Assembly: GCA_965222075.1 (NCBI GenBank)
Contig: OZ244937.1
Span: 3,872,001-3,936,000, forward strand
DNA: 64,000 nucleotides
Source of the DNA: Candidatus Latescibacterota bacterium
GTDB taxonomy: Bacteria; Latescibacterota; UBA2968; GCA-2709665
Reading direction: 5' to 3'
Part shown: positions 1 to 64,000 of the stretch, piece by piece
How positions within the stretch are numbered: the stretch's first letter is position 1
Layout: every line of letters starts with the position of its first letter
The notes under the pieces: model-generated
Database searches by the model: none
Told to the model about the DNA's origin: nothing
Seen by the model: only the letters and a program-made list of their open reading frames with translations
Position numbers and translations under genes: made by a program

Positions 1-43
1 GCACAGGTCCCCCCAGCATCCACCGACCCGATGCGGACACGGG

Positions 44-928
44 CTATCTGCCCACAAAGGTTTCAGGCCATTTCGGCTCGTAATCGCTCTCGAAGAGCCA
101 GTCGAAGTCCTCAGGCACGATGTGGGCGCGCTCGGCACGCAGCTTCCGGCGCAGCCGGGGAAAGAACGCCATCACCCCATCGCGCTGGTTCTTCGGCAGT
201 CCGCACGACACGCCGGCGGCGGCCCACGATGTCCCCATCGCCTTGCGGGACACCGTGTCCTCATTCTGCCAGGCCGAGTGCAGTCCCGCGCTGCACAGGA
301 TCAGGATCTGCCCCCGGCGTGCGACCGCGGCAACCGGCTCCTGCTCGACCCAGGGCATATCCCCCAGCGTCGGCACGTGCTCGGGGTAAGCCGGCGCGGT
401 GTCCGGCGGATCCGGGCGCACCCCGTGCACGCGGGGCAGCTTCGCCTTGTGCTCCGGCATCAGAACCCGGCTCCAGTGTTCCATAATCGGGCGATGACTG
501 CCCGGCAGGATGCGCATGGCCCCCCGATGCTCGGGCACGTCATTGAGCCAGAACCACAGCTCAGCGCGCATCCGGCGGGGCGTCGCCTGGAAATCCTCCC
601 ACGTCGCCTGGATGTCGATGTGGCATCCGCTGGCCCATTGGTCCCGAAGGCTTGCGAAAGGGGCTTTGGCCGGTGCGCGCTCGTGGGGCGCCAGCCCCCA
701 CCACAGGTGCACCGCATCGGCGCCCAGCAGCTTCCTGGCTACCTCCTCGAAGTAGGGATGCTGGACCACATCGACATAGTCCGGGTCTTCGTACGGAGGG
801 CGGCCGCTCTCCTTCAACCGGTCCCACGCCGCTTCGGCCCGGTCCAGCTCCCCGGTGGTGAAGGGGCTGTCGATGGTGACCGCCCCCTCTTCCTCGTATT
901 GTCTCAGTTCCGCATCGGTGAATGGCAT
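44..928 (-). CDS. Phytanoyl-CoA dioxygenase (PhyH) family Fe(II)/2-oxoglutarate dioxygenase
   Basis: N-terminal 'ELRQYEEEG', HxD motif (HID), 'MRILPGSH', distal His (LHSAW); AGGAG RBS upstream. Confidence 0.8.
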   Translation of the reverse strand: MPFTDAELRQYEEEGAVTIDSPFTTGELDRAEAAWDRLKESGRPPYEDPDYVDVVQHPYFEEVARKLLGADAVHLWWGLAPHERAPAKAPFASLRDQWASGCHIDIQATWEDFQATPRRMRAELWFWLNDVPEHRGAMRILPGSHRPIMEHWSRVLMPEHKAKLPRVHGVRPDPPDTAPAYPEHVPTLGDMPWVEQEPVAAVARRGQILILCSAGLHSAWQNEDTVSRKAMGTSWAAAGVSCGLPKNQRDGVMAFFPRLRRKLRAERAHIVPEDFDWLFESDYEPKWPETFVGR

Positions 929-970
929 GGGGATCTCCTTTATGTGAACAAGTAAACAAGGGAATGATAT

Positions 971-1003
971 ACCGTACTTGATAAGCAGTCCATCAAGTAC
1001 GGT
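971..1003. repeat. Perfect 12-bp inverted repeat (hairpin)
   Basis: ACCGTACTTGAT (971-982), 9-nt loop, ATCAAGTACGGT (992-1003). Confidence 0.75.
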
Positions 1004-1021
1004 CCGCCATACGGAACATGG

Positions 1022-1138
1022 CTAAAGCCAATTCCCCAGTATCTTCAGGCATCGGTTTCCTCTCCACTTTCTGCCACGCTTTCCCTTCGGCCTCAACCTT
1101 TTAACTGGGCGACCACGCTTGACCTTCTTCTTAGCCAT
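1022..1138 (-). CDS. Small basic peptide (38 aa), possibly a frameshifted remnant
   Basis: Hand translation MAKKKVKRGRPVKRLRPKGKRGRKWRGNRCLKILGNWL*; GGAGAGG RBS just upstream of ATG; below ORF-track size cut-off. Confidence 0.4.
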   Translation of the reverse strand: MAKKKVKRGRPVKRLRPKGKRGRKWRGNRCLKILGNWL

Positions 1139-1327
1139 GATAGCCTCTCCCTTTGTATAGACTCATAGAATGTTTTTTCGGGCATGAAGGTACTTTCTAA
1201 AGGTACATCTTGCCAAATGTACGAAATATATTATATTTGTTCACGATGAGTATAAAAGCGATTTTGGGATTGAAGCAAGTCCTTCAAAAAGAACTCATTT
1301 AGTTAGGATATTCGGTTTCCTGGCGGA

Positions 1328-1348
1328 GTTGTATACATTGTATACAAC
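1328..1348. promoter_or_regulatory. Palindromic operator-like site upstream of hicB
   Basis: GTTGTATACA-T-TGTATACAAC, perfect 10-bp arms, 50 nt upstream of the hicB start. Confidence 0.55.
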
Positions 1349-1397
1349 CAGCAAGAGTGAGATGATCGAGTGTAGATACAGAGAGAGGAGGCGTGAG

Positions 1398-1607
1398 ATG
1401 GCAGAAAACACCAACCTTAACGATAATGTAAGGAATCTGATTGCGATAATCAGCAAAGAGGATAAGTGGTTCATCGCTGAATGTCCGCAAATTGGCACGG
1501 TCAGTCAAGGCAAATCAGAAGAGGACGCCCTGCGCAATCTGAAAGAAGCAACGGAGCTTTACCTTGATGAAGTAAATGCCAGAGTTGTGGAGTTTGCACT
1601 TGCCTAA
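1398..1607 (+). CDS. hicB: HicB-family antitoxin, short form without a DNA-binding domain
   Basis: 'WFIAECPQIGTVSQGKSEEDALRNLKEATELYL' is the typical HicB partial RNase H fold; GAGGAGG RBS before ATG 1398. Confidence 0.85.
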   Translation: MAENTNLNDNVRNLIAIISKEDKWFIAECPQIGTVSQGKSEEDALRNLKEATELYLDEVNARVVEFALA

Positions 1608-1815
1608 GATTCCTTCTGGTATTTCTGGCCAAAATGTTGTATCCGCCTTTGTATATGTACGTCAAAAAGGGAGTCATATAGTACTTAAACGTCCTGGACC
1701 GCTCAAAACTGATTTGACGATTGTGCCAGACCATAGCGAACTGGCACGGGGGATGCTAGCGAGAATTTTGAAACAAGCGGATGTTGACTTGACAGATTTT
1801 TTGGATGCTCTTTAA
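1600..1815 (+). CDS. hicA: HicA-family toxin (mRNA interferase), apparently with a short in-frame deletion
   Basis: 'VRQKGSHIVL', 'VPDHSELARGMLARILKQA'; TTG start overlaps the hicB 3' end. Confidence 0.8.
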   Translation: MPKIPSGISGQNVVSAFVYVRQKGSHIVLKRPGPLKTDLTIVPDHSELARGMLARILKQADVDLTDFLDAL

Positions 1816-1890
1816 TCTACTCTTATGATGATCGTTCTATGTAACGGTCAATACACGTATTTCCATCGAATACCAAAGATATATTTTGCC

Positions 1891-1924
1891 CAAGAGGTCA
1901 CGCGCAAACCGTCGTAACCTCTTG
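1891..1924 (-). terminator. Stem-loop downstream of tRNA-Val
   Basis: CAAGAGGTCACG...CGTAACCTCTTG, 12-bp stem with one mismatch; GTAACCTCTT is also tandemly duplicated here. Confidence 0.45.
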
Positions 1925-1940
1925 TAACCTCTTTTTTTTG

Positions 1941-2017
1941 TGGTGGGCGATACTGGACTCGAACCAGTGGCCTCCTGCTTGTAAGGCAGGCGCTCTGACC
2001 AGCTGAGCTAACCGCCC
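1941..2017 (-). tRNA. tRNA-Val (anticodon TAC)
   Basis: Reverse complement GGGCGGTTAGCTCAGCTGGTCAGAGCGCCTGCCTTACAAGCAGGAGGCCACTGGTTCGAGTCCAGTATCGCCCACCA: cloverleaf, GTTCGA T-loop, encoded CCA. Confidence 0.97.
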
Positions 2018-2334
2018 ACATCCTCTCCGGGTTCTTCCGTGGACGCCTCTTTGCCGGAAGGTCCCCCCATCAACAGCGCAATCGGGATCAGCACGCAGTA
2101 GCCCAGCACCAGCAGAATCGGCGCTAAAGTCAAAGACAGGAACCCGTCCACCGGCGGCCGTGACAGACAGATGTAGCCGATCACAATCACCCCGATGGCG
2201 GCTGCGAACATCATCGCATTCCACCGGGTATACGGAAGACCGCGCGACTCCCGGTTCCCCCGGTCCTGCTGCCCCCGTCGCCCGGACCGCCGTCTCCGCG
2301 CACGGGATCTCGCCTCTCTGCGGGTAGCAGCCAT
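2008..2334 (-). CDS. Small membrane protein, DUF3098-like (two TM helices, basic N-terminus)
   Basis: Two hydrophobic segments, 'LSLTLAPILLVLGY'; starts 1 nt after the rplS stop. Confidence 0.65.
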   Translation of the reverse strand: MAATRREARSRARRRRSGRRGQQDRGNRESRGLPYTRWNAMMFAAAIGVIVIGYICLSRPPVDGFLSLTLAPILLVLGYCVLIPIALLMGGPSGKEASTEEPGEDVGG

Positions 2335-2335
2335 C

Positions 2336-2758
2336 TTACGCCTCTGGGCTTACCGCTTCTTCTGCCTCTGCCGCTTCCTCGGCTTTTTTTACCACGTCCT
2401 CTTTTTTGACCGTCCTCTTCTCCGCAATGCGGGCCGCCTTGCCGCGTAGCTCACGCAGGTAGGTGATCCTCGCCCGCCGGACCTTACCGCGCCGGACAAC
2501 CTCAATCCCGGCAACGCGGGGCGAATGCAGCGGAAAGATCCGCTCAACACCCACCCCGCCCACCGCAATCTTCCGGACCGTAAACGTCTCGTGAATTCCG
2601 CTGCCCCTCCGCTGGATCACCACCCCTTCATAAATCTGGATGCGCTCCTTCTCACCCTCAATAACCCGAACACGCACCCGGACCGTATCCCCCGCTACAA
2701 ACTCGGAAACATCGGAGCGAACCTGGTCTGCGACCAACGACTTCAACAAAGCGTCCAT
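2336..2758 (-). CDS. rplS: 50S ribosomal protein L19
   Basis: 'GDTVRV', '[12 protein letters not shown]', '[11 protein letters not shown]', 'RRGKVRRA'. Confidence 0.98.
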
Positions 2759-2842
2759 AATGACACACACTCCCTGAAAAACCGTGAAAGATCAAACCGC
2801 AAACGACCCCCGCTTCCGGACCTGGAGGATGAGGCGGAGTGG

Positions 2843-2867
2843 CACGTTTCACCTTTCACGTTTCACA
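2843..2867. repeat. Short tandem heptamer repeat (TTTCACN) over the trmD 3' end
   Basis: CACG TTTCACC TTTCACG TTTCACA. Confidence 0.5.
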
Positions 2868-3547
2868 TCCTTATCCTCCAACAAATCCGGCCTCCGCTGC
2901 CGGGTGCGTTTAATCGCTTCCTCCCGCCGCCACTGTGCAATCAACCGGTGGTTCCCACCCAGCAGGACCCCGGGCACCGAAAGCCCCTCAAACACCGGCG
3001 GCCGGGTATACCAGGGACAATCCAGAAGGCCGTTCTGAAACGAATCCCCCAGGGCCGATTCCGCATCACCCACCGCGCCGGGAATCAGCCGCACAACCGT
3101 GTCGATCAGCACCAGGGCCGCAAGTTCGCCCCCGCTCAAAACATAGTCGCCAATCGAAATCTCGTGGGTCACATAACGCTCCCGGATGCGTTCGTCAATC
3201 CCCCGGTAGCGCCCGCACAAAAGCACCAGGTGCGCCTCCAGCGACAGCCGGTTCGCCATCGTCTGGTCCAGCCGCTTTCCCTCCGGGGTCAGGAAAATGA
3301 CCTTCCCGGGGGGCCGCTCCAACGCAATCCCCTTCAGCGCCCGGGCGATCGGCTCCGGCTTGAACACAATCCCGGCGCCCCCGCCGTAGGGCGTATCGTC
3401 CACCGTCCGGTGGAGATCGTCGGTATGGTCCCGCAGGTCGTGCGCGTGCACGTCCACCAGCCCTGCATCAACCGCACGCCCCGGGATGCCGTAGGAAAGC
3501 GCCTGCCGGATCAGATCGGGGAAAATCGTCAACACATCGATGCGCAT
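2849..3547 (-). CDS. trmD: tRNA (guanine37-N1)-methyltransferase
   Basis: 'VDDTPYGGGAG', 'SIGDYVLSGGE', 'YTRP'. Confidence 0.98.
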   Translation of the reverse strand: MRIDVLTIFPDLIRQALSYGIPGRAVDAGLVDVHAHDLRDHTDDLHRTVDDTPYGGGAGIVFKPEPIARALKGIALERPPGKVIFLTPEGKRLDQTMANRLSLEAHLVLLCGRYRGIDERIRERYVTHEISIGDYVLSGGELAALVLIDTVVRLIPGAVGDAESALGDSFQNGLLDCPWYTRPPVFEGLSVPGVLLGGNHRLIAQWRREEAIKRTRQRRPDLLEDKDVKRER

Positions 3548-3561
3548 TCCCCGGTGTCCCT

Positions 3562-4065
3562 TTATAAAAGCCCTTCAAGGTCTCGAACCACAACCCGCCC
3601 GCCCGCCAGGTCCACCCGGATCAACTCGCGCACAGCCGGCAGCAGGACCTCCTCCCCGTCCCGGTCCACCACGTAAACGTCATTGGCCGGAAACGAGAGC
3701 ACATCCACCACCTTCCCCACGGCCTCTCCCGCCTCCGTCTCCACCTTCAACCCCACCACCTCGAAAACGTAAAACGTATCTTCCGGCAGCGGGTAAACCG
3801 CTTCCCGGCGGACCAGAAGCACGCTCCCCTTCAAACGGGCAACCGCTTCGGGCGTCTCAATGCCCCCAAACTTGATCCCCAGCCGTTTTCCATAGGCCCG
3901 AACCGTCTGGATCCGAAGAGAGGTCCGGACGCCGCCCGGGCGTTCGAGCAGAACCTCCGTGAGACCCTCAAACCGCTCCGGATAATCCGTCAAAGGCAGG
4001 AGAAAAACCTCCCCCCGCACCCCCCTGGGCTTTTGGATCCGCCCAATGGCGACAAACGCCTCCAA
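3562..4065 (-). CDS. rimM: 16S rRNA processing protein RimM
   Basis: 'IGRIQKPRGVRGEV', 'ANDVYVV', 'LLP'; between rpsP and trmD. Start re-assigned to TTG 4065 (approximate). Confidence 0.92.
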   Translation of the reverse strand: MEAFVAIGRIQKPRGVRGEVFLLPLTDYPERFEGLTEVLLERPGGVRTSLRIQTVRAYGKRLGIKFGGIETPEAVARLKGSVLLVRREAVYPLPEDTFYVFEVVGLKVETEAGEAVGKVVDVLSFPANDVYVVDRDGEEVLLPAVRELIRVDLAGGRVVVRDLEGLL

Positions 4066-4090
4066 ATCCGACGGTCCCTCAGACAGCTTC

Positions 4091-4408
4091 TCAGGCCTCG
4101 GCAGTCTCTTCCGCCCCTTCGACCACGTCAACGCCCCCGGAGCCGGGATGGCGCATCTCGTGCCACCGTTTGAGAATCCCCTGCTGCCTGAGCAGGCTCC
4201 GGGCCGTCCGGGTGGGCATGGCACCCCTGGAAAGCCAGTGCATCACACGGTCTTCCCGAAGCTTCACAACCTGCGGATGCTTCGAGGGATCGTAGTGCCC
4301 CAGGGTCTCAATGAACCGTCCGTCTCGGGGGGAAGCAACATCTGCAACAACCATCCGATAAAAAGGCGCACTCTTGGCCCCCAGGCGCCTCAAACGAATC
4401 TTGACCAA
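4091..4408 (-). CDS. rpsP: 30S ribosomal protein S16
   Basis: 'VKIRLRRLG', 'PFYR', 'RDGRFIETLGHYDP'. Confidence 0.98.
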   Translation of the reverse strand: MVKIRLRRLGAKSAPFYRMVVADVASPRDGRFIETLGHYDPSKHPQVVKLREDRVMHWLSRGAMPTRTARSLLRQQGILKRWHEMRHPGSGGVDVVEGAEETAEA

Positions 4409-4423
4409 ACCGACCTCCTAAGA

Positions 4424-5752
4424 TTATCCGAAAAAGGGCATCGGCATCCCGCGCCCGCCCGCCTCCATCCGGCCCATTCGCTTCATCGTCTTCTGCATCG
4501 AATTGAACTGCTTGACGAGCCGGTTCACATCCTGAACACTACACCCGCTGCCCCGGGCGATTCGCCGCCTGCGGCTCCCATCCAAAATCTGGGGATTTGC
4601 CCGTTCCGCCCGCGTCATCGAAAAGATAACCGCCTCGATGTGGACAAAGGCATCCTCGTCCACCTGAATTCCCTTCAGCGCCTTCCCCGTGCCCGGGATC
4701 ATCTCCAAAAGCTGGTCCAGAGGTCCCATCTTCCGGACCTGCGCGATCTGCTCTAAAAAGTCGTCAAACGTAAATGACGCGGTACGCAGCTTCTTCTGGA
4801 ACGCCCGGGCCTGCTCGACCTCCACCGTCTCCTGCGCCTTCTCCGCTAAGGTGACGATGTCTCCCATCCCCAGGATGCGGGACGCCATCCGATCGGGGTG
4901 AAACGGCTCCAGCCCGTCCAACTTCTCGCTCACCCCCACAAACTTGATCGGAACCCCCGTCACCTCGCGGATCGAAAGCGCAGCCCCGCCCCGCGTATCG
5001 CTGTCCAGCCGGGTAAGCACCACACCCGTAAAACGGACCTGCGCGTAGAAGGCCGACGCCGCAGAGACCGCGTCCTGCCCGGTCATCCCGTCGGCCACAA
5101 ACAGGACCTCCACCGGAGACACCGCCTCCCGAATCCGCACCGCCTCCCCCATCCGCTCCTCATCCACGTGCAGGCGCCCGGCCGTATCCAGGATCACCGG
5201 GTCCAGCCCCTCCAGTTGCGCCCGGTCCACCGCCCCGGTGCAAATATCCACCGGATCGGTCCCTTCGGGGGCGCGGTGCACCAATACCCCGATCGACTCG
5301 CCCAGCACACAGAGCTGCTCGACCGCAGCCGGGCGGTACATATCCGCAGCCACCAGCAGGGGGCGCCGCCCCTTCGATTTGACCAGGCGGGCCAGCTTGG
5401 CCGCCGTCGTCGTCTTCCCGGACCCCTGCAGCCCCACCAGCATCACCACATTGGGCGCAGGCCCCGGCAGGTCCAGACCCCGATGCTGGTCCCCCATCAG
5501 GTGGACCAGCTCATCGTGGACCACCTTGATCACCTGCTGCGCCGGCGTAATGCTCCGGAGCACCTCCCGGCCAATGGCCCGCTCCTTCACCCGCGCAACA
5601 AAAGACCTGGCCACCTTGTAGTTGACGTCGGCATCCAAAAGCACCCGGCGGACCTGCCGCAGCGCCTCTTCGATATTCGCCTCGGTCAACTTCCCGCGGC
5701 CGCGGAGCTTCTTGAAAACCCCTTCCAGCTTTTCGGTCAGACGATCGAACAT
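4424..5752 (-). CDS. ffh: Signal recognition particle protein Ffh
   Basis: 'GLQGSGKTT', 'DTAGR', M-domain 'SRRRRIARGSG'. Confidence 0.98.
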   Translation of the reverse strand: MFDRLTEKLEGVFKKLRGRGKLTEANIEEALRQVRRVLLDADVNYKVARSFVARVKERAIGREVLRSITPAQQVIKVVHDELVHLMGDQHRGLDLPGPAPNVVMLVGLQGSGKTTTAAKLARLVKSKGRRPLLVAADMYRPAAVEQLCVLGESIGVLVHRAPEGTDPVDICTGAVDRAQLEGLDPVILDTAGRLHVDEERMGEAVRIREAVSPVEVLFVADGMTGQDAVSAASAFYAQVRFTGVVLTRLDSDTRGGAALSIREVTGVPIKFVGVSEKLDGLEPFHPDRMASRILGMGDIVTLAEKAQETVEVEQARAFQKKLRTASFTFDDFLEQIAQVRKMGPLDQLLEMIPGTGKALKGIQVDEDAFVHIEAVIFSMTRAERANPQILDGSRRRRIARGSGCSVQDVNRLVKQFNSMQKTMKRMGRMEAGGRGMPMPFFG

Positions 5753-5983
5753 CAAACGCCCCTACCGCACCGCGTGGTCAAAAAAAACAGGAGAATTTTA
5801 AATATACCAAATTCCGGACAATCCCGCAAAAACGCGAACAATGAAGGAAAATCCCTATTCTGTCGCCGCTTGCCTGGCGGTCAGACAGGCTGGATAGGCC
5901 GAAGCCTGTCCAAAGTTTGGTAAATATATAAGAATACTTAATTTTGTGCAAGCAGGAAATCCCCGATTCCCGGGTCTCCCCCT

Positions 5984-6646
5984 TTACCCTGTCCCCTCCG
6001 CCGCGCGCCTCAACGCCACCACGTTCTCTGTCACCCTCCCGTCCCGAAACGCCGAAGACCCGGCCACCAGCACCTCCACCCCGGCGGCCACCGCCTGCCC
6101 GGCGTTGTCCGTATTGATCCCCCCGTCAATCTCGATCTCCACCTCCACCCCCTGCCGCTCGATCTCCGCCTTTAGCGCCCCGACTCTAAGCAGGGACTCG
6201 GGCATAAAGGCCTGCCCCCCGAACCCCGGCTCCACGGACATCACCAGGGCCAGGTCCAGCGCAGGAAGCAGAGGGAAAAGGGCATCCACCGGCGTAGCCG
6301 GCTTCACCGACGCCCCGGCCTTCATCCCCGCCTTGCGTATCCGGCCGAGAAGATCGGGCAGATCCGCGTCAACCTCCACGTGTACGGTCAGGATATCCGC
6401 CCCGCTGTCAGCAAACGCCTGCAGGTATTTCCCCGGATGGGTGATCATCAAATGCACATCGAGCGTCAACTCGGTCACCCTTCGAACCGCCTCGACCACC
6501 ATCGGCCCAAACGTGAGGTTTGGCACAAAGTGGCCGTCCATCACATCCAGGTGGATATAGTCCACCCCGGCCGCTTCCACCACCTTTGCCTCGCGCGCTA
6601 AAGCGCTGAAATCCGCCGACAGAAACGAGGGCGCTATTTTGACCAT
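5984..6646 (-). CDS. rpe: Ribulose-phosphate 3-epimerase
   Basis: 'IAPSFLSADF', 'HLDVMDGHFVPNLTFG', 'MSVEPGFGGQ', 'DGG'. Confidence 0.98.
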   Translation of the reverse strand: MVKIAPSFLSADFSALAREAKVVEAAGVDYIHLDVMDGHFVPNLTFGPMVVEAVRRVTELTLDVHLMITHPGKYLQAFADSGADILTVHVEVDADLPDLLGRIRKAGMKAGASVKPATPVDALFPLLPALDLALVMSVEPGFGGQAFMPESLLRVGALKAEIERQGVEVEIEIDGGINTDNAGQAVAAGVEVLVAGSSAFRDGRVTENVVALRRAAEGTG

Positions 6647-6659
6647 AGGCAACTCATCC

Positions 6660-7391
6660 TTAAAGCTTGCTCACCACAAGTTGAACAGCCGTTCCCTGCT
6701 TTACCTTCTCGCCGGCCTCGGGAACCTGCCGAATCACCGTATTCGGCAGGTAGGCCGTACTGAACTCATAGCGGATCGTGGCCTGAAGCTCAAGCGAGGC
6801 AAGGCCCGAGCGAGCGTCATCCAGGGGTCGCCCTACCACGTTGGGCACCCCCACAACCTCCCGGGGTGGTCCGCTGCTGACCACCAGGGACACCGGCGTA
6901 TCAGCGGGCATTTTTTGACCGGCAGACGGCGCCTGGCGGATCACCAATCCCTCCTTCAACTCCAGGGACGCCTCCTCGCTCACCTCGCCTACCCCCAGGC
7001 CGCCCTGCTCGATCCAGAGCCTGGCCTGGCGCAAGGACCGCTTGCGCAGGTCCGGCACCTCGTAAAGCCGGGTCCCCAGGCTGGGCACCGCATACACCGT
7101 TCGGCCCGGCTTAACCATCGAAAAAGCCGTGGGATTCTGGTACACAACCCGCCCCTCGAAAACGGACTCATCCCAGCGGGGCTTCTGCAGCTCAAGCTGG
7201 AGCCCATACCGGGCCAGCGTCCGGCGGGCCTGGGCCGAGGCCAGATCCACAATATCGGGAACCTCAACCAGCCTCCCCTTCCGGACCACGTAGGGCATAA
7301 TCACCTTATCCAGAAGAAAGAGCAGGACCGTACCCACAAAAACCGCACAGACCACAAAAAGAGCGACTTCCCGCAGCAGGACTTTAAGCAT
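6660..7391 (-). CDS. PASTA-domain membrane protein (three PASTA repeats)
   Basis: N-terminal TM, then three 'VPD/VPN ... V..Q.P' repeats. Confidence 0.9.
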   Translation of the reverse strand: MLKVLLREVALFVVCAVFVGTVLLFLLDKVIMPYVVRKGRLVEVPDIVDLASAQARRTLARYGLQLELQKPRWDESVFEGRVVYQNPTAFSMVKPGRTVYAVPSLGTRLYEVPDLRKRSLRQARLWIEQGGLGVGEVSEEASLELKEGLVIRQAPSAGQKMPADTPVSLVVSSGPPREVVGVPNVVGRPLDDARSGLASLELQATIRYEFSTAYLPNTVIRQVPEAGEKVKQGTAVQLVVSKL

Positions 7392-7486
7392 ACCTATGGG
7401 TCCGTTTTGTGTGATTCTGTTGTGTCAGTGAAGTCAAAAATAGGACAACCGGCCTCTACTGTCAAGCCGGGTGCGCCCAAAAAGAC

Positions 7487-8317
7487 CTACCTGGACCGAC
7501 GTCGCCCCACCGACACCGACACCCGGTGCGACAGGCCCAGCACCGTATGGTAGACGGCCGCATAGTCAACCGTGAACACCCCCCGTTTTACCCCCACCCC
7601 CACCGACAGGCGCTCCGGACGCCCTCCTGCCCCCATCCGCAACGCCAACCCATCTCCATACCTGTATTCCACCCCCACACTCGTTCCAGTCGGCAGCCCC
7701 GCCTCCTTCCTCACATCCACCAGCAGCACCGCCCCCGGAGCCACCTCCACTCCCACTCCCGACATCCCCCCCTGTCCCAACTGTCCGACTTTCACTCCCC
7801 CCACATTCCATGCAGAAAGGCCCCACACCACCCCCTCTGTCAGGTACGCCCGAATGCCTAAGTCAAACGCGGTCCACCTTCGCCGTCCCACCTCCGCCAC
7901 GCTTACCTGTATCCCCCGCACCGTCACCCCCACCCCAAACCTCGACGAAAGCGCAACCCCGTACGTCAGCCCGACGGTCTGCTCCAGATAAAGGGAAAAC
8001 CCGTACCCCAGGTAGCTCAACCCAACACCCCCCTTCCCAACAGAAAGAACGATTCCAAAGGCCTCGGTCTCCAGCGCCGCCATCCCGAAGGGCCGCTCAT
8101 ATCCCCCCATCGCCTCAACCCCCACCGTCCACGCCACCGATGCCGGATTCCAGAACAGTCCCTCCGCCCCTTCTGCGCACCCCGCAAACGTGTCGCCCAT
8201 CCCCCCCGCCCGCGCCCCGATGGGCTGAAACTCAAACGCAGCCCGCATCGGCGCCGGCGTGGAAAGTATGACAACAAGACACAGAGGAATGCGTCGACAA
8301 AGTTGAGAGATAAACAT
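7487..8317 (-). CDS. Outer-membrane beta-barrel, PorV/PorQ-like
   Basis: Signal-like N-terminus, 'GARAGGMG', 'FWNPA', C-terminal 'DYA...LGLSHRVS'; start approximate. Confidence 0.65.
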   Translation of the reverse strand: MFISQLCRRIPLCLVVILSTPAPMRAAFEFQPIGARAGGMGDTFAGCAEGAEGLFWNPASVAWTVGVEAMGGYERPFGMAALETEAFGIVLSVGKGGVGLSYLGYGFSLYLEQTVGLTYGVALSSRFGVGVTVRGIQVSVAEVGRRRWTAFDLGIRAYLTEGVVWGLSAWNVGGVKVGQLGQGGMSGVGVEVAPGAVLLVDVRKEAGLPTGTSVGVEYRYGDGLALRMGAGGRPERLSVGVGVKRGVFTVDYAAVYHTVLGLSHRVSVSVGRRRSR

Positions 8318-8542
8318 TGCGCAAGGTCCAGGATCACCGAATGCACACCGCTCCACCTGTGTGCGCTCCCCCATGCAACCCCCATACCACCCTTTCGCCT
8401 TCCCGCAGTTTTATCCTCCATCCCCCTGAATACAGGACGCTTAAGCATACCCGGCGCCTGGATCGGCATCGTGCTCTGAGACTGAACCTGCCATGCCCGA
8501 AGCGACAAACAAGAGCGTCGTGTGTCCTGTTCCGGATGGCAC

Positions 8543-8575
8543 AAAAAAGCCTGAGGGCAAGATAACCCACAGGCT
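8543..8575 (-). terminator. Rho-independent terminator
   Basis: Minus strand AGCCTGTGGG-loop-CCCTCAGGCT followed by a T run, downstream of the DUF5683 gene. Confidence 0.7.
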
Positions 8576-8617
8576 CGAATCGTGGAAAAAACCAGTCCGG
8601 AACTTCAGGTTCCAGGA

Positions 8618-9103
8618 TCAAAAGCGCACCCTCAACACAACCTTCATCCCCGCCCCCCCTTCCCCCACTCCCGCCTCAACACCCCCCCAGTCCACCCCAT
8701 CCAGGTGAGCATCCACATAAGCGTCCACCATGCTGTAAAACACAATCCCCAGGGTTGTAAAAAAATAGATGTTCCGCCTGGGGGGCGCATCCGCCGTCCA
8801 CTCCTTGTTAATCTGATTTCGGCGCACAAAAAACGCCGCCACGGACCCCACCTCTGCAGCGGCAATCATACTGCCCTTAATCACCCGCCGGTTGTAAAAC
8901 TGCCCCCACCCCGGCAGCGCCAGCGACCGCAGCATCGCCCTCCGTGGAGACCGGACCTGCCGGGTCGTATCGGGCGCTGCCCCGGTCTCTGCAGCCCCCA
9001 CCGGACCGGCCGACCCCGCAAACACGACCCCGGCCGCCAGCGTCAGAAGCAAGGGCACGGCATGCCGTGCCCCAACGGTGGAGACCCGCACGCTGATGCT
9101 CAC
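8618..9103 (-). CDS. DUF5683-like membrane protein
   Basis: 'SPRRAMLRSLALPGWGQFYN', 'SMVDAYVDAHL'. Confidence 0.75.
   Translation of the reverse strand: MSISVRVSTVGARHAVPLLLTLAAGVVFAGSAGPVGAAETGAAPDTTRQVRSPRRAMLRSLALPGWGQFYNRRVIKGSMIAAAEVGSVAAFFVRRNQINKEWTADAPPRRNIYFFTTLGIVFYSMVDAYVDAHLDGVDWGGVEAGVGEGGAGMKVVLRVRF
9050..9076. repeat. REP-like palindrome inside a coding sequence
   Basis: GGGCACGGCATGCCGTGCCC, perfect 20-bp palindrome (9053-9072); translates as VGARHAVPL. Confidence 0.7.
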
Positions 9104-10041
9104 CCCCTCGCCAGCCGGGCCGCGCCCAGAATCCCCGCATCGTCGCCCAACGCCCCCGGCACAATCCGCACGTACTCCTTCACCCCCACCGTACCCCGCT
9201 CTTGAAAGGTCCGCCGTGCCGGCTCGAAAAGCCGCTCACCGGCCCGGGCCAGCCCGCCGCAGAGGGCAACCACCTCCACGTTCAACGCACTCACCATGTT
9301 CACCAGTCCCACGCCCAGAAAGAACCCCGTCTCTTCAAACATCGCCCCGGCAAATACATCGTCCGCCTCGGCTGCCTCAAAAATCGCCCGGGTCGTTAAC
9401 CCCTCGGCCCGTAGCGCGGTCTTCGGCCGATCCTGCGCCAACCGCTGCCGGGCACGCCGCACCATCGCCGTCGCCGATGCGTACATCTCCAGGCAGCCGT
9501 AATTCCCGCACCCACACCGGGGCCCGTTCAGATCGATCGTCACGTGGCCCACCTCCGCTGCGTTTCCGTTGAACCCGTGCATCAACCGCCCGTTCGCCAT
9601 CCACCCGCCGCCCACCCCGGTGCCCAGCGTCACGCACAAAAAGTGGTCCACCCCCCGGCCCGCCCCCAGCCACTGCTCCCCGTAGGCCGCCAGGTTCGCA
9701 TCGTTATCCACAACCACCGGCAGGCCCAGCGCGTCCTCCAAACGGTCCTTCAGCCGCACCCCGTGCATGCACGGGAGGTTCTCCGGAGAAATGATCACCC
9801 CCTCAAAAGCATCCAGCGGACCCGGCGATCCCACCCCCACGCTGGCCACCTCCAAAAGGTCCACGCCACCCTCCCGCACGGCCCCCCGGACGCAGGCCGC
9901 AATCCCCCGGATCACCCCTTCGCTGCCCAGGTCCAGCCGCGTGGGACATCTCGACCGCCCCAGCACCTCACCCGCTTCGTCCACCAGCCCGGCGAGGGTA
10001 TTGGTCCCCCCCAGATCCACTCCGATCGTCAGCCCGCTCAC
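9100..10041 (-). CDS. ROK-family sugar kinase (glucokinase-like)
   Basis: 'GVDLGGT', 'DNDAN', 'TLGTGVGGG', 'EVGH', 'CGCGNYGCLE'. Confidence 0.92.
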   Translation of the reverse strand: MSGLTIGVDLGGTNTLAGLVDEAGEVLGRSRCPTRLDLGSEGVIRGIAACVRGAVREGGVDLLEVASVGVGSPGPLDAFEGVIISPENLPCMHGVRLKDRLEDALGLPVVVDNDANLAAYGEQWLGAGRGVDHFLCVTLGTGVGGGWMANGRLMHGFNGNAAEVGHVTIDLNGPRCGCGNYGCLEMYASATAMVRRARQRLAQDRPKTALRAEGLTTRAIFEAAEADDVFAGAMFEETGFFLGVGLVNMVSALNVEVVALCGGLARAGERLFEPARRTFQERGTVGVKEYVRIVPGALGDDAGILGAARLARG

Positions 10042-10679
10042 GTCTCGGCCCGTGCCTTCCGCACAGCTTCCACGAACGACCGGGCCGTCTCGGTCAACCC
10101 CGCCCAGTTCTTCTCGGCCACGGCCTGTTTGTCCACCATCGCGCTGCCCGCGCCCACCGCCACCGCGCCAGCTTTGATGAACTCCGGCGTGGTCCGGGCA
10201 TTCACCCCGCCCGTGGGCATCAGCCTCAGCTGCGGCAGCGGCCCCCGGATATCTTTAAAAAACTCCGGCCCGCCCACCGTGGCCGGGAACACCTTCACCA
10301 CGTCACCCCCGGCCTGCCAGCCCGCCAGGATCTCCGTGGGCGTGAACCCGGCGGGCATCACCACCTTGCCGTAGCGCTTGGCCATCGCGATCACGTCTAA
10401 GTTCAGCACCGGACTGACCACGTACTCCGCCCCGGCCAGGATCGCCGCCCGCGCCGTCTCCGCATCCAGCACCGACCCCACCCCCACGATCGTATCCTCC
10501 ATCTTTGCCGACGCCTCTTCGATCACCTTCAGCGCCCCCGGCACCGTCATTGTCACCTCAATCGCCACCACGCCCCCTTCCCGCAGCGCCCGCGACACAT
10601 CCAGCAGCTCCGAAGGCGAATCCGCCCGCAGCACCGCCACCACTCCGCAGTCGATAATCCGATCCAGTATTTCGGCCAC
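10038..10679 (-). CDS. eda: KDPG/KHG aldolase
   Basis: 'IEVT', 'TPTEI', Schiff-base 'VKVFPA', 'PTGGV'; GTG 10679 follows GGAGG. Confidence 0.93.
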   Translation of the reverse strand: MAEILDRIIDCGVVAVLRADSPSELLDVSRALREGGVVAIEVTMTVPGALKVIEEASAKMEDTIVGVGSVLDAETARAAILAGAEYVVSPVLNLDVIAMAKRYGKVVMPAGFTPTEILAGWQAGGDVVKVFPATVGGPEFFKDIRGPLPQLRLMPTGGVNARTTPEFIKAGAVAVGAGSAMVDKQAVAEKNWAGLTETARSFVEAVRKARAET

Positions 10680-10695
10680 CGCCTGCTCCTCCCGT

Positions 10696-10729
10696 AAAAA
10701 GAACGCCCGGGAAACCTGCCCGGGCATTC
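10696..10729 (-). terminator. Terminator-like hairpin between kdgK and eda
   Basis: Minus strand GAATGCCCGGG-CAGGTTT-CCCGGGCGTTC-TTTTT. Confidence 0.55.
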
Positions 10730-10751
10730 GAAAAAAACCGACCTTGTCCAC

Positions 10752-11795
10752 CTACCTCCTGATCCGTGCCCCGCCGCCCTTCATCGCGGATTCCGCCTCG
10801 GTCCGGGTCGCCCAGTTCACATCGCCTGGAAACGTGTGCGCCAGCGCCGAATAGGCCCCGGCAAAGTCCACGGCCGCCTGCGGGTGCATCCCCTCGATCA
10901 GGCCGGTAACCAGGCCCGCAGAGAAGCTGTCGCCGCCGCCGACCCGGTCCACAATCTCCAGGTCCTCGTAAATCCGCGACAGGTAAAACGCCTTCCCGTT
11001 AAACAACAGCGTCCGCCAATCGTTCAAAAGCCCCGTCTTGGCCACCCGCAGCGTCGTCCCCACATAGTCCACGTTGGGATAGGCTTCCACCGCCCTGCGG
11101 ACCACGCCCTTGTAGCTCTCGGGATCCAGCGCGCTGTAATCCTCGCCCGCCCCCTCCGCCTTCAGCCCCAGCACCTTCTCGAAGTCCTCCTCGTTTCCGA
11201 CCAGCACCTTCACCAGCGGCACAAACTGTTTCGTGGTCTCCTGTGCCTGCTCCGGGCTCCAGAGTTTTGACCGGAAATTCAAGTCGTAACTCGTCGTCAC
11301 CCCCGCCTCGACCGCCGCCCTGAGCGCCTCTAAGGTCACTGCCGCCGCACCTTCCGAAAGCGCCGGCGTAATCCCGCTCACGTGGAACCACTTCGTCCCC
11401 TCAAACACCGCCTTCCAGTCCACCATCCCCGATTCGATCTTCGAAATCGCCGAATGTCCCCGGTCGTAAGTCACCGCGCTGGCCCGGGGCCCAACGCCCA
11501 CCTCCAGGTGGTAGAACCCGTTCCGTTCCAGCCCCACCCCGTCGAAGGGCACCCACACGACATAAGACATATCCACCCCGTGCTCGCGACCCTTGTTCCG
11601 GATCACCCACCCCGTCCAGTTGTCCACCAGCCGGGAAACCCACGCCACGTTCAGCCCCAGGTGGGCGCACCCCACCGCCACGTTGTACTCCCCGCCTCCC
11701 ACCTCTACGTCCAGCCTGGTCGCATTTTCCAGCCGGCGGTACTCAGGCGAAGACAGCCGAACCATCGCCTCACCGAACGTCACCACATCGTACAT
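10752..11795 (-). CDS. kdgK: 2-keto-3-deoxygluconate kinase (PfkB family)
   Basis: 'TFGEAM', 'GGGEYNVA', 'DLNFRSKLW', 'VDRVGGGDSF'; adjacent to eda. Confidence 0.9.
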   Translation of the reverse strand: MYDVVTFGEAMVRLSSPEYRRLENATRLDVEVGGGEYNVAVGCAHLGLNVAWVSRLVDNWTGWVIRNKGREHGVDMSYVVWVPFDGVGLERNGFYHLEVGVGPRASAVTYDRGHSAISKIESGMVDWKAVFEGTKWFHVSGITPALSEGAAAVTLEALRAAVEAGVTTSYDLNFRSKLWSPEQAQETTKQFVPLVKVLVGNEEDFEKVLGLKAEGAGEDYSALDPESYKGVVRRAVEAYPNVDYVGTTLRVAKTGLLNDWRTLLFNGKAFYLSRIYEDLEIVDRVGGGDSFSAGLVTGLIEGMHPQAAVDFAGAYSALAHTFPGDVNWATRTEAESAMKGGGARIRR

Positions 11796-11849
11796 ACGCG
11801 CCCTCCTCCCCTGTCATAACCCCGCTCTGTTCATATTGCAACTTCCTCC

Positions 11850-12773
11850 CTACCCCAGTCTCTCCCCCACCCCAACCCGATACCCCCGCACCAGTTCCGC
11901 CCCGCTCATCCGTCCCCTCCCGGCCGGCTGCACCTCCAGCAGGGCCAGCGCCCCGCCACCGGCGGCCACCACAAGCCCCTCCTTCCCATCGGATCGGACC
12001 ACCTCTCCGGGTGCGCCGCTTCCCTCGACCACCACCGCCCGGTGTACCTTTAAATCCTTCCCCTTCCACTGTGTAAACGCTCCTGGAAAGGGGTTGGTTC
12101 CCCGAATCAAATTCCGGATCGCTCCGGCCTCTGCCGTCCAGTTGATCCGCCCGTCTTTCTTCTCCAGCCTGGGTGCCCGGGTCACCCCTTCCTTCGGCTG
12201 CGGAACCGGCCTTACCTCGCCTTTTGCCAGGACGTCCACCGCCTCTAAAAGCAGGTCGGCCCCCAGAACCTTCAACCGCTCGTAAAGCTCTCCCGCCGTC
12301 TCATCCGGGCCGATGGGGACCCGACGCTGCAGAAGCATATCCCCGGCATCCACGCGGAGGCTCAACCGAAAGACCGTCACCCCCGTCTCCTCTTCCCCCC
12401 GGATAATCGCCCAGTTGATCGGCGCCGCCCCCCGGTACTTCGGCAACAGCGACGGATGCACGTTTACCGACCCCAGCTTCGGGATCTGGAGCACCGCCTT
12501 TGGGAGAATCGCAAAAGCCACCACCGCAAACAGGTCCGCCTCCAGCCCTCGAAGCCGTGCCAGAAAGTTTGCATCCCGCAGCGACGCCGGCTGCAGAACC
12601 GGCACCCCCAGCCCCTGCGCTGCCACCTTCACCGGCGGAGGCGCCAGCCGCTGTCCCCGCCCCCGGGGGCGGTCCGGCCGGGTGACCACGCCAGCCAGAG
12701 TGTGCCCGCTTTCTGCCAGCCGCCTTAAAGACGGTACCGCAAAATCGGGCGTCCCCATAAAAACCAGCCTCAA
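11850..12773 (-). CDS. fmt: Methionyl-tRNA formyltransferase
   Basis: 'FMGTPDFAVPSL', 'NVHPSLLPKYRGAAPI'. Confidence 0.98.
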   Translation of the reverse strand: MRLVFMGTPDFAVPSLRRLAESGHTLAGVVTRPDRPRGRGQRLAPPPVKVAAQGLGVPVLQPASLRDANFLARLRGLEADLFAVVAFAILPKAVLQIPKLGSVNVHPSLLPKYRGAAPINWAIIRGEEETGVTVFRLSLRVDAGDMLLQRRVPIGPDETAGELYERLKVLGADLLLEAVDVLAKGEVRPVPQPKEGVTRAPRLEKKDGRINWTAEAGAIRNLIRGTNPFPGAFTQWKGKDLKVHRAVVVEGSGAPGEVVRSDGKEGLVVAAGGGALALLEVQPAGRGRMSGAELVRGYRVGVGERLG

Positions 12774-12798
12774 AACCCTGGCCTCCGGTCGCGTGGTG

Positions 12799-13128
12799 CT
12801 ACTTCTCCCCTACAAGCCGCGACACCGACCCCCGGGAGGCCTCGATCCGTACATCCTTGGCCACCTGCACCACCAGAATCCCCTCCTTCTCTTTCACCCC
12901 CACAATCGTCCCGTGGATACCGCCTGATGTCACGATTTTATCCCCCTTCTTGAGCGCATCGATCATCTCCTTCTGCTGCCTCTGCTTCTTGTGCTGCGGG
13001 CGGAGAATCAGGAGATAAATCACCACGAACATCAAGATAAAAGGGAAAAACTGGAAGATCGGATTTCCCGACTCCCCCCCGGGGGACGACTGTCCCCCAA
13101 ACGCAAACGCCTCTCCAATACCGAACAA
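12799..13128 (-). CDS. yajC: Preprotein translocase subunit YajC
   Basis: TM then 'LRPQ', 'LKKGDKIVTSGGIHG'; follows tgt. Confidence 0.96.
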   Translation of the reverse strand: MFGIGEAFAFGGQSSPGGESGNPIFQFFPFILMFVVIYLLILRPQHKKQRQQKEMIDALKKGDKIVTSGGIHGTIVGVKEKEGILVVQVAKDVRIEASRGSVSRLVGEK

Positions 13129-13138
13129 AGAACCCTCC

Positions 13139-15581
<2,443 letters not shown>

Positions 15582-15658
15582 TGGAAAAGACCGGACAGAG
15601 AACCTGCGATAAAAAAAGGGGAGGCTGAAAAGGGGAAAAGGTCCACCACTTCAACGCA

Positions 15659-16666
15659 TTAATGGGAAACAATACTGATCGGTCTCGGGATAAAACAGAG
15701 CACGAAAATCGCCAGCGACAGGTAGCCCACCGCCTTTCGAGCCGGATCCAGTTCCAGGCAGGGATCGTACGGGGGGGGATGCCGGCGTCCCAGGGCCATC
15801 GAGATAAAAATCCAGACCAGCCAGCCGGGCCAGCGGGAGGCCATCCACGCCGACAGGGCGCTGCCGGCATTCAGCCACTCATAGGGAGGTCCAAACGCCC
15901 AGAAGAGGCCCAGTGCCACGATGGCCCCTTTCGAAATCAGGTCGTGCCGACGGCCGAAAATCGCATAAACAATGTGTCCCCCGTCGAACTGCCCCACCGG
16001 CAGCAGGTTCAAAACCGTCACAAACAGCCCCAGCCAGCCGGCGAATGCAACCGGGTGGAGGTAAATATCGTAGCCCTCCGGAAGCGATCCGATAACAAGT
16101 TCCCCCATCCACGCAGAGAGGATCGAATCCCCCAGCGTTAACGACGCCTGGGGAATATCTGCCTTGGCCACCACCTCCGACAGGTGCAGCCCCACGCCCA
16201 GCGCCGCCACGGCCACCACGAACCCCGCCAGGGGACCGGCCGCCCCGATATCGATCAGCGCCCGCCGGTTCGGAATCTGCGACCTGATCTTAATCACGGC
16301 CCCCAGGGTGCCGATCATCGACGGAAAAGGGATGAAGTAGGGCAGCGTTGCCCGCACCTGCCAGCGGCGGGAGGCAACGTAGTGCCCCATCTCGTGAATC
16401 CCCAGAATCGCCAGAATCGTAACCGAAAAAGGCAGCCCGTGGACCAGATACTCCGGGCCGAACAAAACCGACCAGGTATCGGCACCCGGCTCAATCTTCA
16501 AAGATGTGGACATCCACATCCCCGCATAGGTGGTCGTATAAGCCGTCATCAGAAACAGCGCCACCTGCACCCAGGTCCGATCCTTCCGCGGTGGCATCCC
16601 GCTCGACCCGTAAACCACCCCACCCCGGTCAACCCGCTCAAGATCCCCGTTCAATCCTCCGGCCAC
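15659..16666 (-). CDS. Site-2 protease (peptidase M50)
   Basis: 'HEMGH', 'AGP', 'NLLPVGQFDGGH'; start uncertain (GTG 16666 or ATG 16597). Confidence 0.9.
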   Translation of the reverse strand: MAGGLNGDLERVDRGGVVYGSSGMPPRKDRTWVQVALFLMTAYTTTYAGMWMSTSLKIEPGADTWSVLFGPEYLVHGLPFSVTILAILGIHEMGHYVASRRWQVRATLPYFIPFPSMIGTLGAVIKIRSQIPNRRALIDIGAAGPLAGFVVAVAALGVGLHLSEVVAKADIPQASLTLGDSILSAWMGELVIGSLPEGYDIYLHPVAFAGWLGLFVTVLNLLPVGQFDGGHIVYAIFGRRHDLISKGAIVALGLFWAFGPPYEWLNAGSALSAWMASRWPGWLVWIFISMALGRRHPPPYDPCLELDPARKAVGYLSLAIFVLCFIPRPISIVSH

Positions 16667-16686
16667 ACCATCTCTCCAAATTTGTC

Positions 16687-17580
16687 TCACCTGATCCCCA
16701 GCGCAACCCGATGCGATCCTCCCAGCCCCAGACCTGTGGGCACATAGGCGTAGTCGAACCGCCAGTTCCGGCGCTGCAGCCCCACCCCGAACGACACATC
16801 CCGCGTCTCGCTGCCCGAACGGTACCCGCCCCTTAAAAAGAACGCCTGCCGGACCCCATACTCCACGCCTGAGTGCAGGCCCCGGCCGCCTTTCTCCGGA
16901 AAACGCAGGTCCACGCACCCGGCCAGCGCGCCCCTGGCCAGCGCAGCGCCGATTCGAAACGTCCGGGGCAGGGGCACACGCTCTTGATCGAGCGGTCCCA
17001 TCCGTCCCCAGTTCCGGTAAACAGCGCCCACGGTCACCCCCTCAACCGGCATCCGGTAAAGCAGACCAACGTCCGCTGCAACTCCCGAAGCCCCCTCCGG
17101 GCCGATCGTCTCGTGCAGCACCCGCACGCTGGCGCCCGCATACATCCGTTCGCCGATCCGCTGCGCGTAGGAGAAACCGACGTTGACTTCGTACAGGCCG
17201 AACGTCCCCAATGGTTCTGCCGAAGGCCCGGTGCGGGCCTCCAGCCCCCCGGCCGAATGAACACCCACGCTCAGGGCCAGCCCCCGCTTACCGTTGCCAT
17301 AGGCCCACCCGGCATAGGCCTGCTGGATCGACTGGAAAGACCGGTGGTGGGACAGCAGAAAATCCTTCCCCCGCATCGCAGCCACCCCTGCCGGGTTCCA
17401 GAACGCAGCCGTCTGATCGCCCGCAACCGCCGTGTAGGCCTCCCCCATAGCCGCCGCCCGGGCGCCGATTCCCTCTCGAAGCAGCACAAACCCCACCTGC
17501 CGCGCCGAAGTCCTCCCCTCGCTTTCCCCCCATACCAGGATCAACGTCAAACACCAGGGCCACCAATAGAAGCGGAACAA
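16687..17580 (-). CDS. Outer-membrane beta-barrel, PorV/PorQ family
   Basis: Signal peptide, 'GARAAAMGEAYTAVAGD', 'FWNPAG', 'DYAY...LGGSHRVAL'. Confidence 0.75.
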   Translation of the reverse strand: MFRFYWWPWCLTLILVWGESEGRTSARQVGFVLLREGIGARAAAMGEAYTAVAGDQTAAFWNPAGVAAMRGKDFLLSHHRSFQSIQQAYAGWAYGNGKRGLALSVGVHSAGGLEARTGPSAEPLGTFGLYEVNVGFSYAQRIGERMYAGASVRVLHETIGPEGASGVAADVGLLYRMPVEGVTVGAVYRNWGRMGPLDQERVPLPRTFRIGAALARGALAGCVDLRFPEKGGRGLHSGVEYGVRQAFFLRGGYRSGSETRDVSFGVGLQRRNWRFDYAYVPTGLGLGGSHRVALGIR

Positions 17581-17772
17581 ACAACCTCTCCTTCCGGGTT
17601 GTTCACCTCACAATCCCAACGCCTCGAATATCCCACCACAACCCCCACAACATTAACCAACAACAGCACGCCTGTCAACACCAAAACACCCTTCTTCCCT
17701 GCTGGCTTTTTGTCTCTTCTTCATATATATTAGGGAAGCGCGACAGCACACGCCCGCTCACCCGTCTCGCCT

Positions 17773-17826
17773 CCCCCGCCTTCGGGGCGGGGGGAAGGGG
17801 CTTTTTCTTGGGCGAACAAGAAAAAG
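17773..17826. repeat. Two adjacent hairpins (REP-like intergenic element)
   Basis: CCCCCGCC-TTCGG-GGCGGGGG and CTTTTTCTTG-GGCGAA-CAAGAAAAAG. Confidence 0.55.
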
Positions 17827-17952
17827 GCCTCGCCGAAGGCATGGGGTGTGGAGGGGTTGTGGATGACGGAGACCGCCCGGGACTGAGCGACAAGGCCATC
17901 TACCGAAAGCTTATTTTCTAAACAACTTCCAGGAGAAGGGAGAACCGACACA

Positions 17953-19005
17953 ATGGATCAATCCGCACCCGTTCGCACCGCAGTGATCGGCCTGGGCCGC
18001 GCGGGATGGAACTTCCACGTGCGCACCATCCGCAGCCGTGAGGACTTCCAGGTCGTCGCCGTGGCCGATCCCAACAAGGAGCGTCAGCAGCAGGCGGTAG
18101 AGGAACTGGGCGTTGAGGCGTTCGGCGACCTCACCTCCCTGCTGAAAGGCTCCGACGCCGAACTCGTCGTCGTTGCCACCGCCTCGGTTGACCACGCCTC
18201 CCACTCGATCCAGGCGCTCGAAGCGGGCCGGCACGTCCTCACCGAAAAACCCATGGCCACCTCCCTGAAAGATGCGGACCGGATGCTCGCAGCGGCCGAA
18301 GAGGCCGGCAGCATCCTGACGATTCACCAGAGCCAGCGCTGGTCGCCTGTTTTTGCCTTCATCAAAAAGATGCTCTCCGACCAGCGGCTCGGACAGGTCT
18401 TTTTCATCCGCTCAGGCATCTACGGCTACGCCCGGCGCAACGACTGGCAGACGCTGCGCAAATACGGCGGCGGCCTGCTCAACAACACCGGCGTCCACAT
18501 CGTCGACCAGTGCGTCATCCTGATGGAATCTCCCATCGTGGACGTCTTTGGCGACCTGCAGCAGATCCTCCAGCCGGGCGATACGGAAGACCACCTCAAG
18601 GTCGTCATGCGCGGCGAAAACGGCCGCGTGATCGACCTGGAGATCTCCACCGCCTGTGCCGCTGCGCTGCCCACCTGGACCCTGATGGGCGCCCGGGGCA
18701 CGCTTACCGTCACCGGCAGAGAGACGGCCCTGCTGCGCCACGTGAAAGGCGAACTGGCGCCGGTGGAGACCATCGACAGGCCCCTGGCCGCCGATCGCAA
18801 ATATGGGGTCGCGGGAGGCGAAGAGATCGCGTTTGAGGAAGTGGAACTTGAAGCCAGGGCCGACCCCGGTCCCCTGTTCTACGACCGGCTCCGTGCCGCC
18901 ATCCGCAGCGGCACCCCGCCGCCGGTCGACCCGGCAACCTCCCGGGAGACCCTGCGCGTACTGTCCGAAGCACGAAAGAACACCCGGTTCCCGGGGGGCG
19001 TATAA
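17953..19005 (+). CDS. Gfo/Idh/MocA-family oxidoreductase
   Basis: 'IGLGRAG', 'EKPM', 'GGGLLNNTGVHIVD'. Confidence 0.92.
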   Translation: MDQSAPVRTAVIGLGRAGWNFHVRTIRSREDFQVVAVADPNKERQQQAVEELGVEAFGDLTSLLKGSDAELVVVATASVDHASHSIQALEAGRHVLTEKPMATSLKDADRMLAAAEEAGSILTIHQSQRWSPVFAFIKKMLSDQRLGQVFFIRSGIYGYARRNDWQTLRKYGGGLLNNTGVHIVDQCVILMESPIVDVFGDLQQILQPGDTEDHLKVVMRGENGRVIDLEISTACAAALPTWTLMGARGTLTVTGRETALLRHVKGELAPVETIDRPLAADRKYGVAGGEEIAFEEVELEARADPGPLFYDRLRAAIRSGTPPPVDPATSRETLRVLSEARKNTRFPGGV

Positions 19006-19019
19006 ACACGATCAGTTGT

Positions 19020-20297
19020 ATGATAGAAAAACCCTGCTGGGCCCAAACCCTATCCGTCTGGCCCGAAACCCTGGCCGATGAACTGCCGGAAGTCTGCGAC
19101 ACTGCGGTGATCGGCGGCGGCATCACCGGCCTGTCAACGGCCCTGCACCTGGCGCGAAGGGGCGCGAACGTCGTCCTGCTCGAACAGAATCACATCGGCT
19201 GGGGCGCCAGCACGCGCAATGCCGGAATGACGCTGGTCGGCCTGAAACGGTCCCCCGGGCAGCTCATCAAAAAATACGGCCTCTCCGACGCCCGGAAATA
19301 CTACCAGGTGTCCATCGACGCCGTTGATTTTGCAGAAACCTTTATCACCCAGGAAAACCTGAATTGCGATTTCGACCGCCACGGTGCGTTGTGGGCGGCC
19401 TATACACCCGACCACTATGAGGCATTAAAAGACGCTCAGGAGCTTTTGCAGAAAACATTTAACCACAAGACCCACCTCGTTCCCACCGCTGAAATGAAAA
19501 CGGAACTGGGATCGGACTACTATCACGGCGGTCTTGTGGACCCGCTGAGCGCAGGCCTTAACCCTGCAAAATATGTCGCCGGGCTGCTGGCAAAAGCGCT
19601 GGCGGCCGGCGTGAAAATCTTTGAACAGACGCGGGTGGAAAAATTCCACAAGCACACCACGGGCTTCCGGGTGCACACAAACCGGGGAGCGGTCCTGGCC
19701 GATCACCTCGTGGCGGCCACCAACGGCTACACCCCCCCGGCACTGCCCTGGCTGCGCCGCCGCATCATCCCCATAGGCAGTTATATCATCGCCACCGAGC
19801 CGCTACAGAACACCGTTGCCGCACAGATCATCCCGAAAAACCGGATGGTCTACGACACCAGGAAATACCTGTCCTATTTTCGCCTGACGCCGGATTGTCG
19901 CATGCTTTTTGGAGGCAGAACCAGCTTTGCAGGTCAGGATAACCAGACCGCAGCGGCAATCCTGCAGGGGTGGATGTGTGACGTGTTTCCACAGCTTCGG
20001 GGAGTGAAAATAGACTACTGCTGGAGCGGCTATGTGGGCTTTACCTTCGATCAGATGCCGCATCTGGGCGTCAACGACGGTGTGTATTATGCCATGGGCT
20101 ACTGCGGTCACGGCGTTGCGCCCGGCCTGTATTTTGGCAACCACCTGGCCCGGTTGATCAGCGGCGAAAAAACAGACCTGCCGTTTGCCGACCTGGACTA
20201 TCCCGGGATGCTCTTTTACCGAAAACGGGCCTGGTTCCTGCCGGTCGCGGGCCTGTACTATAAGCTGGTGGACAATATGGCAAAGCGGAGGAGGTAA
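19020..20297 (+). CDS. FAD-dependent amine oxidoreductase (DAO family, PuuB-like)
   Basis: 'IGGGITG', 'GASTRNAG', 'ATNGY', 'GYCGHGV'. Confidence 0.88.
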   Translation: MIEKPCWAQTLSVWPETLADELPEVCDTAVIGGGITGLSTALHLARRGANVVLLEQNHIGWGASTRNAGMTLVGLKRSPGQLIKKYGLSDARKYYQVSIDAVDFAETFITQENLNCDFDRHGALWAAYTPDHYEALKDAQELLQKTFNHKTHLVPTAEMKTELGSDYYHGGLVDPLSAGLNPAKYVAGLLAKALAAGVKIFEQTRVEKFHKHTTGFRVHTNRGAVLADHLVAATNGYTPPALPWLRRRIIPIGSYIIATEPLQNTVAAQIIPKNRMVYDTRKYLSYFRLTPDCRMLFGGRTSFAGQDNQTAAAILQGWMCDVFPQLRGVKIDYCWSGYVGFTFDQMPHLGVNDGVYYAMGYCGHGVAPGLYFGNHLARLISGEKTDLPFADLDYPGMLFYRKRAWFLPVAGLYYKLVDNMAKRRR

Positions 20298-20339
20298 TCG
20301 GATGACCTTGCACCCAACCCTGAACTTGAGGAACCTGCC

Positions 20340-21350
20340 ATGCTCGGCGTAGCCATCCAGGGGGCGGGAAACGTCTCCACGGAACACATCAAAGCCTACC
20401 GGAACAACCCGAACACCCGTGTGGTCGCCATTGGCAGCCGCACGCTGGACGGCGCCCGGAAAAAAGCAGCCGAGTACGGCGTCGAATGCGACCTCTTCAA
20501 CGACTATGACAAGCTGCTGGCGCATCCGGAAGTCGATATCGTCTCCATCTGCACCCCTCCCGACCGCCACGCCGCCGAAACGGTCGCCGCGGCCCAGGCA
20601 GGCAAACACCTGCTCATCGAGAAACCGGTCGCAAACACCCGGGAAGAACTGGAGGCGATGCACGAAGCCGTCACCCGGGCCGGGGTCAAAACCGTCGTCA
20701 GCTTCGTCCTGCGTTGGAACCCGATGATCCAGTCGATCAAACAGGTTGTTGCAAAGGGCTGGGTCGGCAGACCCTTGCTCGTACAGGCCGACTACTGGCA
20801 CGGACCCACCCATGAACGCCCGGAGAAATGGAGCCGCCCGCGCTGGGCGCCGATGGTCACCGGCGGTATTGTTCACGGCGGCTGCCACGCCATGGACGCT
20901 GCCCGCTACATCCTGGACAACGACGAAGTCGTCCTGGTCACCGGCGTCTCCCCCACCTATCCAGGCTATGCAGAGCCGTACAGACCCACCACCCTGGCGG
21001 CGGTACGGTTCGCCGGTGGTCCGGCGGGAAAAATCTCCGGCGCCACGGAATTCTTTATGCCCTATGTCTTCAACATTGAAGTCTTCGGCGACGAAGGCGT
21101 CATCCGTAACAATCGCTTCTACACAAAACAACTGCCGGGCCAGCGCGATTTTGGAACCTTCCCCACCATCCTGCCCGACAGCGGCTCGGTCGCCCACCAC
21201 CCCTTCCAGGAAATGATCGACCACCTGATAGACTGTATCCGGACCGACACCGAATCGCACGACAACCTGGCCGTCGCCGTCAACACCCACCTGGCCTGCT
21301 TCGCCGCCGAGGAATCCGCCGCAGCCGGCTCGACACCCATCCGGCTCTAA
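20340..21350 (+). CDS. Gfo/Idh/MocA-family oxidoreductase
   Basis: 'GAGNVS', 'ICTPPDRH', 'EKPV', 'HAMD'. Confidence 0.92.
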   Translation: MLGVAIQGAGNVSTEHIKAYRNNPNTRVVAIGSRTLDGARKKAAEYGVECDLFNDYDKLLAHPEVDIVSICTPPDRHAAETVAAAQAGKHLLIEKPVANTREELEAMHEAVTRAGVKTVVSFVLRWNPMIQSIKQVVAKGWVGRPLLVQADYWHGPTHERPEKWSRPRWAPMVTGGIVHGGCHAMDAARYILDNDEVVLVTGVSPTYPGYAEPYRPTTLAAVRFAGGPAGKISGATEFFMPYVFNIEVFGDEGVIRNNRFYTKQLPGQRDFGTFPTILPDSGSVAHHPFQEMIDHLIDCIRTDTESHDNLAVAVNTHLACFAAEESAAAGSTPIRL

Positions 21351-23041
21351 GGGGCGGCGCAAAATCTGCCCCCCCTCGCCGGACGCATATCCTCCAGCAC
21401 AAGCTGCACCCGCGTCTCCCTGTTCCATGTATTCGCTTCTACGGCACAGGCCACATCCACCTGATCTCCACAAGAGAGTTCGGTAACCAGGCCCCCCTGC
21501 CGCCACCAGATCGTGTCGCACACCGGCCCGCCCGTATCCAGCGCCAGCTTGAGATGCGCGCCCTTCCCCACCGCGGCGGTCCGTTCGATCCGGCAGTCCC
21601 GGAGCATAAACCGGGGAGGCTCGTTGCCCGCGCCGAACGGGGCAAGCGCCGACAGCGCCGAAACCGTCTCCAGTGAAATCTCCGAAGGCCGCAGCAGCGC
21701 GTCTAACTCCAGTTGGGGCGTCAGATCGTCCTCCGACAGCAGCCGGTCCGCATCCGCCTCCAGCCGTCCCTTGAACGCCTCGTAATATTCCACTCGACCC
21801 GTAAAACCTGCGGCGTCCGCATGCCCGCCGCACTCGGTCAACAGGTCCGCACACCTGAAAATCCCCTCCACAATATTGTACCCCCCCGCCGTGCGTGCCG
21901 ACCCGGTGAATGTCCCATCCCTCCGGACCTCCGTGCACACCACCGACGGGCGCCTGTACTTTTCCGTCAGCCTCCCCGCAATCAACCCGATCACCCCCAG
22001 GTGCCAGTCCTCTCCCTTCACCACCAGCATCCGGTGCCGATCCAGGCCCGCAGCCTCTACCTGCGCTTCGGCCTCGGCCACCCCCGTATTCTGCAAGTCC
22101 TTCCGCCTGGTATTCAACCGGTTCAACGCCTCTGCCAGCCGGGCCGCCTCCCGAATATCCCGGCTCCGGAGCAGATCCAGCGCCAGCCCCGCCGAGGCCA
22201 GGCGCCCGGCGCTGTTGATCCGGGGGCCTAAGAAAAATCCGATCGCCGTGGTATCCACCGGCCGGTTGCCCGAGCCCGCCAACCCCTTCAGCGCATGCAG
22301 GCCGGGCCGGGCCGTCCGGTCCAGCACCTGCATCCCCCGCCGGGTCAACAGCCGATTCTCCCCCAACATCGGCGCCACATCGGCCACCGTACCCAGCGCC
22401 ACCAGGTCCAGCAGTGAATTCAGATAGCCCCGCCGTTCCGGCCCCGGCACCAGATCTTCCGAAAGCGCCTGAACCACCTTAAATACCACCCCCACCGCCG
22501 CTAAACCTTTAAAAAGATAGGAACAGTCGACGCGGTTGGGGTTCACCACCGCCAGTGCGTTCGGCAGCCGCCCCTGAGGATGGTGGTGGTCAATCACCAC
22601 CACATCCACCCCCGCCTCTCTGGCCGCATCCACCGCCTCAAACGACGAAACCCCGTTGTCCGCCGTCACGATCAGCTCCGCGCCCGCCTCCAGCGCCCGG
22701 CGCACCCCCGGCGGCTTCATCCCGTACCCGTCCCGGAAGCGGTCCGGCAGAAGAGGCACCCCATCCACTCCCACCCGGTCCAGAAAATCCAGCATCACCG
22801 CCGTACTCGTCACCCCATCCACATCGTAGTCTCCAAACACCACAATCCGTTCCCGCTCCCGAATCGCCTTCAATATACGGTCCACCGCCCGGTCCATATC
22901 CCGCATCGCAAACGGATCCTGGAGGACATCGGGAGAATCCGCCACGTCTTCCGGCGTCAGCGACCGGTTGGCCAGGACCACATCCACAAGCGAATCGTAA
23001 TCTCCCGAATGCCGGAGATGCCATATTGGATACTGCTGCAT
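21347..23041 (-). CDS. recJ: Single-stranded-DNA exonuclease RecJ
   Basis: 'GDYDVDG', 'DNG', 'DHH', 'GTVADV', 'PRINSAGR', 'GGHADAAG'. Confidence 0.97.
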   Translation of the reverse strand: MQQYPIWHLRHSGDYDSLVDVVLANRSLTPEDVADSPDVLQDPFAMRDMDRAVDRILKAIRERERIVVFGDYDVDGVTSTAVMLDFLDRVGVDGVPLLPDRFRDGYGMKPPGVRRALEAGAELIVTADNGVSSFEAVDAAREAGVDVVVIDHHHPQGRLPNALAVVNPNRVDCSYLFKGLAAVGVVFKVVQALSEDLVPGPERRGYLNSLLDLVALGTVADVAPMLGENRLLTRRGMQVLDRTARPGLHALKGLAGSGNRPVDTTAIGFFLGPRINSAGRLASAGLALDLLRSRDIREAARLAEALNRLNTRRKDLQNTGVAEAEAQVEAAGLDRHRMLVVKGEDWHLGVIGLIAGRLTEKYRRPSVVCTEVRRDGTFTGSARTAGGYNIVEGIFRCADLLTECGGHADAAGFTGRVEYYEAFKGRLEADADRLLSEDDLTPQLELDALLRPSEISLETVSALSALAPFGAGNEPPRFMLRDCRIERTAAVGKGAHLKLALDTGGPVCDTIWWRQGGLVTELSCGDQVDVACAVEANTWNRETRVQLVLEDMRPARGGRFCAAP

Positions 23042-23167
23042 CGATCCCCCCAAAAGCGAAAATAAAAAAAGGTTAACGTTTTCTCAAATCCCGGTCGATA
23101 TACTCGGCAAATTCTGTATATTATGGTCTGATCAATTCATAACCACAAATGGACACCGATCATCCCT

Positions 23168-23581
23168 ATGTCCCGTATCCTCCTTGCCGAAGACGGCCCC
23201 ACCGCTATTGACCTGGCCGGCGCGCTCTTCGACACGCCCGGCCTCGAACTCGACGTGGTCACCAACGGCCGCAGCGCCCTGGGCCGCCTGACCCGCCTGC
23301 CTGCAGCGCAGGACGCTGCGCAGGCAGGGGCCCCCAGGGCCTACGCCCTGGTCGTCCTGAGCTATACCCTGCCCGAAATCAGCGGCCCCGAGTGCATTGC
23401 CTTCATCCGGAGTATGTTCCCCCGCCTGACCATCCTCGTCCTCTCCGACACAACCGATGCAAAGCGCCTGGGTGAACTCGCCCGGCTCGGCATCCGCCGA
23501 GGCCACATCCTGCAAAAGCCCACCGACCGCAAAACCTTCGCCGCCTGGGTCCGGAACGCCCTCAAGGAAATTGAAACTTGA
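23168..23581 (+). CDS. Stand-alone atypical (pseudo-)receiver domain protein
   Basis: 'RILLAED', 'NGRSAL', 'LP..SG', 'ILVLS', 'LQKP'; Ser at the phosphoacceptor position. Confidence 0.75.
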   Translation: MSRILLAEDGPTAIDLAGALFDTPGLELDVVTNGRSALGRLTRLPAAQDAAQAGAPRAYALVVLSYTLPEISGPECIAFIRSMFPRLTILVLSDTTDAKRLGELARLGIRRGHILQKPTDRKTFAAWVRNALKEIET

Positions 23582-23592
23582 AAATTTCCTGT

Positions 23593-24378
23593 TCACACAC
23601 CCATAATATGATATCCCCCATCCACATGCACCACCTCCCCCGTCACCCCACTGCCCAGGTCGCTCAACAAAAACAGCGCCGCCTTGCCCACCTCCTCCTG
23701 CGAGATATTCCGCCTCAGCGGCGCCCGATCCCGGTACATCTGCTGAAAATCTCCAAACCCCTTCACCCCCCGCGCAGACGCCGTGCTGATCGGCCCGGGC
23801 GAAACCGCATTCACCCGGATCTCCCTGGGCCCCAACTCGGAGGCAAGCTGCCGCACCGCATGCTCCAGGGCCGCCTTGGCCGTCCCCATCACATTATAAG
23901 CCGGAAACACCTTCTCAGACGCCATAAACGTCAGCGTAATCACCGATCCTCCCTCGGCCATCAACGCCGTTGCGGCCCGGGTCATCGCTACAAACGAATA
24001 CGTGCTGATGTCCAGCGCGATCCGAAAAGCCTCCCGGGAGGTCTTATTGTATTCCCCCCGCAGCGCCTCTGTAGGCGCAAACGCAATACAGTGCACAAAA
24101 CAGTCCAGCCGCCCGGCCTCCTGCCCCACAAACTCGAACAGCCTCCGGATGTCCGCATCTTCCCCCGCATTGCAGGGCTCCGGCGGAACGACCACATCCT
24201 CCCACCCCTCTCCCGCTATCAGCTTTTCAATCCCCCGCTGCTCGCGCTCGCTCAAATAGGGCAGCACCAGCCGTGCCCCCGCCTTGTGGAGGACCTGCGC
24301 AATCGCCCACGCAATGCTCCACCTGTTTGCTACCCCGGTAACCACCCCTACCTTCCCGTTCAGGTCGATCCCGTACAT
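23593..24378 (-). CDS. fabI: Enoyl-ACP reductase
   Basis: 'GVANRWSIAWAIA', 'YNVMGTAKAALE', 'VNAVSPGPI'. Confidence 0.96.
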   Translation of the reverse strand: MYGIDLNGKVGVVTGVANRWSIAWAIAQVLHKAGARLVLPYLSEREQRGIEKLIAGEGWEDVVVPPEPCNAGEDADIRRLFEFVGQEAGRLDCFVHCIAFAPTEALRGEYNKTSREAFRIALDISTYSFVAMTRAATALMAEGGSVITLTFMASEKVFPAYNVMGTAKAALEHAVRQLASELGPREIRVNAVSPGPISTASARGVKGFGDFQQMYRDRAPLRRNISQEEVGKAALFLLSDLGSGVTGEVVHVDGGYHIMGV

Positions 24379-24483
24379 AAGCCCTATCCTCTCCTATTCC
24401 GGAAACGCGCAACACTTCCGGCAGCTCGGTCTGGGTATGCCCACCTCCGGCCTTCTCGGCAACGGTCACCCCTTATCGCTCGC

Positions 24484-24502
24484 GTTTTAAGACAGTTTCT
24501 AA
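24484..24502. repeat. Dispersed repeat copy (IS-end-like)
   Basis: GTTTTAAGACAGTTTCTAA, one mismatch to the copies at 47278 and 52020. Confidence 0.6.
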
Positions 24503-24542
24503 ACTAATTCACCCCGTCCCCAAAGTCAACCCGCATTCTCGC

Positions 24543-24571
24543 TTGCATTTCCAGTCCAGGCGCATTATCTT
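24543..24571 (+). promoter_or_regulatory. Candidate sigma70 promoter for the YbjN-pspA-DUF4178 unit
   Basis: TTGCAT-17 nt-TATCTT. Confidence 0.35.
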
Positions 24572-24675
24572 TCAAGATGGATGGGTAGCATTTTTTTGAA
24601 ACAAAATCCCATCTCCGGAATCTTATACTTACAAAACAGTCCGCTTTTCCCTCTTTCCTGCTTAAAGGAGCGTCC

Positions 24676-25071
24676 ATGTCCGACTACTTTGAAACCGTCA
24701 AGGCCTACCTCCAGGACCTCGACCTCATCATCGAAGAGGAGGACCCCGGGGAAGAACTCGTCGTGGTCAACGACGAAGATCGGGGCATTTACAGGCTCAT
24801 CGTTGACTGCGAGGACCCCATCCTCATCCTCGAACAGGCCATCATGCCCGTCCCGTCCAGGCCGGGCGACCTCTACAGGCGCCTCCTCGAAATGAACCGC
24901 ACCCTCATCCATGGCGCTTTCGCCGTCGACGACGAGACCGGCACCATCCTCTTCCGGGACACCCTCCGCCTGGACACCCTCGACCGGGCTGAAATCGAGG
25001 GCAGCATCAACGCCCTCGGCCTGGCCCTGGCGGAAAACGTCAATGAACTATTGGGATACAGCAAAAAATAA
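24676..25071 (+). CDS. YbjN / CesT-like (type III chaperone fold) protein
   Basis: Small acidic protein, 'LYRRLLEMNRTLIHGAFAVD...ILFRDTL'; directly upstream of pspA. Confidence 0.75.
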   Translation: MSDYFETVKAYLQDLDLIIEEEDPGEELVVVNDEDRGIYRLIVDCEDPILILEQAIMPVPSRPGDLYRRLLEMNRTLIHGAFAVDDETGTILFRDTLRLDTLDRAEIEGSINALGLALAENVNELLGYSKK

Positions 25072-25123
25072 CCGCAAAATGTGAATTATCATTTGTTTCA
25101 CGTTTCATACCAGGAGTCACACC

Positions 25124-25825
25124 ATGGGTATTTTTCAGAGAATCTTCCGCGTCAGCAAGGCTGAAGTCCATTCCGCCATCGACAAATTCGAAGATCCGAT
25201 CAGAATGACCGAACAGGGCATCCGGGATCTCAAAAAGGACCTGAACGCCGCCATGACCAGCCTGGCCGAAGTCAAAGGCCAGGCCATCCGCCTGAGAAAA
25301 CAGGCCACAGACGGCAAAAAAGCCGCCACCGACTATGAGCGCAAAGCCATGCTCCTCCTCCAGAAGACCCAGAGCGGAGAGCTCGACTCGGCCGAGGCCG
25401 ACCGGCTGGCCGCCGAGGCCCTCAACCGCAAAGAAGAGTCCTCCAGCCGGGCCACCACATTGAACCACGACGCCAAACAGCAGGAAGCCATGGCCGCCCA
25501 GCTTCAGGCCCAGGTCGAAAAACTCAAATCGGCCATCGCCGGCTACGAAAACGACCTGGTCACCCTGCGCGCCCGCGCCCGCACGGCCGCAGCCACCAAA
25601 AAGATCAACCGCCAGCTCTCCAAGGTCGACTCCAACGGCACCCTGGCCCTGCTCGAACGCATGAAGGAGCGCGTCGAAGAGGACGAGTCCCTCGCCCAGG
25701 CCTACGGCGAACTCGCCGACTCCTCCCAGACCCTCGACGAAGAAATCGACACCGTCCTTAAGGACAAAGGCGCCGGATCGGATAAACTCGCCGAACTCAA
25801 GGCGAAGATGGGGATACAAAAATAA
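25124..25825 (+). CDS. pspA: PspA/IM30 family protein
   Basis: 'MGIFQRI', 'EDP', long coiled coil, C-terminal 'LAELKAKMG'. Confidence 0.93.
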   Translation: MGIFQRIFRVSKAEVHSAIDKFEDPIRMTEQGIRDLKKDLNAAMTSLAEVKGQAIRLRKQATDGKKAATDYERKAMLLLQKTQSGELDSAEADRLAAEALNRKEESSSRATTLNHDAKQQEAMAAQLQAQVEKLKSAIAGYENDLVTLRARARTAAATKKINRQLSKVDSNGTLALLERMKERVEEDESLAQAYGELADSSQTLDEEIDTVLKDKGAGSDKLAELKAKMGIQK

Positions 25826-25888
25826 CCTGACCCCCCTCGTTTACCACCAAACGGTCAGAAACGGGCAACGATCCCCACCCCTCCAACC

Positions 25889-26428
25889 ATGAACTGGAAT
25901 CCCTTCAAAAAAAAACAGGACGAACCCGAATTCGACCCGTTAAAAGACCTCACCCTCTCTGGCCTCAAACCCGGCTACGTCCTCGACTACGACCTCAAGG
26001 CCTGGCAGGTCACCGCTCACCATTATTACGATTACGAGGGCGACCGGGTCAACGAGTGGGAGCTTGCCTGCGCCGACGAGGTCCTCTACCTCGATCGCGA
26101 GGAAGACGACGAGATCACCTGGACCCTCTCTCGAAAGATCCCCCTCTCCCATATCGACGGCGACCTCCGCGCCCACCTCCGGGAGCACGAAGATCCCCCC
26201 CAGGAGATCACCTGCAACGGCGTCGAATATACCGGCGAGTCTTCCGATGTGGGCAAATTTTACAAAAACAGCGAACCCCCGGGCCAGGAATTCATCGCCT
26301 GGGACTACATAGACCGCTCCGGGGAAAAAACCCTCACCGTCGAACAGTGGGGCGACGACGACTACGAGGCCTCCCTCGGTGAGATCGTCGAAGAATATCA
26401 ATTCAGCGACATCCTCCCGTCGGAATAA
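25889..26428 (+). CDS. DUF4178-like protein
   Basis: Acidic beta-rich protein, 'EWEL', 'PPQEI', 'WDY', 'LTVEQW'; downstream of pspA. Confidence 0.75.
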   Translation: MNWNPFKKKQDEPEFDPLKDLTLSGLKPGYVLDYDLKAWQVTAHHYYDYEGDRVNEWELACADEVLYLDREEDDEITWTLSRKIPLSHIDGDLRAHLREHEDPPQEITCNGVEYTGESSDVGKFYKNSEPPGQEFIAWDYIDRSGEKTLTVEQWGDDDYEASLGEIVEEYQFSDILPSE

Positions 26429-26487
26429 CGCTTCGCCCAGGTCTGGATGATTTGCCCCGCTGCTTTCAAATCTTCAATCTTCGCTCC

Positions 26488-28023
26488 CTACCACCCCCAC
26501 TCCGCCTCCCGATAATATCGGTCCACCACCGGCGCCAGTTCCGTATTCACCGCCACCTCCCCTGCCTGTTCGAACACGCCCTTCCAGAACTGCACCATCC
26601 CCACCATCGCCTCCCGGTTCAAAAACGCTGTCTCAACCCCCGAGAAATCGAGTCCCATCGCCCGCTCCTTCAGCGCCTCCGCAGAAACCACCTCCGCCTT
26701 CATCCCTAACGTCCACCCCCAGTCGCCCATCGTTGGAATCGTGTTGTGGTAGGGCAACACCGAAAAGCCTGCCGCCTGTAGCGTCCTGTACACACACAGA
26801 AAAGCCCGCGTCGCGTACAGCGGGCTGGAACTCTGCGTCACCACCACCCCGCCCCGGGACAGGTGACGCTTGCAGGAGAGGTAGAACTCCCTGGAATAGA
26901 GCCGGGCCAGGTCGGGGCCCTTCGGATCGGGCAGATCGATCAGGATCACATCGAACAGCTCATCGACGTCCTCCAAAAACCGCCCGGCGTCCCGGTTCAC
27001 CACCCGCAACCTCGGATCGTTCAGCGCCCCTCCGTTGGCCTCCAGCAGCGCCGGATGCGTCCGGGCCAACTCCGTCATCGCCGGATCCAGGTCTACCAGT
27101 GTAATCGATCTGACATCGGCATGCTTCAGCGCCTCCCGCGCCGCCAGCCCGTCTCCCCCGCCCAGGATCAGCACCCGCTCCCGGGAGGCCGCCAGTCCCA
27201 TCGCCGGGTGCGTCAGCGGCTCGTGGTAGCGCTCCTCGTCGTACGTGCTGAACTGCACACTGCCGTTTAAGAAAAGCCAGTGGTAGCCCTTCCACTCCGT
27301 CATCACAATCCGCTGGTAGGGCGTCTGCGCTTCATAAATCACGCGATCCCGGTACCGACTCTGCTCCCCGAACAGCATGATCGGCCGGATGCTAACCCCC
27401 AGCCCCACCAGTCCGATTCCAATCGTCCAGAACGCCCCTGTCAGCCACCTCCGGCGCACCAGCAGCCCTCTGTATTGCCACAGCAGCGCCGATGCCACCG
27501 TGAAATTCACCGCTCCCAGCATAATCGGCGTAAAGGTCAGCCCCAGATGCGGCAGCGCAAAAAACGCAAACAGCAGCCCCCCCACAAGCGCCCCGTAATA
27601 ATCCTTCTCCATCACCGACGCAATATTCGTCCGCAACGACTCGTAGGTCTCGTTCATCCGGGCCACCAGCGGAATCTCCAGCCCGATCAACAGCCCGATC
27701 CCCGCTGCATACCCATACAGGACGACGCCCACCTGTCCGACAAGCGCCGTCCCGAAGTAAGCCGCCGCCCCGCACGACGCGCACAGCACCGACAGCGTAA
27801 ACTCCACCGCAATAAACCGGTCCAGCAGCCGATCCTGAATGTGTCGGCTCAACCGGCTGCCCAGCCCCATCGTAAACAACATCAGCGACATCACCAGTGT
27901 CCACTGGAGCGTCGTATTCCCCAACAGGTAGCTCGCCAGTGTCGACAGTACAAACTCTGCCACGATCCCCGCGCACCCCGTGGCGAACAAACAAGCTTTC
28001 AACAAGTAGCTGCGCCCTTTCAT
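26488..28023 (-). CDS. speE: Membrane-anchored polyamine aminopropyltransferase (spermidine synthase, long form)
   Basis: N-terminal multi-TM domain ('GLEIP'), 'TPYQRI', 'YHEPL', 'LGGGDG', 'DLPDP'. Confidence 0.92.
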   Translation of the reverse strand: MKGRSYLLKACLFATGCAGIVAEFVLSTLASYLLGNTTLQWTLVMSLMLFTMGLGSRLSRHIQDRLLDRFIAVEFTLSVLCASCGAAAYFGTALVGQVGVVLYGYAAGIGLLIGLEIPLVARMNETYESLRTNIASVMEKDYYGALVGGLLFAFFALPHLGLTFTPIMLGAVNFTVASALLWQYRGLLVRRRWLTGAFWTIGIGLVGLGVSIRPIMLFGEQSRYRDRVIYEAQTPYQRIVMTEWKGYHWLFLNGSVQFSTYDEERYHEPLTHPAMGLAASRERVLILGGGDGLAAREALKHADVRSITLVDLDPAMTELARTHPALLEANGGALNDPRLRVVNRDAGRFLEDVDELFDVILIDLPDPKGPDLARLYSREFYLSCKRHLSRGGVVVTQSSSPLYATRAFLCVYRTLQAAGFSVLPYHNTIPTMGDWGWTLGMKAEVVSAEALKERAMGLDFSGVETAFLNREAMVGMVQFWKGVFEQAGEVAVNTELAPVVDRYYREAEWGW

Positions 28024-28049
28024 CACTCACCACTCACCACTCACCACTC
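28024..28049. repeat. Tandem heptamer (CACTCAC) x about 3.7
   Basis: CACTCAC CACTCAC CACTCAC CACTC spanning the thiolase stop and ending at the speE start. Confidence 0.75.
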
Positions 28050-29221
28050 CTCTCCACCGCTACCGCCACCGCTTCTCCCCCACCGATACAGATTGCATCA
28101 ATCCCCACCTTCGCGCCCCGGCATTTCATCGCATGAAGCAGCGTCACCAGCGTCCGGGCACCGCTCGCGCCGATCGGATGCCCCAGCGCCACCGCGCCGC
28201 CGTGCACGTTCACCTTCTCGTGCGGAATCCCCAGATCTTTCATCGCGGCCATCGGCACAACCGAGAACGCCTCGTTGATCTCAAACAGATCCACGCCCTC
28301 CACCCCCAGCGACAGCCTGTCCATCAGCCTGGAAATCGCCGGAATCGGGGCGAGCGTAAACCACTCCGGCTCCCGGCACGCCGTCGCATACCCCAAAATC
28401 TTCGCCTGGGGCTTCACGCCCAACGCCTTGACCTTTTCTTCTGACAAAGCTACGATGGCGGCCGCTCCGTCGTTAATGCTGGACGCATTCCCCGCCGTCA
28501 CCGTCCCCTCCTTCCCAAACGCCGGCCCGAGCTGCCGGAGTTTCTCCTCGTTGAACCGCCCGGGTTCCTCGTCTTCGGTCACCCTCACGGTATCCCTGCC
28601 CGCAGGGGCTTCAACCGGCACGATCTCCTCGGCAAAGATCCCGTTTTCCGCAGCCGCCAGAGCCCGCTTATAACTCTCAACGGCAAAATCGTCCTGTTCC
28701 TCCCGTGAGAACGTATATTTCTCCGCACACCGATCCCCGCACAATCCCATGTGCAGGCCGTTGTATACATCCCAAAGCCCGTCCCTGACCATAGAATCGA
28801 TCAACGCACCGTCTCCCAGCCGGTACCCCCCCCGGGCCTTTTCTAAGAGATAAGGCGCCCGCGACATATTCTCGGTTCCGCCTGCCACCACCACCGACGC
28901 GTCTTCACACCGGATGGCCTGAGCCGCCAGCATCACCGACTTGAGCCCCGACCCACAGACCTTGTTCACGGTCGTCGCCCCAACCGAAGGGCTCAGCCCC
29001 GCCCCGATCGAGACCTGCCGCGCCACGTTCTGCCCCAGTCCCGCGCCAAGCACATTGCCAAAGATCACCTCGTCCACCTGATCCGGGGAAACCCCCGCCC
29101 GTTCCAGCGCCGCCCGAACCGCTGCGCTTCCCAGCGCCGGCGCCGGTGCCTCCGCAAACGCCTCGCAAAATCTGCCAATAGGCGTGCGCACGCCTCCTAC
29201 CAGAAAAACATCCTTAACCAT
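28034..29221 (-). CDS. Acetyl-CoA C-acetyltransferase (thiolase)
   Basis: 'NKVCGSG', 'NEAF', 'GHPIGASG', 'CIGGG'. Confidence 0.96.
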   Translation of the reverse strand: MVKDVFLVGGVRTPIGRFCEAFAEAPAPALGSAAVRAALERAGVSPDQVDEVIFGNVLGAGLGQNVARQVSIGAGLSPSVGATTVNKVCGSGLKSVMLAAQAIRCEDASVVVAGGTENMSRAPYLLEKARGGYRLGDGALIDSMVRDGLWDVYNGLHMGLCGDRCAEKYTFSREEQDDFAVESYKRALAAAENGIFAEEIVPVEAPAGRDTVRVTEDEEPGRFNEEKLRQLGPAFGKEGTVTAGNASSINDGAAAIVALSEEKVKALGVKPQAKILGYATACREPEWFTLAPIPAISRLMDRLSLGVEGVDLFEINEAFSVVPMAAMKDLGIPHEKVNVHGGAVALGHPIGASGARTLVTLLHAMKCRGAKVGIDAICIGGGEAVAVAVERSGEW

Positions 29222-29265
29222 CGCGGCTTTCTCCCAGCACATGGGCAGACACACAGGTCCGCTTC

Positions 29266-30066
29266 TTAGATCACCTTACAGGTAATACCACCATCCACAA
29301 CAAGCTGTGTGCCGGTAATATATTTCGCTTCGTCAGAGGCTAAGAACAACGCCGCATAAGCCACATCCCAGGCATCGCCCATCTTCCCCGTAGGGCACTG
29401 GTTGTTCCGGATCTCGATCATCTTCTCCACATCCCCGTCCGCATAGAAATCAGTAAGTGCCTTGACAACCATGGGCGTGTTCATCAGCCCGGGCAGAATC
29501 GCGTTTGCCCGGATATTCTTTTTCGCGTACTGCAGCGCGATGGTCTGGGTAAGCTGGTTGATCGCCCCCTTGGTGGCGCTGTAAGAAACGTAGGGCACCC
29601 CCAGCCAGCGGATGGAAACGATGGAAGAGATATTCACAATCGCCCCGCCCCCCTGCTTTTCCATGTGCGGCAGAACGTATTTGCATGTCAGGAACATGCT
29701 CTTGAGATTGACATCGTTAACATGATCCCAGCTCTCCTCGCTGGTCTCCACACAGCCGCCAACCTCCAGAATACCCACATTGTTGTGGAGCACATCCACC
29801 CGGCCATAAATCTCAACACAGCGTGCTACCAGACCCTCAACCTCTTCGGCCTTGGAAACGTCCGCCCCGTGGGCTGTACATTCACTCCCTTCCCCATCGA
29901 TAATCTCCCTGGTCTCCTCAACGGCAGCGAGATTGATATCTACGGCGAAAACCTTCGCCCCCTCGCGTGCGAAGAGCACGGCCGTCGCCTTCCCGTTGCC
30001 CCAGCCCGGTCCGATCGACCCCGCGCCGGTCACAATCGCGACCCTGTCTTTCAAGCGGTCTCCCAT
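29266..30066 (-). CDS. SDR-family oxidoreductase
   Basis: 'VTGAG...GNG', 'NNVG', 'NISS', YxxxK (YSATK). Confidence 0.93.
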   Translation of the reverse strand: MGDRLKDRVAIVTGAGSIGPGWGNGKATAVLFAREGAKVFAVDINLAAVEETREIIDGEGSECTAHGADVSKAEEVEGLVARCVEIYGRVDVLHNNVGILEVGGCVETSEESWDHVNDVNLKSMFLTCKYVLPHMEKQGGGAIVNISSIVSIRWLGVPYVSYSATKGAINQLTQTIALQYAKKNIRANAILPGLMNTPMVVKALTDFYADGDVEKMIEIRNNQCPTGKMGDAWDVAYAALFLASDEAKYITGTQLVVDGGITCKVI

Positions 30067-30095
30067 AGTGCCCTTTCTCGGCGTCAAATCTCTTC

Positions 30096-31619
30096 TCACT
30101 GAAGCCATTCACGCAGCTGAGTCTTCAGAATCTTCCCATAATTATTCTTGGGCAGGTGATCGACAAAACAATATGCCCGGGGGCGTTTAAAGCGTGCGAT
30201 ATTGTCCAGACAGAGCGTATCAAGCTCGTCTTCCGCCACCCCCCGGTCCGCTGCTCGAACGACAAAAGCAACCACTTCCTCTCCCCACTCCGGATGGGGC
30301 CGGCCGATCACCGACGCCTCCTGCACCCCCCCGTGCAGCAGCAGGACCTCCTCGACCTCCCGTGGATAGACGTTGGCCCCCCCGCTGATAATCAGATCGT
30401 TCGACCGATCTTTGAGTGTCAGAAAACCGTCCGCATCGAACACCCCCACATCGCCGGTGTGCAGCCAGCCCCCTTTCAGGGACCTCTCCGTCGCCTCCGG
30501 ATTGTCCCAGTACCCGGTCATCACCGAGTCGCCCCGTACCAGCACCTCCCCAAGCTCACCCGGGGGCAGCGGGCGGTCCTCCACGTCGCAAACGCGAACC
30601 TCAACCACCGTATGCGCGACCCCCACCGAGGCAAGGCGTTCCTCATACCGGGGATGGTCCGTATCGGCATGGTGCGCCTTCGACATCGCCGTGATCGTCA
30701 TCGGACTCTCGCCCTGGCCGTAGACCTGGACGAGTTTGCAGCCGAAACACGCCAGCGCCTGTTTCAGGTCCGCCACATACATGGGCCCTCCGCCGTACAC
30801 GAGGGTCTTGAGATTGGCAGTATCCACACGTCCATTGTCGGGATGGTCGACCAGCCGCTTCACCATGGTCGGAGCCATGAAAAAGCTCACCCCCTCATGC
30901 GCGGCGATCAGGTCGAAAATCTCCCCGGGATCGAATGTGCCGCTGGCCGGAATAACCTGCTTCGCCCCCTTGGCAACCTGGGGAAAATTGTACAGCCCGG
31001 AGCCGTGGGACAGGGGCGCTGCGTGGATAATACAGTCCTCAGGTGTAACGCGATCGATATCGGCGAAATAGCTCAGCGTCATCGCCATCAGGTTGCGGTG
31101 GCTCAGCATCGCCCCCTTCGGACGTCCCGTCGTACCGCTGGTGTAGAACAGCCAGGCCGTGTCGTCCGGCGCGCGGTCCTGCATCTCCACCGCATCCCCA
31201 CCAAACAGCGCGTCGTAGTCGGGGCTTGAAACACGGATGACATGCTCCAATGTCGGAATATCCCCCGAAAGCGGCCCAACCGTCTCCTCTAAATCCGGCG
31301 TGACAAAACAGCACCTGCTTCCGGAATTCTCAAGAATATACTGGAATTCGCGCTGATGCAGTCTGGCGTTGATCGGCACCGCACACAATCCGGCGTGCCA
31401 GGCCGCGTAGAGGATCTCGAGGAACGGTGCGCAATTCGCCATCGCCAGGGCGATGCGGTCGCCTGGCTCAAGCCGCAGCCGATCCTGGAATCGACCGGCC
31501 ATCGTCGCCACACGACGCGCGAGATCCCCGTAGGTGCAGTACAGATCTGCCCCCACCGCAATGGCGGGGTTCTCGCCGAAGGTGCACCCGGCTCCTACCA
31601 TAAGATTGGCAATATTCAT
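30096..31619 (-). CDS. Acyl-CoA synthetase (AMP-binding)
   Basis: 'YTSGTTGRPKG', 'YGQGE', 'GWLHTGD', 'GKILK'. Confidence 0.94.
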   Translation of the reverse strand: MNIANLMVGAGCTFGENPAIAVGADLYCTYGDLARRVATMAGRFQDRLRLEPGDRIALAMANCAPFLEILYAAWHAGLCAVPINARLHQREFQYILENSGSRCCFVTPDLEETVGPLSGDIPTLEHVIRVSSPDYDALFGGDAVEMQDRAPDDTAWLFYTSGTTGRPKGAMLSHRNLMAMTLSYFADIDRVTPEDCIIHAAPLSHGSGLYNFPQVAKGAKQVIPASGTFDPGEIFDLIAAHEGVSFFMAPTMVKRLVDHPDNGRVDTANLKTLVYGGGPMYVADLKQALACFGCKLVQVYGQGESPMTITAMSKAHHADTDHPRYEERLASVGVAHTVVEVRVCDVEDRPLPPGELGEVLVRGDSVMTGYWDNPEATERSLKGGWLHTGDVGVFDADGFLTLKDRSNDLIISGGANVYPREVEEVLLLHGGVQEASVIGRPHPEWGEEVVAFVVRAADRGVAEDELDTLCLDNIARFKRPRAYCFVDHLPKNNYGKILKTQLREWLQ

Positions 31620-31669
31620 AGCACTCCACATTCAATTTGGAAAGCGCAACAACGCTCCAACGCCTGCCT

Positions 31670-32515
31670 TTAAAGCACCCACACAATCAAAAACGACGCC
31701 CCCACGTAGGAAAACGCCTCGATAAACCCCGCCCCCACGTTCGGCTTCTCCTGATTGGCGATCTCGTCCGACAGCCGCTGTCCCGGCAGCAGCACCTTGT
31801 CTGTGGCCACCCGCACGATTGGCAGCAGCACCAGCCCCAGCACCGCGTACCCGGCAAACCCCTGCAGGTCCACCGCCCAGGAGATAAAGTCCCCCGTCAC
31901 CGCGTGCCGCACAATATTTCCCAGCCCCACCAGCGCGCCTGCAAACGCCACGCCTGCGGCCGCGTTGTCCTGCTCGATCTCGGCATGGATACCATAAGGC
32001 GTGATCCACTCGTAGACCAACCCACCCATCACCAGCACCCCCTGACCCAGAAGCCAGAAAACCGCCGTGGTGAACACCGTCCCCAACCCGCCCGACACCA
32101 CCCCGTAGATCACCAGTCCGGTCGCGATATAGGAGGCGCACACCACCGCGCCGGTCCCCGCGTTCTGGTCCCGTATTATTTCATCCCGGATCGAAAACCC
32201 GTGCAGGATCAACCGGTCGTTGATCAGCCGCGACAGGTTCATCAACACAATCGACAGCGGGCCGAAAATCATCACATCGATCAGATCCTCCTCCAGCCCG
32301 TGCGACGGCCCTGAGATCACCCCCCCGATCGCCAGCACCAGGCCCAGATAGTAGCCCACCATCGCCACTGCCAGGGCGGCGTTGTCCTTCTCCACCAACT
32401 CCTCGCGCATCCGGTAACTTGGTGTGGTCCAGTCGTACACCAGTTTCCCGATCCAGAACAGCACAAAAGCACAGACGAGATAAATCCCCGAGGCCATCAA
32501 ATTATTTAATATCAT
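31670..32515 (-). CDS. DUF350 (YjfL-like) membrane protein with tandem domains
   Basis: Repeated 'TPSY..EEL.EKDNAA', 'DEI.RDQNAG', 'TPY..AEIEQDNAA', 'DEI..QEKPNVG'; ATGA overlap with the upstream gene. Confidence 0.85.
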   Translation of the reverse strand: MILNNLMASGIYLVCAFVLFWIGKLVYDWTTPSYRMREELVEKDNAALAVAMVGYYLGLVLAIGGVISGPSHGLEEDLIDVMIFGPLSIVLMNLSRLINDRLILHGFSIRDEIIRDQNAGTGAVVCASYIATGLVIYGVVSGGLGTVFTTAVFWLLGQGVLVMGGLVYEWITPYGIHAEIEQDNAAAGVAFAGALVGLGNIVRHAVTGDFISWAVDLQGFAGYAVLGLVLLPIVRVATDKVLLPGQRLSDEIANQEKPNVGAGFIEAFSYVGASFLIVWVL

Positions 32516-33210
32516 TTTCCGAACCCCCCTCTGCTGCGGCTGCCAAAACCGGACCGGCTCCGGCCCGTCCGGCTTCGGACCTTCTGGGAAAACGAGCTCT
32601 TGCGCCGCGCAGTCGCCTGCTTGCGGCGCTCGTAAAACGTCGGCTTCTGCTTTTTGGTCACCGACCCCTGTGTCCCCCACTCCCGGTTGCGCCCATAGTA
32701 GGGCCGCCCCCGGTCCCGGTAGGTCCGGTAATCGTTGTAATCGGCCCGCTGGATCGACCGTCCGCCCCCCCCCATCAGATCCCGCATCAGCGCGTACTGC
32801 CCGTAAAACACCCAGAAACTGGACCCGCCCCGATTGTCCCAGCGCCCGTAGTGCGGGTTGCCCACATAGTGGTAGCCCGCCGGGTGGGGCGTATTGTTCA
32901 CGCCCTTATCCGACTTGGCCGCCAGCGCCATGCCCAGAAAGGCCTCGTACCTCCGATAAACCGACTCGGGCACCTCGATCCAGCCCGTCACGCGCTGCCG
33001 GCCGCCCTGAACCACCTTGTACTTATGGTAGTAGTCCGGGAAAAAACTCCCCTTCTCCTGCATATCCTCAAGCGTAATCGTATACTCCGGAGCGCGCGCC
33101 AGGCTCTTCTGCATCTCCTCCACCGGGTTCCGGGGCCCACCGCAGCCCCACGCCCACAGCAGGAACCCCACAAGCACCACCGGCGATCTGATCCTGCGAA
33201 CACTTTCCAT
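32512..33210 (-). CDS. Predicted lipoprotein with a basic, Gly/Arg/Ser-rich tail
   Basis: Lipobox-like 'LLWAWGC', 'YVGNPHYGRW', 'FWVFYGQYA', tail 'RSRGGFGK'. Confidence 0.75.
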   Translation of the reverse strand: MESVRRIRSPVVLVGFLLWAWGCGGPRNPVEEMQKSLARAPEYTITLEDMQEKGSFFPDYYHKYKVVQGGRQRVTGWIEVPESVYRRYEAFLGMALAAKSDKGVNNTPHPAGYHYVGNPHYGRWDNRGGSSFWVFYGQYALMRDLMGGGGRSIQRADYNDYRTYRDRGRPYYGRNREWGTQGSVTKKQKPTFYERRKQATARRKSSFSQKVRSRTGRSRSGFGSRSRGGFGK

Positions 33211-33435
33211 ACACACCCCCAGTTTCAGCGTTCGACCTCTCCTACCCGATGCTGTTGCCTTTACTGACCCCTGATTTCCATCCCCTCAAAGATATATCCT
33301 CTTTCCCGGCAGGTCAAGGCGCTTGCCTATCCCCGCCTGACATACCAGCTGGATCCCAGCAGAATACCTTCCATAAGGACTAAATTCATATTTATAAAAA
33401 CTTATTTTGATAAAACTGGCGCAGGCGTTGCTGTT

Positions 33436-34779
33436 TCAGACCTGTTGTAACGCTGTTCTCACTGAGGATACGAGTTGGTCAATGTGGGTATCCTCCATAG
33501 GGAGCGAGACGTTTCCGCCCTGTTTCCAGTAGATCCCCTGGTTGAGGAGAGAGAAGGTGAGCCATTTGTGCATGGCCGCGTCGTCCTGGACGGCTGCGCG
33601 GTAGTTGCGCGGTTTTTCGGGGAGGAAGTGGACGCGGAAGAGGGAGCCTGCGACGGTGACCTGGGCCTGGATGTCGGCCTCTTTGAATACGGCGTCCAGT
33701 TTTGATCCCAGCCGCACGGTCAATGAATTCAGTTTGGCGTAGGCCCCGGGTGTGAGGATGCGAAGCGTGGCGAGGCCGGCGACCATGGCGATGGGATTGG
33801 CGTTGTAGGTGCCGGAATGCGGAATCTGGGGTGCGCCGGAGGTGGGGTCGTAGAGGGCCATGACATCGGCCCGGCCGCCGAAGACGCTGCCGGGGGTTCC
33901 GCCCGCGACGACTTTGCCCATGCAGGTGAGGTCCGGCCGGACGTTGTAGCGTTCCTGGGCGCCGCCCCGGGAGACCCTGAAGCTGATGATTTCGTCGAAG
34001 ATGAGGAGGACGCCTGCGCCTTCGGTGATTTCTCTGAGGCGGGTGAGAAAACCGTTGGCAGGGAGGGTCATTCCCGCGGCCGTGGAGAGGGGGTCCACAA
34101 TGACGGCGGCCAGATCGTTCGCATTTTCGGTGATGATTTCACCGCAGGCTTCGGGGTTGTTGAAGGGGAGGACGATGACGTTTTCCACGGCCTCGGGCGT
34201 GAGGCCCGCCGAGGTGGGAAACGAATGGGGACGGTAGGCGGGACCCAGGTCCGGACCGGGCGGGGGCAGGTAACTGACCATGACGTACTCGTCCATGCCG
34301 TGATACGCGCCCTCGAATTTGGCAATTTTATGCTTGCCTGTAAAGGCCCTGGACGCCCTGATGGCGTTCAATACGGCTTCGGTGCCCGAGCTGCAGAAAC
34401 GCACGCGCTCTAAGGAGGGTATCCGCTCGCGCAGGCACTCGGCCATTTCGACTTCAAGGGCCAGGGGACGGGAGAAGCCGGTGCCTTTTGCCACCCGGTC
34501 CTGGAGCGCACCGACGACGACGGGGTGGGCGTGGCCCAGGATGAGGGCGGTGTTGTTGTTGACGAAGTCGAGCAGGCGGTGGCCGTCTAAGTCGATTAAG
34601 TAGACGCCTTCGCCTCGGTCGGCGTAGATCGGAAAGGGGTCGAAATAGACGCCGGTGCGGGTGTTGCCGCCCGGCAGCGATGTTTTGGCCCGTTCGAACA
34701 TCTGCCGGGAGCGTGGGTTCCTGTCCATGTATTCGGCGATGAGGGCGTCCAGGGAGGCTTGTGTTTTTCGGTTTGCCAT
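33436..34779 (-). CDS. Class III aminotransferase (glutamate-1-semialdehyde aminomutase-like)
   Basis: 'SGTEA', 'GAYHG', 'LIFDEI', 'GK...GG', 'SGTYNANP'; AGAGGTG RBS. Confidence 0.9.
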   Translation of the reverse strand: MANRKTQASLDALIAEYMDRNPRSRQMFERAKTSLPGGNTRTGVYFDPFPIYADRGEGVYLIDLDGHRLLDFVNNNTALILGHAHPVVVGALQDRVAKGTGFSRPLALEVEMAECLRERIPSLERVRFCSSGTEAVLNAIRASRAFTGKHKIAKFEGAYHGMDEYVMVSYLPPPGPDLGPAYRPHSFPTSAGLTPEAVENVIVLPFNNPEACGEIITENANDLAAVIVDPLSTAAGMTLPANGFLTRLREITEGAGVLLIFDEIISFRVSRGGAQERYNVRPDLTCMGKVVAGGTPGSVFGGRADVMALYDPTSGAPQIPHSGTYNANPIAMVAGLATLRILTPGAYAKLNSLTVRLGSKLDAVFKEADIQAQVTVAGSLFRVHFLPEKPRNYRAAVQDDAAMHKWLTFSLLNQGIYWKQGGNVSLPMEDTHIDQLVSSVRTALQQV

Positions 34780-35045
34780 TTTGCACCTCTTTTGGCTTTG
34801 CACCGGCTTGGGGGAATACAACCACAGTCGATAGACTGTCTTTCGTGCCGGATATTTCAAAAGGGCATCACACTTCGAGGTCTTTTCCCAATATAGGGAA
34901 CAAGGGCATGATATCAAGTCTTCTTTCAGATGCGCACCTTCCCTGGCGATGAGCCCGATGCGGTACAAAGCCTGTACTTCTACGCTTTACCTCTTCAAAT
35001 AAGAGGCTTCCAACCTTGTCACCTCAAGCGGCTCAGAGAATTCGT

Positions 35046-35074
35046 TTGACTGCGATCGCTATAGGGATTATCTT
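35046..35074 (+). promoter_or_regulatory. Candidate sigma70 promoter
   Basis: TTGACT-17 nt-TATCTT upstream of the Fe-S remnant and GcvT-family gene. Confidence 0.4.
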
Positions 35075-35340
35075 AATCTCAAGGGGGGATATGCAAAACT
35101 GTATGGTATCCGAAAAGGACAGACCGAGGTACAGAAATGGCGGCTCAACAGCCTGAGGCGCTGAACGGCTCGCTTTGATCGGCAACATCGCCCTGTGATC
35201 CTCGACGTTAGTACGCGATTTCTGAACTATAGATCCCCGTCAGTCGTGCTATCTGGCGGGGATTCTCTACACGGGTTCAGAGGTCCACGGACGTTCCGAG
35301 TTCCACCCTTCCCTAACTTGGAACTGAAAGAATCAAACCT

Positions 35341-35747
35341 ATGGACATACCTACGCGCGAAGTGTTCGGCAACATCACGCCGAAGGGCCGATCACGCTGC
35401 ACGACCCCTGTTACCTGGCGCGGGTAAATGGAGAGGTCGACGCCCAGCGAAAAGTGATCGGTGGGGTTGCTCAGCGTTCCTTCCGCGAAATGCCCCGTCA
35501 CGGCGAGAAGACCTTCTGCTGCGGCGCCGGCGGCGGACGCATGTGGTTCGAGGAGGACCCCAAACAGCGGGTATCGCACCTGCGCGCCCGGGAAGCAGTG
35601 GCCACCGGCGCCGAAACGCTCTGCACCGCCTGCCCGTTCTGCCTCAACATGATAAGCGACGGAATGGCCGCTGTCGAAGGTGGCCAGAATGTGGAAGTGC
35701 TCGATATTTCGGAGGTATTGGTCAATAGCCGAAAAGGAGAATGCTGA
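35341..35747 (+). pseudogene. Internally deleted CCG-domain Fe-S oxidoreductase (FadF/HdrD-like)
   Basis: ATG 35341 gives 'MDIPTREVFGNITP', then out of frame 'ITLHDPCYLARVNG...CCGAGGG...ACPFC'; only one CCG domain remains. Confidence 0.75.
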
Positions 35748-38254
35748 TGCATCTGAATGCCGAAGTTGTGGTAATCGGTGCGGGCATCGTGGGAAACTGC
35801 GTGGCTTACCACCTCGCCAAAAACGGTTGGAAGGACATCCTGTTGCTCGACAAGGGCCCGCTTCCCAACCCGGGCGGTTCGACCGGGCACGCCTCGAACT
35901 TCATTTTTCCCCTCGACCACTCCAAAGAGATGACCCTGCTCACCCTGGACAGCATGAGACAGTACAAGGAACTGGGGGTCTTCACGGAGAGCGGCGGCAT
36001 CGAAGTTGCCCGCACAGAAGAACGTATGGAAGAACTCCGGCGCAGGATGGCTTCGGCAAAAGCCTGGGGCGTAGAAGCGGAACTCATTACAACCGGCGAA
36101 GTCAAGAAGCTGGTGCCGTTTATCAACTCCGACCTCCTCCTTGGCGGCTTCTGGTCTCCCACGGTGGGTGTGGTCGATTCCCTGCGCGCGGGAACGCTCA
36201 TGCGCGAAGAGAGCCAGGCCCTGGGTGCGCTCAAGATTCTGCCAACTACCGAAATCGTGGATATTGAGGTCGAGCATGGGCGCGTAAAGGGAATAAAGAC
36301 CAACAAAGGCGACATCCGTACCGAATACGTGGTCATCGCCTGCGGCGTCTGGAGTCCCCGCATCGCCCGCATGGCCGGCGCCACCATCCCGCTTACCCCG
36401 GCGGTGCACCAGATGATCAGCGTCGGCCCCATCCCGCTCTTCGAGAAGACCGTGGGGGAGATCGAGTACCCCATTGTGCGCGACATGGATACTTTCATGT
36501 ACGAGCGTCAAAACGGCAGCGACATTGAGATCGGCTCCTACGCCCACCGGCCCATTCTCCACGATCCCGACGACATTCCCTCGATCGAAGAAGCGGCCCT
36601 CTCTCCCACCGAGCTGCCCTTCACCCAGGATGACTTCGATCCTCAAATGGAACAGGCCCTGGACCTCATGCCGGATATCCTGGACGACGAACGGGTCGGC
36701 ATCCGTCACGCTGTCAACGGGCTGCTCTCGTTGACCCCGGACGGGGCGCCCATCCTCGGCGAGACGGCCGAGGTCAAAGGCCTCTGGTCCGCTGCCGCAG
36801 TGTGGATCAAGGAAGGCCCCGGGGTAGGACGGGTTGTTGCCGAGTGGATGACCACAGGAGCGCCGGAAATCGACCCGCACACCTCGGATGTCGCCCGCTT
36901 CTACGACTACGCCCGATCCAGAGCGCATATCCACGGCCGCACCTCCGAGGCGTTCAACAAGACCTACGGAATCATCCACCCGGCGGAACAATGGGCGTCG
37001 AACCGAAACGTCCGGGTCAGCCCCTTCTACACGCGTGAGGAGGCGCTTGGCGCGGTGTTCTTCGAAACGGCCGGCTGGGAACGCCCGCACTGGTACGCCT
37101 TCAACAAGAACCTGCTGGAGACGTACGCCAACCGTGTCCAGGACCGTCCCGCAGAGTGGGATTCACGGTGGTGGTCGCCCATCGTCAACGCCGAGCACCT
37201 GGCCATGCGTGACCGGGTCGCGATCATCGACCTGACGGCCCTTGCCGTCTTCGACGTAATCGGTCCCGGTGCCCTCGACTATATCCAGCGCATGGCCGTA
37301 AACCAGATGGATGTCAAGGTCGGGCGGGCGGTCTACACCCCACTGCTGAACGCACACGGCGGTTTCAAGGCCGATTTGACCATCACGCGTCGTGGCGAAA
37401 ATGAATTCCGAATCGTCACCGGCGGTGCCGATGGCCCCAGGGACAAGAAGTGGTTTCGTGACCACCTTCCGGAGGACGGCGCCGTGCAGCTCCACGACCT
37501 CACCTCGGCCCTGTGCACGGTCGGTGTCTGGGGCCCCCATGCACGCGACCTCCTCCAAACGGTCACCGAAGACGACGTCTCTGATGCCGGCTTCTCCTAC
37601 GGCACAGCTGTGGACATCACCATCGGCACCGTGAGGGTATGGGCGTTGCGCATCTCCTATGTGGGTGAACTCGGTTGGGAGCTTTACGTGCCCATGGAGC
37701 AGGGACTGCTGGTCTGGGACACCCTCTGGGAGGCCGGCCAGAAATATGGGATCGTACCGGCCGGCATTGGCGTATACGGTACCACTGCCCGTCTGGAGAA
37801 GGGCTACCGGCTCTTCGGAAGCGAACTTGAGTCCGACTACAACCCGGTCGAAGCCGGCCTTGCCCGTCCGAAGGTCAAACGCCATGATTTCATCGGCAAA
37901 GCAGCCTACCTGCAGGCTCGCGCCGAGCCGCCGGCCGCGCACCTGTGCACTCTGACGGTGGAAGATCACACTTCCTCGTCGGGCGTGCGCCGCTGCATGC
38001 TCGGCCGCGAGCCGATCTTAACGTCAGACGGCGACGCCATTGTAGACAGCAAGGGCAGGCGCTCGTACGTAACCAGCGCGGGGGCGGGGCCGTCGGTGGG
38101 CAAGCACCTTTTGCTCGCCTACCTGCCGCCAGGGTATGCCAGGGTCGGTACCTACCTGACCGTCGAGTACATGGCCGAGCGCTACCCGGTAACCGTCGCC
38201 GTCGTGGGCAGCACGCCCTTTTTCGATCCCTACAACGCACGCATGAAAAATTGA
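35741..38254 (+). CDS. GcvT-family FAD/folate amine dehydrogenase (dimethylglycine dehydrogenase/oxidase-like)
   Basis: 'IGAGIVG', 'GGSTGHAS', 'TPDG.PILG', 'GWERP', '[11 protein letters not shown]', 'RLEKGY'. Confidence 0.92.
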
Positions 38255-38255
38255 A

Positions 38256-38543
38256 CGCGGAGCCTCGCGTGCGGTCACAACACACGGCTGGCGGCCTCAC
38301 TCCGATCAGGTTGGACAGACCGGGGCGCGGATTGCGCCCGATCTGTACATCGCCTGCGGAATCAGCGGAGCGATTCAGCATCTGGTCGGCTGCAAGGCAT
38401 CCAAGCACATCCTGGCGATCAACACCGACCCGGAGGCACCGATCGTGACCAAAGCCGACTACGCAGTGATCGGCGACCTCCACGAGGTCGTTCCGGCCCT
38501 GTGTGAGGAAATCAGGAAAGTCAAGAAAGTCGCACCATCATAA
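38256..38543 (+). pseudogene. etfA: C-terminal fragment of electron transfer flavoprotein alpha subunit
   Basis: Hand translation with no start codon: [81 protein letters not shown]...*. Confidence 0.9.
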
Positions 38544-38600
38544 TCCAGGGCGAATCAACGCGACTCCTTCTGGTGAGCGGCCAGGACGGCCGCCGCAGAC

Positions 38601-39755
38601 TCAAACGCCGTCCTGTCGCTTCCACGTAAGCGGCAGCGGGTACCAGGATTCGAGGGGTGCCGCCACCTCCGGCAGGGGCATCACCAGCGATGGCGGCAGC
38701 GGGCCGAACAGGAGGCGCATTGCCGTCGGCGCATCGCAGGACACGTCGGGGTCCTCATCCGCTGCCGCACAACCCGCTTCGTCCCTATCCGCCTGCAGCC
38801 GGATGGCGCCATAATCCTTGATGCCGACCACCACAGCCCCATCCGCCATCGGACCGCTGAGCCGCCGCATCTTCATCAGCGCATCGGTTACGGCAGCCCA
38901 GTCGATCACCTGCCAATTGCCCGAGGATTTCACGCTGGTTGATTCGCAGATGCGTCCGAGCCTGTGGATCAGATTGCAGGCGATGGGAGCGATGTCGATC
39001 GTTGCACTCTGCTCACTGTGATGGGCCACCCACGCTTGAAGCATCTCCAATACGATATCATCACCCTCGGCGCCCAGTTCGGCCACGTAATCCGATTTCT
39101 CGTTGGCCGCAAGATAGCCCACCATGCGGCCGCTGCCATCCAGCGCGGCGAACAACCCGAAGGACCGGCTTGTACAGTATATGTGGAAGTCTTCCAGCAA
39201 CCGCTGGCAATACATGGGCTGCGCGTCGTGCAACGCTTTGGCCCTGGCAATACGCTCCCGGTCTTCGGGTCCGATTGCCTCAAAGCGGATATCCAAATCG
39301 CCCTCAAAACAGTGTTTCAGATTCCTCTTGTTCACCGTGAACACGCTCGTATTCCCGCACCGTTCGTACCCGAAGTACAGGTAGCGCTGGCGCTGGCCTC
39401 CGAGCCAGGAAAGCGGATACTTCTGTGCTTTCATCAGCTTCACGCAGTGTTCCATCAGCGCTGTCATCAGGCCCGAGCCGCGCAGGTCCGGATGGGCGGA
39501 CACACCGCCGATGCCCCCGACCCGAAGCGCCGCGTCGCCCACATGCCAGGTGGTGGGAAACAGACCCACGACGGCGCAGATGCGCCCATCCCTTTTGATC
39601 GCGTAGTTGTTGGCCATGTGCCTGTCGGTTGGCCGGTAAATGGATGGAAGCATTTCTGCAAAATCGATCGGACCGTGTTCGCTGAAGGCGAGGTTGAGAA
39701 AATCTATCGCCTCCTCGAAATCGTCTGCAGTAAGCTGGGTAATATCATCGGCCAT
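38601..39755 (-). CDS. GNAT-family acetyltransferase (Eis-like, long form)
   Basis: 'GIGGVSAHPDLRGSGLMTALM', 'YLYFGYE', SCP2-like C-terminus. Confidence 0.82.
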   Translation of the reverse strand: MADDITQLTADDFEEAIDFLNLAFSEHGPIDFAEMLPSIYRPTDRHMANNYAIKRDGRICAVVGLFPTTWHVGDAALRVGGIGGVSAHPDLRGSGLMTALMEHCVKLMKAQKYPLSWLGGQRQRYLYFGYERCGNTSVFTVNKRNLKHCFEGDLDIRFEAIGPEDRERIARAKALHDAQPMYCQRLLEDFHIYCTSRSFGLFAALDGSGRMVGYLAANEKSDYVAELGAEGDDIVLEMLQAWVAHHSEQSATIDIAPIACNLIHRLGRICESTSVKSSGNWQVIDWAAVTDALMKMRRLSGPMADGAVVVGIKDYGAIRLQADRDEAGCAAADEDPDVSCDAPTAMRLLFGPLPPSLVMPLPEVAAPLESWYPLPLTWKRQDGV

Positions 39756-39820
39756 GTGAATCGGCTCCCCTGTGTTTTTTTGCACCGGAACACTGTCTTA
39801 TGTTCACAGAAAACCTCCGA

Positions 39821-39853
39821 GGAAGCCCACGGATTTATCCGTGGGTGACTGAC
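39821..39853. mobile_element. Orphan IS200/IS605-type terminal hairpin
   Basis: GGAAG-CCCACGGA-TTTA-TCCGTGGG-TGAC-TGAC; no tnpA or tnpB nearby. Confidence 0.55.
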
Positions 39854-39881
39854 GTGCTCGCGGCCCCTGTCCGCCCCCGGG

Positions 39882-42521
39882 TCAGTCTGCTCCAACTACG
39901 GTCGTGGCCAGCGGGATCAAGAAAGAATTCCGCCCTTCGATCTCCCGGAGCGGGAAATAGACCTCCCATGTCGTATCCTCATCGATCCGAAGCCCGTGGT
40001 CGTGCGTCAACACAACCATCTTCTTCCCATCGCGCGTCTCGACCCGGTCGATCTCATAGCCGTGCGTGAAGCCGTTGCCGTGGGTGACAATCATCCACAC
40101 CCCGCGCAGGCTCTCACCTTCAGGAACGTCGGCATCCACAACAAAGGCATCCTGTTCCGAACCGTCGCTCTTGCGTGTTGCGCCCACAACCCCTCCCTCG
40201 TACCGATTCCTTTGAGCCTCCAGCCGCCGGCCACCGGCCGCCAGCTCCTCGCCCTCGAACAGCCACGCGTCGGTCGTCTCTCCCGCTGCCTGTCGTACCA
40301 CCCCCAGGCGTCCTTTCAAGCCGACCCCGTTCGACGTGACCCGTTCCGGATACGGCGGCGCGTCGAGCGTACTGATAATCGTATCCACACCTCCGGCGTG
40401 TGTAACCTGAAGCGCAACAGCCTGGCTGTCGGCAGGAGTCACCGTCAACAGCTCGACACCCTCAACAAACGGATGCCCCGAGAACGGCTCCTCGACCGCG
40501 ACAAAAGTACTCATCAGAGGCGCTTCACCACGCCGTCGAACCACCAGCTGAGGCATCCAGAAGTCATAGACCTTTCTCATATCCCCTTGCGTGCCCTTTC
40601 CCATCCGGCGAACCGAGGGCGCCCGGCCCAGCCACACTTCCGCATCCTCGCCCTGACCCTTAGAACACGCAACCATGTGCACGCGCATCCCCTTCTCCAG
40701 CTCCCCGGCGTAAGCGAAGTCGATCCTGGCGTTCCCGTTCGACTCCCCCCTCTGCACATCGCGGACCATGCCGTACGGATTGAACTTAGCGCCCTGCATC
40801 GTGGGCTCGTCCCACGCCTCGCCAGGTTCCAGCATCCATTTCCGGGGTTCGTCTAAAGGAAGACTGCACGTGGCCATCGTATCCTCATCGGCGTCCCCGT
40901 GAAGCGCCCAGTCGTGAACCCCTCCCCCGCGAACCCGGAAAACGTCCACCACGTAGGCGTCCGAATCGGACACCGGGACCATCGCCAGCATCCGCCGGTA
41001 CAGGTCCAGCCCCTCGATCTCGCCATACCCGCGTCTGCCGTCCGCCTCAACCACACCCACCCCGCCGGTATCGGGGAAAAACCAGAGCAGATCACCGTCC
41101 GACTCGCGGCTGCTCTGATCCGTGCGGTCCACCACAACCGTATTGTGTCCCAGCGTGGTGAGCGTCCAGTGGCGCATCTGCGTCCATGTGTACCCGAGGT
41201 CCGGCAGCATTTCACTGCCTTTGGCAAACAGCGTCAGGTTCAGATTGTCAAGATGACTGTGTCCGTACGCCCCTGAGAAATGCAGTTGAGCCTGCATCTG
41301 GTTCCCGTCCATCCCTCGCCCGAGGGACGCGTGCCCGTAGCCCGGAGCGATCGTGGATGTTGTTCTGTTTCGCGGTTTCGAGCGCCGCTCACCAGCCCAC
41401 GTGTCATGGACCGGTGTCGAACAGCCGTTGGGAAAATCGAGCGCTTGCGGTGCCCGCTGTATATTTACCCAGAACGGAACCTCCCTGTGGGGATCGAGAT
41501 CGTCAAACCGCGTCCCGTCGATCGCATCCACATAGCCCGGCGGATCCGAGTAGCCCCTGACCGTATCGAGCGCGCTTTTCAGCCCGCCCACTGTCATGTA
41601 ATGATACGAGGGCGCCTCCTTCCACATCCCGTCGTAGAAAAAGCCTTCGTCAATGTTCTGCACCATCCACCCGAACGCCCGGTGAACGTAGCCTGGTTCG
41701 TGGATCACCTGACCCAGAATAGCCACGCCGGTCACGTCATACCCCACTATGTTGCCCACATGATAGGTACTCAACGCCGCGACCTCGTAAGTCTCTCGGA
41801 GAAAGTCGTTCTCCAGCTTCTCCCGGATGTTGTATCCCCGCTCTTGAGACAATCGGACAAATTCCTGGCTCTCGTAGACCATATCGTAGGCCGCAATCAC
41901 GTCTTTGGGTATCTCACTGTGGAAATAACCCCATCGCCCCGCGTCCCAGTTGAAAGGCGGCTCTTGAGACTCGCAGAATCTGACGTTGCGACAGGACCGA
42001 TTGTGCAGTGCAGGGTAGTGGGGATAAACCTGCGCGCATCTGTCAAGCACAAGCACCACACGTCGTGCGTACTGTTCCTTGCCTGTCACCTGGTATGCCT
42101 TGCCCAGCGCCAGGCACTGCTCTAAGAGCCACCGCCGTTTGTACAACAGCAAGTGCATACTGAAGAAATGAGGGATCTCACGGGCTTCATTGAGGTAGTA
42201 CGGCAGACGAACCTCTTCGCCAGGCCTGTTCTTACCGGACAAGATCCGGTCCTCCCGATACTTTTCGCTGGGATAGGGCACCTCGCCGCAGTAGCGGCAT
42301 TTCAGCTCGTCCGGCCGGTCAACCGTCCACGTGAACACTCCGTTGCCCTGGACGCCACCGTAGCAGTTGGGACATTCGCAGCAAGATATGTATCCGTATT
42401 CCGGCACAAAAGAAACCACCCCCTCCTCGCCCATCGCCATCACGCGCACCACCGCATTCTCGTACTCAGCCGCTCTGGCCTTGTCGATCTGATAATCTCG
42501 AACCGAATGTTTGACATCCAT
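39882..42521 (-). CDS. Heparinase II/III-like protein
   Basis: 'DGMWKEAPSYH', 'GHSHLDNLNL', 'DLGY', 'HNTVVVD'. Confidence 0.78.
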   Translation of the reverse strand: MDVKHSVRDYQIDKARAAEYENAVVRVMAMGEEGVVSFVPEYGYISCCECPNCYGGVQGNGVFTWTVDRPDELKCRYCGEVPYPSEKYREDRILSGKNRPGEEVRLPYYLNEAREIPHFFSMHLLLYKRRWLLEQCLALGKAYQVTGKEQYARRVVLVLDRCAQVYPHYPALHNRSCRNVRFCESQEPPFNWDAGRWGYFHSEIPKDVIAAYDMVYESQEFVRLSQERGYNIREKLENDFLRETYEVAALSTYHVGNIVGYDVTGVAILGQVIHEPGYVHRAFGWMVQNIDEGFFYDGMWKEAPSYHYMTVGGLKSALDTVRGYSDPPGYVDAIDGTRFDDLDPHREVPFWVNIQRAPQALDFPNGCSTPVHDTWAGERRSKPRNRTTSTIAPGYGHASLGRGMDGNQMQAQLHFSGAYGHSHLDNLNLTLFAKGSEMLPDLGYTWTQMRHWTLTTLGHNTVVVDRTDQSSRESDGDLLWFFPDTGGVGVVEADGRRGYGEIEGLDLYRRMLAMVPVSDSDAYVVDVFRVRGGGVHDWALHGDADEDTMATCSLPLDEPRKWMLEPGEAWDEPTMQGAKFNPYGMVRDVQRGESNGNARIDFAYAGELEKGMRVHMVACSKGQGEDAEVWLGRAPSVRRMGKGTQGDMRKVYDFWMPQLVVRRRGEAPLMSTFVAVEEPFSGHPFVEGVELLTVTPADSQAVALQVTHAGGVDTIISTLDAPPYPERVTSNGVGLKGRLGVVRQAAGETTDAWLFEGEELAAGGRRLEAQRNRYEGGVVGATRKSDGSEQDAFVVDADVPEGESLRGVWMIVTHGNGFTHGYEIDRVETRDGKKMVVLTHDHGLRIDEDTTWEVYFPLREIEGRNSFLIPLATTVVGAD

Positions 42522-42551
42522 CGCCGTTCCTCCCGCGTCTCAGTCTACGGA

Positions 42552-44105
42552 TCAAGGCCGTACGGCCTTTGATTCTATCGTCCCCCGCAGCGGACCGAAC
42601 ATCCCGTAAGCCCACTCAATCTGCGCCTCTTTAACGCGGGCCGCGAGGGCTTCGGTGATCGGCGCCGAAGCGAGGGCCCGCTCGTCCTGTTCGATTGAAA
42701 TACGCTCTCCGGTAACCGTGAACCGCAGGGTCGTCGGCTTTCCGGTCCATGCAATCGCGCCCACGGCGCAACCCGGCTTGCGCATCCGGTAAACGGCGCG
42801 ATACTGATTCCACACCTCGTCGTCGTGCAGGAACTCAAGCCGCATATCGCGCTCGTTGCAGCCTTTGGCACTCAAAGAAATGTACAGCGCATCGCCCATC
42901 GGGTTCAGTCCCGTGACGCGCTGGCCCCATAAATTCCCCACAATCTGATCCTCGTGGTTGTTGTTATGGTCGGCAACTTTGTCGTCCCAGGGATGTACCA
43001 TCTCATTCGTAATCTCCGGCGTCTCAAACATGCGTTTCACAAAGTGCCACCTGTCCTCGTGCGCGTCATACCGCCACAGCTCGGCCCACGGCCACACGCC
43101 CACGTACAGGTCCCCGCCGTAGATGCACGTCGTCTGCGCCTCCCGCGCCCGGTCCGACACGCCCGGCATCACCGGAGGCGCGCCCTCCAGGTGGCGGAGC
43201 GCTTTGCCGTCATATTCGAACAGATTCCCCGTCGGGTACTGCCCGATCAGCATCCTGTCGTACCAGTTGAGCATCGAATAAAGCTGAAAGCTGACCCCTG
43301 TCTTCGACGGGCGCACCACCTTCCACTGCGAGCCGTCGAACGCATACACGCCGCCCATATTGGACGAATCCAGGATCTGGTCGCCCACCTGGCCGATGGC
43401 GAACGGCGTCTCCCCGGGGTATTTCACGTCCAGGGTAACGGCTCTGCTCAGATCAACAGAACCGCTTCCGGGCACCCACGGAACGGCATAGAGCCGGCTA
43501 TAAGCCGGATCGCTCTCCTGGCTGTCGTGGAAAAAGACCAGGTGGCCCAGCGCGTAGTAGAAGTGGTGGTAGCGGCCGACCTCCGGCTTCGTAAGGACTT
43601 GAGTGCCGTCGAACCAGGCTTCACCCCCTTTGAACTGCAGCACCCTGCCGGCAACGCGCATCTTGCCCTCACCGGTGTTCGTTACACGATGGCCGAAGCT
43701 GTCGTCCACCTGCCAGGCGCCGGCCCCGTCGTCCCACCAGCGCACGACACGATCCTCGTAGTGGCTGAACTGGTGAACCCGGCCGTCCAGATCGAACAGG
43801 TAGGTCCCCCCGTCGTCCGACGGCGGAGGCAACTCTTCAAACGTGGGGGCGCTGTCCTCGTCCCGCACGAAAAACTGAAGCGTGTACCGGTCCATGCGAA
43901 AATGGGTATTGTACAGGCCCGCAAATCCAGCGCCGAAAACCACGCGGCCTTCCGCGTCTTTCGCTTCAAACAGCGAACCCAAGTTCTGCCCGATATCCTC
44001 GCCAAAATCGACGGTCGTGGTAATCTCCATAATCGGTTCCTCCCGAACCTGCGTCCCGGTACACGCGGACAGCAGCAGCAAAGCAGTAAGTGTGATACGG
44101 ATCAT
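42552..44105 (-). CDS. Hypothetical lipoprotein, probable beta-propeller
   Basis: Lipobox 'LLLSAC'; repeated 'VYAFDG', 'LFEYDG', 'LWRYD' strands. Confidence 0.7.
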   Translation of the reverse strand: MIRITLTALLLLSACTGTQVREEPIMEITTTVDFGEDIGQNLGSLFEAKDAEGRVVFGAGFAGLYNTHFRMDRYTLQFFVRDEDSAPTFEELPPPSDDGGTYLFDLDGRVHQFSHYEDRVVRWWDDGAGAWQVDDSFGHRVTNTGEGKMRVAGRVLQFKGGEAWFDGTQVLTKPEVGRYHHFYYALGHLVFFHDSQESDPAYSRLYAVPWVPGSGSVDLSRAVTLDVKYPGETPFAIGQVGDQILDSSNMGGVYAFDGSQWKVVRPSKTGVSFQLYSMLNWYDRMLIGQYPTGNLFEYDGKALRHLEGAPPVMPGVSDRAREAQTTCIYGGDLYVGVWPWAELWRYDAHEDRWHFVKRMFETPEITNEMVHPWDDKVADHNNNHEDQIVGNLWGQRVTGLNPMGDALYISLSAKGCNERDMRLEFLHDDEVWNQYRAVYRMRKPGCAVGAIAWTGKPTTLRFTVTGERISIEQDERALASAPITEALAARVKEAQIEWAYGMFGPLRGTIESKAVRP

Positions 44106-44361
44106 AGTCCACCAACACATATCGACTAACGGCCAAGCCCTCCTCAGGCAAGCCCGCTGATAAGGGTATCTAAGTGCATCACAAACTCAAGCGTCAGCTC
44201 GATCCGGGACCCCAGCGTCCGATACCCCTCCCAGTGCCAGCATCCCTCCGACCTCTGTGTCTCGATATACCAGTCGCCCATCCGACAGGACCTGTTATTA
44301 CCATAAGCAAGCCCCATTCATCCTCTTTTTCTCCGGTGAGCCCGCCGGGCGCGCGGCAGGC

Positions 44362-44910
44362 TTACAGATCCTTTATCATCCACACCAGGTCGGAGACCCC
44401 GCCCGGAGCGAGATCCGAACGTATCCAATCCGGAAACCGCCCCATTTCCCGGTAGCCCATGCTGGTGTAAAGGTGGTAACCGCGGCCGTTGGCGCTCCAG
44501 ACCGTCAGGTCAATACGCCCTTTCCCAAGCCGCCGCGCCTCCTCCCCTAAAGCGACCATCAGCCGGCGGCCCAGCCCCATGTCACGAAACTGCTTGAGAA
44601 TCAGCAGCCCCAGAGTGATGGAACCGTCGCCGCCGGAGGCGATCAGCGTCCCCTCTCCCACGATGCGGCCGTGCGTTTCCACAACCAGCAGCACGCCCAC
44701 GCCGCAGGCCATGTCCGTAAGCCGCTTGCCCAGCAGTTCTCCTGCGACCCGGGTGTTGGCGTTCCGGGGGCTCGCCATCACCCGCTCCTGATACAACTCA
44801 CGGTGCATGGCGCCGTAGGGCTCCAGATCCCGCCACCGCGCCGTACGCATCACAAAATTCCTGCCGGCGGCGCTCCATTCCTCGATAAAACGCCCCTGGT
44901 CCGTACTCAC
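44362..44910 (-). CDS. GNAT-family N-acetyltransferase
   Basis: 'QFRDMGLGRRL', 'N..GYHLYTSMGY'. Confidence 0.85.
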   Translation of the reverse strand: MSTDQGRFIEEWSAAGRNFVMRTARWRDLEPYGAMHRELYQERVMASPRNANTRVAGELLGKRLTDMACGVGVLLVVETHGRIVGEGTLIASGGDGSITLGLLILKQFRDMGLGRRLMVALGEEARRLGKGRIDLTVWSANGRGYHLYTSMGYREMGRFPDWIRSDLAPGGVSDLVWMIKDL

Positions 44911-45115
44911 TGGCAGCCTCCTCGATCCACGGTTTGACGCTCCGGAGGTGACGGCTTTCTACGGGTCACGACGAGCCTGTCGAGCCGGTGACAAGGTCGG
45001 TCGGTTTCCGTGGGTGTTGAAGATCACTTGAGAAAGTACTATGATTTCGGCAAAGTTCAAGATATTTTAGTCTGAAATACTGACACAACCTGGTCCCAGA
45101 TGGAGGAAGCTACCC

Positions 45116-45940
45116 ATGCAGATGACCTCTGACAGCGTTATTGTAAACGATGCCCGGCCCTTCGGCGAAAAAGAGACCGAACAGATCGTCGAACAATTTC
45201 ATCGGGATGGGTACTATTTTCTGGAAAATGTCCTCACCCTGGAGGAAATGGAGGCGCTCAGGAACGGCATGGAGCGGAAGTACCAGGACCCCCGCATGCA
45301 CGAAGACGAGGCGGGCGACCACATTCGCGGCACCAGCATGATGCGGATGTATGAATACGACCGCAACTTCCGAGACCTGATCATCCGCGAACCCCTCGTC
45401 AGCCTGGCCGAGACCATCCTGGGCGAGGACTGTCACATGATGTCCCAGAACGCCCTGCGCTACGACCCCGGCAAGGGCGGGGGGTGGCACATAGACGACC
45501 GGCTCCATTTCCCACTGCCGGACGACCTGCCCCGGCACGACCCCAGGGTTCGGCTGCCCTGCTTTGTGCTCAACGTACTCATCCCCCTGAGTAAAGCAGA
45601 CTCGACCGACTACGGCGTCACACAGGTGGTCCCGGGCAGCCACTATTCCGGCCGGCAGCCCAACAGCAAGGAAAATCCCTCTTTTGAAGGCCGGGGGCCG
45701 GTCTCGCTGGTTGCCAAACCGGGAGACCTCTACATGTTTCACAACCAGGTCTGGCACCGGGGCTCCCCCAACAACTCCGACCAGGTACGCTACGTCGGCT
45801 CGGTCGTCTACAGCCAGCGCATGATCGCCCAGCGGCTCTACCCCTTCATCAATTACCGGATGCCGGACCACGTATGGGAGGATGCAAGCCCGCGCCTGCA
45901 GCGGCTGCTGGGCAGACACAAGAAGGGGGCGTATGGGTAA
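45116..45940 (+). CDS. PhyH-family dioxygenase
   Basis: 'FHRDGY', 'WHID', 'VVPGSH', 'WHRGSPN'. Confidence 0.9.
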   Translation: MQMTSDSVIVNDARPFGEKETEQIVEQFHRDGYYFLENVLTLEEMEALRNGMERKYQDPRMHEDEAGDHIRGTSMMRMYEYDRNFRDLIIREPLVSLAETILGEDCHMMSQNALRYDPGKGGGWHIDDRLHFPLPDDLPRHDPRVRLPCFVLNVLIPLSKADSTDYGVTQVVPGSHYSGRQPNSKENPSFEGRGPVSLVAKPGDLYMFHNQVWHRGSPNNSDQVRYVGSVVYSQRMIAQRLYPFINYRMPDHVWEDASPRLQRLLGRHKKGAYG

Positions 45941-46065
45941 ACTTCAGATAAAATTTGGCCTTGTGGAAGTCCTGTACTTCATGCTCCGGGTACACAGGGG
46001 ACTTCGAGTTGGCCGCATCCGATTAAACCAAACCTCAGATTTTCAAAATTTTTAAAAAGAACCCC

Positions 46066-47271
46066 ATGACCTTTGAAGACCCAAAAAACAGCATCCTCAT
46101 CGACAGCGACTTCCCCTGCAGTAGCGCCGGCCCGATCCGTGTTCCGGATGCGGGTGTCTACGAAGTCGATTACCAGCGAGAGGAACTGCCGCAGTGGTTC
46201 CAGGCCGTCCTCGACGAACGCTTTGAAGGACGCGGGGTGCCCAAAGAGTACATGGCCCACGTCCGCGTCCGGAACACGGGCGATGAGCCCAGGCGCATCA
46301 CCCTCCGGTTTCTGCTCAGCGAAAGGGGCGCAAGCTACATGTACCCGCCCTGGTGGGTCCGTCGGGACGGCGGCTGGTCCTGGATACCGCCTGAAGACAC
46401 CGCTTATGACTATGCGAACCTCACCAACGACACGACCGTGGAAGTCAACCCCGGCGAATCGATCCGCATCGCCTCCGCGCCCTACGAGGAGCCGGACGCG
46501 GTCTGCGAAAAGGCGCGCCGACTCGCCCAGCGGTCTCCCGTGTGGACCTACCGGGAGATCGGCCCCACCGCGCAGGGGCGCCCCATTCCCGTCCTCGAAA
46601 CCGGGCCGCGCCCGCTCAAGGTGCTCGTTGAGGCCACCATGCAGTCCTGCGAGCCGGTCTCCTGGGGGATTATGCACGTCGCACACTGGCTCACAATCCC
46701 CACCATGCGCGCCCGCCGTCTCCTGGATCGGGTGCAGTTCTGCCTTCTCCCCATAACCAACCCCGACGGAGTATTTGAGGGACACAGCGTGACCAACGCG
46801 GCAGGTGAGGTGCCTAAATTCGGAATCAACGACCTGGTTGAGGGGAACCGCCCGGCCCCGCGTGAGACCGAAGCGGTCTGGAACTACCTGCTCGAACTCA
46901 GACCCGACGCAGAGATCGAGGTGCACGCCCATTTCACGCGGGAAGGATTTACGCGCAGCATCGGCATGCAGGACAGGAGCTCGATGCCCGAAGCGCTGCA
47001 GGCAAAAGCTGCAGTTATCGAGGATGCGATCTTCGCAAACTTCCACGCCGACCCCCTGGACAATCGAAAGGTCTTGATCGACCCCGGAAAGCCCGAACAC
47101 AACGTCTACGGCGACCGCCACGTCAGCGAGAAAGCCGGGGTCATCCGGACCTTTCTCCAGGCCGTCCCGGACAGCCTGGAGTCCCACGCCGCGGATGTGC
47201 GGGAGATCGTCGAAACAGTATCCGAAGCCTTGATTCAGTGGAAGTCAGATAAGAAGAAGGAAGACCCTTAA
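46066..47271 (+). CDS. M14-like zinc carboxypeptidase fold protein (atypical metal site)
   Basis: 'IGPTAQGRPI', 'NPDG', 'IEVH'; QSCE where HxxE is expected. Confidence 0.65.
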   Translation: MTFEDPKNSILIDSDFPCSSAGPIRVPDAGVYEVDYQREELPQWFQAVLDERFEGRGVPKEYMAHVRVRNTGDEPRRITLRFLLSERGASYMYPPWWVRRDGGWSWIPPEDTAYDYANLTNDTTVEVNPGESIRIASAPYEEPDAVCEKARRLAQRSPVWTYREIGPTAQGRPIPVLETGPRPLKVLVEATMQSCEPVSWGIMHVAHWLTIPTMRARRLLDRVQFCLLPITNPDGVFEGHSVTNAAGEVPKFGINDLVEGNRPAPRETEAVWNYLLELRPDAEIEVHAHFTREGFTRSIGMQDRSSMPEALQAKAAVIEDAIFANFHADPLDNRKVLIDPGKPEHNVYGDRHVSEKAGVIRTFLQAVPDSLESHAADVREIVETVSEALIQWKSDKKKEDP

Positions 47272-47277
47272 CCTTTG

Positions 47278-47299
47278 GGGGTTTTAAGACAGCTTCTAA
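47278..47299. repeat. Dispersed 22-nt repeat (IS-end-like)
   Basis: GGGGTTTTAAGACAGCTTCTAA, identical to 52020-52041. Confidence 0.75.
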
Positions 47300-48030
47300 G
47301 GACGCTTTCTTCGGTACTGCCTGGCCGCAGCACCCGGTTCGAACGACGCAGGGTGAAAGTTTCCGATGCCGGCGTCCCACCGCACCTGGCTCATCGGCAT
47401 AACGCCGCCGTCCTCGAACTGAACCGCCGGCTGTCCGTCCGGCAATCCTGTTTCCGAAACCACCGCGCGGGCTCTGGAAAGCCAGTCTAAGAGGTGCTCC
47501 GCGTGGGGTGGCGGGGGCAGCCAGGCCTGGTACTGCTTTCGCAGCGTCTCGATCAAGCACCCTCCGCCCTCCTCCTCAACCAGCCACGGTCGGCTGCCCT
47601 TTATCTTCATAAACTCATCGTGCAGCCTCAGTGCCTGGTCCTTGTACTGGCGCAGCGTTCGCTCCTGTTCACTCGCAACCGACCGGATGGCTTCGGCAGC
47701 CCTGTCGACCTCCTCGGCTTGGGCCTCCTCAAAAGCCTGCGGTGATTGGATACGCTGCCAGATGGCGCGCTCGGCCTCTTTGGCCTTCTCCCTGCCGACC
47801 TCTTCAACCGTCTCCATTGAGGCAAGGATCTCGCGCACCCTCTCACGTAAGGTCCTGTACTCCTCCAACCTTTGACTCATGCGTCCGACCATATACACCG
47901 CGTCGTCCACCAGCCCGGCAAGCATTCCATCCGGATCGGATGCGACCCGGTCGTAGTCCTCGTACAGGCGCTTCTTCAGCTCGTCCGTAGTCCCACATAC
48001 ATCGCTGAACAATGTCTGTCGAAATGCCAT
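47296..48030 (-). CDS. Hypothetical coiled-coil protein
   Basis: 244-aa ORF with AAAGGAG/GAGG RBS, E/R/A-rich helical N-terminal part; no family recognised. Confidence 0.7.
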   Translation of the reverse strand: MAFRQTLFSDVCGTTDELKKRLYEDYDRVASDPDGMLAGLVDDAVYMVGRMSQRLEEYRTLRERVREILASMETVEEVGREKAKEAERAIWQRIQSPQAFEEAQAEEVDRAAEAIRSVASEQERTLRQYKDQALRLHDEFMKIKGSRPWLVEEEGGGCLIETLRKQYQAWLPPPPHAEHLLDWLSRARAVVSETGLPDGQPAVQFEDGGVMPMSQVRWDAGIGNFHPASFEPGAAARQYRRKRP

Positions 48031-48330
48031 CCTCAGCTCCTTTCACCTCGCGTTGTCCTGATATGCCTCCCCCAAAAAAGGTGACAGCCTATTCGACAAA
48101 TCCTTTATATTTTCTTTGACTTCTATGCCGCTCCAAAGGCATCATAATCATATTGGGCACCCTTGTGCCAGTACTTTCTGACCAGGCCAGTGACGAGACG
48201 GTCCACTTGCGGACAAATCAAACCGAAAGGACGGACGTAAGGTAAGATAAATTACGGGGGGCTGCCGGAGAGGAATAGTCCGGAGGATGTGGCTGCACCA
48301 TGCGATGGAACAGCGACAGGAGGACAAACG

Positions 48331-49545
48331 ATGAAAATAAACCGGGACCAATTCCTCAAAGACGGATATCTTGTCCTGCGCAGCGTCGTCCCGCCCGATG
48401 AGCTGGATATTCTGCGCGCCGAATACGAAATCCTGGTCGAACGCCAGAAAGCGATCTGGGCGCGTGACCGCAGCCCGGACGATCCCGGCGTGTGGGAAAC
48501 CTCGCCCCAGCCGCGTCTGCACCTGAACCGGAGTCCCCTGGCCGATCTGATCGACGAGCAGACCGCCAACACCGTGGAAATCTGGCTGCACGAAAACATA
48601 CAGGGCGTCAGCAGCCAGCTCCTTGGCGTCCAGGACGCAGCGGCCACAGAGATGATGCTGATGTGCAATCCCGTGCGCGACCACGGTCCGGCCGCCTGGC
48701 ACCGCGACCTCCACCCCATCGACACCGCTCCTCTCCAGGGCTACATCGAAGACATCATCGAGGCCGGACCCCGATACGTGCAGTGGAACCTCTCGCTCTA
48801 CGATGACGACGTGCTGCAGGTCATCCCCGGCAGCCACCTTCGCTTCAACACCCCCGAAGAGAACGAACAGCTGCTAACCGATCCTCGAGCCCCACTCCCT
48901 GGCAGCGTCCAGACGCACCTGAAGGCCGGCGACGGCGTCGTCTACATCCTGCCCATCCTCCACTGGGGCAGCAACTACAGCACGAAGATGCGACGCACCG
49001 TTCATGGCGGTTTTTCAACCTTCACCCAGTACAATAATCCGAATTATACAAACCATCTGTCTGCCCGCGCCCGGTCAGTATTTGAACGCTGGGCACAGCA
49101 CAGTGCGCAGATACAAAACATCACCGAGTCCGTGCTTAGAGCCGCAATTGAAAAAGACGCCGCCGCCTACTGTGCCGGCCTGGAAAAGCTCCACCCGGAA
49201 AGGGGGGATAAAGGGGGGGTGCTCTCAACCGTATTCCTCTGCAAAGCGGCCTATGCCATCACCCTCAAACATCACCCCGACCTGGAAGGGGCGCCCGATG
49301 ACCTCCGCAGACGGGTGGCAAGCCCGCACCCGATCACCCTCAACTGGGGCCCGGCGTTTGCCGATCGCTTCTCAATGGAAGAGGCAGACCTTCTGTGGCA
49401 GCGGTTCAAGCCCCTCGATGCCCTCCTCCAGACGGACGGCGAGCACTTCGTCCCCGGCTTCCAGTCCGGTCCTATGCGGTATTTCTTCAACGAAATGCCG
49501 GCCAATTTCGGCCTCCAGGACTTCATCGCCGGCTGGGATGGGTGA
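48331..49545 (+). CDS. PhyH-family dioxygenase with C-terminal extension
   Basis: 'FLKDGY', 'WHRD', 'VIPGSH', 'LHWGS'; AGGAGG RBS. Confidence 0.85.
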   Translation: MKINRDQFLKDGYLVLRSVVPPDELDILRAEYEILVERQKAIWARDRSPDDPGVWETSPQPRLHLNRSPLADLIDEQTANTVEIWLHENIQGVSSQLLGVQDAAATEMMLMCNPVRDHGPAAWHRDLHPIDTAPLQGYIEDIIEAGPRYVQWNLSLYDDDVLQVIPGSHLRFNTPEENEQLLTDPRAPLPGSVQTHLKAGDGVVYILPILHWGSNYSTKMRRTVHGGFSTFTQYNNPNYTNHLSARARSVFERWAQHSAQIQNITESVLRAAIEKDAAAYCAGLEKLHPERGDKGGVLSTVFLCKAAYAITLKHHPDLEGAPDDLRRRVASPHPITLNWGPAFADRFSMEEADLLWQRFKPLDALLQTDGEHFVPGFQSGPMRYFFNEMPANFGLQDFIAGWDG

Positions 49546-49582
49546 TTGTTCGCGGTGGTGGTTTGACTCCAAAAAAACGAAG

Positions 49583-50794
49583 TCATCCTCCTGGGTTCTG
49601 TCCAATATCTCGCTCCGGACCCGGTCGAAAATCGGGCACCGTCTTCACCATCCCCCCGTCTTCTGCCGACGCGGCGGCCACAATCACCGGTGCGGCGGTC
49701 TCCACTGCATCGTACACGTCGATATCCGGCTCTGTGCCGTTCAGAATACACTGCACAAAGTCTGAAAGCGGAAAATAATCCATCCCGCCGTGACCGGTTG
49801 CAGACGCACGATCCGGAACACGATCGCGCTCGAATTCCCACGTCGCATCCATCCGCTCAACCGAAAATTCATTCCCCCGGATAACCGGCGCTTCGCAGAA
49901 ATACGTTTTTCCGGACTCATTCTTCCCTCTACCGGTCTCAACATCCCCTTTGGTGCCCATAAGGTGGTACCAGTGCGCCCCGCTGCTTGGCGCGTTGAAC
50001 CCGGCTGCGAAACGCATAATCGTGTCTTTTTCCGTATGCATCATCGCCACTTCTAAATCGGGCGACGTAAACGGCTCCGTCATGCCAGGGAAAGGAACCT
50101 CCTCAAAACGATAACTCTCCGTCCGGGTCGAAAAACAGGAAACCTTGACAACCCGGTCGTCCAGGACCTTGAGCAAAGGACTCAGCTCATGCGGTCCGTA
50201 AAGAATTGGATGCTGCATGCTCCACAGGCGGGACTTAACCGCGTTGGAATTGCCGGCTTTCTCTGCCCACGTGATCCCCTTGCCCGTTTGAGTATCCACC
50301 CAGAACCGGTCTCCCCCCATCGCATGTAAATAATGACCCTCCACAAACAATATCTTCCCCAGTTTTCCTTCCCTGACCATCTTCTGCCAGGAAAGCGTCA
50401 TCGGACTGTGCCGCTGTTGTTCGGCCAGATAGTACACCCTTCCCGTGCGCTCAACCGTCAAAACCAGATCCCAGCAGTCCCTCATACCGTAGCCTACCGG
50501 CACTTCACTGATCACATCCTTCCCCGCCTCCATCGCCTCCACCGAAAGGGAGGCCTGGTACTCCGGCTCGGTAACCACGGCCACAGCCTCACAGTCCACC
50601 TCCTCCAGCATCCTCCGGTGATCACCGTACAGCGCGACCCGCTTCTCTCCGAGCAGCCTTGCCCGATCTTTTACCCGTGTCGGCATCTTATCGCACAAAG
50701 CCACAATCTCCAACTCCGGTACGGCGCTTATGGTCCTGAACCAGGAAGGCGCACGCCTCCCGCACCCGATCACCGCCATCCGAATTTCACCCAT
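49583..50794 (-). CDS. Gfo/Idh/MocA-family oxidoreductase
   Basis: 'VIGCGRR', 'SEVP' variant of EKP, 'GHGGMD'. Confidence 0.88.
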   Translation of the reverse strand: MGEIRMAVIGCGRRAPSWFRTISAVPELEIVALCDKMPTRVKDRARLLGEKRVALYGDHRRMLEEVDCEAVAVVTEPEYQASLSVEAMEAGKDVISEVPVGYGMRDCWDLVLTVERTGRVYYLAEQQRHSPMTLSWQKMVREGKLGKILFVEGHYLHAMGGDRFWVDTQTGKGITWAEKAGNSNAVKSRLWSMQHPILYGPHELSPLLKVLDDRVVKVSCFSTRTESYRFEEVPFPGMTEPFTSPDLEVAMMHTEKDTIMRFAAGFNAPSSGAHWYHLMGTKGDVETGRGKNESGKTYFCEAPVIRGNEFSVERMDATWEFERDRVPDRASATGHGGMDYFPLSDFVQCILNGTEPDIDVYDAVETAAPVIVAAASAEDGGMVKTVPDFRPGPERDIGQNPGG

Positions 50795-50969
50795 CCTCAC
50801 CTCCCCTTGCGTTGATTTCCAGAACGGCATCGAAAATATCCGAGTTGTTGCTCCCAATGCCCAGAAAAACCAGCCTCTGCATGCGGGATCTCCTTTATTC
50901 CATAGGGGCTCTCCAGCGACAGAAGCGCATAGAGGGGATGGACTTTGCCTTTACGCTTTGCGCTATGTC

Positions 50970-51950
50970 TTATCTCAGGATTTTTCGGATGTTGTATTTT
51001 TCATTGGGCCGAGCGCTCCGTGCGACCATGTCGGCCAGGAGACCGGTGCAGACGATCTGTACGCCAAGCACGGTGAAGAGAACACCGAGAAAGAGGAGCG
51101 GGTAGCGGTGTTGGATCGTCTTGGTTTGGAGCCAGAGAGAGACAATGTAGGTGTTGATGCCCATCCCCAGGATGCCCAGGATGACGCCCAAGGTGCCGAA
51201 GAGGTGGAGGGGGCGTGCCATATATTTTCCCAGGAACATCACGGTCAGCAGGTCGAGAAAGCCTTTTAGCAGCCGCCCCGAGCCGTATTTGGTGGTGCCA
51301 AACTGGCGGGCGTGGTGTTGTACGGAGATTTCACCGATCCGGTAGCCTTCCAGGTGGGCCAGGACGGGGATATAGCGGTGGAGTTCGCCGTAGATCTTGA
51401 CATCATCCACCACTTCCCGCCGGTAGGCCTTCAGGCCGCAGTTGAAGTCGTGGATGGAGATACCCGAGACGCGTCCGGTCACCCAGTTAAAGAATTTGGA
51501 GGGAATGGTCTTCCCGAAGGGATCCAGGCGCACCTTCTTCCAGCCGGAGACGAGGTCATAGCCTTCATCAAGCCTGGCGATGAGGTTGGGGATCTCGGCC
51601 GGGTCGTCCTGGAGATCGGCATCCATGGTGATGATGATTCGACCGGCCGCCTGCGGAAAGCCAGCGGAGTAGGCGGCGGCCTTGCCGAAGTTGCGGCGGA
51701 ACTGGATGATCACCACCTCGGGCTGCGTTGCGTGGAGTTCTTCCAGCACACGCACCGAGCCGTCTGTGCTTCCGTCATCGATGAAGATCACTTCATAGGA
51801 GCGACCGTAGGCGGCCATGGTTTCCTGGATCTTGTCCATCAAGGGGCGAAGGCTCTCTTCTTCGTTTAAGAGGGGAATCACGATCGAGATTTCGACCGGA
51901 TCGACCGCGTCGGGTGTGGGGTGCGCCGCAGGTGCTGAGTGTTCATTCAT
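50970..51950 (-). CDS. Glycosyltransferase family 2 (ArnC/GtrB-like polyprenyl-phosphate transferase)
   Basis: 'DDGSTD', 'RNFGK', 'DADLQD', 'DFNCG', two C-terminal TMs. Confidence 0.92.
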   Translation of the reverse strand: MNEHSAPAAHPTPDAVDPVEISIVIPLLNEEESLRPLMDKIQETMAAYGRSYEVIFIDDGSTDGSVRVLEELHATQPEVVIIQFRRNFGKAAAYSAGFPQAAGRIIITMDADLQDDPAEIPNLIARLDEGYDLVSGWKKVRLDPFGKTIPSKFFNWVTGRVSGISIHDFNCGLKAYRREVVDDVKIYGELHRYIPVLAHLEGYRIGEISVQHHARQFGTTKYGSGRLLKGFLDLLTVMFLGKYMARPLHLFGTLGVILGILGMGINTYIVSLWLQTKTIQHRYPLLFLGVLFTVLGVQIVCTGLLADMVARSARPNEKYNIRKILR

Positions 51951-52019
51951 AGCGTTCTCCGCAGGTGTGCAGAACGCAGCATGTTGCGCCCTTACGCGAT
52001 TTACTGAATTTACGAATTC

Positions 52020-52041
52020 GGGGTTTTAAGACAGCTTCTAA
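52020..52041. repeat. Dispersed 22-nt repeat (IS-end-like)
   Basis: GGGGTTTTAAGACAGCTTCTAA, identical to 47278-47299. Confidence 0.75.
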
Positions 52042-53120
52042 TCCAGAGAAGCGATGAAGTTTTTAATCCGGGGCCAAACAGAATCCGTTTCCATCTGGGT
52101 GAGGCAGCGTATGTCACCGAACTGACAGGGCGGGTTGTTTCCGACGGTTTTGATCGTCCAGCAGGGGGTGCAGGACAGGTCCTGACGGCGCAGGATGAGG
52201 TGGAGGGGCTGGCCGTTGACCGATTTCCAGTAGCGGTAGGGGCCGCTGCGCTTTTCGTCGGTGGGGCCCCAGAAAGCGATGCACCGCACCTCCAGGGCTG
52301 CGGAAATATGCATAAGACCCGAGTCGTTGCCCAAAAAAAAACGGGCATGGACCACCTGACCCGCCAGCTCCGAAAGGCTGCGGGAGGGGACGTTCAAGAG
52401 GGTTTCGGGGGAGACCAGGGTTTGGATTTGATCCCGCAGGTCTTTTTCCTCGGGGCCGCCGATGAGCAGGCACTTGAGGCCGAATTCTCGATGAATCTTT
52501 CTGATGAAGGCAGCAAAAGACTCCGGGGGGAGGCGTTTGTATATCATCTCCCGTTCTGCGCTGGACCCGGGGTGGCATACGTAGTAATTTTCCGTTTTCA
52601 GGACCTCTTTCTGAGAATAGCCGGGCGGAATGGGAAAATTCAGGCGGATGGAGGAGGGAGGGGGCTGGCCTGTGATTTTTGCGGCGAGTCTGAGGTTCTG
52701 ATCGGTGTCGTGGGCATCGAGGTCGAGGGGGAGGGATTCCTGCTGGATCAGGGAGGGGAGCCTGCTGTGGGGGTAGGCGAACCCGATTCGATTTTTGGCT
52801 CCTACAAACCGAGAAAACAGGCTGCCCTTCCAGTTGGGTGAGGGGAAAAGAGAGACCAGATTCCGGTACTGCTCCTGTCGAAACCGGCGCAATACCGCAA
52901 GGCCTCGGCTGAGGGATTCTTTGTCGGGGTCCCAGTGGAATACCTTATTGAAATATCCGGTGGCTTCGGCCATCTGCCGGATGCCCGGTTTTAAGGCGAG
53001 CATGTGGAGGTGCGCTTTCCCAAGGTGTTGAGACAGGTGTTGCAGGGCCGGGGTCATCATCATAAAATTGCCCAGCCCGATAGGGCAGATGACGAGCGTT
53101 TTTGCATTTCGGTCGGACAT
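52038..53120 (-). CDS. Glycosyltransferase family 9 (heptosyltransferase-like)
   Basis: 'GLGN..M.TP', 'HPGSS', 'GNDSGLMHISAAL', 'WGPT', 'CTPC'. Confidence 0.92.
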   Translation of the reverse strand: MSDRNAKTLVICPIGLGNFMMMTPALQHLSQHLGKAHLHMLALKPGIRQMAEATGYFNKVFHWDPDKESLSRGLAVLRRFRQEQYRNLVSLFPSPNWKGSLFSRFVGAKNRIGFAYPHSRLPSLIQQESLPLDLDAHDTDQNLRLAAKITGQPPPSSIRLNFPIPPGYSQKEVLKTENYYVCHPGSSAEREMIYKRLPPESFAAFIRKIHREFGLKCLLIGGPEEKDLRDQIQTLVSPETLLNVPSRSLSELAGQVVHARFFLGNDSGLMHISAALEVRCIAFWGPTDEKRSGPYRYWKSVNGQPLHLILRRQDLSCTPCWTIKTVGNNPPCQFGDIRCLTQMETDSVWPRIKNFIASLD

Positions 53121-53217
53121 AAGCCGGATACCGCCTCAATCCAAAGGGGGAAGGATCGGCCTTGCAAGATGCCTTTCTCGGATATCAGGTGTTAATCGGA
53201 ATTTGCTGAGGGAGTTC

Positions 53218-54687
53218 TCACCCCACGGTGAAGGCAGACCAGAGCCTTTGCAGTTCATCGGACAGCTCACGTCCTTCAAGGATCAGGAGAACGATGCCGT
53301 AGGTTAAGCAGAGAAGGGCCGATCCGACAATCAGGGACGCGAGTGTAGAAAGGTCTCCGATGGGATCGGCAAACGCCAGGCGCACCGCAAGCGCCGCTCC
53401 CCCGGCAAGCAGGGGAGGCACGATGGCGCGTCCCCAGGGGACATCAACATGCCTGGTAGCAGCCCGCAAGGCCAGTACGATACCCACAAAGGCCATCAGG
53501 TCTATGCTCAGGGCCGTGCCCCTGGGGCCGAAACGCCCGGTGAGGATGGGTGCAAGCACCAGGAGGAGCCCTGCCTGGATAGCGGTGAATCGGGCGAATG
53601 TGCGGGGCTTTCCCACCCCGAGGAAGAGGTTGTACACATCTTCCAGGATCGGCCGGCACAGGGAATATACGACAAGCCATCGAAGAATGGGGACCAGGGG
53701 TAGCCACCGCTCTTTTGCCAGGAGTTTTACCAGAGCCGGGGCTTCGACAGCAAGCACAAGTGTGATCAGGATCGTGGCCCGAAAGATGAGCCGCATGGTG
53801 CGGCGGAAGGCTGCCGAAAGTCGTATCCGGTCGTTCTGATAGCGTGCATAAACCGCGCCCGTTATATTGAGGAGCGCGTGTGTGAACGCTCCGGTCGGTA
53901 TCTGGGCAAACATATGGGCTTGCGCGTAGAATCCGAGAACGCCTGCGCCCAACAGTGTTCCAACGATAAACCTGTCATACTGGAGGGTCAGGGTCTGCAT
54001 CATGCCGCCAATCCAGTACCAGAGTCCGTAACGAAAAAAGTTCCGCGCACCTGCGAAGTTGAAATCGCGCAGCCGGGTTATTGAGGGCGGCTGGTGGATC
54101 CATATCAGCGCACAGTAGACAACAATATAACTCACGCTATTGACGAAGAAACCCAGGATAAGGGCCCAGACACCCCCACCGGCATAGGCTATTGCGATTG
54201 CGACAAAAGAGGCCGCGATGGATGCCGTTGCCTGGGATACGGCCAGGCGGCCGAACTGGAGACTACGTCTGAGCTGGGTTTCGGAAGTGAGTGCGGCATT
54301 CCGTACAAGATCCAAAACGGCAAAGATGATCAGGGCAGTGGCCACGATTTCACCGTACTGTTGGCCAACAAAGAGAAACGCCAGGCCAACGGCTACGGAG
54401 GTGCTCAGGACTCCCAAGCCGGTATTCAGGAGAAAGTGGGTGGGAAGGAGTTCGTCTACACGATCGTGTTGATGGAGCAGAGCGATATGAAGGCCGAATC
54501 TCCGCAGTGCGGCGACGATGGTCAGGAGTGAGATGGCGAGCGTCACATAACCAAAGTCCTCCTCAACGAGCTTCCGCATGAGGAGGATGTTCACGGTCCA
54601 GTTGACCAGACGGGCGAAATAGCTACTGCTCAACGTCTGGACGGCACCGCGCACAATCCGCTGGACGGGCGAGCGATCTTCAGGCAA
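53218..54687 (-). CDS. Wzx-type oligosaccharide flippase
   Basis: Multi-TM protein, 'EDFG', 'GVWALI', 'DRFIVG', 'LGFY'; start re-assigned to TTG 54687 after GAGGAGAGG. Confidence 0.88.
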   Translation of the reverse strand: MPEDRSPVQRIVRGAVQTLSSSYFARLVNWTVNILLMRKLVEEDFGYVTLAISLLTIVAALRRFGLHIALLHQHDRVDELLPTHFLLNTGLGVLSTSVAVGLAFLFVGQQYGEIVATALIIFAVLDLVRNAALTSETQLRRSLQFGRLAVSQATASIAASFVAIAIAYAGGGVWALILGFFVNSVSYIVVYCALIWIHQPPSITRLRDFNFAGARNFFRYGLWYWIGGMMQTLTLQYDRFIVGTLLGAGVLGFYAQAHMFAQIPTGAFTHALLNITGAVYARYQNDRIRLSAAFRRTMRLIFRATILITLVLAVEAPALVKLLAKERWLPLVPILRWLVVYSLCRPILEDVYNLFLGVGKPRTFARFTAIQAGLLLVLAPILTGRFGPRGTALSIDLMAFVGIVLALRAATRHVDVPWGRAIVPPLLAGGAALAVRLAFADPIGDLSTLASLIVGSALLCLTYGIVLLILEGRELSDELQRLWSAFTVG

Positions 54688-54926
54688 CGGACCTCTCCTC
54701 GCTACGGGTACGGTCCCACTCGCTGGAAACGATGGACAAAACGTCCTGAATACCCAGGAGGTATGTAAAAATTGCAGATAATATATGGGTTTTGTGTACA
54801 AAGGTCAAACTGAGCTTCAGGGTAGAGAATCGATAACCCATACGCGAAGGCCGGTTCGGTGGGAAATGCATTTTACGGGTTGGTTGAACAATAATGGTAG
54901 CTGCCAGAAAGGGGTGTCATTCTCGG

Positions 54927-55826
54927 CTAAGCCCGTTTTCCGATCCCACTGCCTGCCTTCACGTGGACCTCTAAAACCTCTGCCGAGTCCCTGACCAGGT
55001 CCTCGTCAAACACAATCGCTCCCGGCTTGAACAGCAGCGCAAGCGTGGACCCTCCGTACTGGAAGTAGCCCTTTTCCCGGCCCCTGTCCACCTGGCCGGG
55101 AGTGTACGTCTGGGCGATACTTCCAACTGCAAACCCACCGATCTCCACGTAAGCAATCCGGCCGAAATAGGCGGAGACAAACTCCGTCACCGCCCGTTTG
55201 TTTCTGCAGAACGCGTCCGTCACCCTGGCCAGTCCAACCGGATTTACCACGTAATACTTCCCCGGAATGGTTCTGGCAGGCCCGGCCTCTCCCGCATCCG
55301 GAAAGTGGAACCGGTGGTAGTCGCAGGGTGCCAGACGGATGACCAGCGCCGATCCCCCACGGTAGGGCCGGGCGGCGGACTCGGAATCCAGCAGCGACGC
55401 CAGCGCAACGGACGCCCCCTTCACCGGAATCCGGGTGCCTTCTTCCAGGTGGGGATAAACCAGGACCTTACCGTCAGCAGGGGCGCAGAAAACTTCCGGC
55501 TCCGGAACAAAAGGCCGGGCCCCGATCTTGAGCCGACGTGTGAAAAACGCGTTGAAGCTCCGGTAATTGTCCAGCGGAAGTTCAACCTCTCCGATATCGA
55601 TCCCATATCGATCGACAAATTCGGGAATCTTCCTGCGGCTCCAGGACAAATCCTGCCACCTGCCGTACAGCCGACAGAACATCCGGTTGTTCAGCACACC
55701 GTCAAAAACCCTGAGACCGGCCGAATGTGAATAAATCCAGCGCTGCGCAGCTTCGTAAAGCAGAGGTTCGGTAACAATCTCACCGATCTCACGATTCCGA
55801 TAACTTACCACGATTTCGCAGGACAT
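54927..55826 (-). CDS. psd: Phosphatidylserine decarboxylase proenzyme
   Basis: 'SFNAFFTRRLK', 'PADG', 'RLAP.DYHRFH', 'NKR', cleavage motif 'GGST'. Confidence 0.92.
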   Translation of the reverse strand: MSCEIVVSYRNREIGEIVTEPLLYEAAQRWIYSHSAGLRVFDGVLNNRMFCRLYGRWQDLSWSRRKIPEFVDRYGIDIGEVELPLDNYRSFNAFFTRRLKIGARPFVPEPEVFCAPADGKVLVYPHLEEGTRIPVKGASVALASLLDSESAARPYRGGSALVIRLAPCDYHRFHFPDAGEAGPARTIPGKYYVVNPVGLARVTDAFCRNKRAVTEFVSAYFGRIAYVEIGGFAVGSIAQTYTPGQVDRGREKGYFQYGGSTLALLFKPGAIVFDEDLVRDSAEVLEVHVKAGSGIGKRA

Positions 55827-55893
55827 GGCGCTGTATACGGGTTCTGGAAAATGGAAAAAAAACGACCGGACAGCGACATTAAAAAATCGTCAC

Positions 55894-57696
55894 TCAGGCC
55901 GGAATAACCGGCAGCACAATATGCGACGGCCGGTCCGGGTCGTGGTAGACCGCCTGCTCTGCCAGCGCAAACCGGCGGTCCCGTCCAAGCGGGCCTCCCG
56001 TGTTGGGATTGATGTCGAACCGGGGAAAGTTGCTGCTGGACACATCCAAGCGGATGCGATGTCCCTTTGCAAACACATTCGACGTCGGGTACATCACGAT
56101 CTCAAACGCGAACACCTCCCCCGGCTCCATCAGCTCCGCCCTCTCCCGCGAGTTCCTGTACCGCCCCCGAATAATACTATCCGAAATATTCTGCGCAAAC
56201 CCGTCCGGGTAGTCCACATTGTGCGGGTGAACATCGATCAGCTTCACCGTAAAATCCGTATCCACGGCCGACGACGATGCCCACAGCTTCACCGTCAGCG
56301 GCCCCGTCACCTCTACGTCTGCTTCCAGCTCCTCCGTCTGAAACACCAGCACATCGCTCCGCGCAGACAGGGGCAGCGTATCCTTACACCCGTAAAACCG
56401 CCGGTTTCCCCGCTGGTCGAAAGCCCCTGCACCCATCACCTCGTTCGCCGCCGAAATCCCACCCCCGATCGTGGGCACCGGATCCCTTGGATCGAACGTA
56501 AACCGGCTCGGCTCCGAAGCCTCCGGTGCCTCCGGACTCAGCGTGCCGTCCGCGTGGAGGTAATGAGGCGTATACGTCGTATTGGACAGCGGCCAGTCCT
56601 CCACATCCCGCCATGTCCCTAAGTGAGAGAGCCGGCCGCTTCGGTCCTTCTCGCTGCTCCCGTCTCCCATCACAAAAATCCGCACCGGCTTCTCCTGGTC
56701 CACCCCGTTGTCGATCCCCTTCAACCACCTATCGAACCACCGCAGCCGGTACCCGTTGTAATCGTCTAACACCGCATCCGGCCCGAAATCCACGTCCCCC
56801 GCAAACGAATTCCCCCATCCCCCGTGGGTCCACGGCCCCATCAGCAGGTGCTGGGGGGTCTTCTTCATCTTCGACAGCGCCACGTAGTTATCCGTCGTCC
56901 CCCGGGCATACGAATCGTACCATCCCCCCAGGTAAACCGTGGGCACGTCTGCGTGCTCCTCGTAATACTGCTCGATCGCGTACCCCCGCTGCTTCCAGTA
57001 CGCGTTGTAATCCCCTTCGCCGAGAATATCCAGCAGCCACTGCTCGTAAGACGGCAGGAACCGCAGCGCCGACGACCCTCGCTTGTACGGCGTCCGGGTC
57101 AGCCACTCGCCCACCCGTTCATAATCCTCCACAAGTGCCGCCTTGAGCGCCGGGTCCGCCAGCGCCTCGCGGCTCGTTGTGGCCATGCGAAACGCGTACA
57201 CCATAAATCGCAGCTCCAGCGCCCCGTTCTGCCGCAGCGAACTCTTGTGGTAATTCGACGTCCCCACCGCCACCACCATCGCCTTCAAGTGGGGCGGGTT
57301 CAGCGTTGCCAGTGCGCTCTGATCGCTCCCGCAGTACGATCCCCCCATCGTGCCCACGTTCCCATCGCACCAGGGCTGCGCTCCTGCCCACTCCACGCTG
57401 TCATACCCGTCCGGCCCCTCCTTCGCAAAGGGGTACCACTCCCCGTCCGACTGGAACCGCCCCCGCACATCCTGCATCACCGCCACATACCCTCGCCGCG
57501 CGAAATACCGCCCCTCGTTCACCCGCCCCTCCTTATCGTATGGCGTCCGCTCCATCACCGCCGGAAACCGCCCCTCCACCACCTTTCCGTTCCGGGCGGG
57601 CAGGTACAGGTCCGCGGCCAGCGCCACCCCATCCCGCATCGGCACCGGCACATTCTTCTGCGCAACCACATCGTACTCCATCCAGGATCCCTGCAT
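55894..57696 (-). CDS. CocE/NonD-family serine hydrolase
   Basis: 'MRDGV.LAAD', 'RTPY', nucleophile 'GGSY', 'GWYD', 'GPWTH', 'SSSNFPRF'. Confidence 0.93.
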   Translation of the reverse strand: MQGSWMEYDVVAQKNVPVPMRDGVALAADLYLPARNGKVVEGRFPAVMERTPYDKEGRVNEGRYFARRGYVAVMQDVRGRFQSDGEWYPFAKEGPDGYDSVEWAGAQPWCDGNVGTMGGSYCGSDQSALATLNPPHLKAMVVAVGTSNYHKSSLRQNGALELRFMVYAFRMATTSREALADPALKAALVEDYERVGEWLTRTPYKRGSSALRFLPSYEQWLLDILGEGDYNAYWKQRGYAIEQYYEEHADVPTVYLGGWYDSYARGTTDNYVALSKMKKTPQHLLMGPWTHGGWGNSFAGDVDFGPDAVLDDYNGYRLRWFDRWLKGIDNGVDQEKPVRIFVMGDGSSEKDRSGRLSHLGTWRDVEDWPLSNTTYTPHYLHADGTLSPEAPEASEPSRFTFDPRDPVPTIGGGISAANEVMGAGAFDQRGNRRFYGCKDTLPLSARSDVLVFQTEELEADVEVTGPLTVKLWASSSAVDTDFTVKLIDVHPHNVDYPDGFAQNISDSIIRGRYRNSRERAELMEPGEVFAFEIVMYPTSNVFAKGHRIRLDVSSSNFPRFDINPNTGGPLGRDRRFALAEQAVYHDPDRPSHIVLPVIPA

Positions 57697-57718
57697 CTTG
57701 AACTCCTTTTTCTCTCCA

Positions 57719-58828
57719 TTACCCTGCATCGGGCCGCTGCTTGAACTGACCCGCCTGCCGCAGCGCTTCAACCCCCGACCCCCTCTCGGCCAGCGGAAAA
57801 TGCGCCGGCCGGTTGCCTGCAAGCTGAGACTGGTAAACGGCCATCACCATCTCCAGCGAGCGGCGCCCCGCCCGCCCGTCGCTGCGCAGTTCCCCGCTTC
57901 CTTCCAGGGCATTCACCAACTCGTTCAGCGCCAGGACATAAGTTGACGCGGGCGGTGGATGATCGATCGGTGTCAATTTCAAAGAGTTCCACTGGAACCC
58001 GCTGTCCGGTTCGTACTCGTCCTCTACCGCCCGGTAGAGATTTACCTGTTCTCCCAAAAAACGGATCACTCCCTCCGTCCCCCGCAGCTCAAACGCATTA
58101 TCCGTATAAGCTGTCAGTTCCGCGCCATGTACCAATCCTGTCGTCCCATTCTTGAACTTCATAAATGCCGCGCTGAAGTCCTCCACGGCCCATGGCCGCA
58201 TCCGCTGCTCGGCCATTCCGCAGAGCCATGCCACCTCGCCGGCGAACATGTCCATCAGATCGAAGTAGTGGGTAAAATCGTGAAGCAGCGGCCCTTCGTT
58301 CTCGCTGCGCCACCAGGGCGCGGGTTTGCCCCCGTCCATATAGCAGTAGATGTGATTGAGGTCTCCGAGCGCACCCTCCTGCAGCAGCTGGAGGCCCAGG
58401 TTCCACTCCGGACTCCATCGGCGGTTGTGATTAATCTGCAGCGGAATCCCGACATGGTCGCAGGCCGCAACCATGCGGTCGCATTCCTCTAACGACAGCG
58501 CCATCGGTTTCTCACAGATAATCGCCCTCGTAGAGGAAGCCGCCGCGCACGCCTCCACCATCTCGCAGTGGAGTTCCGGGTGGGTGGCGACAATACAGAT
58601 ATCCGGTTTCACCTCCTCCAGCATCTGTCTGTAATCGTGGAAAAGGGCGTCAACCCCGTAGCGCTCCCCAAACGCCTCCAGCTTCTCACGCCCGCGGTTC
58701 ACACCCGCCACAAGCTCGCAATCTCCGCTTTGTTGAATGGTATCCGCGTGATTGTCCGGCAAATCGCCGAAGCTGAACTGGTATCCCACGCGCCCGGTGC
58801 CGATCAGCGCGATCCGGTACTTAGCCAT
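57719..58828 (-). CDS. Gfo/Idh/MocA-family oxidoreductase
   Basis: 'IGTGRVG', 'CEKPMA', 'NHNRRW', 'THYFD'. Confidence 0.92.
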   Translation of the reverse strand: MAKYRIALIGTGRVGYQFSFGDLPDNHADTIQQSGDCELVAGVNRGREKLEAFGERYGVDALFHDYRQMLEEVKPDICIVATHPELHCEMVEACAAASSTRAIICEKPMALSLEECDRMVAACDHVGIPLQINHNRRWSPEWNLGLQLLQEGALGDLNHIYCYMDGGKPAPWWRSENEGPLLHDFTHYFDLMDMFAGEVAWLCGMAEQRMRPWAVEDFSAAFMKFKNGTTGLVHGAELTAYTDNAFELRGTEGVIRFLGEQVNLYRAVEDEYEPDSGFQWNSLKLTPIDHPPPASTYVLALNELVNALEGSGELRSDGRAGRRSLEMVMAVYQSQLAGNRPAHFPLAERGSGVEALRQAGQFKQRPDAG

Positions 58829-59024
58829 GATATCCTCCTCGAATAAAAGTAGCCGACCTCTGTGTCCCCAGCCAGACAGCAACTTCTGACACACCAAAAT
58901 AATCAATCATTTGTTCCCAGCGGCACCAAGGCGCTGTTCTATCCGTCATAAAAAAACCGCGATAGCTTGGTATTGCGGCACAAAAATGGGTAAATAGCCA
59001 ATCCGGACCTGAACGGTCAATAGC

Positions 59025-60011
59025 TTATCGACATAGGGCCGTTGGAGCAACCTCTGTGATAAATGACTGGTGATCAGAATAATGTGGCAAAATCGTATTG
59101 AAATCATCAAGATCGATTAAGATCGTTCCTGCACAGCACTTACGACATTCACGGCCTTGGGCGAATACATCGTTCAAGTGCTTTGGAGACGAGCCTGGAA
59201 GCGATGACGCGCAGTGCTCCGAAAGCTGAGTACAAGCGATCCGGACATCAGACACCTGTTCTCGGACAGCGGTCACAATCTCTGGCCGAGGTGCTCCATG
59301 TCGCCCCCGTCCGATCGAAAAAATGACCATAGCCGGTGATACGATCTCACAAAGAGTTCGGGCAAACACGGCCATATCCATGGAACCCGTCCTGCCACCA
59401 TGATGGGGAAATATAACAACCGGGGCAGTCGCATCCACTCCGGAATTGCGAAGGTCGTCCAGGCCAATGCTGTCCAGGTCTCCTGGAAGAAGTGCTATTG
59501 GGTTCCCGTCTTTTAACAAACGCGCTACTACACTGACTGAGTGTCTGGTAAGTTTTCTTCCTCGCTTATCCCTGCTACCCGGCCCCTTAGCAGCCAGATA
59601 CTTGCTGGGACCAAGAATTTCAATCTGCACCTCACTTCTATCAAATCCTCCTCTACTGTCTCTGGTCAACGACGTGTCAAAATCAAGTTTACCTGCAATG
59701 TCCGCACGGTCAAGTTCGTAAAGAAGATCACCCCAAAGTCTCGATCCCTTTTCTGAGTCAGTGTTCAACCGTACAGACCTAACTCGAAACTTGCTGGAAG
59801 ACAATAACTGGACCAGTCCCCCGATATGGTCTTCATCCGCATGAGAGATCAGTACAGCGTCGATTGTAGTAACTCCACTCTCTTCCAGGTACTCAAGTAA
59901 GGAACTCCCCAGACCTGTGTCGATGACTACCACACCTTCAGAATCGATAAGAATCGCGCTGTTTCCATGTCCTACATCAAGAATCGCCAGATTATGCTTT
60001 GGTACAGACAT
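59025..60011 (-). CDS. ComEC/Rec2-like metallo-beta-lactamase-fold hydrolase (predicted nuclease)
   Basis: 'LDVGHGNS', 'IDTG', 'SHADEDHIGG', 'GDL', 'PHHG'; Cys-rich C-terminus; ATG 60011 lies 10 nt after the upstream stop. Confidence 0.85.
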   Translation of the reverse strand: MSVPKHNLAILDVGHGNSAILIDSEGVVVIDTGLGSSLLEYLEESGVTTIDAVLISHADEDHIGGLVQLLSSSKFRVRSVRLNTDSEKGSRLWGDLLYELDRADIAGKLDFDTSLTRDSRGGFDRSEVQIEILGPSKYLAAKGPGSRDKRGRKLTRHSVSVVARLLKDGNPIALLPGDLDSIGLDDLRNSGVDATAPVVIFPHHGGRTGSMDMAVFARTLCEIVSPAMVIFSIGRGRHGAPRPEIVTAVREQVSDVRIACTQLSEHCASSLPGSSPKHLNDVFAQGRECRKCCAGTILIDLDDFNTILPHYSDHQSFITEVAPTALCR

Positions 60012-60021
60012 TGACAAGCCC

Positions 60022-60684
60022 TTAGTCAGCTTCCCAGCTATCGAAGTAGAGGTCTTCATGATTCTCGGCTCCAACATTAACCTGAGCATGAAACCGTTTT
60101 TCCAGCTTAACAAGAGATCGGATATCATTAGGCAAATCATCAAAAGAAACGCGGATCTTTTTTCTTGGATTCCAACCTGAAATGATAACGTAGAAATAAT
60201 CTTCACCAGGTTCCACTTCCTCGACCCGAACAAGCGTTCTCCAAGGCTTTCGACTCGGCTGGTACTGGCCATCGAACTCTTGGATGCAACGCTCAAATCC
60301 TCTTGCGATATTGTCCGGGTCAAGTTCGTCAGGCTTCAAAAGCGCTGGAATAAAACGTCTGCGGCTCCTCATAAGGCTAATGTCCACATCGGTGTAGGTT
60401 GTACATAGTACTGCTGGGATAATCTTATAACACTCAGCGACTATTTCATCACCATTGAACCTCGCATAATGTCCTTTCTTCCGCAGATGATAGTCGCAAA
60501 GTACAGCATCCACTTGAGTTGGTAATTGTTGTAAAAATCGCTGCAGGTTGTTCAGAGGGCCAGCCTCTTGTACAGGAAACAGCCCTAGTTCCTCTAAGGA
60601 GTATTCATAGCTTTCTCTGGCTCTTTCATCATCGTCAACAATTGACACCCGTTCGATTCTTGTGCTTTCAATCTGAAGTGGCAT
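60022..60684 (-). CDS. Response-regulator receiver plus unrecognised C-terminal domain
   Basis: 'SIVDDD', phosphoacceptor 'VLCDY', 'LCTTY', 'LLKP'; no HTH recognised. Confidence 0.82.
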   Translation of the reverse strand: MPLQIESTRIERVSIVDDDERARESYEYSLEELGLFPVQEAGPLNNLQRFLQQLPTQVDAVLCDYHLRKKGHYARFNGDEIVAECYKIIPAVLCTTYTDVDISLMRSRRRFIPALLKPDELDPDNIARGFERCIQEFDGQYQPSRKPWRTLVRVEEVEPGEDYFYVIISGWNPRKKIRVSFDDLPNDIRSLVKLEKRFHAQVNVGAENHEDLYFDSWEAD

Positions 60685-60687
60685 AAT

Positions 60688-62754
60688 TCATACTCCGAGG
60701 ATAGGTAACTCAATAACAATTTCAGCGCCACCAAATTCACTGTGCTCAACCGCATCAACTTCCCCTCCGAGATCATTCACCGCATCCCGAACAATTGTAA
60801 GACCAAGTCCTGTTCCGTTCTTTTTGGTTGTGTGACCAGGCAACCAGATATCTTTCTTACTTATCCCCTCAATGCCAGGACCGTTGTCAAGAACTCGAAG
60901 CGTAAAAACATTGCTCTCAACCTCGGTACGGATCAGAATCTTTCTCTTATCCGTGGTCGAACGTTCAAAAGCTGTCAGGCTGTTATTAATCAAATTTGTG
61001 AGGATCGACTCCACGGACGCCTCACTTCCACGCAAATAAGGTGCACCCTTACACAGATGGATATCAACATCGACATCTCGCCCATCAAGAAACGGATTGA
61101 ATGTTTCAATCACACTATCAATAACAGCATGAAGGTCGACACGAGATATTCTGCGCTTTTCATGGTCGACGAGTTTAAGCGTCGCTGCCCCAAGCACTGC
61201 AAGGCTTCCAATAGCTCGAACGATCCCTTTAACTGGTTTCATAAGCAACTTGTCGTATGCATTGCCGAGTTCCTTCTTCGCCCGTCTCTCAATCGCCTTA
61301 ATCGACAATGTGATTATCTTTATTGGGTTGGCATTCGATTCATGTGCAAAGGTTGCAGCCGTAATTCCAGCAGTGCTGAGCGTCCTGTAAAGTTGCACCT
61401 CTTTGTGTAGCTGCTGCACCTCTCGATCCCGCGAACGGTCATAAGCATCCACAGCTTGCTTTAACTCCTCTTGCAAATCCTCAGGTACTTTACTGATAAC
61501 ATCATCGAGATTTATTTTCGATCTGCTTGTTTTCTTAGGAGCAGTGGTACGTTTTTTCGTTCTTCGCTTCTCGGCGACCTCCAACCTTCTTTTAGCCATC
61601 CATTCCATTGTATCTTGAGCAAACGACTTCATCTCGAGAAAAGCATCCGCTTCTATAAATCCGGAGCGGTCCGTCTTCTGAATAAGAAGCTCTTCTATAT
61701 CAAAGACTTTAACACGTCCAATAGCAGTATTGGTACCTGGCCGTTCCTCCGGACTCTGAACCCGACGTAGATTCATATCGAGCCAATCATTTCCAGGGTT
61801 TCCGTAGGGTATCACTCGTAGCCCATTATGATAAAGATGCACTCCACCAAATTCCTGCAGCCATGTCCGTACCTCTCCAAGCGTGGACGACCGAGTCAAG
61901 AAAGTGGACCTGTTTAAGATAAAAACCCAGAGGTCGAACTTGACAGCAGAACATCTATACGGATGTTTTTCACGCGGTACGGTTAGTTCGTCGTGATCCG
62001 CTGAGAACAGTTTCTCCCCTCGCCAGTCCACTACGGATGCTTTAGCTATACCATTTTTATCTACGGAAGCGATTAAGTGATACTCTGCGTCATCAAAGTA
62101 TCGTTTTTGAACTATCTCTTCGAGGTCTGAAAACTCCGGAGCTTTAAGAAGTGGCTTGAAGCCCTCGGGGTCATCCCCAAATGGATCGGCCAATAATATG
62201 AGCTCACGAGCCAATCGTTTAAGGTCCATCCGTCCAATTCGTATTTTCAAATCCTCTAAGTGGATCTCTGTCCCCGATGTACTTCCTTTAGAGCGTCTGC
62301 TCTTCTCAATCCTAAGCTCTACTTCGTCGACATGCTCAACGTTTTCAAAATCCTTCCAGTCAATAAGAAGGTCGTACCGGGTGGTTTTCTCCGCTCCTGG
62401 ATGTGTTGTAAGCAAAGCGGCTGATCCCATACGCAACGCCGCCAGACGACCGAGTCCCTTACTACCTGCTGGAACTCTGCCAAGCCGTGTGCGCTGTCTG
62501 GAGGATTTCTCGGATCGTCCGATAACAAGCCATCCATTTTTAATTTCATCAGCGTCCATTCCGTCGCCGTCGTCGACGACTTGGACAGATCCTCCAGGCT
62601 GGTCAGTATGGATCAATTCTATAGTGCAGGTACGTGCATCCGCATCGTAGGCATTCTTAACGAGCTCTATGATCCCTTTGTCAGGACTTGGATTTAATTC
62701 CTCGCCGAGCCGACGAAGGATATCTGTTACGAATCGTATTTGTACATTGCTCAT
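60688..62754 (-). CDS. MORC-type GHKL ATPase fused to a histidine kinase
   Basis: N-terminal 'ELVKNAYDADA', 'DDGDGM', 'GSKGLGRLA'; central S5-like region; C-terminal H-box 'FAHE', N-box 'NLINNS', 'DNGPGI', 'GTGLGL'. Confidence 0.9.
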   Translation of the reverse strand: MSNVQIRFVTDILRRLGEELNPSPDKGIIELVKNAYDADARTCTIELIHTDQPGGSVQVVDDGDGMDADEIKNGWLVIGRSEKSSRQRTRLGRVPAGSKGLGRLAALRMGSAALLTTHPGAEKTTRYDLLIDWKDFENVEHVDEVELRIEKSRRSKGSTSGTEIHLEDLKIRIGRMDLKRLARELILLADPFGDDPEGFKPLLKAPEFSDLEEIVQKRYFDDAEYHLIASVDKNGIAKASVVDWRGEKLFSADHDELTVPREKHPYRCSAVKFDLWVFILNRSTFLTRSSTLGEVRTWLQEFGGVHLYHNGLRVIPYGNPGNDWLDMNLRRVQSPEERPGTNTAIGRVKVFDIEELLIQKTDRSGFIEADAFLEMKSFAQDTMEWMAKRRLEVAEKRRTKKRTTAPKKTSRSKINLDDVISKVPEDLQEELKQAVDAYDRSRDREVQQLHKEVQLYRTLSTAGITAATFAHESNANPIKIITLSIKAIERRAKKELGNAYDKLLMKPVKGIVRAIGSLAVLGAATLKLVDHEKRRISRVDLHAVIDSVIETFNPFLDGRDVDVDIHLCKGAPYLRGSEASVESILTNLINNSLTAFERSTTDKRKILIRTEVESNVFTLRVLDNGPGIEGISKKDIWLPGHTTKKNGTGLGLTIVRDAVNDLGGEVDAVEHSEFGGAEIVIELPILGV

Positions 62755-64000
62755 TCTTCATCGCTCCACCAGGGTAGATCAGCAAGAGCCGACACAGTCA
62801 AGTGCCGACAACGAATGTATTGATCTAACCATTGGGTTGTCTGTGGCTTCCGAAGAACGCGGAGTAGTTCCCGACAAGCCTTAACGGTTCCGTCTTTTGG
62901 AAGCAAAACAAGCAGATGATTTTCAACCGCCACGGGCCTAGCGTTATTAATAATCGTTCCAAGTGCTCGATGCTTGTCTCCTGGTCTTGAAGTCCGGCGA
63001 ACCACAACGAATGGCGGTGAAAAAACTCGACCCTCAAACCTTCGATTATTTGAAACTTCACGGACCATCTGCCACGGTGGTAGATTACGGGCATGTATGA
63101 ATGGATACCAAGAACCCTGGTGCGGATCTCGATAATCAACTACTGAACCAACACAAACATCAAACCGCTCACCCACGCACTCAGGGGTCACCCTTGTTGG
63201 TTGATTCCACCGAAATCCGCCCGAAACTATTGATTTCTTCTGAATTTCAATATCTAGAACAAATACGTCAACGTCCGCCCACCGATCAAACTGACCGTGA
63301 AGTTGGAGCCGATGTATATATGACCGTGATTCTATGAACTTTCGCCATCTCAAATATCGTGATCCACTTCTGAGTACATCAGGCAATATAGCTACGATCC
63401 GCGTGCCGACATTTGCGTGCAAAATACAGGCTTCCAAGAAGAGCGCCGCTGAGTTTACTTTTCCACTGGACCAGTAACAGCTTTTGGGGGCGTCTACCAA
63501 TCCGAACGGTGGATTTATGACAATGTGGGTTGCTGCTTTGATTGCATCGTGATCTGTCAGCCCACACCTGCTAACAATTTTAGGAAACGTTCTGTGGATT
63601 TGGGGAATAGTACATCCATCAAGTGGAATGTTGTTACGAAAGGCAGCAAGTATGAGTCTTGCCTTAGCGGCCCGAATGAACTCTGGATGAAGGTCGCGCC
63701 CCATAATTTGGGCACCCCAACTTCTCAGAGTAGAAGTGAGATTCTGTTTTTTACTCAACCGCGCAGCGCAGGCAATGAGCAGATCACCCGTACCACATGC
63801 CGGGTCCAAAATGACTGATCGATCATCTAATGTACCTATAAGTGATGCCACGGCAACTTGTGACAATTTTGAGCCCGTGAAAAAAGCCCCTGCTGTCCGC
63901 ATATCTGACAATGAAACAAGCCTGCGAAGTTCATGCGCAGGCTGACCATCCAGTGCGTCATCAATACGCGCAATTATATCTCTATTGTCTAAAGGCTGCA
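62751..64000 (-). CDS. N6-adenine DNA methyltransferase (gamma-type), 5' end beyond the window
   Basis: 'GAFFT', motif I 'LDPACGTG', motif IV 'NPPF', C-terminal TRD-like region; frame stays open from 63911 to the window edge. Confidence 0.88.
   Translation of the reverse strand, partial: QPLDNRDIIARIDDALDGQPAHELRRLVSLSDMRTAGAFFTGSKLSQVAVASLIGTLDDRSVILDPACGTGDLLIACAARLSKKQNLTSTLRSWGAQIMGRDLHPEFIRAAKARLILAAFRNNIPLDGCTIPQIHRTFPKIVSRCGLTDHDAIKAATHIVINPPFGLVDAPKSCYWSSGKVNSAALFLEACILHANVGTRIVAILPDVLRSGSRYLRWRKFIESRSYIHRLQLHGQFDRWADVDVFVLDIEIQKKSIVSGGFRWNQPTRVTPECVGERFDVCVGSVVDYRDPHQGSWYPFIHARNLPPWQMVREVSNNRRFEGRVFSPPFVVVRRTSRPGDKHRALGTIINNARPVAVENHLLVLLPKDGTVKACRELLRVLRKPQTTQWLDQYIRCRHLTVSALADLPWWSDEE

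What the first reader, a model, noticed from the sequence alone, without database searches (positions are those of the whole stretch)
59025..64000. Candidate undescribed defence system: m6A methyltransferase, MORC-ATPase/histidine kinase, receiver protein and MBL-fold nuclease
Seen: four minus-strand genes tightly coupled (ATGA overlap at 62751-62754, 3-nt gap at 60685-60687, 10-nt gap at 60012-60021), all with intact catalytic motifs: DPACGTG and NPPF; two GHKL modules plus H-box His; receiver DDD, D, T, K; HxDxDH and PHHG. No PD-(D/E)xK, HNH or helicase restriction subunit was recognised in the visible part. Known: prokaryotic MORC ATPases, including kinase fusions with receiver partners, occur in restriction-modification-like operons, and ComEC-type MBL domains are nucleases. 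Inference: a self/non-self system in which the MTase marks the host, the soluble MORC-kinase senses unmodified DNA or MTase inhibition, and His-to-Asp transfer switches on the MBL effector for restriction or abortive infection. I do not recognise this four-gene combination as a named system, but could not search to confirm that.
Basis: partly seen in the sequence, partly recalled or inferred. Interest (0 to 1): 0.85.

Follow-up and report, generated by a model that had tools for sequence, protein, structure and literature searches.

The report
Ambrosia-like defence cassette with MBL nuclease
Four horizontally acquired genes (a DNA methylase, a MORC-like ATPase fused to a histidine kinase, an unusual receiver protein and a ComEC-type metallo-hydrolase) form a widespread mobile cassette that is an unnamed, effector-swapped relative of the recently reported Ambrosia anti-phage system.

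Summary
Four translationally coupled minus-strand genes lie at 59025 to about 64054-64112, with the stated junctions and motifs. They fill a 5.5-kb low-GC segment (window 58857-64390) that a same-genus genome lacks; there the two flanking genes sit about 53 bp apart. No restriction enzyme lies beyond 64000.

The order MTase-kinase-receiver-MBL recurs in 27 of 33 genome loci from many phyla, in 3 viral contigs and on plasmids. The four proteins' identity matrices co-vary (Pearson 0.81-0.88).

It is not a wholly undescribed kind of system. The MTase (hhalign E 5e-95) and the kinase (E 4e-51) are homologous to those of MTase-kinase-REC-HNH loci. That is the architecture of Ambrosia, validated in a 2025 preprint. 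MORC-kinase/receiver pairs beside methylases were described by computation in 2021.

What differs is the output. The 220-aa receiver has no HTH. It carries a beta domain that a complex prediction places on the MBL beside its HxDxDH motif (ipSAE 0.89, best control 0.00). The MBL is closest to the ComEC nuclease domain.

Best reading: a kinase-gated nuclease defence module, a new variant of a known kind. The methylase's protective role is unproven, and Ambrosia's data argue against it.

The parts
58857..64000 (.). Inserted low-GC segment. It runs on to about window 64390, beyond the window end, and carries only the four-gene cassette and its flanking spacers.
   Evidence: blastn of the same-genus locus L157 against L002: L157 389-1243 matches L002 1-857 and L157 1260-2716 matches L002 6392-7848. 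L002 858-6391 (5,534 bp) is therefore extra in this genome. GC is 0.45-0.50 inside against 0.57-0.64 in the flanks. In L157 the GFO/IDH/MocA and HhH-GPD genes lie about 53 bp apart.
59025..60011 (-). ComEC-type metallo-beta-lactamase-fold hydrolase (328 aa), the predicted nuclease/phosphodiesterase effector, with a C-terminal segment holding four conserved Cys.
   Evidence: Pfam Lactamase_B 3.4e-14. NCBIfam ComEC_Rec2 8e-10, far below its cut-off. Model pLDDT 88.6. Best PDB match is 9ic4, the ComEC beta-lactamase-like domain: E 8.6e-15, TM 0.74. Invariant D12, G14, H15, G16, D31, H57, D59, D61, H62, D178, H203, H204, G205, and Cys C260, C267, C293, C327.
60025..60267 (-). Receiver protein, C-terminal beta domain (aa 140-220), the predicted docking domain for the MBL.
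   Evidence: Five strands with a short helix between strands 3 and 4. No Pfam hit. It makes nearly all contacts with the MBL in the complex prediction. Invariant R145, W171, N203. Its interface residues are more conserved than the rest of the domain: 0.59 against 0.46, one-sided Mann-Whitney p 0.011.
60271..60684 (-). Receiver protein, divergent REC domain (aa 1-138) with acidic pair D17-D18, phospho-acceptor D64 and T95.
60700..61023 (-). Kinase, C-terminal catalytic ATP-binding (CA, HATPase_c) domain, aa 578-685.
   Evidence: Pfam HATPase_c 1.8e-19. Invariant N587, N591, D623, G625, G627, G647, G649-L652. Profile against PDB: ZraS 5.7e-21 over aa 446-685.
61165..61422 (-). Kinase, DHp-like dimerisation/phosphotransfer helices with H-box FAHES (H471, codon 61342-61344).
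   Evidence: H471 is invariant in 28 sequences. The region aligns to the DHp of solved histidine kinases and to NCBIfam kinase models from aa 445.
62200..62721 (-). Kinase, N-terminal MORC-like GHKL ATPase module (aa 12-185). A conserved middle region (aa about 200-400) follows, holding PYGNPGNDWLDMNLRR and QKTDRSGF.
   Evidence: Pfam HATPase_c_3 3.3e-24. Best PDB sequence matches for this part: MORC3 6e-6, MORC2 9e-6, MutL 2e-4. Invariant E30, N34, D37, D61, G63, G65, G97, K99-G102, and K360, T361, D362, R363.
62751..64000 (-). Gamma-class N6-adenine DNA methyltransferase. The gene runs on to about 64054-64112, beyond the window. Its C-terminal half is unusually well conserved.
   Evidence: Pfam N6_Mtase 5.3e-8. 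PDB profile hits: M.BseCI 1.4e-9, EcoKI HsdM 2.8e-9. Invariant D102, G106, N199, P200, and R372-T373-S374, N397-H398, C412, C434, H436. Homologous to the MTase of MTase-kinase-REC-HNH loci: hhalign probability 100, E 5.3e-95, 43% identity over 395 columns.

Best explanation
This is a compact, horizontally mobile anti-phage/anti-plasmid cassette of the Ambrosia type: a methylase-linked, two-component-controlled nuclease system.

The core shared with Ambrosia-architecture loci has two parts. One is an N6-adenine DNA methyltransferase. The other is a soluble histidine kinase whose input domain is a MORC-like GHKL ATPase.

Proposed working, all of it inferred:
1. The MORC-like module, probably together with the translationally coupled MTase, reads a DNA or infection signal through ATP-dependent clamping.
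2. This drives autophosphorylation on H471 and phosphotransfer to D64 of the 220-aa receiver.
3. The receiver is not a transcription factor. It is a regulatory subunit that sits, through its C-terminal beta domain, on the ComEC-type MBL hydrolase next to the metal-binding motif.
4. Phosphorylation of the REC domain changes that complex and licenses (or releases) the MBL to cut nucleic acid.

Shown here: the domain identities, conservation of all catalytic motifs, conserved gene order, co-inheritance, recent insertion, homology of MTase and kinase to the HNH-type systems, and a predicted receiver-MBL interface.

Not shown: defence activity, the signal, the direction of control, the substrate, and whether methylation protects self DNA.
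For: (1) Unit and mobility.
- A same-genus genome has the empty site, so the extra 5,534 bp hold just these genes.
- GC is 0.45-0.50 inside against about 0.6 outside.
- The MBL was found in only 2 of 60 relatives searched.

(2) Recurrence.
- Of 33 genome loci from Acidobacteriota, Actinomycetota, Bacteroidota, Planctomycetota, Spirochaetia, Armatimonadota, Verrucomicrobiota, Myxococcota, Gammaproteobacteria and others, kinase-receiver-MBL is present in 32. The one miss is a contig end.
- The family MTase lies directly upstream in 28, and the full order is kept in 27.
- The cassette is also in 3 of 70 viral-contig loci and on Burkholderia, Hymenobacter and Pseudanabaena plasmids.
- The receiver family has 386 clusters at E<=1e-30, and the best 150 are all 175-248 aa.

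(3) Co-inheritance. The pairwise identity matrices of the four proteins over 22 cassettes correlate at Pearson 0.81-0.88. For each of the four pairs tested, 0 of 2000 permutations reached the observed value.

(4) Link to a validated system.
- Loci L116, L121 and L141 encode MTase, MORC-kinase, a receiver of about 210 aa and an HNH of about 210 aa.
- Their MTase and kinase are homologous to ours end to end: E 5.3e-95 and 4.1e-51.
- This is the architecture of Ambrosia. There all genes and the receiver Asp (D60A) are needed for phage defence.

(5) Effector. The closest solved fold is the ComEC nuclease-type MBL domain. Weak PADLOC hits are to MBL effectors of other defence systems: LmuA 2e-8, RTasMBL 8e-8, Avs1a 2e-4.

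(6) Receiver-MBL contact.
- The complex prediction supports binding but does not show it. ipSAE was 0.89, 0.88 and 0.89; the best of 3 controls was 0.00.
- The runs agree in at least 98% of contacts, and the partner pLDDT is at least 86.
- This mark was reached by 116 of 157 solved complexes and 2 of 215 mismatched pairs. These counts hold only roughly, because my own alignments were used.
- The interface is receiver 142-207 against MBL 34-40, 60-74, 91-99 and 273-289.

(7) Context. In 13 of 22 loci tested, at least one of the three ORFs on either side hits a PADLOC model at E<=1e-10 (Type IIG, Mza, SIR2, Type II R-M and others). That is 20 of 125 ORFs.
Against: - No experiment exists on this variant.
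- In this genome the flanks are ordinary metabolic and repair genes, not a defence island.
- The defence-context count (13 of 22 loci) has no background control. One of the 13 is only a generic RtcR-type regulator hit and another only a control-protein HTH hit.
- The receiver lacks the conserved REC lysine and scores below the Pfam threshold, so phosphotransfer chemistry may be atypical.
- MBL interface residues are not more conserved than the rest of the MBL: 0.46 against 0.54, p 0.93. The comparison includes the buried core.
- The complex score is a model's confidence, not a measurement.
- MBL-fold enzymes also hydrolyse non-nucleic-acid phosphodiesters. The second-best fold match is the phosphorylcholine esterase Pce.
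- Seven of 33 loci carry stops or frameshifts in at least one gene. This could mean a costly system, or assembly errors.
Confidence: 0.62

Rival explanations
1. Transcriptional model, as proposed for Ambrosia. The receiver is a DNA-binding response regulator that, once phosphorylated, switches on transcription of the methylase and nuclease genes. The MBL itself is unregulated.
For: The Ambrosia authors report a wHTH in AbrC and infection-induced expression of reporters placed at abrA and abrD. The kinase and MTase here are homologous to those of HNH-type loci. A five-stranded beta barrel could in principle bind nucleic acid.
Against: The receiver here has no HTH. Pfam finds none, and the model shows REC plus five strands. 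Its C-terminal domain differs from that of the HNH-type receivers: hhalign aligns only REC residues 11-100, at probability 9. It is predicted with high confidence to bind the MBL, not DNA. No XRE/C-protein gene lies upstream. The receiver and effector appear to be swapped together across subfamilies, which fits an effector-specific adaptor better than a promoter-binding factor.
Confidence: 0.12
2. Conventional restriction-modification logic. The MTase protects host DNA at a fixed motif. The MBL (perhaps with the MORC module) is the restriction enzyme for unmethylated DNA. The kinase-receiver pair is only an accessory regulator, for example of establishment.
For: The MTase is present in 28 of 33 loci directly upstream and in one more nearby. 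In L021 an unrelated MTase sits directly downstream of the MBL on the same strand, as if a methylase were required. N-terminal GHKL modules occur in BbrUII/HgiDII-type restriction enzymes: NCBIfam 9e-20 over aa 12-185. MORC/paraMORC ATPases are linked to R-M systems (PMC2292703, passages read).
Against: In Ambrosia, methylation by AbrA alone did not let phages escape. L019 and L023 look intact without a cassette MTase. L023 has only a separate PstI-type R-M pair next door. All kinase and receiver phosphorelay residues are invariant across phyla, which argues that the relay is central rather than accessory.
Confidence: 0.1
3. Not an immune system. It is either a selfish addiction/stabilisation module of mobile elements, or a signalling-controlled DNA-processing or phosphodiesterase function (repair, DNA uptake, nucleotide turnover) that merely travels on mobile DNA.
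For: The cassette occurs on conjugative plasmids beside ParDE and an integrase. In this genome it stands alone between housekeeping genes. MBL enzymes have many substrates. Seven of 33 copies look degraded, as expected for a dispensable element.
Against: It is homologous to the MTase and kinase of the HNH-type architecture that was shown to block phages. Known defence genes are frequent neighbours. The wider kinase family lies on 70 viral-contig loci, where defence genes often ride. No replication, transfer or uptake genes are conserved beside it.
Confidence: 0.08

Closest known systems
Ambrosia anti-phage system (AbrR-AbrA-AbrB-AbrC-AbrD), P. aeruginosa; bioRxiv 10.1101/2025.09.30.679545 (section 8 and passages read; supplements closed)
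   Same: The gene order is the same: N6-adenine MTase, then a HATPase/histidine kinase, a REC protein, and a nuclease. Loci with that architecture (L116, L121, L141) have an MTase 36-45% identical to ours (hhalign E 5.3e-95) and a collinear kinase (E 4.1e-51). The receiver Asp is essential in Ambrosia (D60A), and the equivalent D64 is invariant here.
   Different: The effector is a ComEC-type MBL instead of an HNH. The receiver output is a beta domain predicted to bind the MBL, not a wHTH. There is no XRE gene. The kinase is 688 aa, against 733-783 aa in the HNH-type loci. This family is spread over many phyla, whereas Ambrosia is reported only in Gammaproteobacteria. I could not compare with the published sequences themselves.
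HEF_HK (PF19191) / Response_reg_2 (PF19192) two-component-like pairs next to R-M genes; Bellieny-Rabelo et al. 2021, PMC8011034 (Results read)
   Same: The kinase architecture is the same: HATPase_c_3, then DHp, then HATPase_c. It is soluble, paired with a divergent receiver and adjacent to a DNA methylase. Our kinase profile aligns to a PF19191 protein over 627 columns at probability 99.7, E 7.5e-26.
   Different: Neither Pfam model hits our proteins. Those kinases are about 1000 aa, with a roughly 300-aa insert. Their receivers are 555-617 aa single proteins with no detectable similarity to our receiver or MBL. Their methylase is C5-cytosine type. No occurrence of 'metallo-beta-lactamase' was found in the paper's full text.
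Detocs (DtcA-DtcB-DtcC); bioRxiv 10.1101/2023.01.24.525353 (passages read)
   Same: Works alike in principle: a His-Asp relay used directly as an immune switch for a toxic effector rather than for gene regulation. The kinase His and receiver Asp are required.
   Different: The families are unrelated. The sensor is TPR, not MORC-like. The effector (a PNP ATP nucleosidase) is fused to the REC. There is an extra buffer receiver and no methylase. No PADLOC hit to it.
Prokaryotic MORC/paraMORC GHKL ATPases of R-M systems; Iyer, Abhiman and Aravind 2008, PMC2292703 (passages read)
   Same: An N-terminal GHKL module closest to MORC2/3 and MutL among solved proteins, linked to a DNA methylase and a nuclease and laterally mobile.
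   Different: That paper's text has no receiver, no lactamase and no histidine-kinase fusion (0 occurrences of 'receiver' and 'lactamase'). Partners there are SF2 helicases and RE-fold, HNH, Vsr or TIR domains. The S5 domain of our protein was not verified.
ComEC beta-lactamase-like nuclease domain (PDB 9ic4) and MBL effectors of other defence systems (LmuA, Avs1a, DRT-associated MBL)
   Same: The fold and motif set are shared: DVGHG, an HxHxDH-type motif, GD, PHHG. Foldseek E 8.6e-15, TM 0.74, 22% identity. Weak PADLOC and NCBIfam hits.
   Different: It is a stand-alone soluble 328-aa protein without ComEC's membrane domains. The second His of motif 2 is Asp (HxDxDH) in all 27 sequences. It has a C-terminal four-Cys segment. 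All family scores are far below the curated cut-offs.

Membership tests
Ambrosia (as defined in the 2025 preprint) | N6-adenine DNA methyltransferase AbrA | tested here: inconclusive
   Our MTase is homologous (E 5.3e-95, 43% identity) to the MTase of MTase-kinase-REC-HNH loci.
Ambrosia (as defined in the 2025 preprint) | Sensor histidine kinase / HSP90-like ATPase AbrB | tested here: inconclusive
   The architecture is the same, and the protein is homologous end to end to the kinase of HNH-type loci (E 4.1e-51, 27% identity, 682 columns). The published AbrB was not available.
Ambrosia (as defined in the 2025 preprint) | Response regulator AbrC with REC plus winged HTH | tested here: not met
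   REC is present, but the C-terminal part is a five-strand beta domain with no HTH. Only REC residues 11-100 align weakly to an HNH-type receiver.
Ambrosia (as defined in the 2025 preprint) | Type IV-like HNH endonuclease AbrD | tested here: not met
   The fourth gene is an MBL-fold hydrolase. There is no HNH in the inserted segment.
Ambrosia (as defined in the 2025 preprint) | HipB-like XRE regulator AbrR | tested here: not met
   There is no HTH ORF in the 290 bp upstream of the MTase. The only ORF of at least 50 aa lying wholly in that spacer on the operon's strand is a 73-aa hydrophobic frame with a TTG start.
Ambrosia (as defined in the 2025 preprint) | Protects against phages; needs all genes and the receiver Asp | not testable with these tools
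   Needs phage challenge of a host carrying the cassette and point mutants.
Pfam HEF_HK (PF19191) kinases | Match to PF19191 over its gathering score | tested here: not met
   No PF19191 hit at E<=0.1. The protein is nevertheless homologous to a PF19191 protein by profile comparison, so it is a sister family.
Pfam Response_reg_2 (PF19192) receivers | Match to PF19192 over its gathering score | tested here: not met
   No hit in our receiver. No hit in three genomes that carry the cassette (0 of 3). hhalign to a PF19192 protein gives probability 0.1.
Canonical two-component receiver (REC, PF00072) | Acidic pair, phospho-acceptor Asp, Thr/Ser and Lys in a (beta-alpha)5 fold | tested here: inconclusive
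   The fold is REC. D17, D18, D64 and T95 are conserved. The Lys position is variable, and R106 is invariant instead. The Pfam score of 17.8 bits is below the 30.2 cut-off.
Histidine kinase (DHp plus CA) | H-box His and the N, G1 and G2 boxes | tested here: met
   H471, N587/N591, D623xGxG and G647xGLGL are invariant in 28 sequences. PDB profile hits to ZraS and FixL kinases at E 6e-21 to 8e-20.
MORC/paraMORC GHKL ATPases | GHKL domain with intact ATP-binding motifs followed by an S5-fold domain | tested here: inconclusive
   The GHKL motifs are invariant and closest to MORC3 and MORC2.
Conventional Type II restriction-modification system | MTase paired with a recognised restriction endonuclease | tested here: not met
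   There is no REase-fold gene in the inserted segment or beside it. PADLOC REase_II hits to the kinase cover only its GHKL module.
ComEC/Rec2 competence protein | MBL domain joined to the competence membrane channel domain | tested here: not met
   The TIGR00361 score is 37.5 bits against a cut-off of 190 and covers only the MBL part. The protein is 328 aa and modelled as one soluble domain.
Detocs | TPR sensor kinase DtcA, buffer receiver DtcB, REC-effector fusion DtcC | tested here: inconclusive
   No Detocs model appears among the PADLOC hits. The architecture differs: MORC-like input, separate effector, one receiver. I did not confirm that the 2023 PADLOC library holds Detocs models.

The most novel reading that the evidence does not exclude
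The receiver is a dedicated phospho-switch subunit of a ComEC-type nuclease. On this reading the cassette is a purely post-translational immune relay: the MORC-like clamp on DNA drives His-Asp transfer, which opens the nuclease, with no transcription step. In the wider MORC-kinase superfamily, receiver output domains and effectors would be exchanged as matched pairs (beta domain with MBL, another domain with HNH, large fused receivers elsewhere). The conserved MTase would serve as the DNA-recognition subunit of the sensor rather than as a protective marker.
Probability: 0.3. Interest if true: 0.75.

Novelty: new variant of a known kind. Interest (0 to 1): 0.55.

Why it matters
If it works as proposed, this variant would show that the Ambrosia-type core (methylase plus MORC-like kinase) is a general sensing platform onto which different receiver-effector pairs are plugged. 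It would also show that a bacterial two-component relay can gate a nuclease directly through a docking receiver rather than through gene regulation.

The family is large: 386 receiver clusters at 50% identity at E<=1e-30. It is spread over many phyla, including soil and marine lineages poorly covered by current defence catalogues. A named model would therefore annotate many genomes.

The system also offers a compact place to ask what prokaryotic MORC-like ATPases sense. That question bears on eukaryotic MORC proteins.

Tried and rejected
- Restriction enzyme beyond 64000: none. The next gene is an HhH-GPD glycosylase at host GC, and the same-genus empty site shows the insert holds only the four genes.
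- Named system in PADLOC-DB 2.0.0 or NCBIfam 20.0: only generic or far sub-threshold hits. The receiver hits nothing in PADLOC.
- Pfam PF19191 and PF19192: no hits.
- Similarity of our receiver or MBL to the large PF19192 receivers, or to a 362-aa REC-like neighbour of a related kinase: none.
- Fused receiver-MBL proteins: none among the best 150 of 1410 profile hits. None in the 'longer' word search, which is weak evidence.
- Fold of the receiver's C-terminal domain: not identified. Both fold searches were filled by REC matches covering residues 1-141, and the domain was not folded alone. Its strand-helix order fits an OB-like barrel, but that is my reading, not a test.
- Integrase, tRNA-type site or flanking direct repeats: no convincing repeat.
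- Promoter: a TTGACG-17-TATATT site lies upstream of the MTase, but promoter-like sites in the region (6) do not exceed shuffles (mean 7.0).
- XRE regulator upstream: none.
- Higher conservation of the MBL side of the predicted interface: not seen.
- Literature: MORC / histidine kinase / receiver / restriction-modification / metallo-beta-lactamase, at least 4 of 5 terms, gave 14 papers.
- Literature: defense system / histidine kinase / GHKL / methyltransferase / MBL / phage, all 6 terms, gave 0 papers.
- Literature: anti-phage / histidine kinase / receiver domain / metallo-beta-lactamase / methyltransferase, at least 4 of 5 terms, gave 9 papers.
- Literature: HEF_HK / Response_reg_2 gave 4 papers.
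- None of these describes the MBL variant. A figure legend of the DefensePredictor paper (PMC13092281, legend only) lists HATPase and REC among domains of predicted systems; I could not see which system.
- Iyer 2008 and Kaur 2020 do not describe a kinase fusion with receiver and MBL.

Full report
**What is in the sequence**

Four minus-strand ORFs are present as described:
- an MBL-fold protein, 59025-60011 (328 aa from the ATG at 60011);
- a receiver-like protein, 60022-60684 (220 aa);
- a 688-aa protein with two GHKL modules, 60688-62754;
- an N6-adenine methyltransferase, starting its stop at 62751 and running off the window.

I read the junctions directly. The MTase stop and the kinase start share ATGA at 62751-62754. 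Three bases separate the kinase stop from the receiver start, and ten separate the receiver stop from the MBL start.

The window is G000:C1:3872001-3936000. In the genome the MTase ORF ends at window 64112 at most. A GTG at about 64054 fits the N-termini of homologues better (inference).

**Domain assignments**

Pfam gives N6_Mtase (5e-8), HATPase_c_3 (3e-24) plus HATPase_c (2e-19), and Lactamase_B (3e-14). Response_reg scores only 0.0038, below threshold.

A profile of the kinase family hits solved histidine kinases with its C-terminal half (ZraS 5.7e-21). With its N-terminal GHKL module it hits MORC3 (6e-6), MORC2 (9e-6) and MutL (2e-4).

The MTase profile hits M.BseCI and EcoKI HsdM.

The MBL model (pLDDT 88.6) is closest to the beta-lactamase-like domain of ComEC (9ic4, E 8.6e-15, TM 0.74). 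The phosphorylcholine esterase Pce comes next.

**Motifs**

With one exception, each is invariant or nearly so in alignments of 25-29 family members. The exception is the receiver lysine: K117-P118 exists in this copy, but the position varies across the family, where R106 and I112-P113 are invariant.

**A clean, recent insertion**

GC falls from about 0.58-0.64 to 0.45-0.50 across the four genes and rises again right after them. The neighbours are ordinary genes:
- on one side, a GFO/IDH/MocA oxidoreductase, an S15 peptidase and phosphatidylserine decarboxylase;
- on the other, an HhH-GPD glycosylase, an amidohydrolase and an aminotransferase.

In the one same-genus genome held (G404), the oxidoreductase and glycosylase genes are about 53 bp apart. 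blastn shows that L002 858-6391 (5,534 bp, window 58857-64390) is extra here and replaces 16 bp. So the unit is exactly these four genes plus spacers, and no restriction enzyme lies beyond 64000.

I found no integrase and no convincing flanking repeats. A TTGACG-17-TATATT site lies upstream of the MTase, but promoter-like sites in the region (6) do not exceed shuffles (mean 7.0). The MBL was found in only 2 of 60 relatives searched, and not in G404.

**Recurrence**

A scan of one genome per species returned 33 loci with a kinase relative at 46-79% identity. They come from Acidobacteriota, Actinomycetota, Bacteroidota, Planctomycetota, Spirochaetia, Armatimonadota, Verrucomicrobiota, Myxococcota, Gammaproteobacteria and others.

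By tblastn:
- kinase-receiver-MBL is present in 32 of 33; the one miss, L027, is cut by a contig end;
- the family MTase lies directly upstream in 28;
- all four genes in this order occur in 27;
- in L034 the MTase lies downstream on the other strand;
- L019, L021, L023 and L026 have no family MTase within 7 kb.

L021 has an unrelated 608-aa MTase directly after the MBL on the same strand. L023 has a separate PstI-type R-M pair next door.

Seven loci carry stops, frameshifts or truncations in at least one gene: L005, L011, L012, L026, L031, L032 and L035. Several of these are long-read metagenome bins, so some defects may be assembly errors.

Over the window plus the 21 fully intact loci, the pairwise identity matrices of the four proteins correlate at Pearson 0.81-0.88. 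For each of the four pairs I permuted, 0 of 2000 permutations reached the observed value. The genes travel together.

The cassette also lies elsewhere:
- on a conjugative Burkholderia plasmid beside an integrase, ParDE and a DEAD-box helicase, where it is annotated merely as 'type I R-M subunit M, ATP-binding protein, response regulator, MBL fold metallo-hydrolase';
- on three other plasmids, from B. aenigmatica, Hymenobacter volaticus and Pseudanabaena, which carry a full-length kinase of this family at 41-50% identity; I did not inspect their neighbouring genes;
- on 3 of 70 IMG/VR loci that hold a kinase relative.

A profile of the receiver finds 1410 cluster representatives at E<=1e-3 and 386 at E<=1e-30. 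The best 150 are all 175-248 aa.

**Genomic context**

I passed 125 of 171 flanking ORFs (22 of 30 loci, three ORFs a side) to PADLOC. Twenty ORFs in 13 loci hit a model at E<=1e-10. The hits include Type IIG enzymes, MzaB/C/D, SIR2, PDC-S28, PDC-S02, a Type II R-M pair and a Snf2/HKD protein. They also include one generic RtcR-type regulator hit and one control-protein HTH hit. There is no background control, so this is suggestive only. In the present genome the cassette is not in a defence island.

**Relation to what is known**

Neither PADLOC-DB 2.0.0 nor NCBIfam 20.0 has a specific model for any of the four proteins, and the receiver hits nothing in PADLOC. Two papers matter.

*Bellieny-Rabelo et al. 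2021* (PMC8011034, Results read) described HATPase_c_3+HEF_HK+HATPase_c kinases paired with Response_reg_2 proteins next to R-M genes.
- Our proteins do not match those Pfam models.
- I fetched three such loci. They are C5-methylase, kinase of about 1000 aa, receiver of 555-617 aa.
- Our kinase profile aligns to one of those kinases over 627 columns (probability 99.7, E 7.5e-26). Theirs has a roughly 300-aa insert.
- Their receiver shows no similarity to our receiver or MBL.

*A 2025 preprint* (10.1101/2025.09.30.679545, section 8 read) validates 'Ambrosia' in P. aeruginosa. Its genes are an XRE regulator, an N6 MTase AbrA, a HATPase/kinase AbrB, a REC-wHTH AbrC and an HNH AbrD.
- All genes and AbrC D60 are needed.
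- Reporter expression rises on infection.
- Phages grown on AbrA-only cells stay sensitive.

I could not obtain the Ambrosia sequences because the supplements are closed. Among viral contigs, however, I found three loci (L116, L121, L141) with exactly that order: MTase, kinase of 733-783 aa, a REC-like protein of about 210 aa, and an HNH of about 210 aa.
- Their MTase belongs to our MTase family (hhalign probability 100, E 5.3e-95, 43% identity over 395 columns).
- Their kinase is collinear with ours (probability 100, E 4.1e-51, 27% identity over 682 columns).
- Their receiver aligns only weakly, and only in the REC part (probability 9).

A 400-genome sample of Gammaproteobacteria was centred on G001, which carries the cassette. 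One other genome there (G053) had our family. About nine had related 700-790-aa MORC-like kinases, which sit next to C5, HsdM-type or Eco57I-type methylases, Vsr, and 280-450-aa receiver-like proteins.

The picture is a superfamily with a conserved MORC-like kinase, a methylase of varying type, and a variable receiver-plus-effector output. Our branch shares the MTase with the HNH (Ambrosia-type) branch and differs in the output pair.

**How it probably works**

The new element here is the output. The receiver has no HTH. Its C-terminal domain has five strands with a short helix after the third, which is an OB-like order; I did not confirm this by a fold search.

A complex prediction places this domain on the MBL:
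- It supports binding but does not show it. ipSAE was 0.89, 0.88 and 0.89, against 0.00 for the best of three controls.
- The runs agree in at least 98% of contacts, and the partner pLDDT is at least 86.
- That mark was reached by 116 of 157 solved complexes and 2 of 215 mismatched pairs. The counts hold only roughly, because my own alignments were used.
- I know of no solved receiver/ComEC-type MBL complex from which the model could have recalled this (recall, not a search).

The contacts are receiver 124, 142-174 and 195-207 with MBL 34-40, 60-74, 91-99 and 273-289. On the receiver side they include the invariant W171 and N203. On the MBL side they lie next to the H57xDxD61-H62 metal motif.

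Receiver interface residues are more conserved than the rest of that domain (0.59 against 0.46, p 0.011). MBL interface residues are not (0.46 against 0.54, p 0.93), although that comparison includes the buried core.

Together with the invariant H471 and D64, this favours a post-translational relay. The kinase phosphorylates the receiver, and the receiver, as a subunit of the MBL, licenses or releases it.

What the MORC-like module senses is unknown. So is whether the MTase protects self DNA. The Ambrosia result, and the two apparently intact cassettes that have no linked MTase gene (L019, L023), argue against simple R-M logic. The near-constant linkage, the translational coupling to the kinase, the highly conserved MTase C-terminal half and the replacement by another MTase in L021 argue that a methylase is functionally needed, perhaps as the DNA-recognition part of the sensor. 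These steps are inference.

**Verdict**

The cassette is an unnamed, effector-swapped relative of a system class that was described by computation in 2021 and validated in 2025. It is a new variant of a known kind, of moderate interest.

Earlier notes of this scan on other genomes (read after I had reached this reading) say the same. They are not independent evidence.

The tallies include four genomes flagged as unpublished (G042, G144, G299, G311). No locus described here comes from them.

Noticed in passing
L005 (kinase), L012 (MBL and MTase), L011 (MBL), L026, L031, L032, L035: Seven of 33 related cassettes carry internal stops, frameshifts or truncations in at least one gene. L031 and L035 are two decayed copies in one metagenome bin. 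This could reflect the cost or autoimmunity of the system, or long-read assembly errors.
   Followed up: partly
L021:10769-12592 (+): A cassette that lacks the family MTase has an unrelated 608-aa MTase (PADLOC MTase_II 3.7e-65, also MTase_III models) directly after the MBL on the same strand. This looks like a non-homologous replacement of the methylase.
   Followed up: partly
L044 (Campylobacter jejuni plasmid NZ_CP092024.1, 1845-15842) and 40 further Campylobacter plasmid records: Conjugative Campylobacter plasmids carry a distant (24% identical) MORC-like kinase followed by a 340-aa 'response regulator' and a convergent dcm methylase. They sit next to VapD, HicAB and an AAA ATPase. This is another branch of the same superfamily in a well-studied plasmid type.
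   Followed up: no
L008:117-5135 and L008:10830-11807; L006:10851-14427: In two Acidobacteriota loci the cassette is flanked by other defence genes: MzaB/C/D (E 3e-64, 2e-111, 3e-12) on one side and a SIR2-like ORF, or SIR2 plus PDC-S28, on the other. These are true defence islands, unlike the present genome.
   Followed up: no
window 60022-60684 (receiver), residues R106, I112-P113, K117: The REC lysine that normally follows strand 5 is not conserved in this family, while an arginine in helix 4 (R106) and an Ile-Pro pair are invariant. The phospho-switch may use a different residue set.
   Followed up: no
window 59025-59250 (MBL residues about 255-328): The MBL ends in a segment with four conserved cysteines (C260, C267, C293, C327). 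All but two family members (L028, L029) have it. Part of it (273-289) is in the predicted receiver interface. It may be a metal or redox site.
   Followed up: no
L158 (G405:C4:389745-390845): The orthologue of the flanking GFO/IDH/MocA oxidoreductase in one related genome shows one in-frame TGA in the search output.
   Followed up: no
L116, L121, L141 (IMG/VR contigs): MTase-kinase-REC-HNH (Ambrosia-architecture) loci lie on predicted viral contigs. In L141 the locus sits next to a CI-type repressor (Peptidase_S24 plus Phage_CI_repr), suggesting carriage by a prophage.
   Followed up: partly
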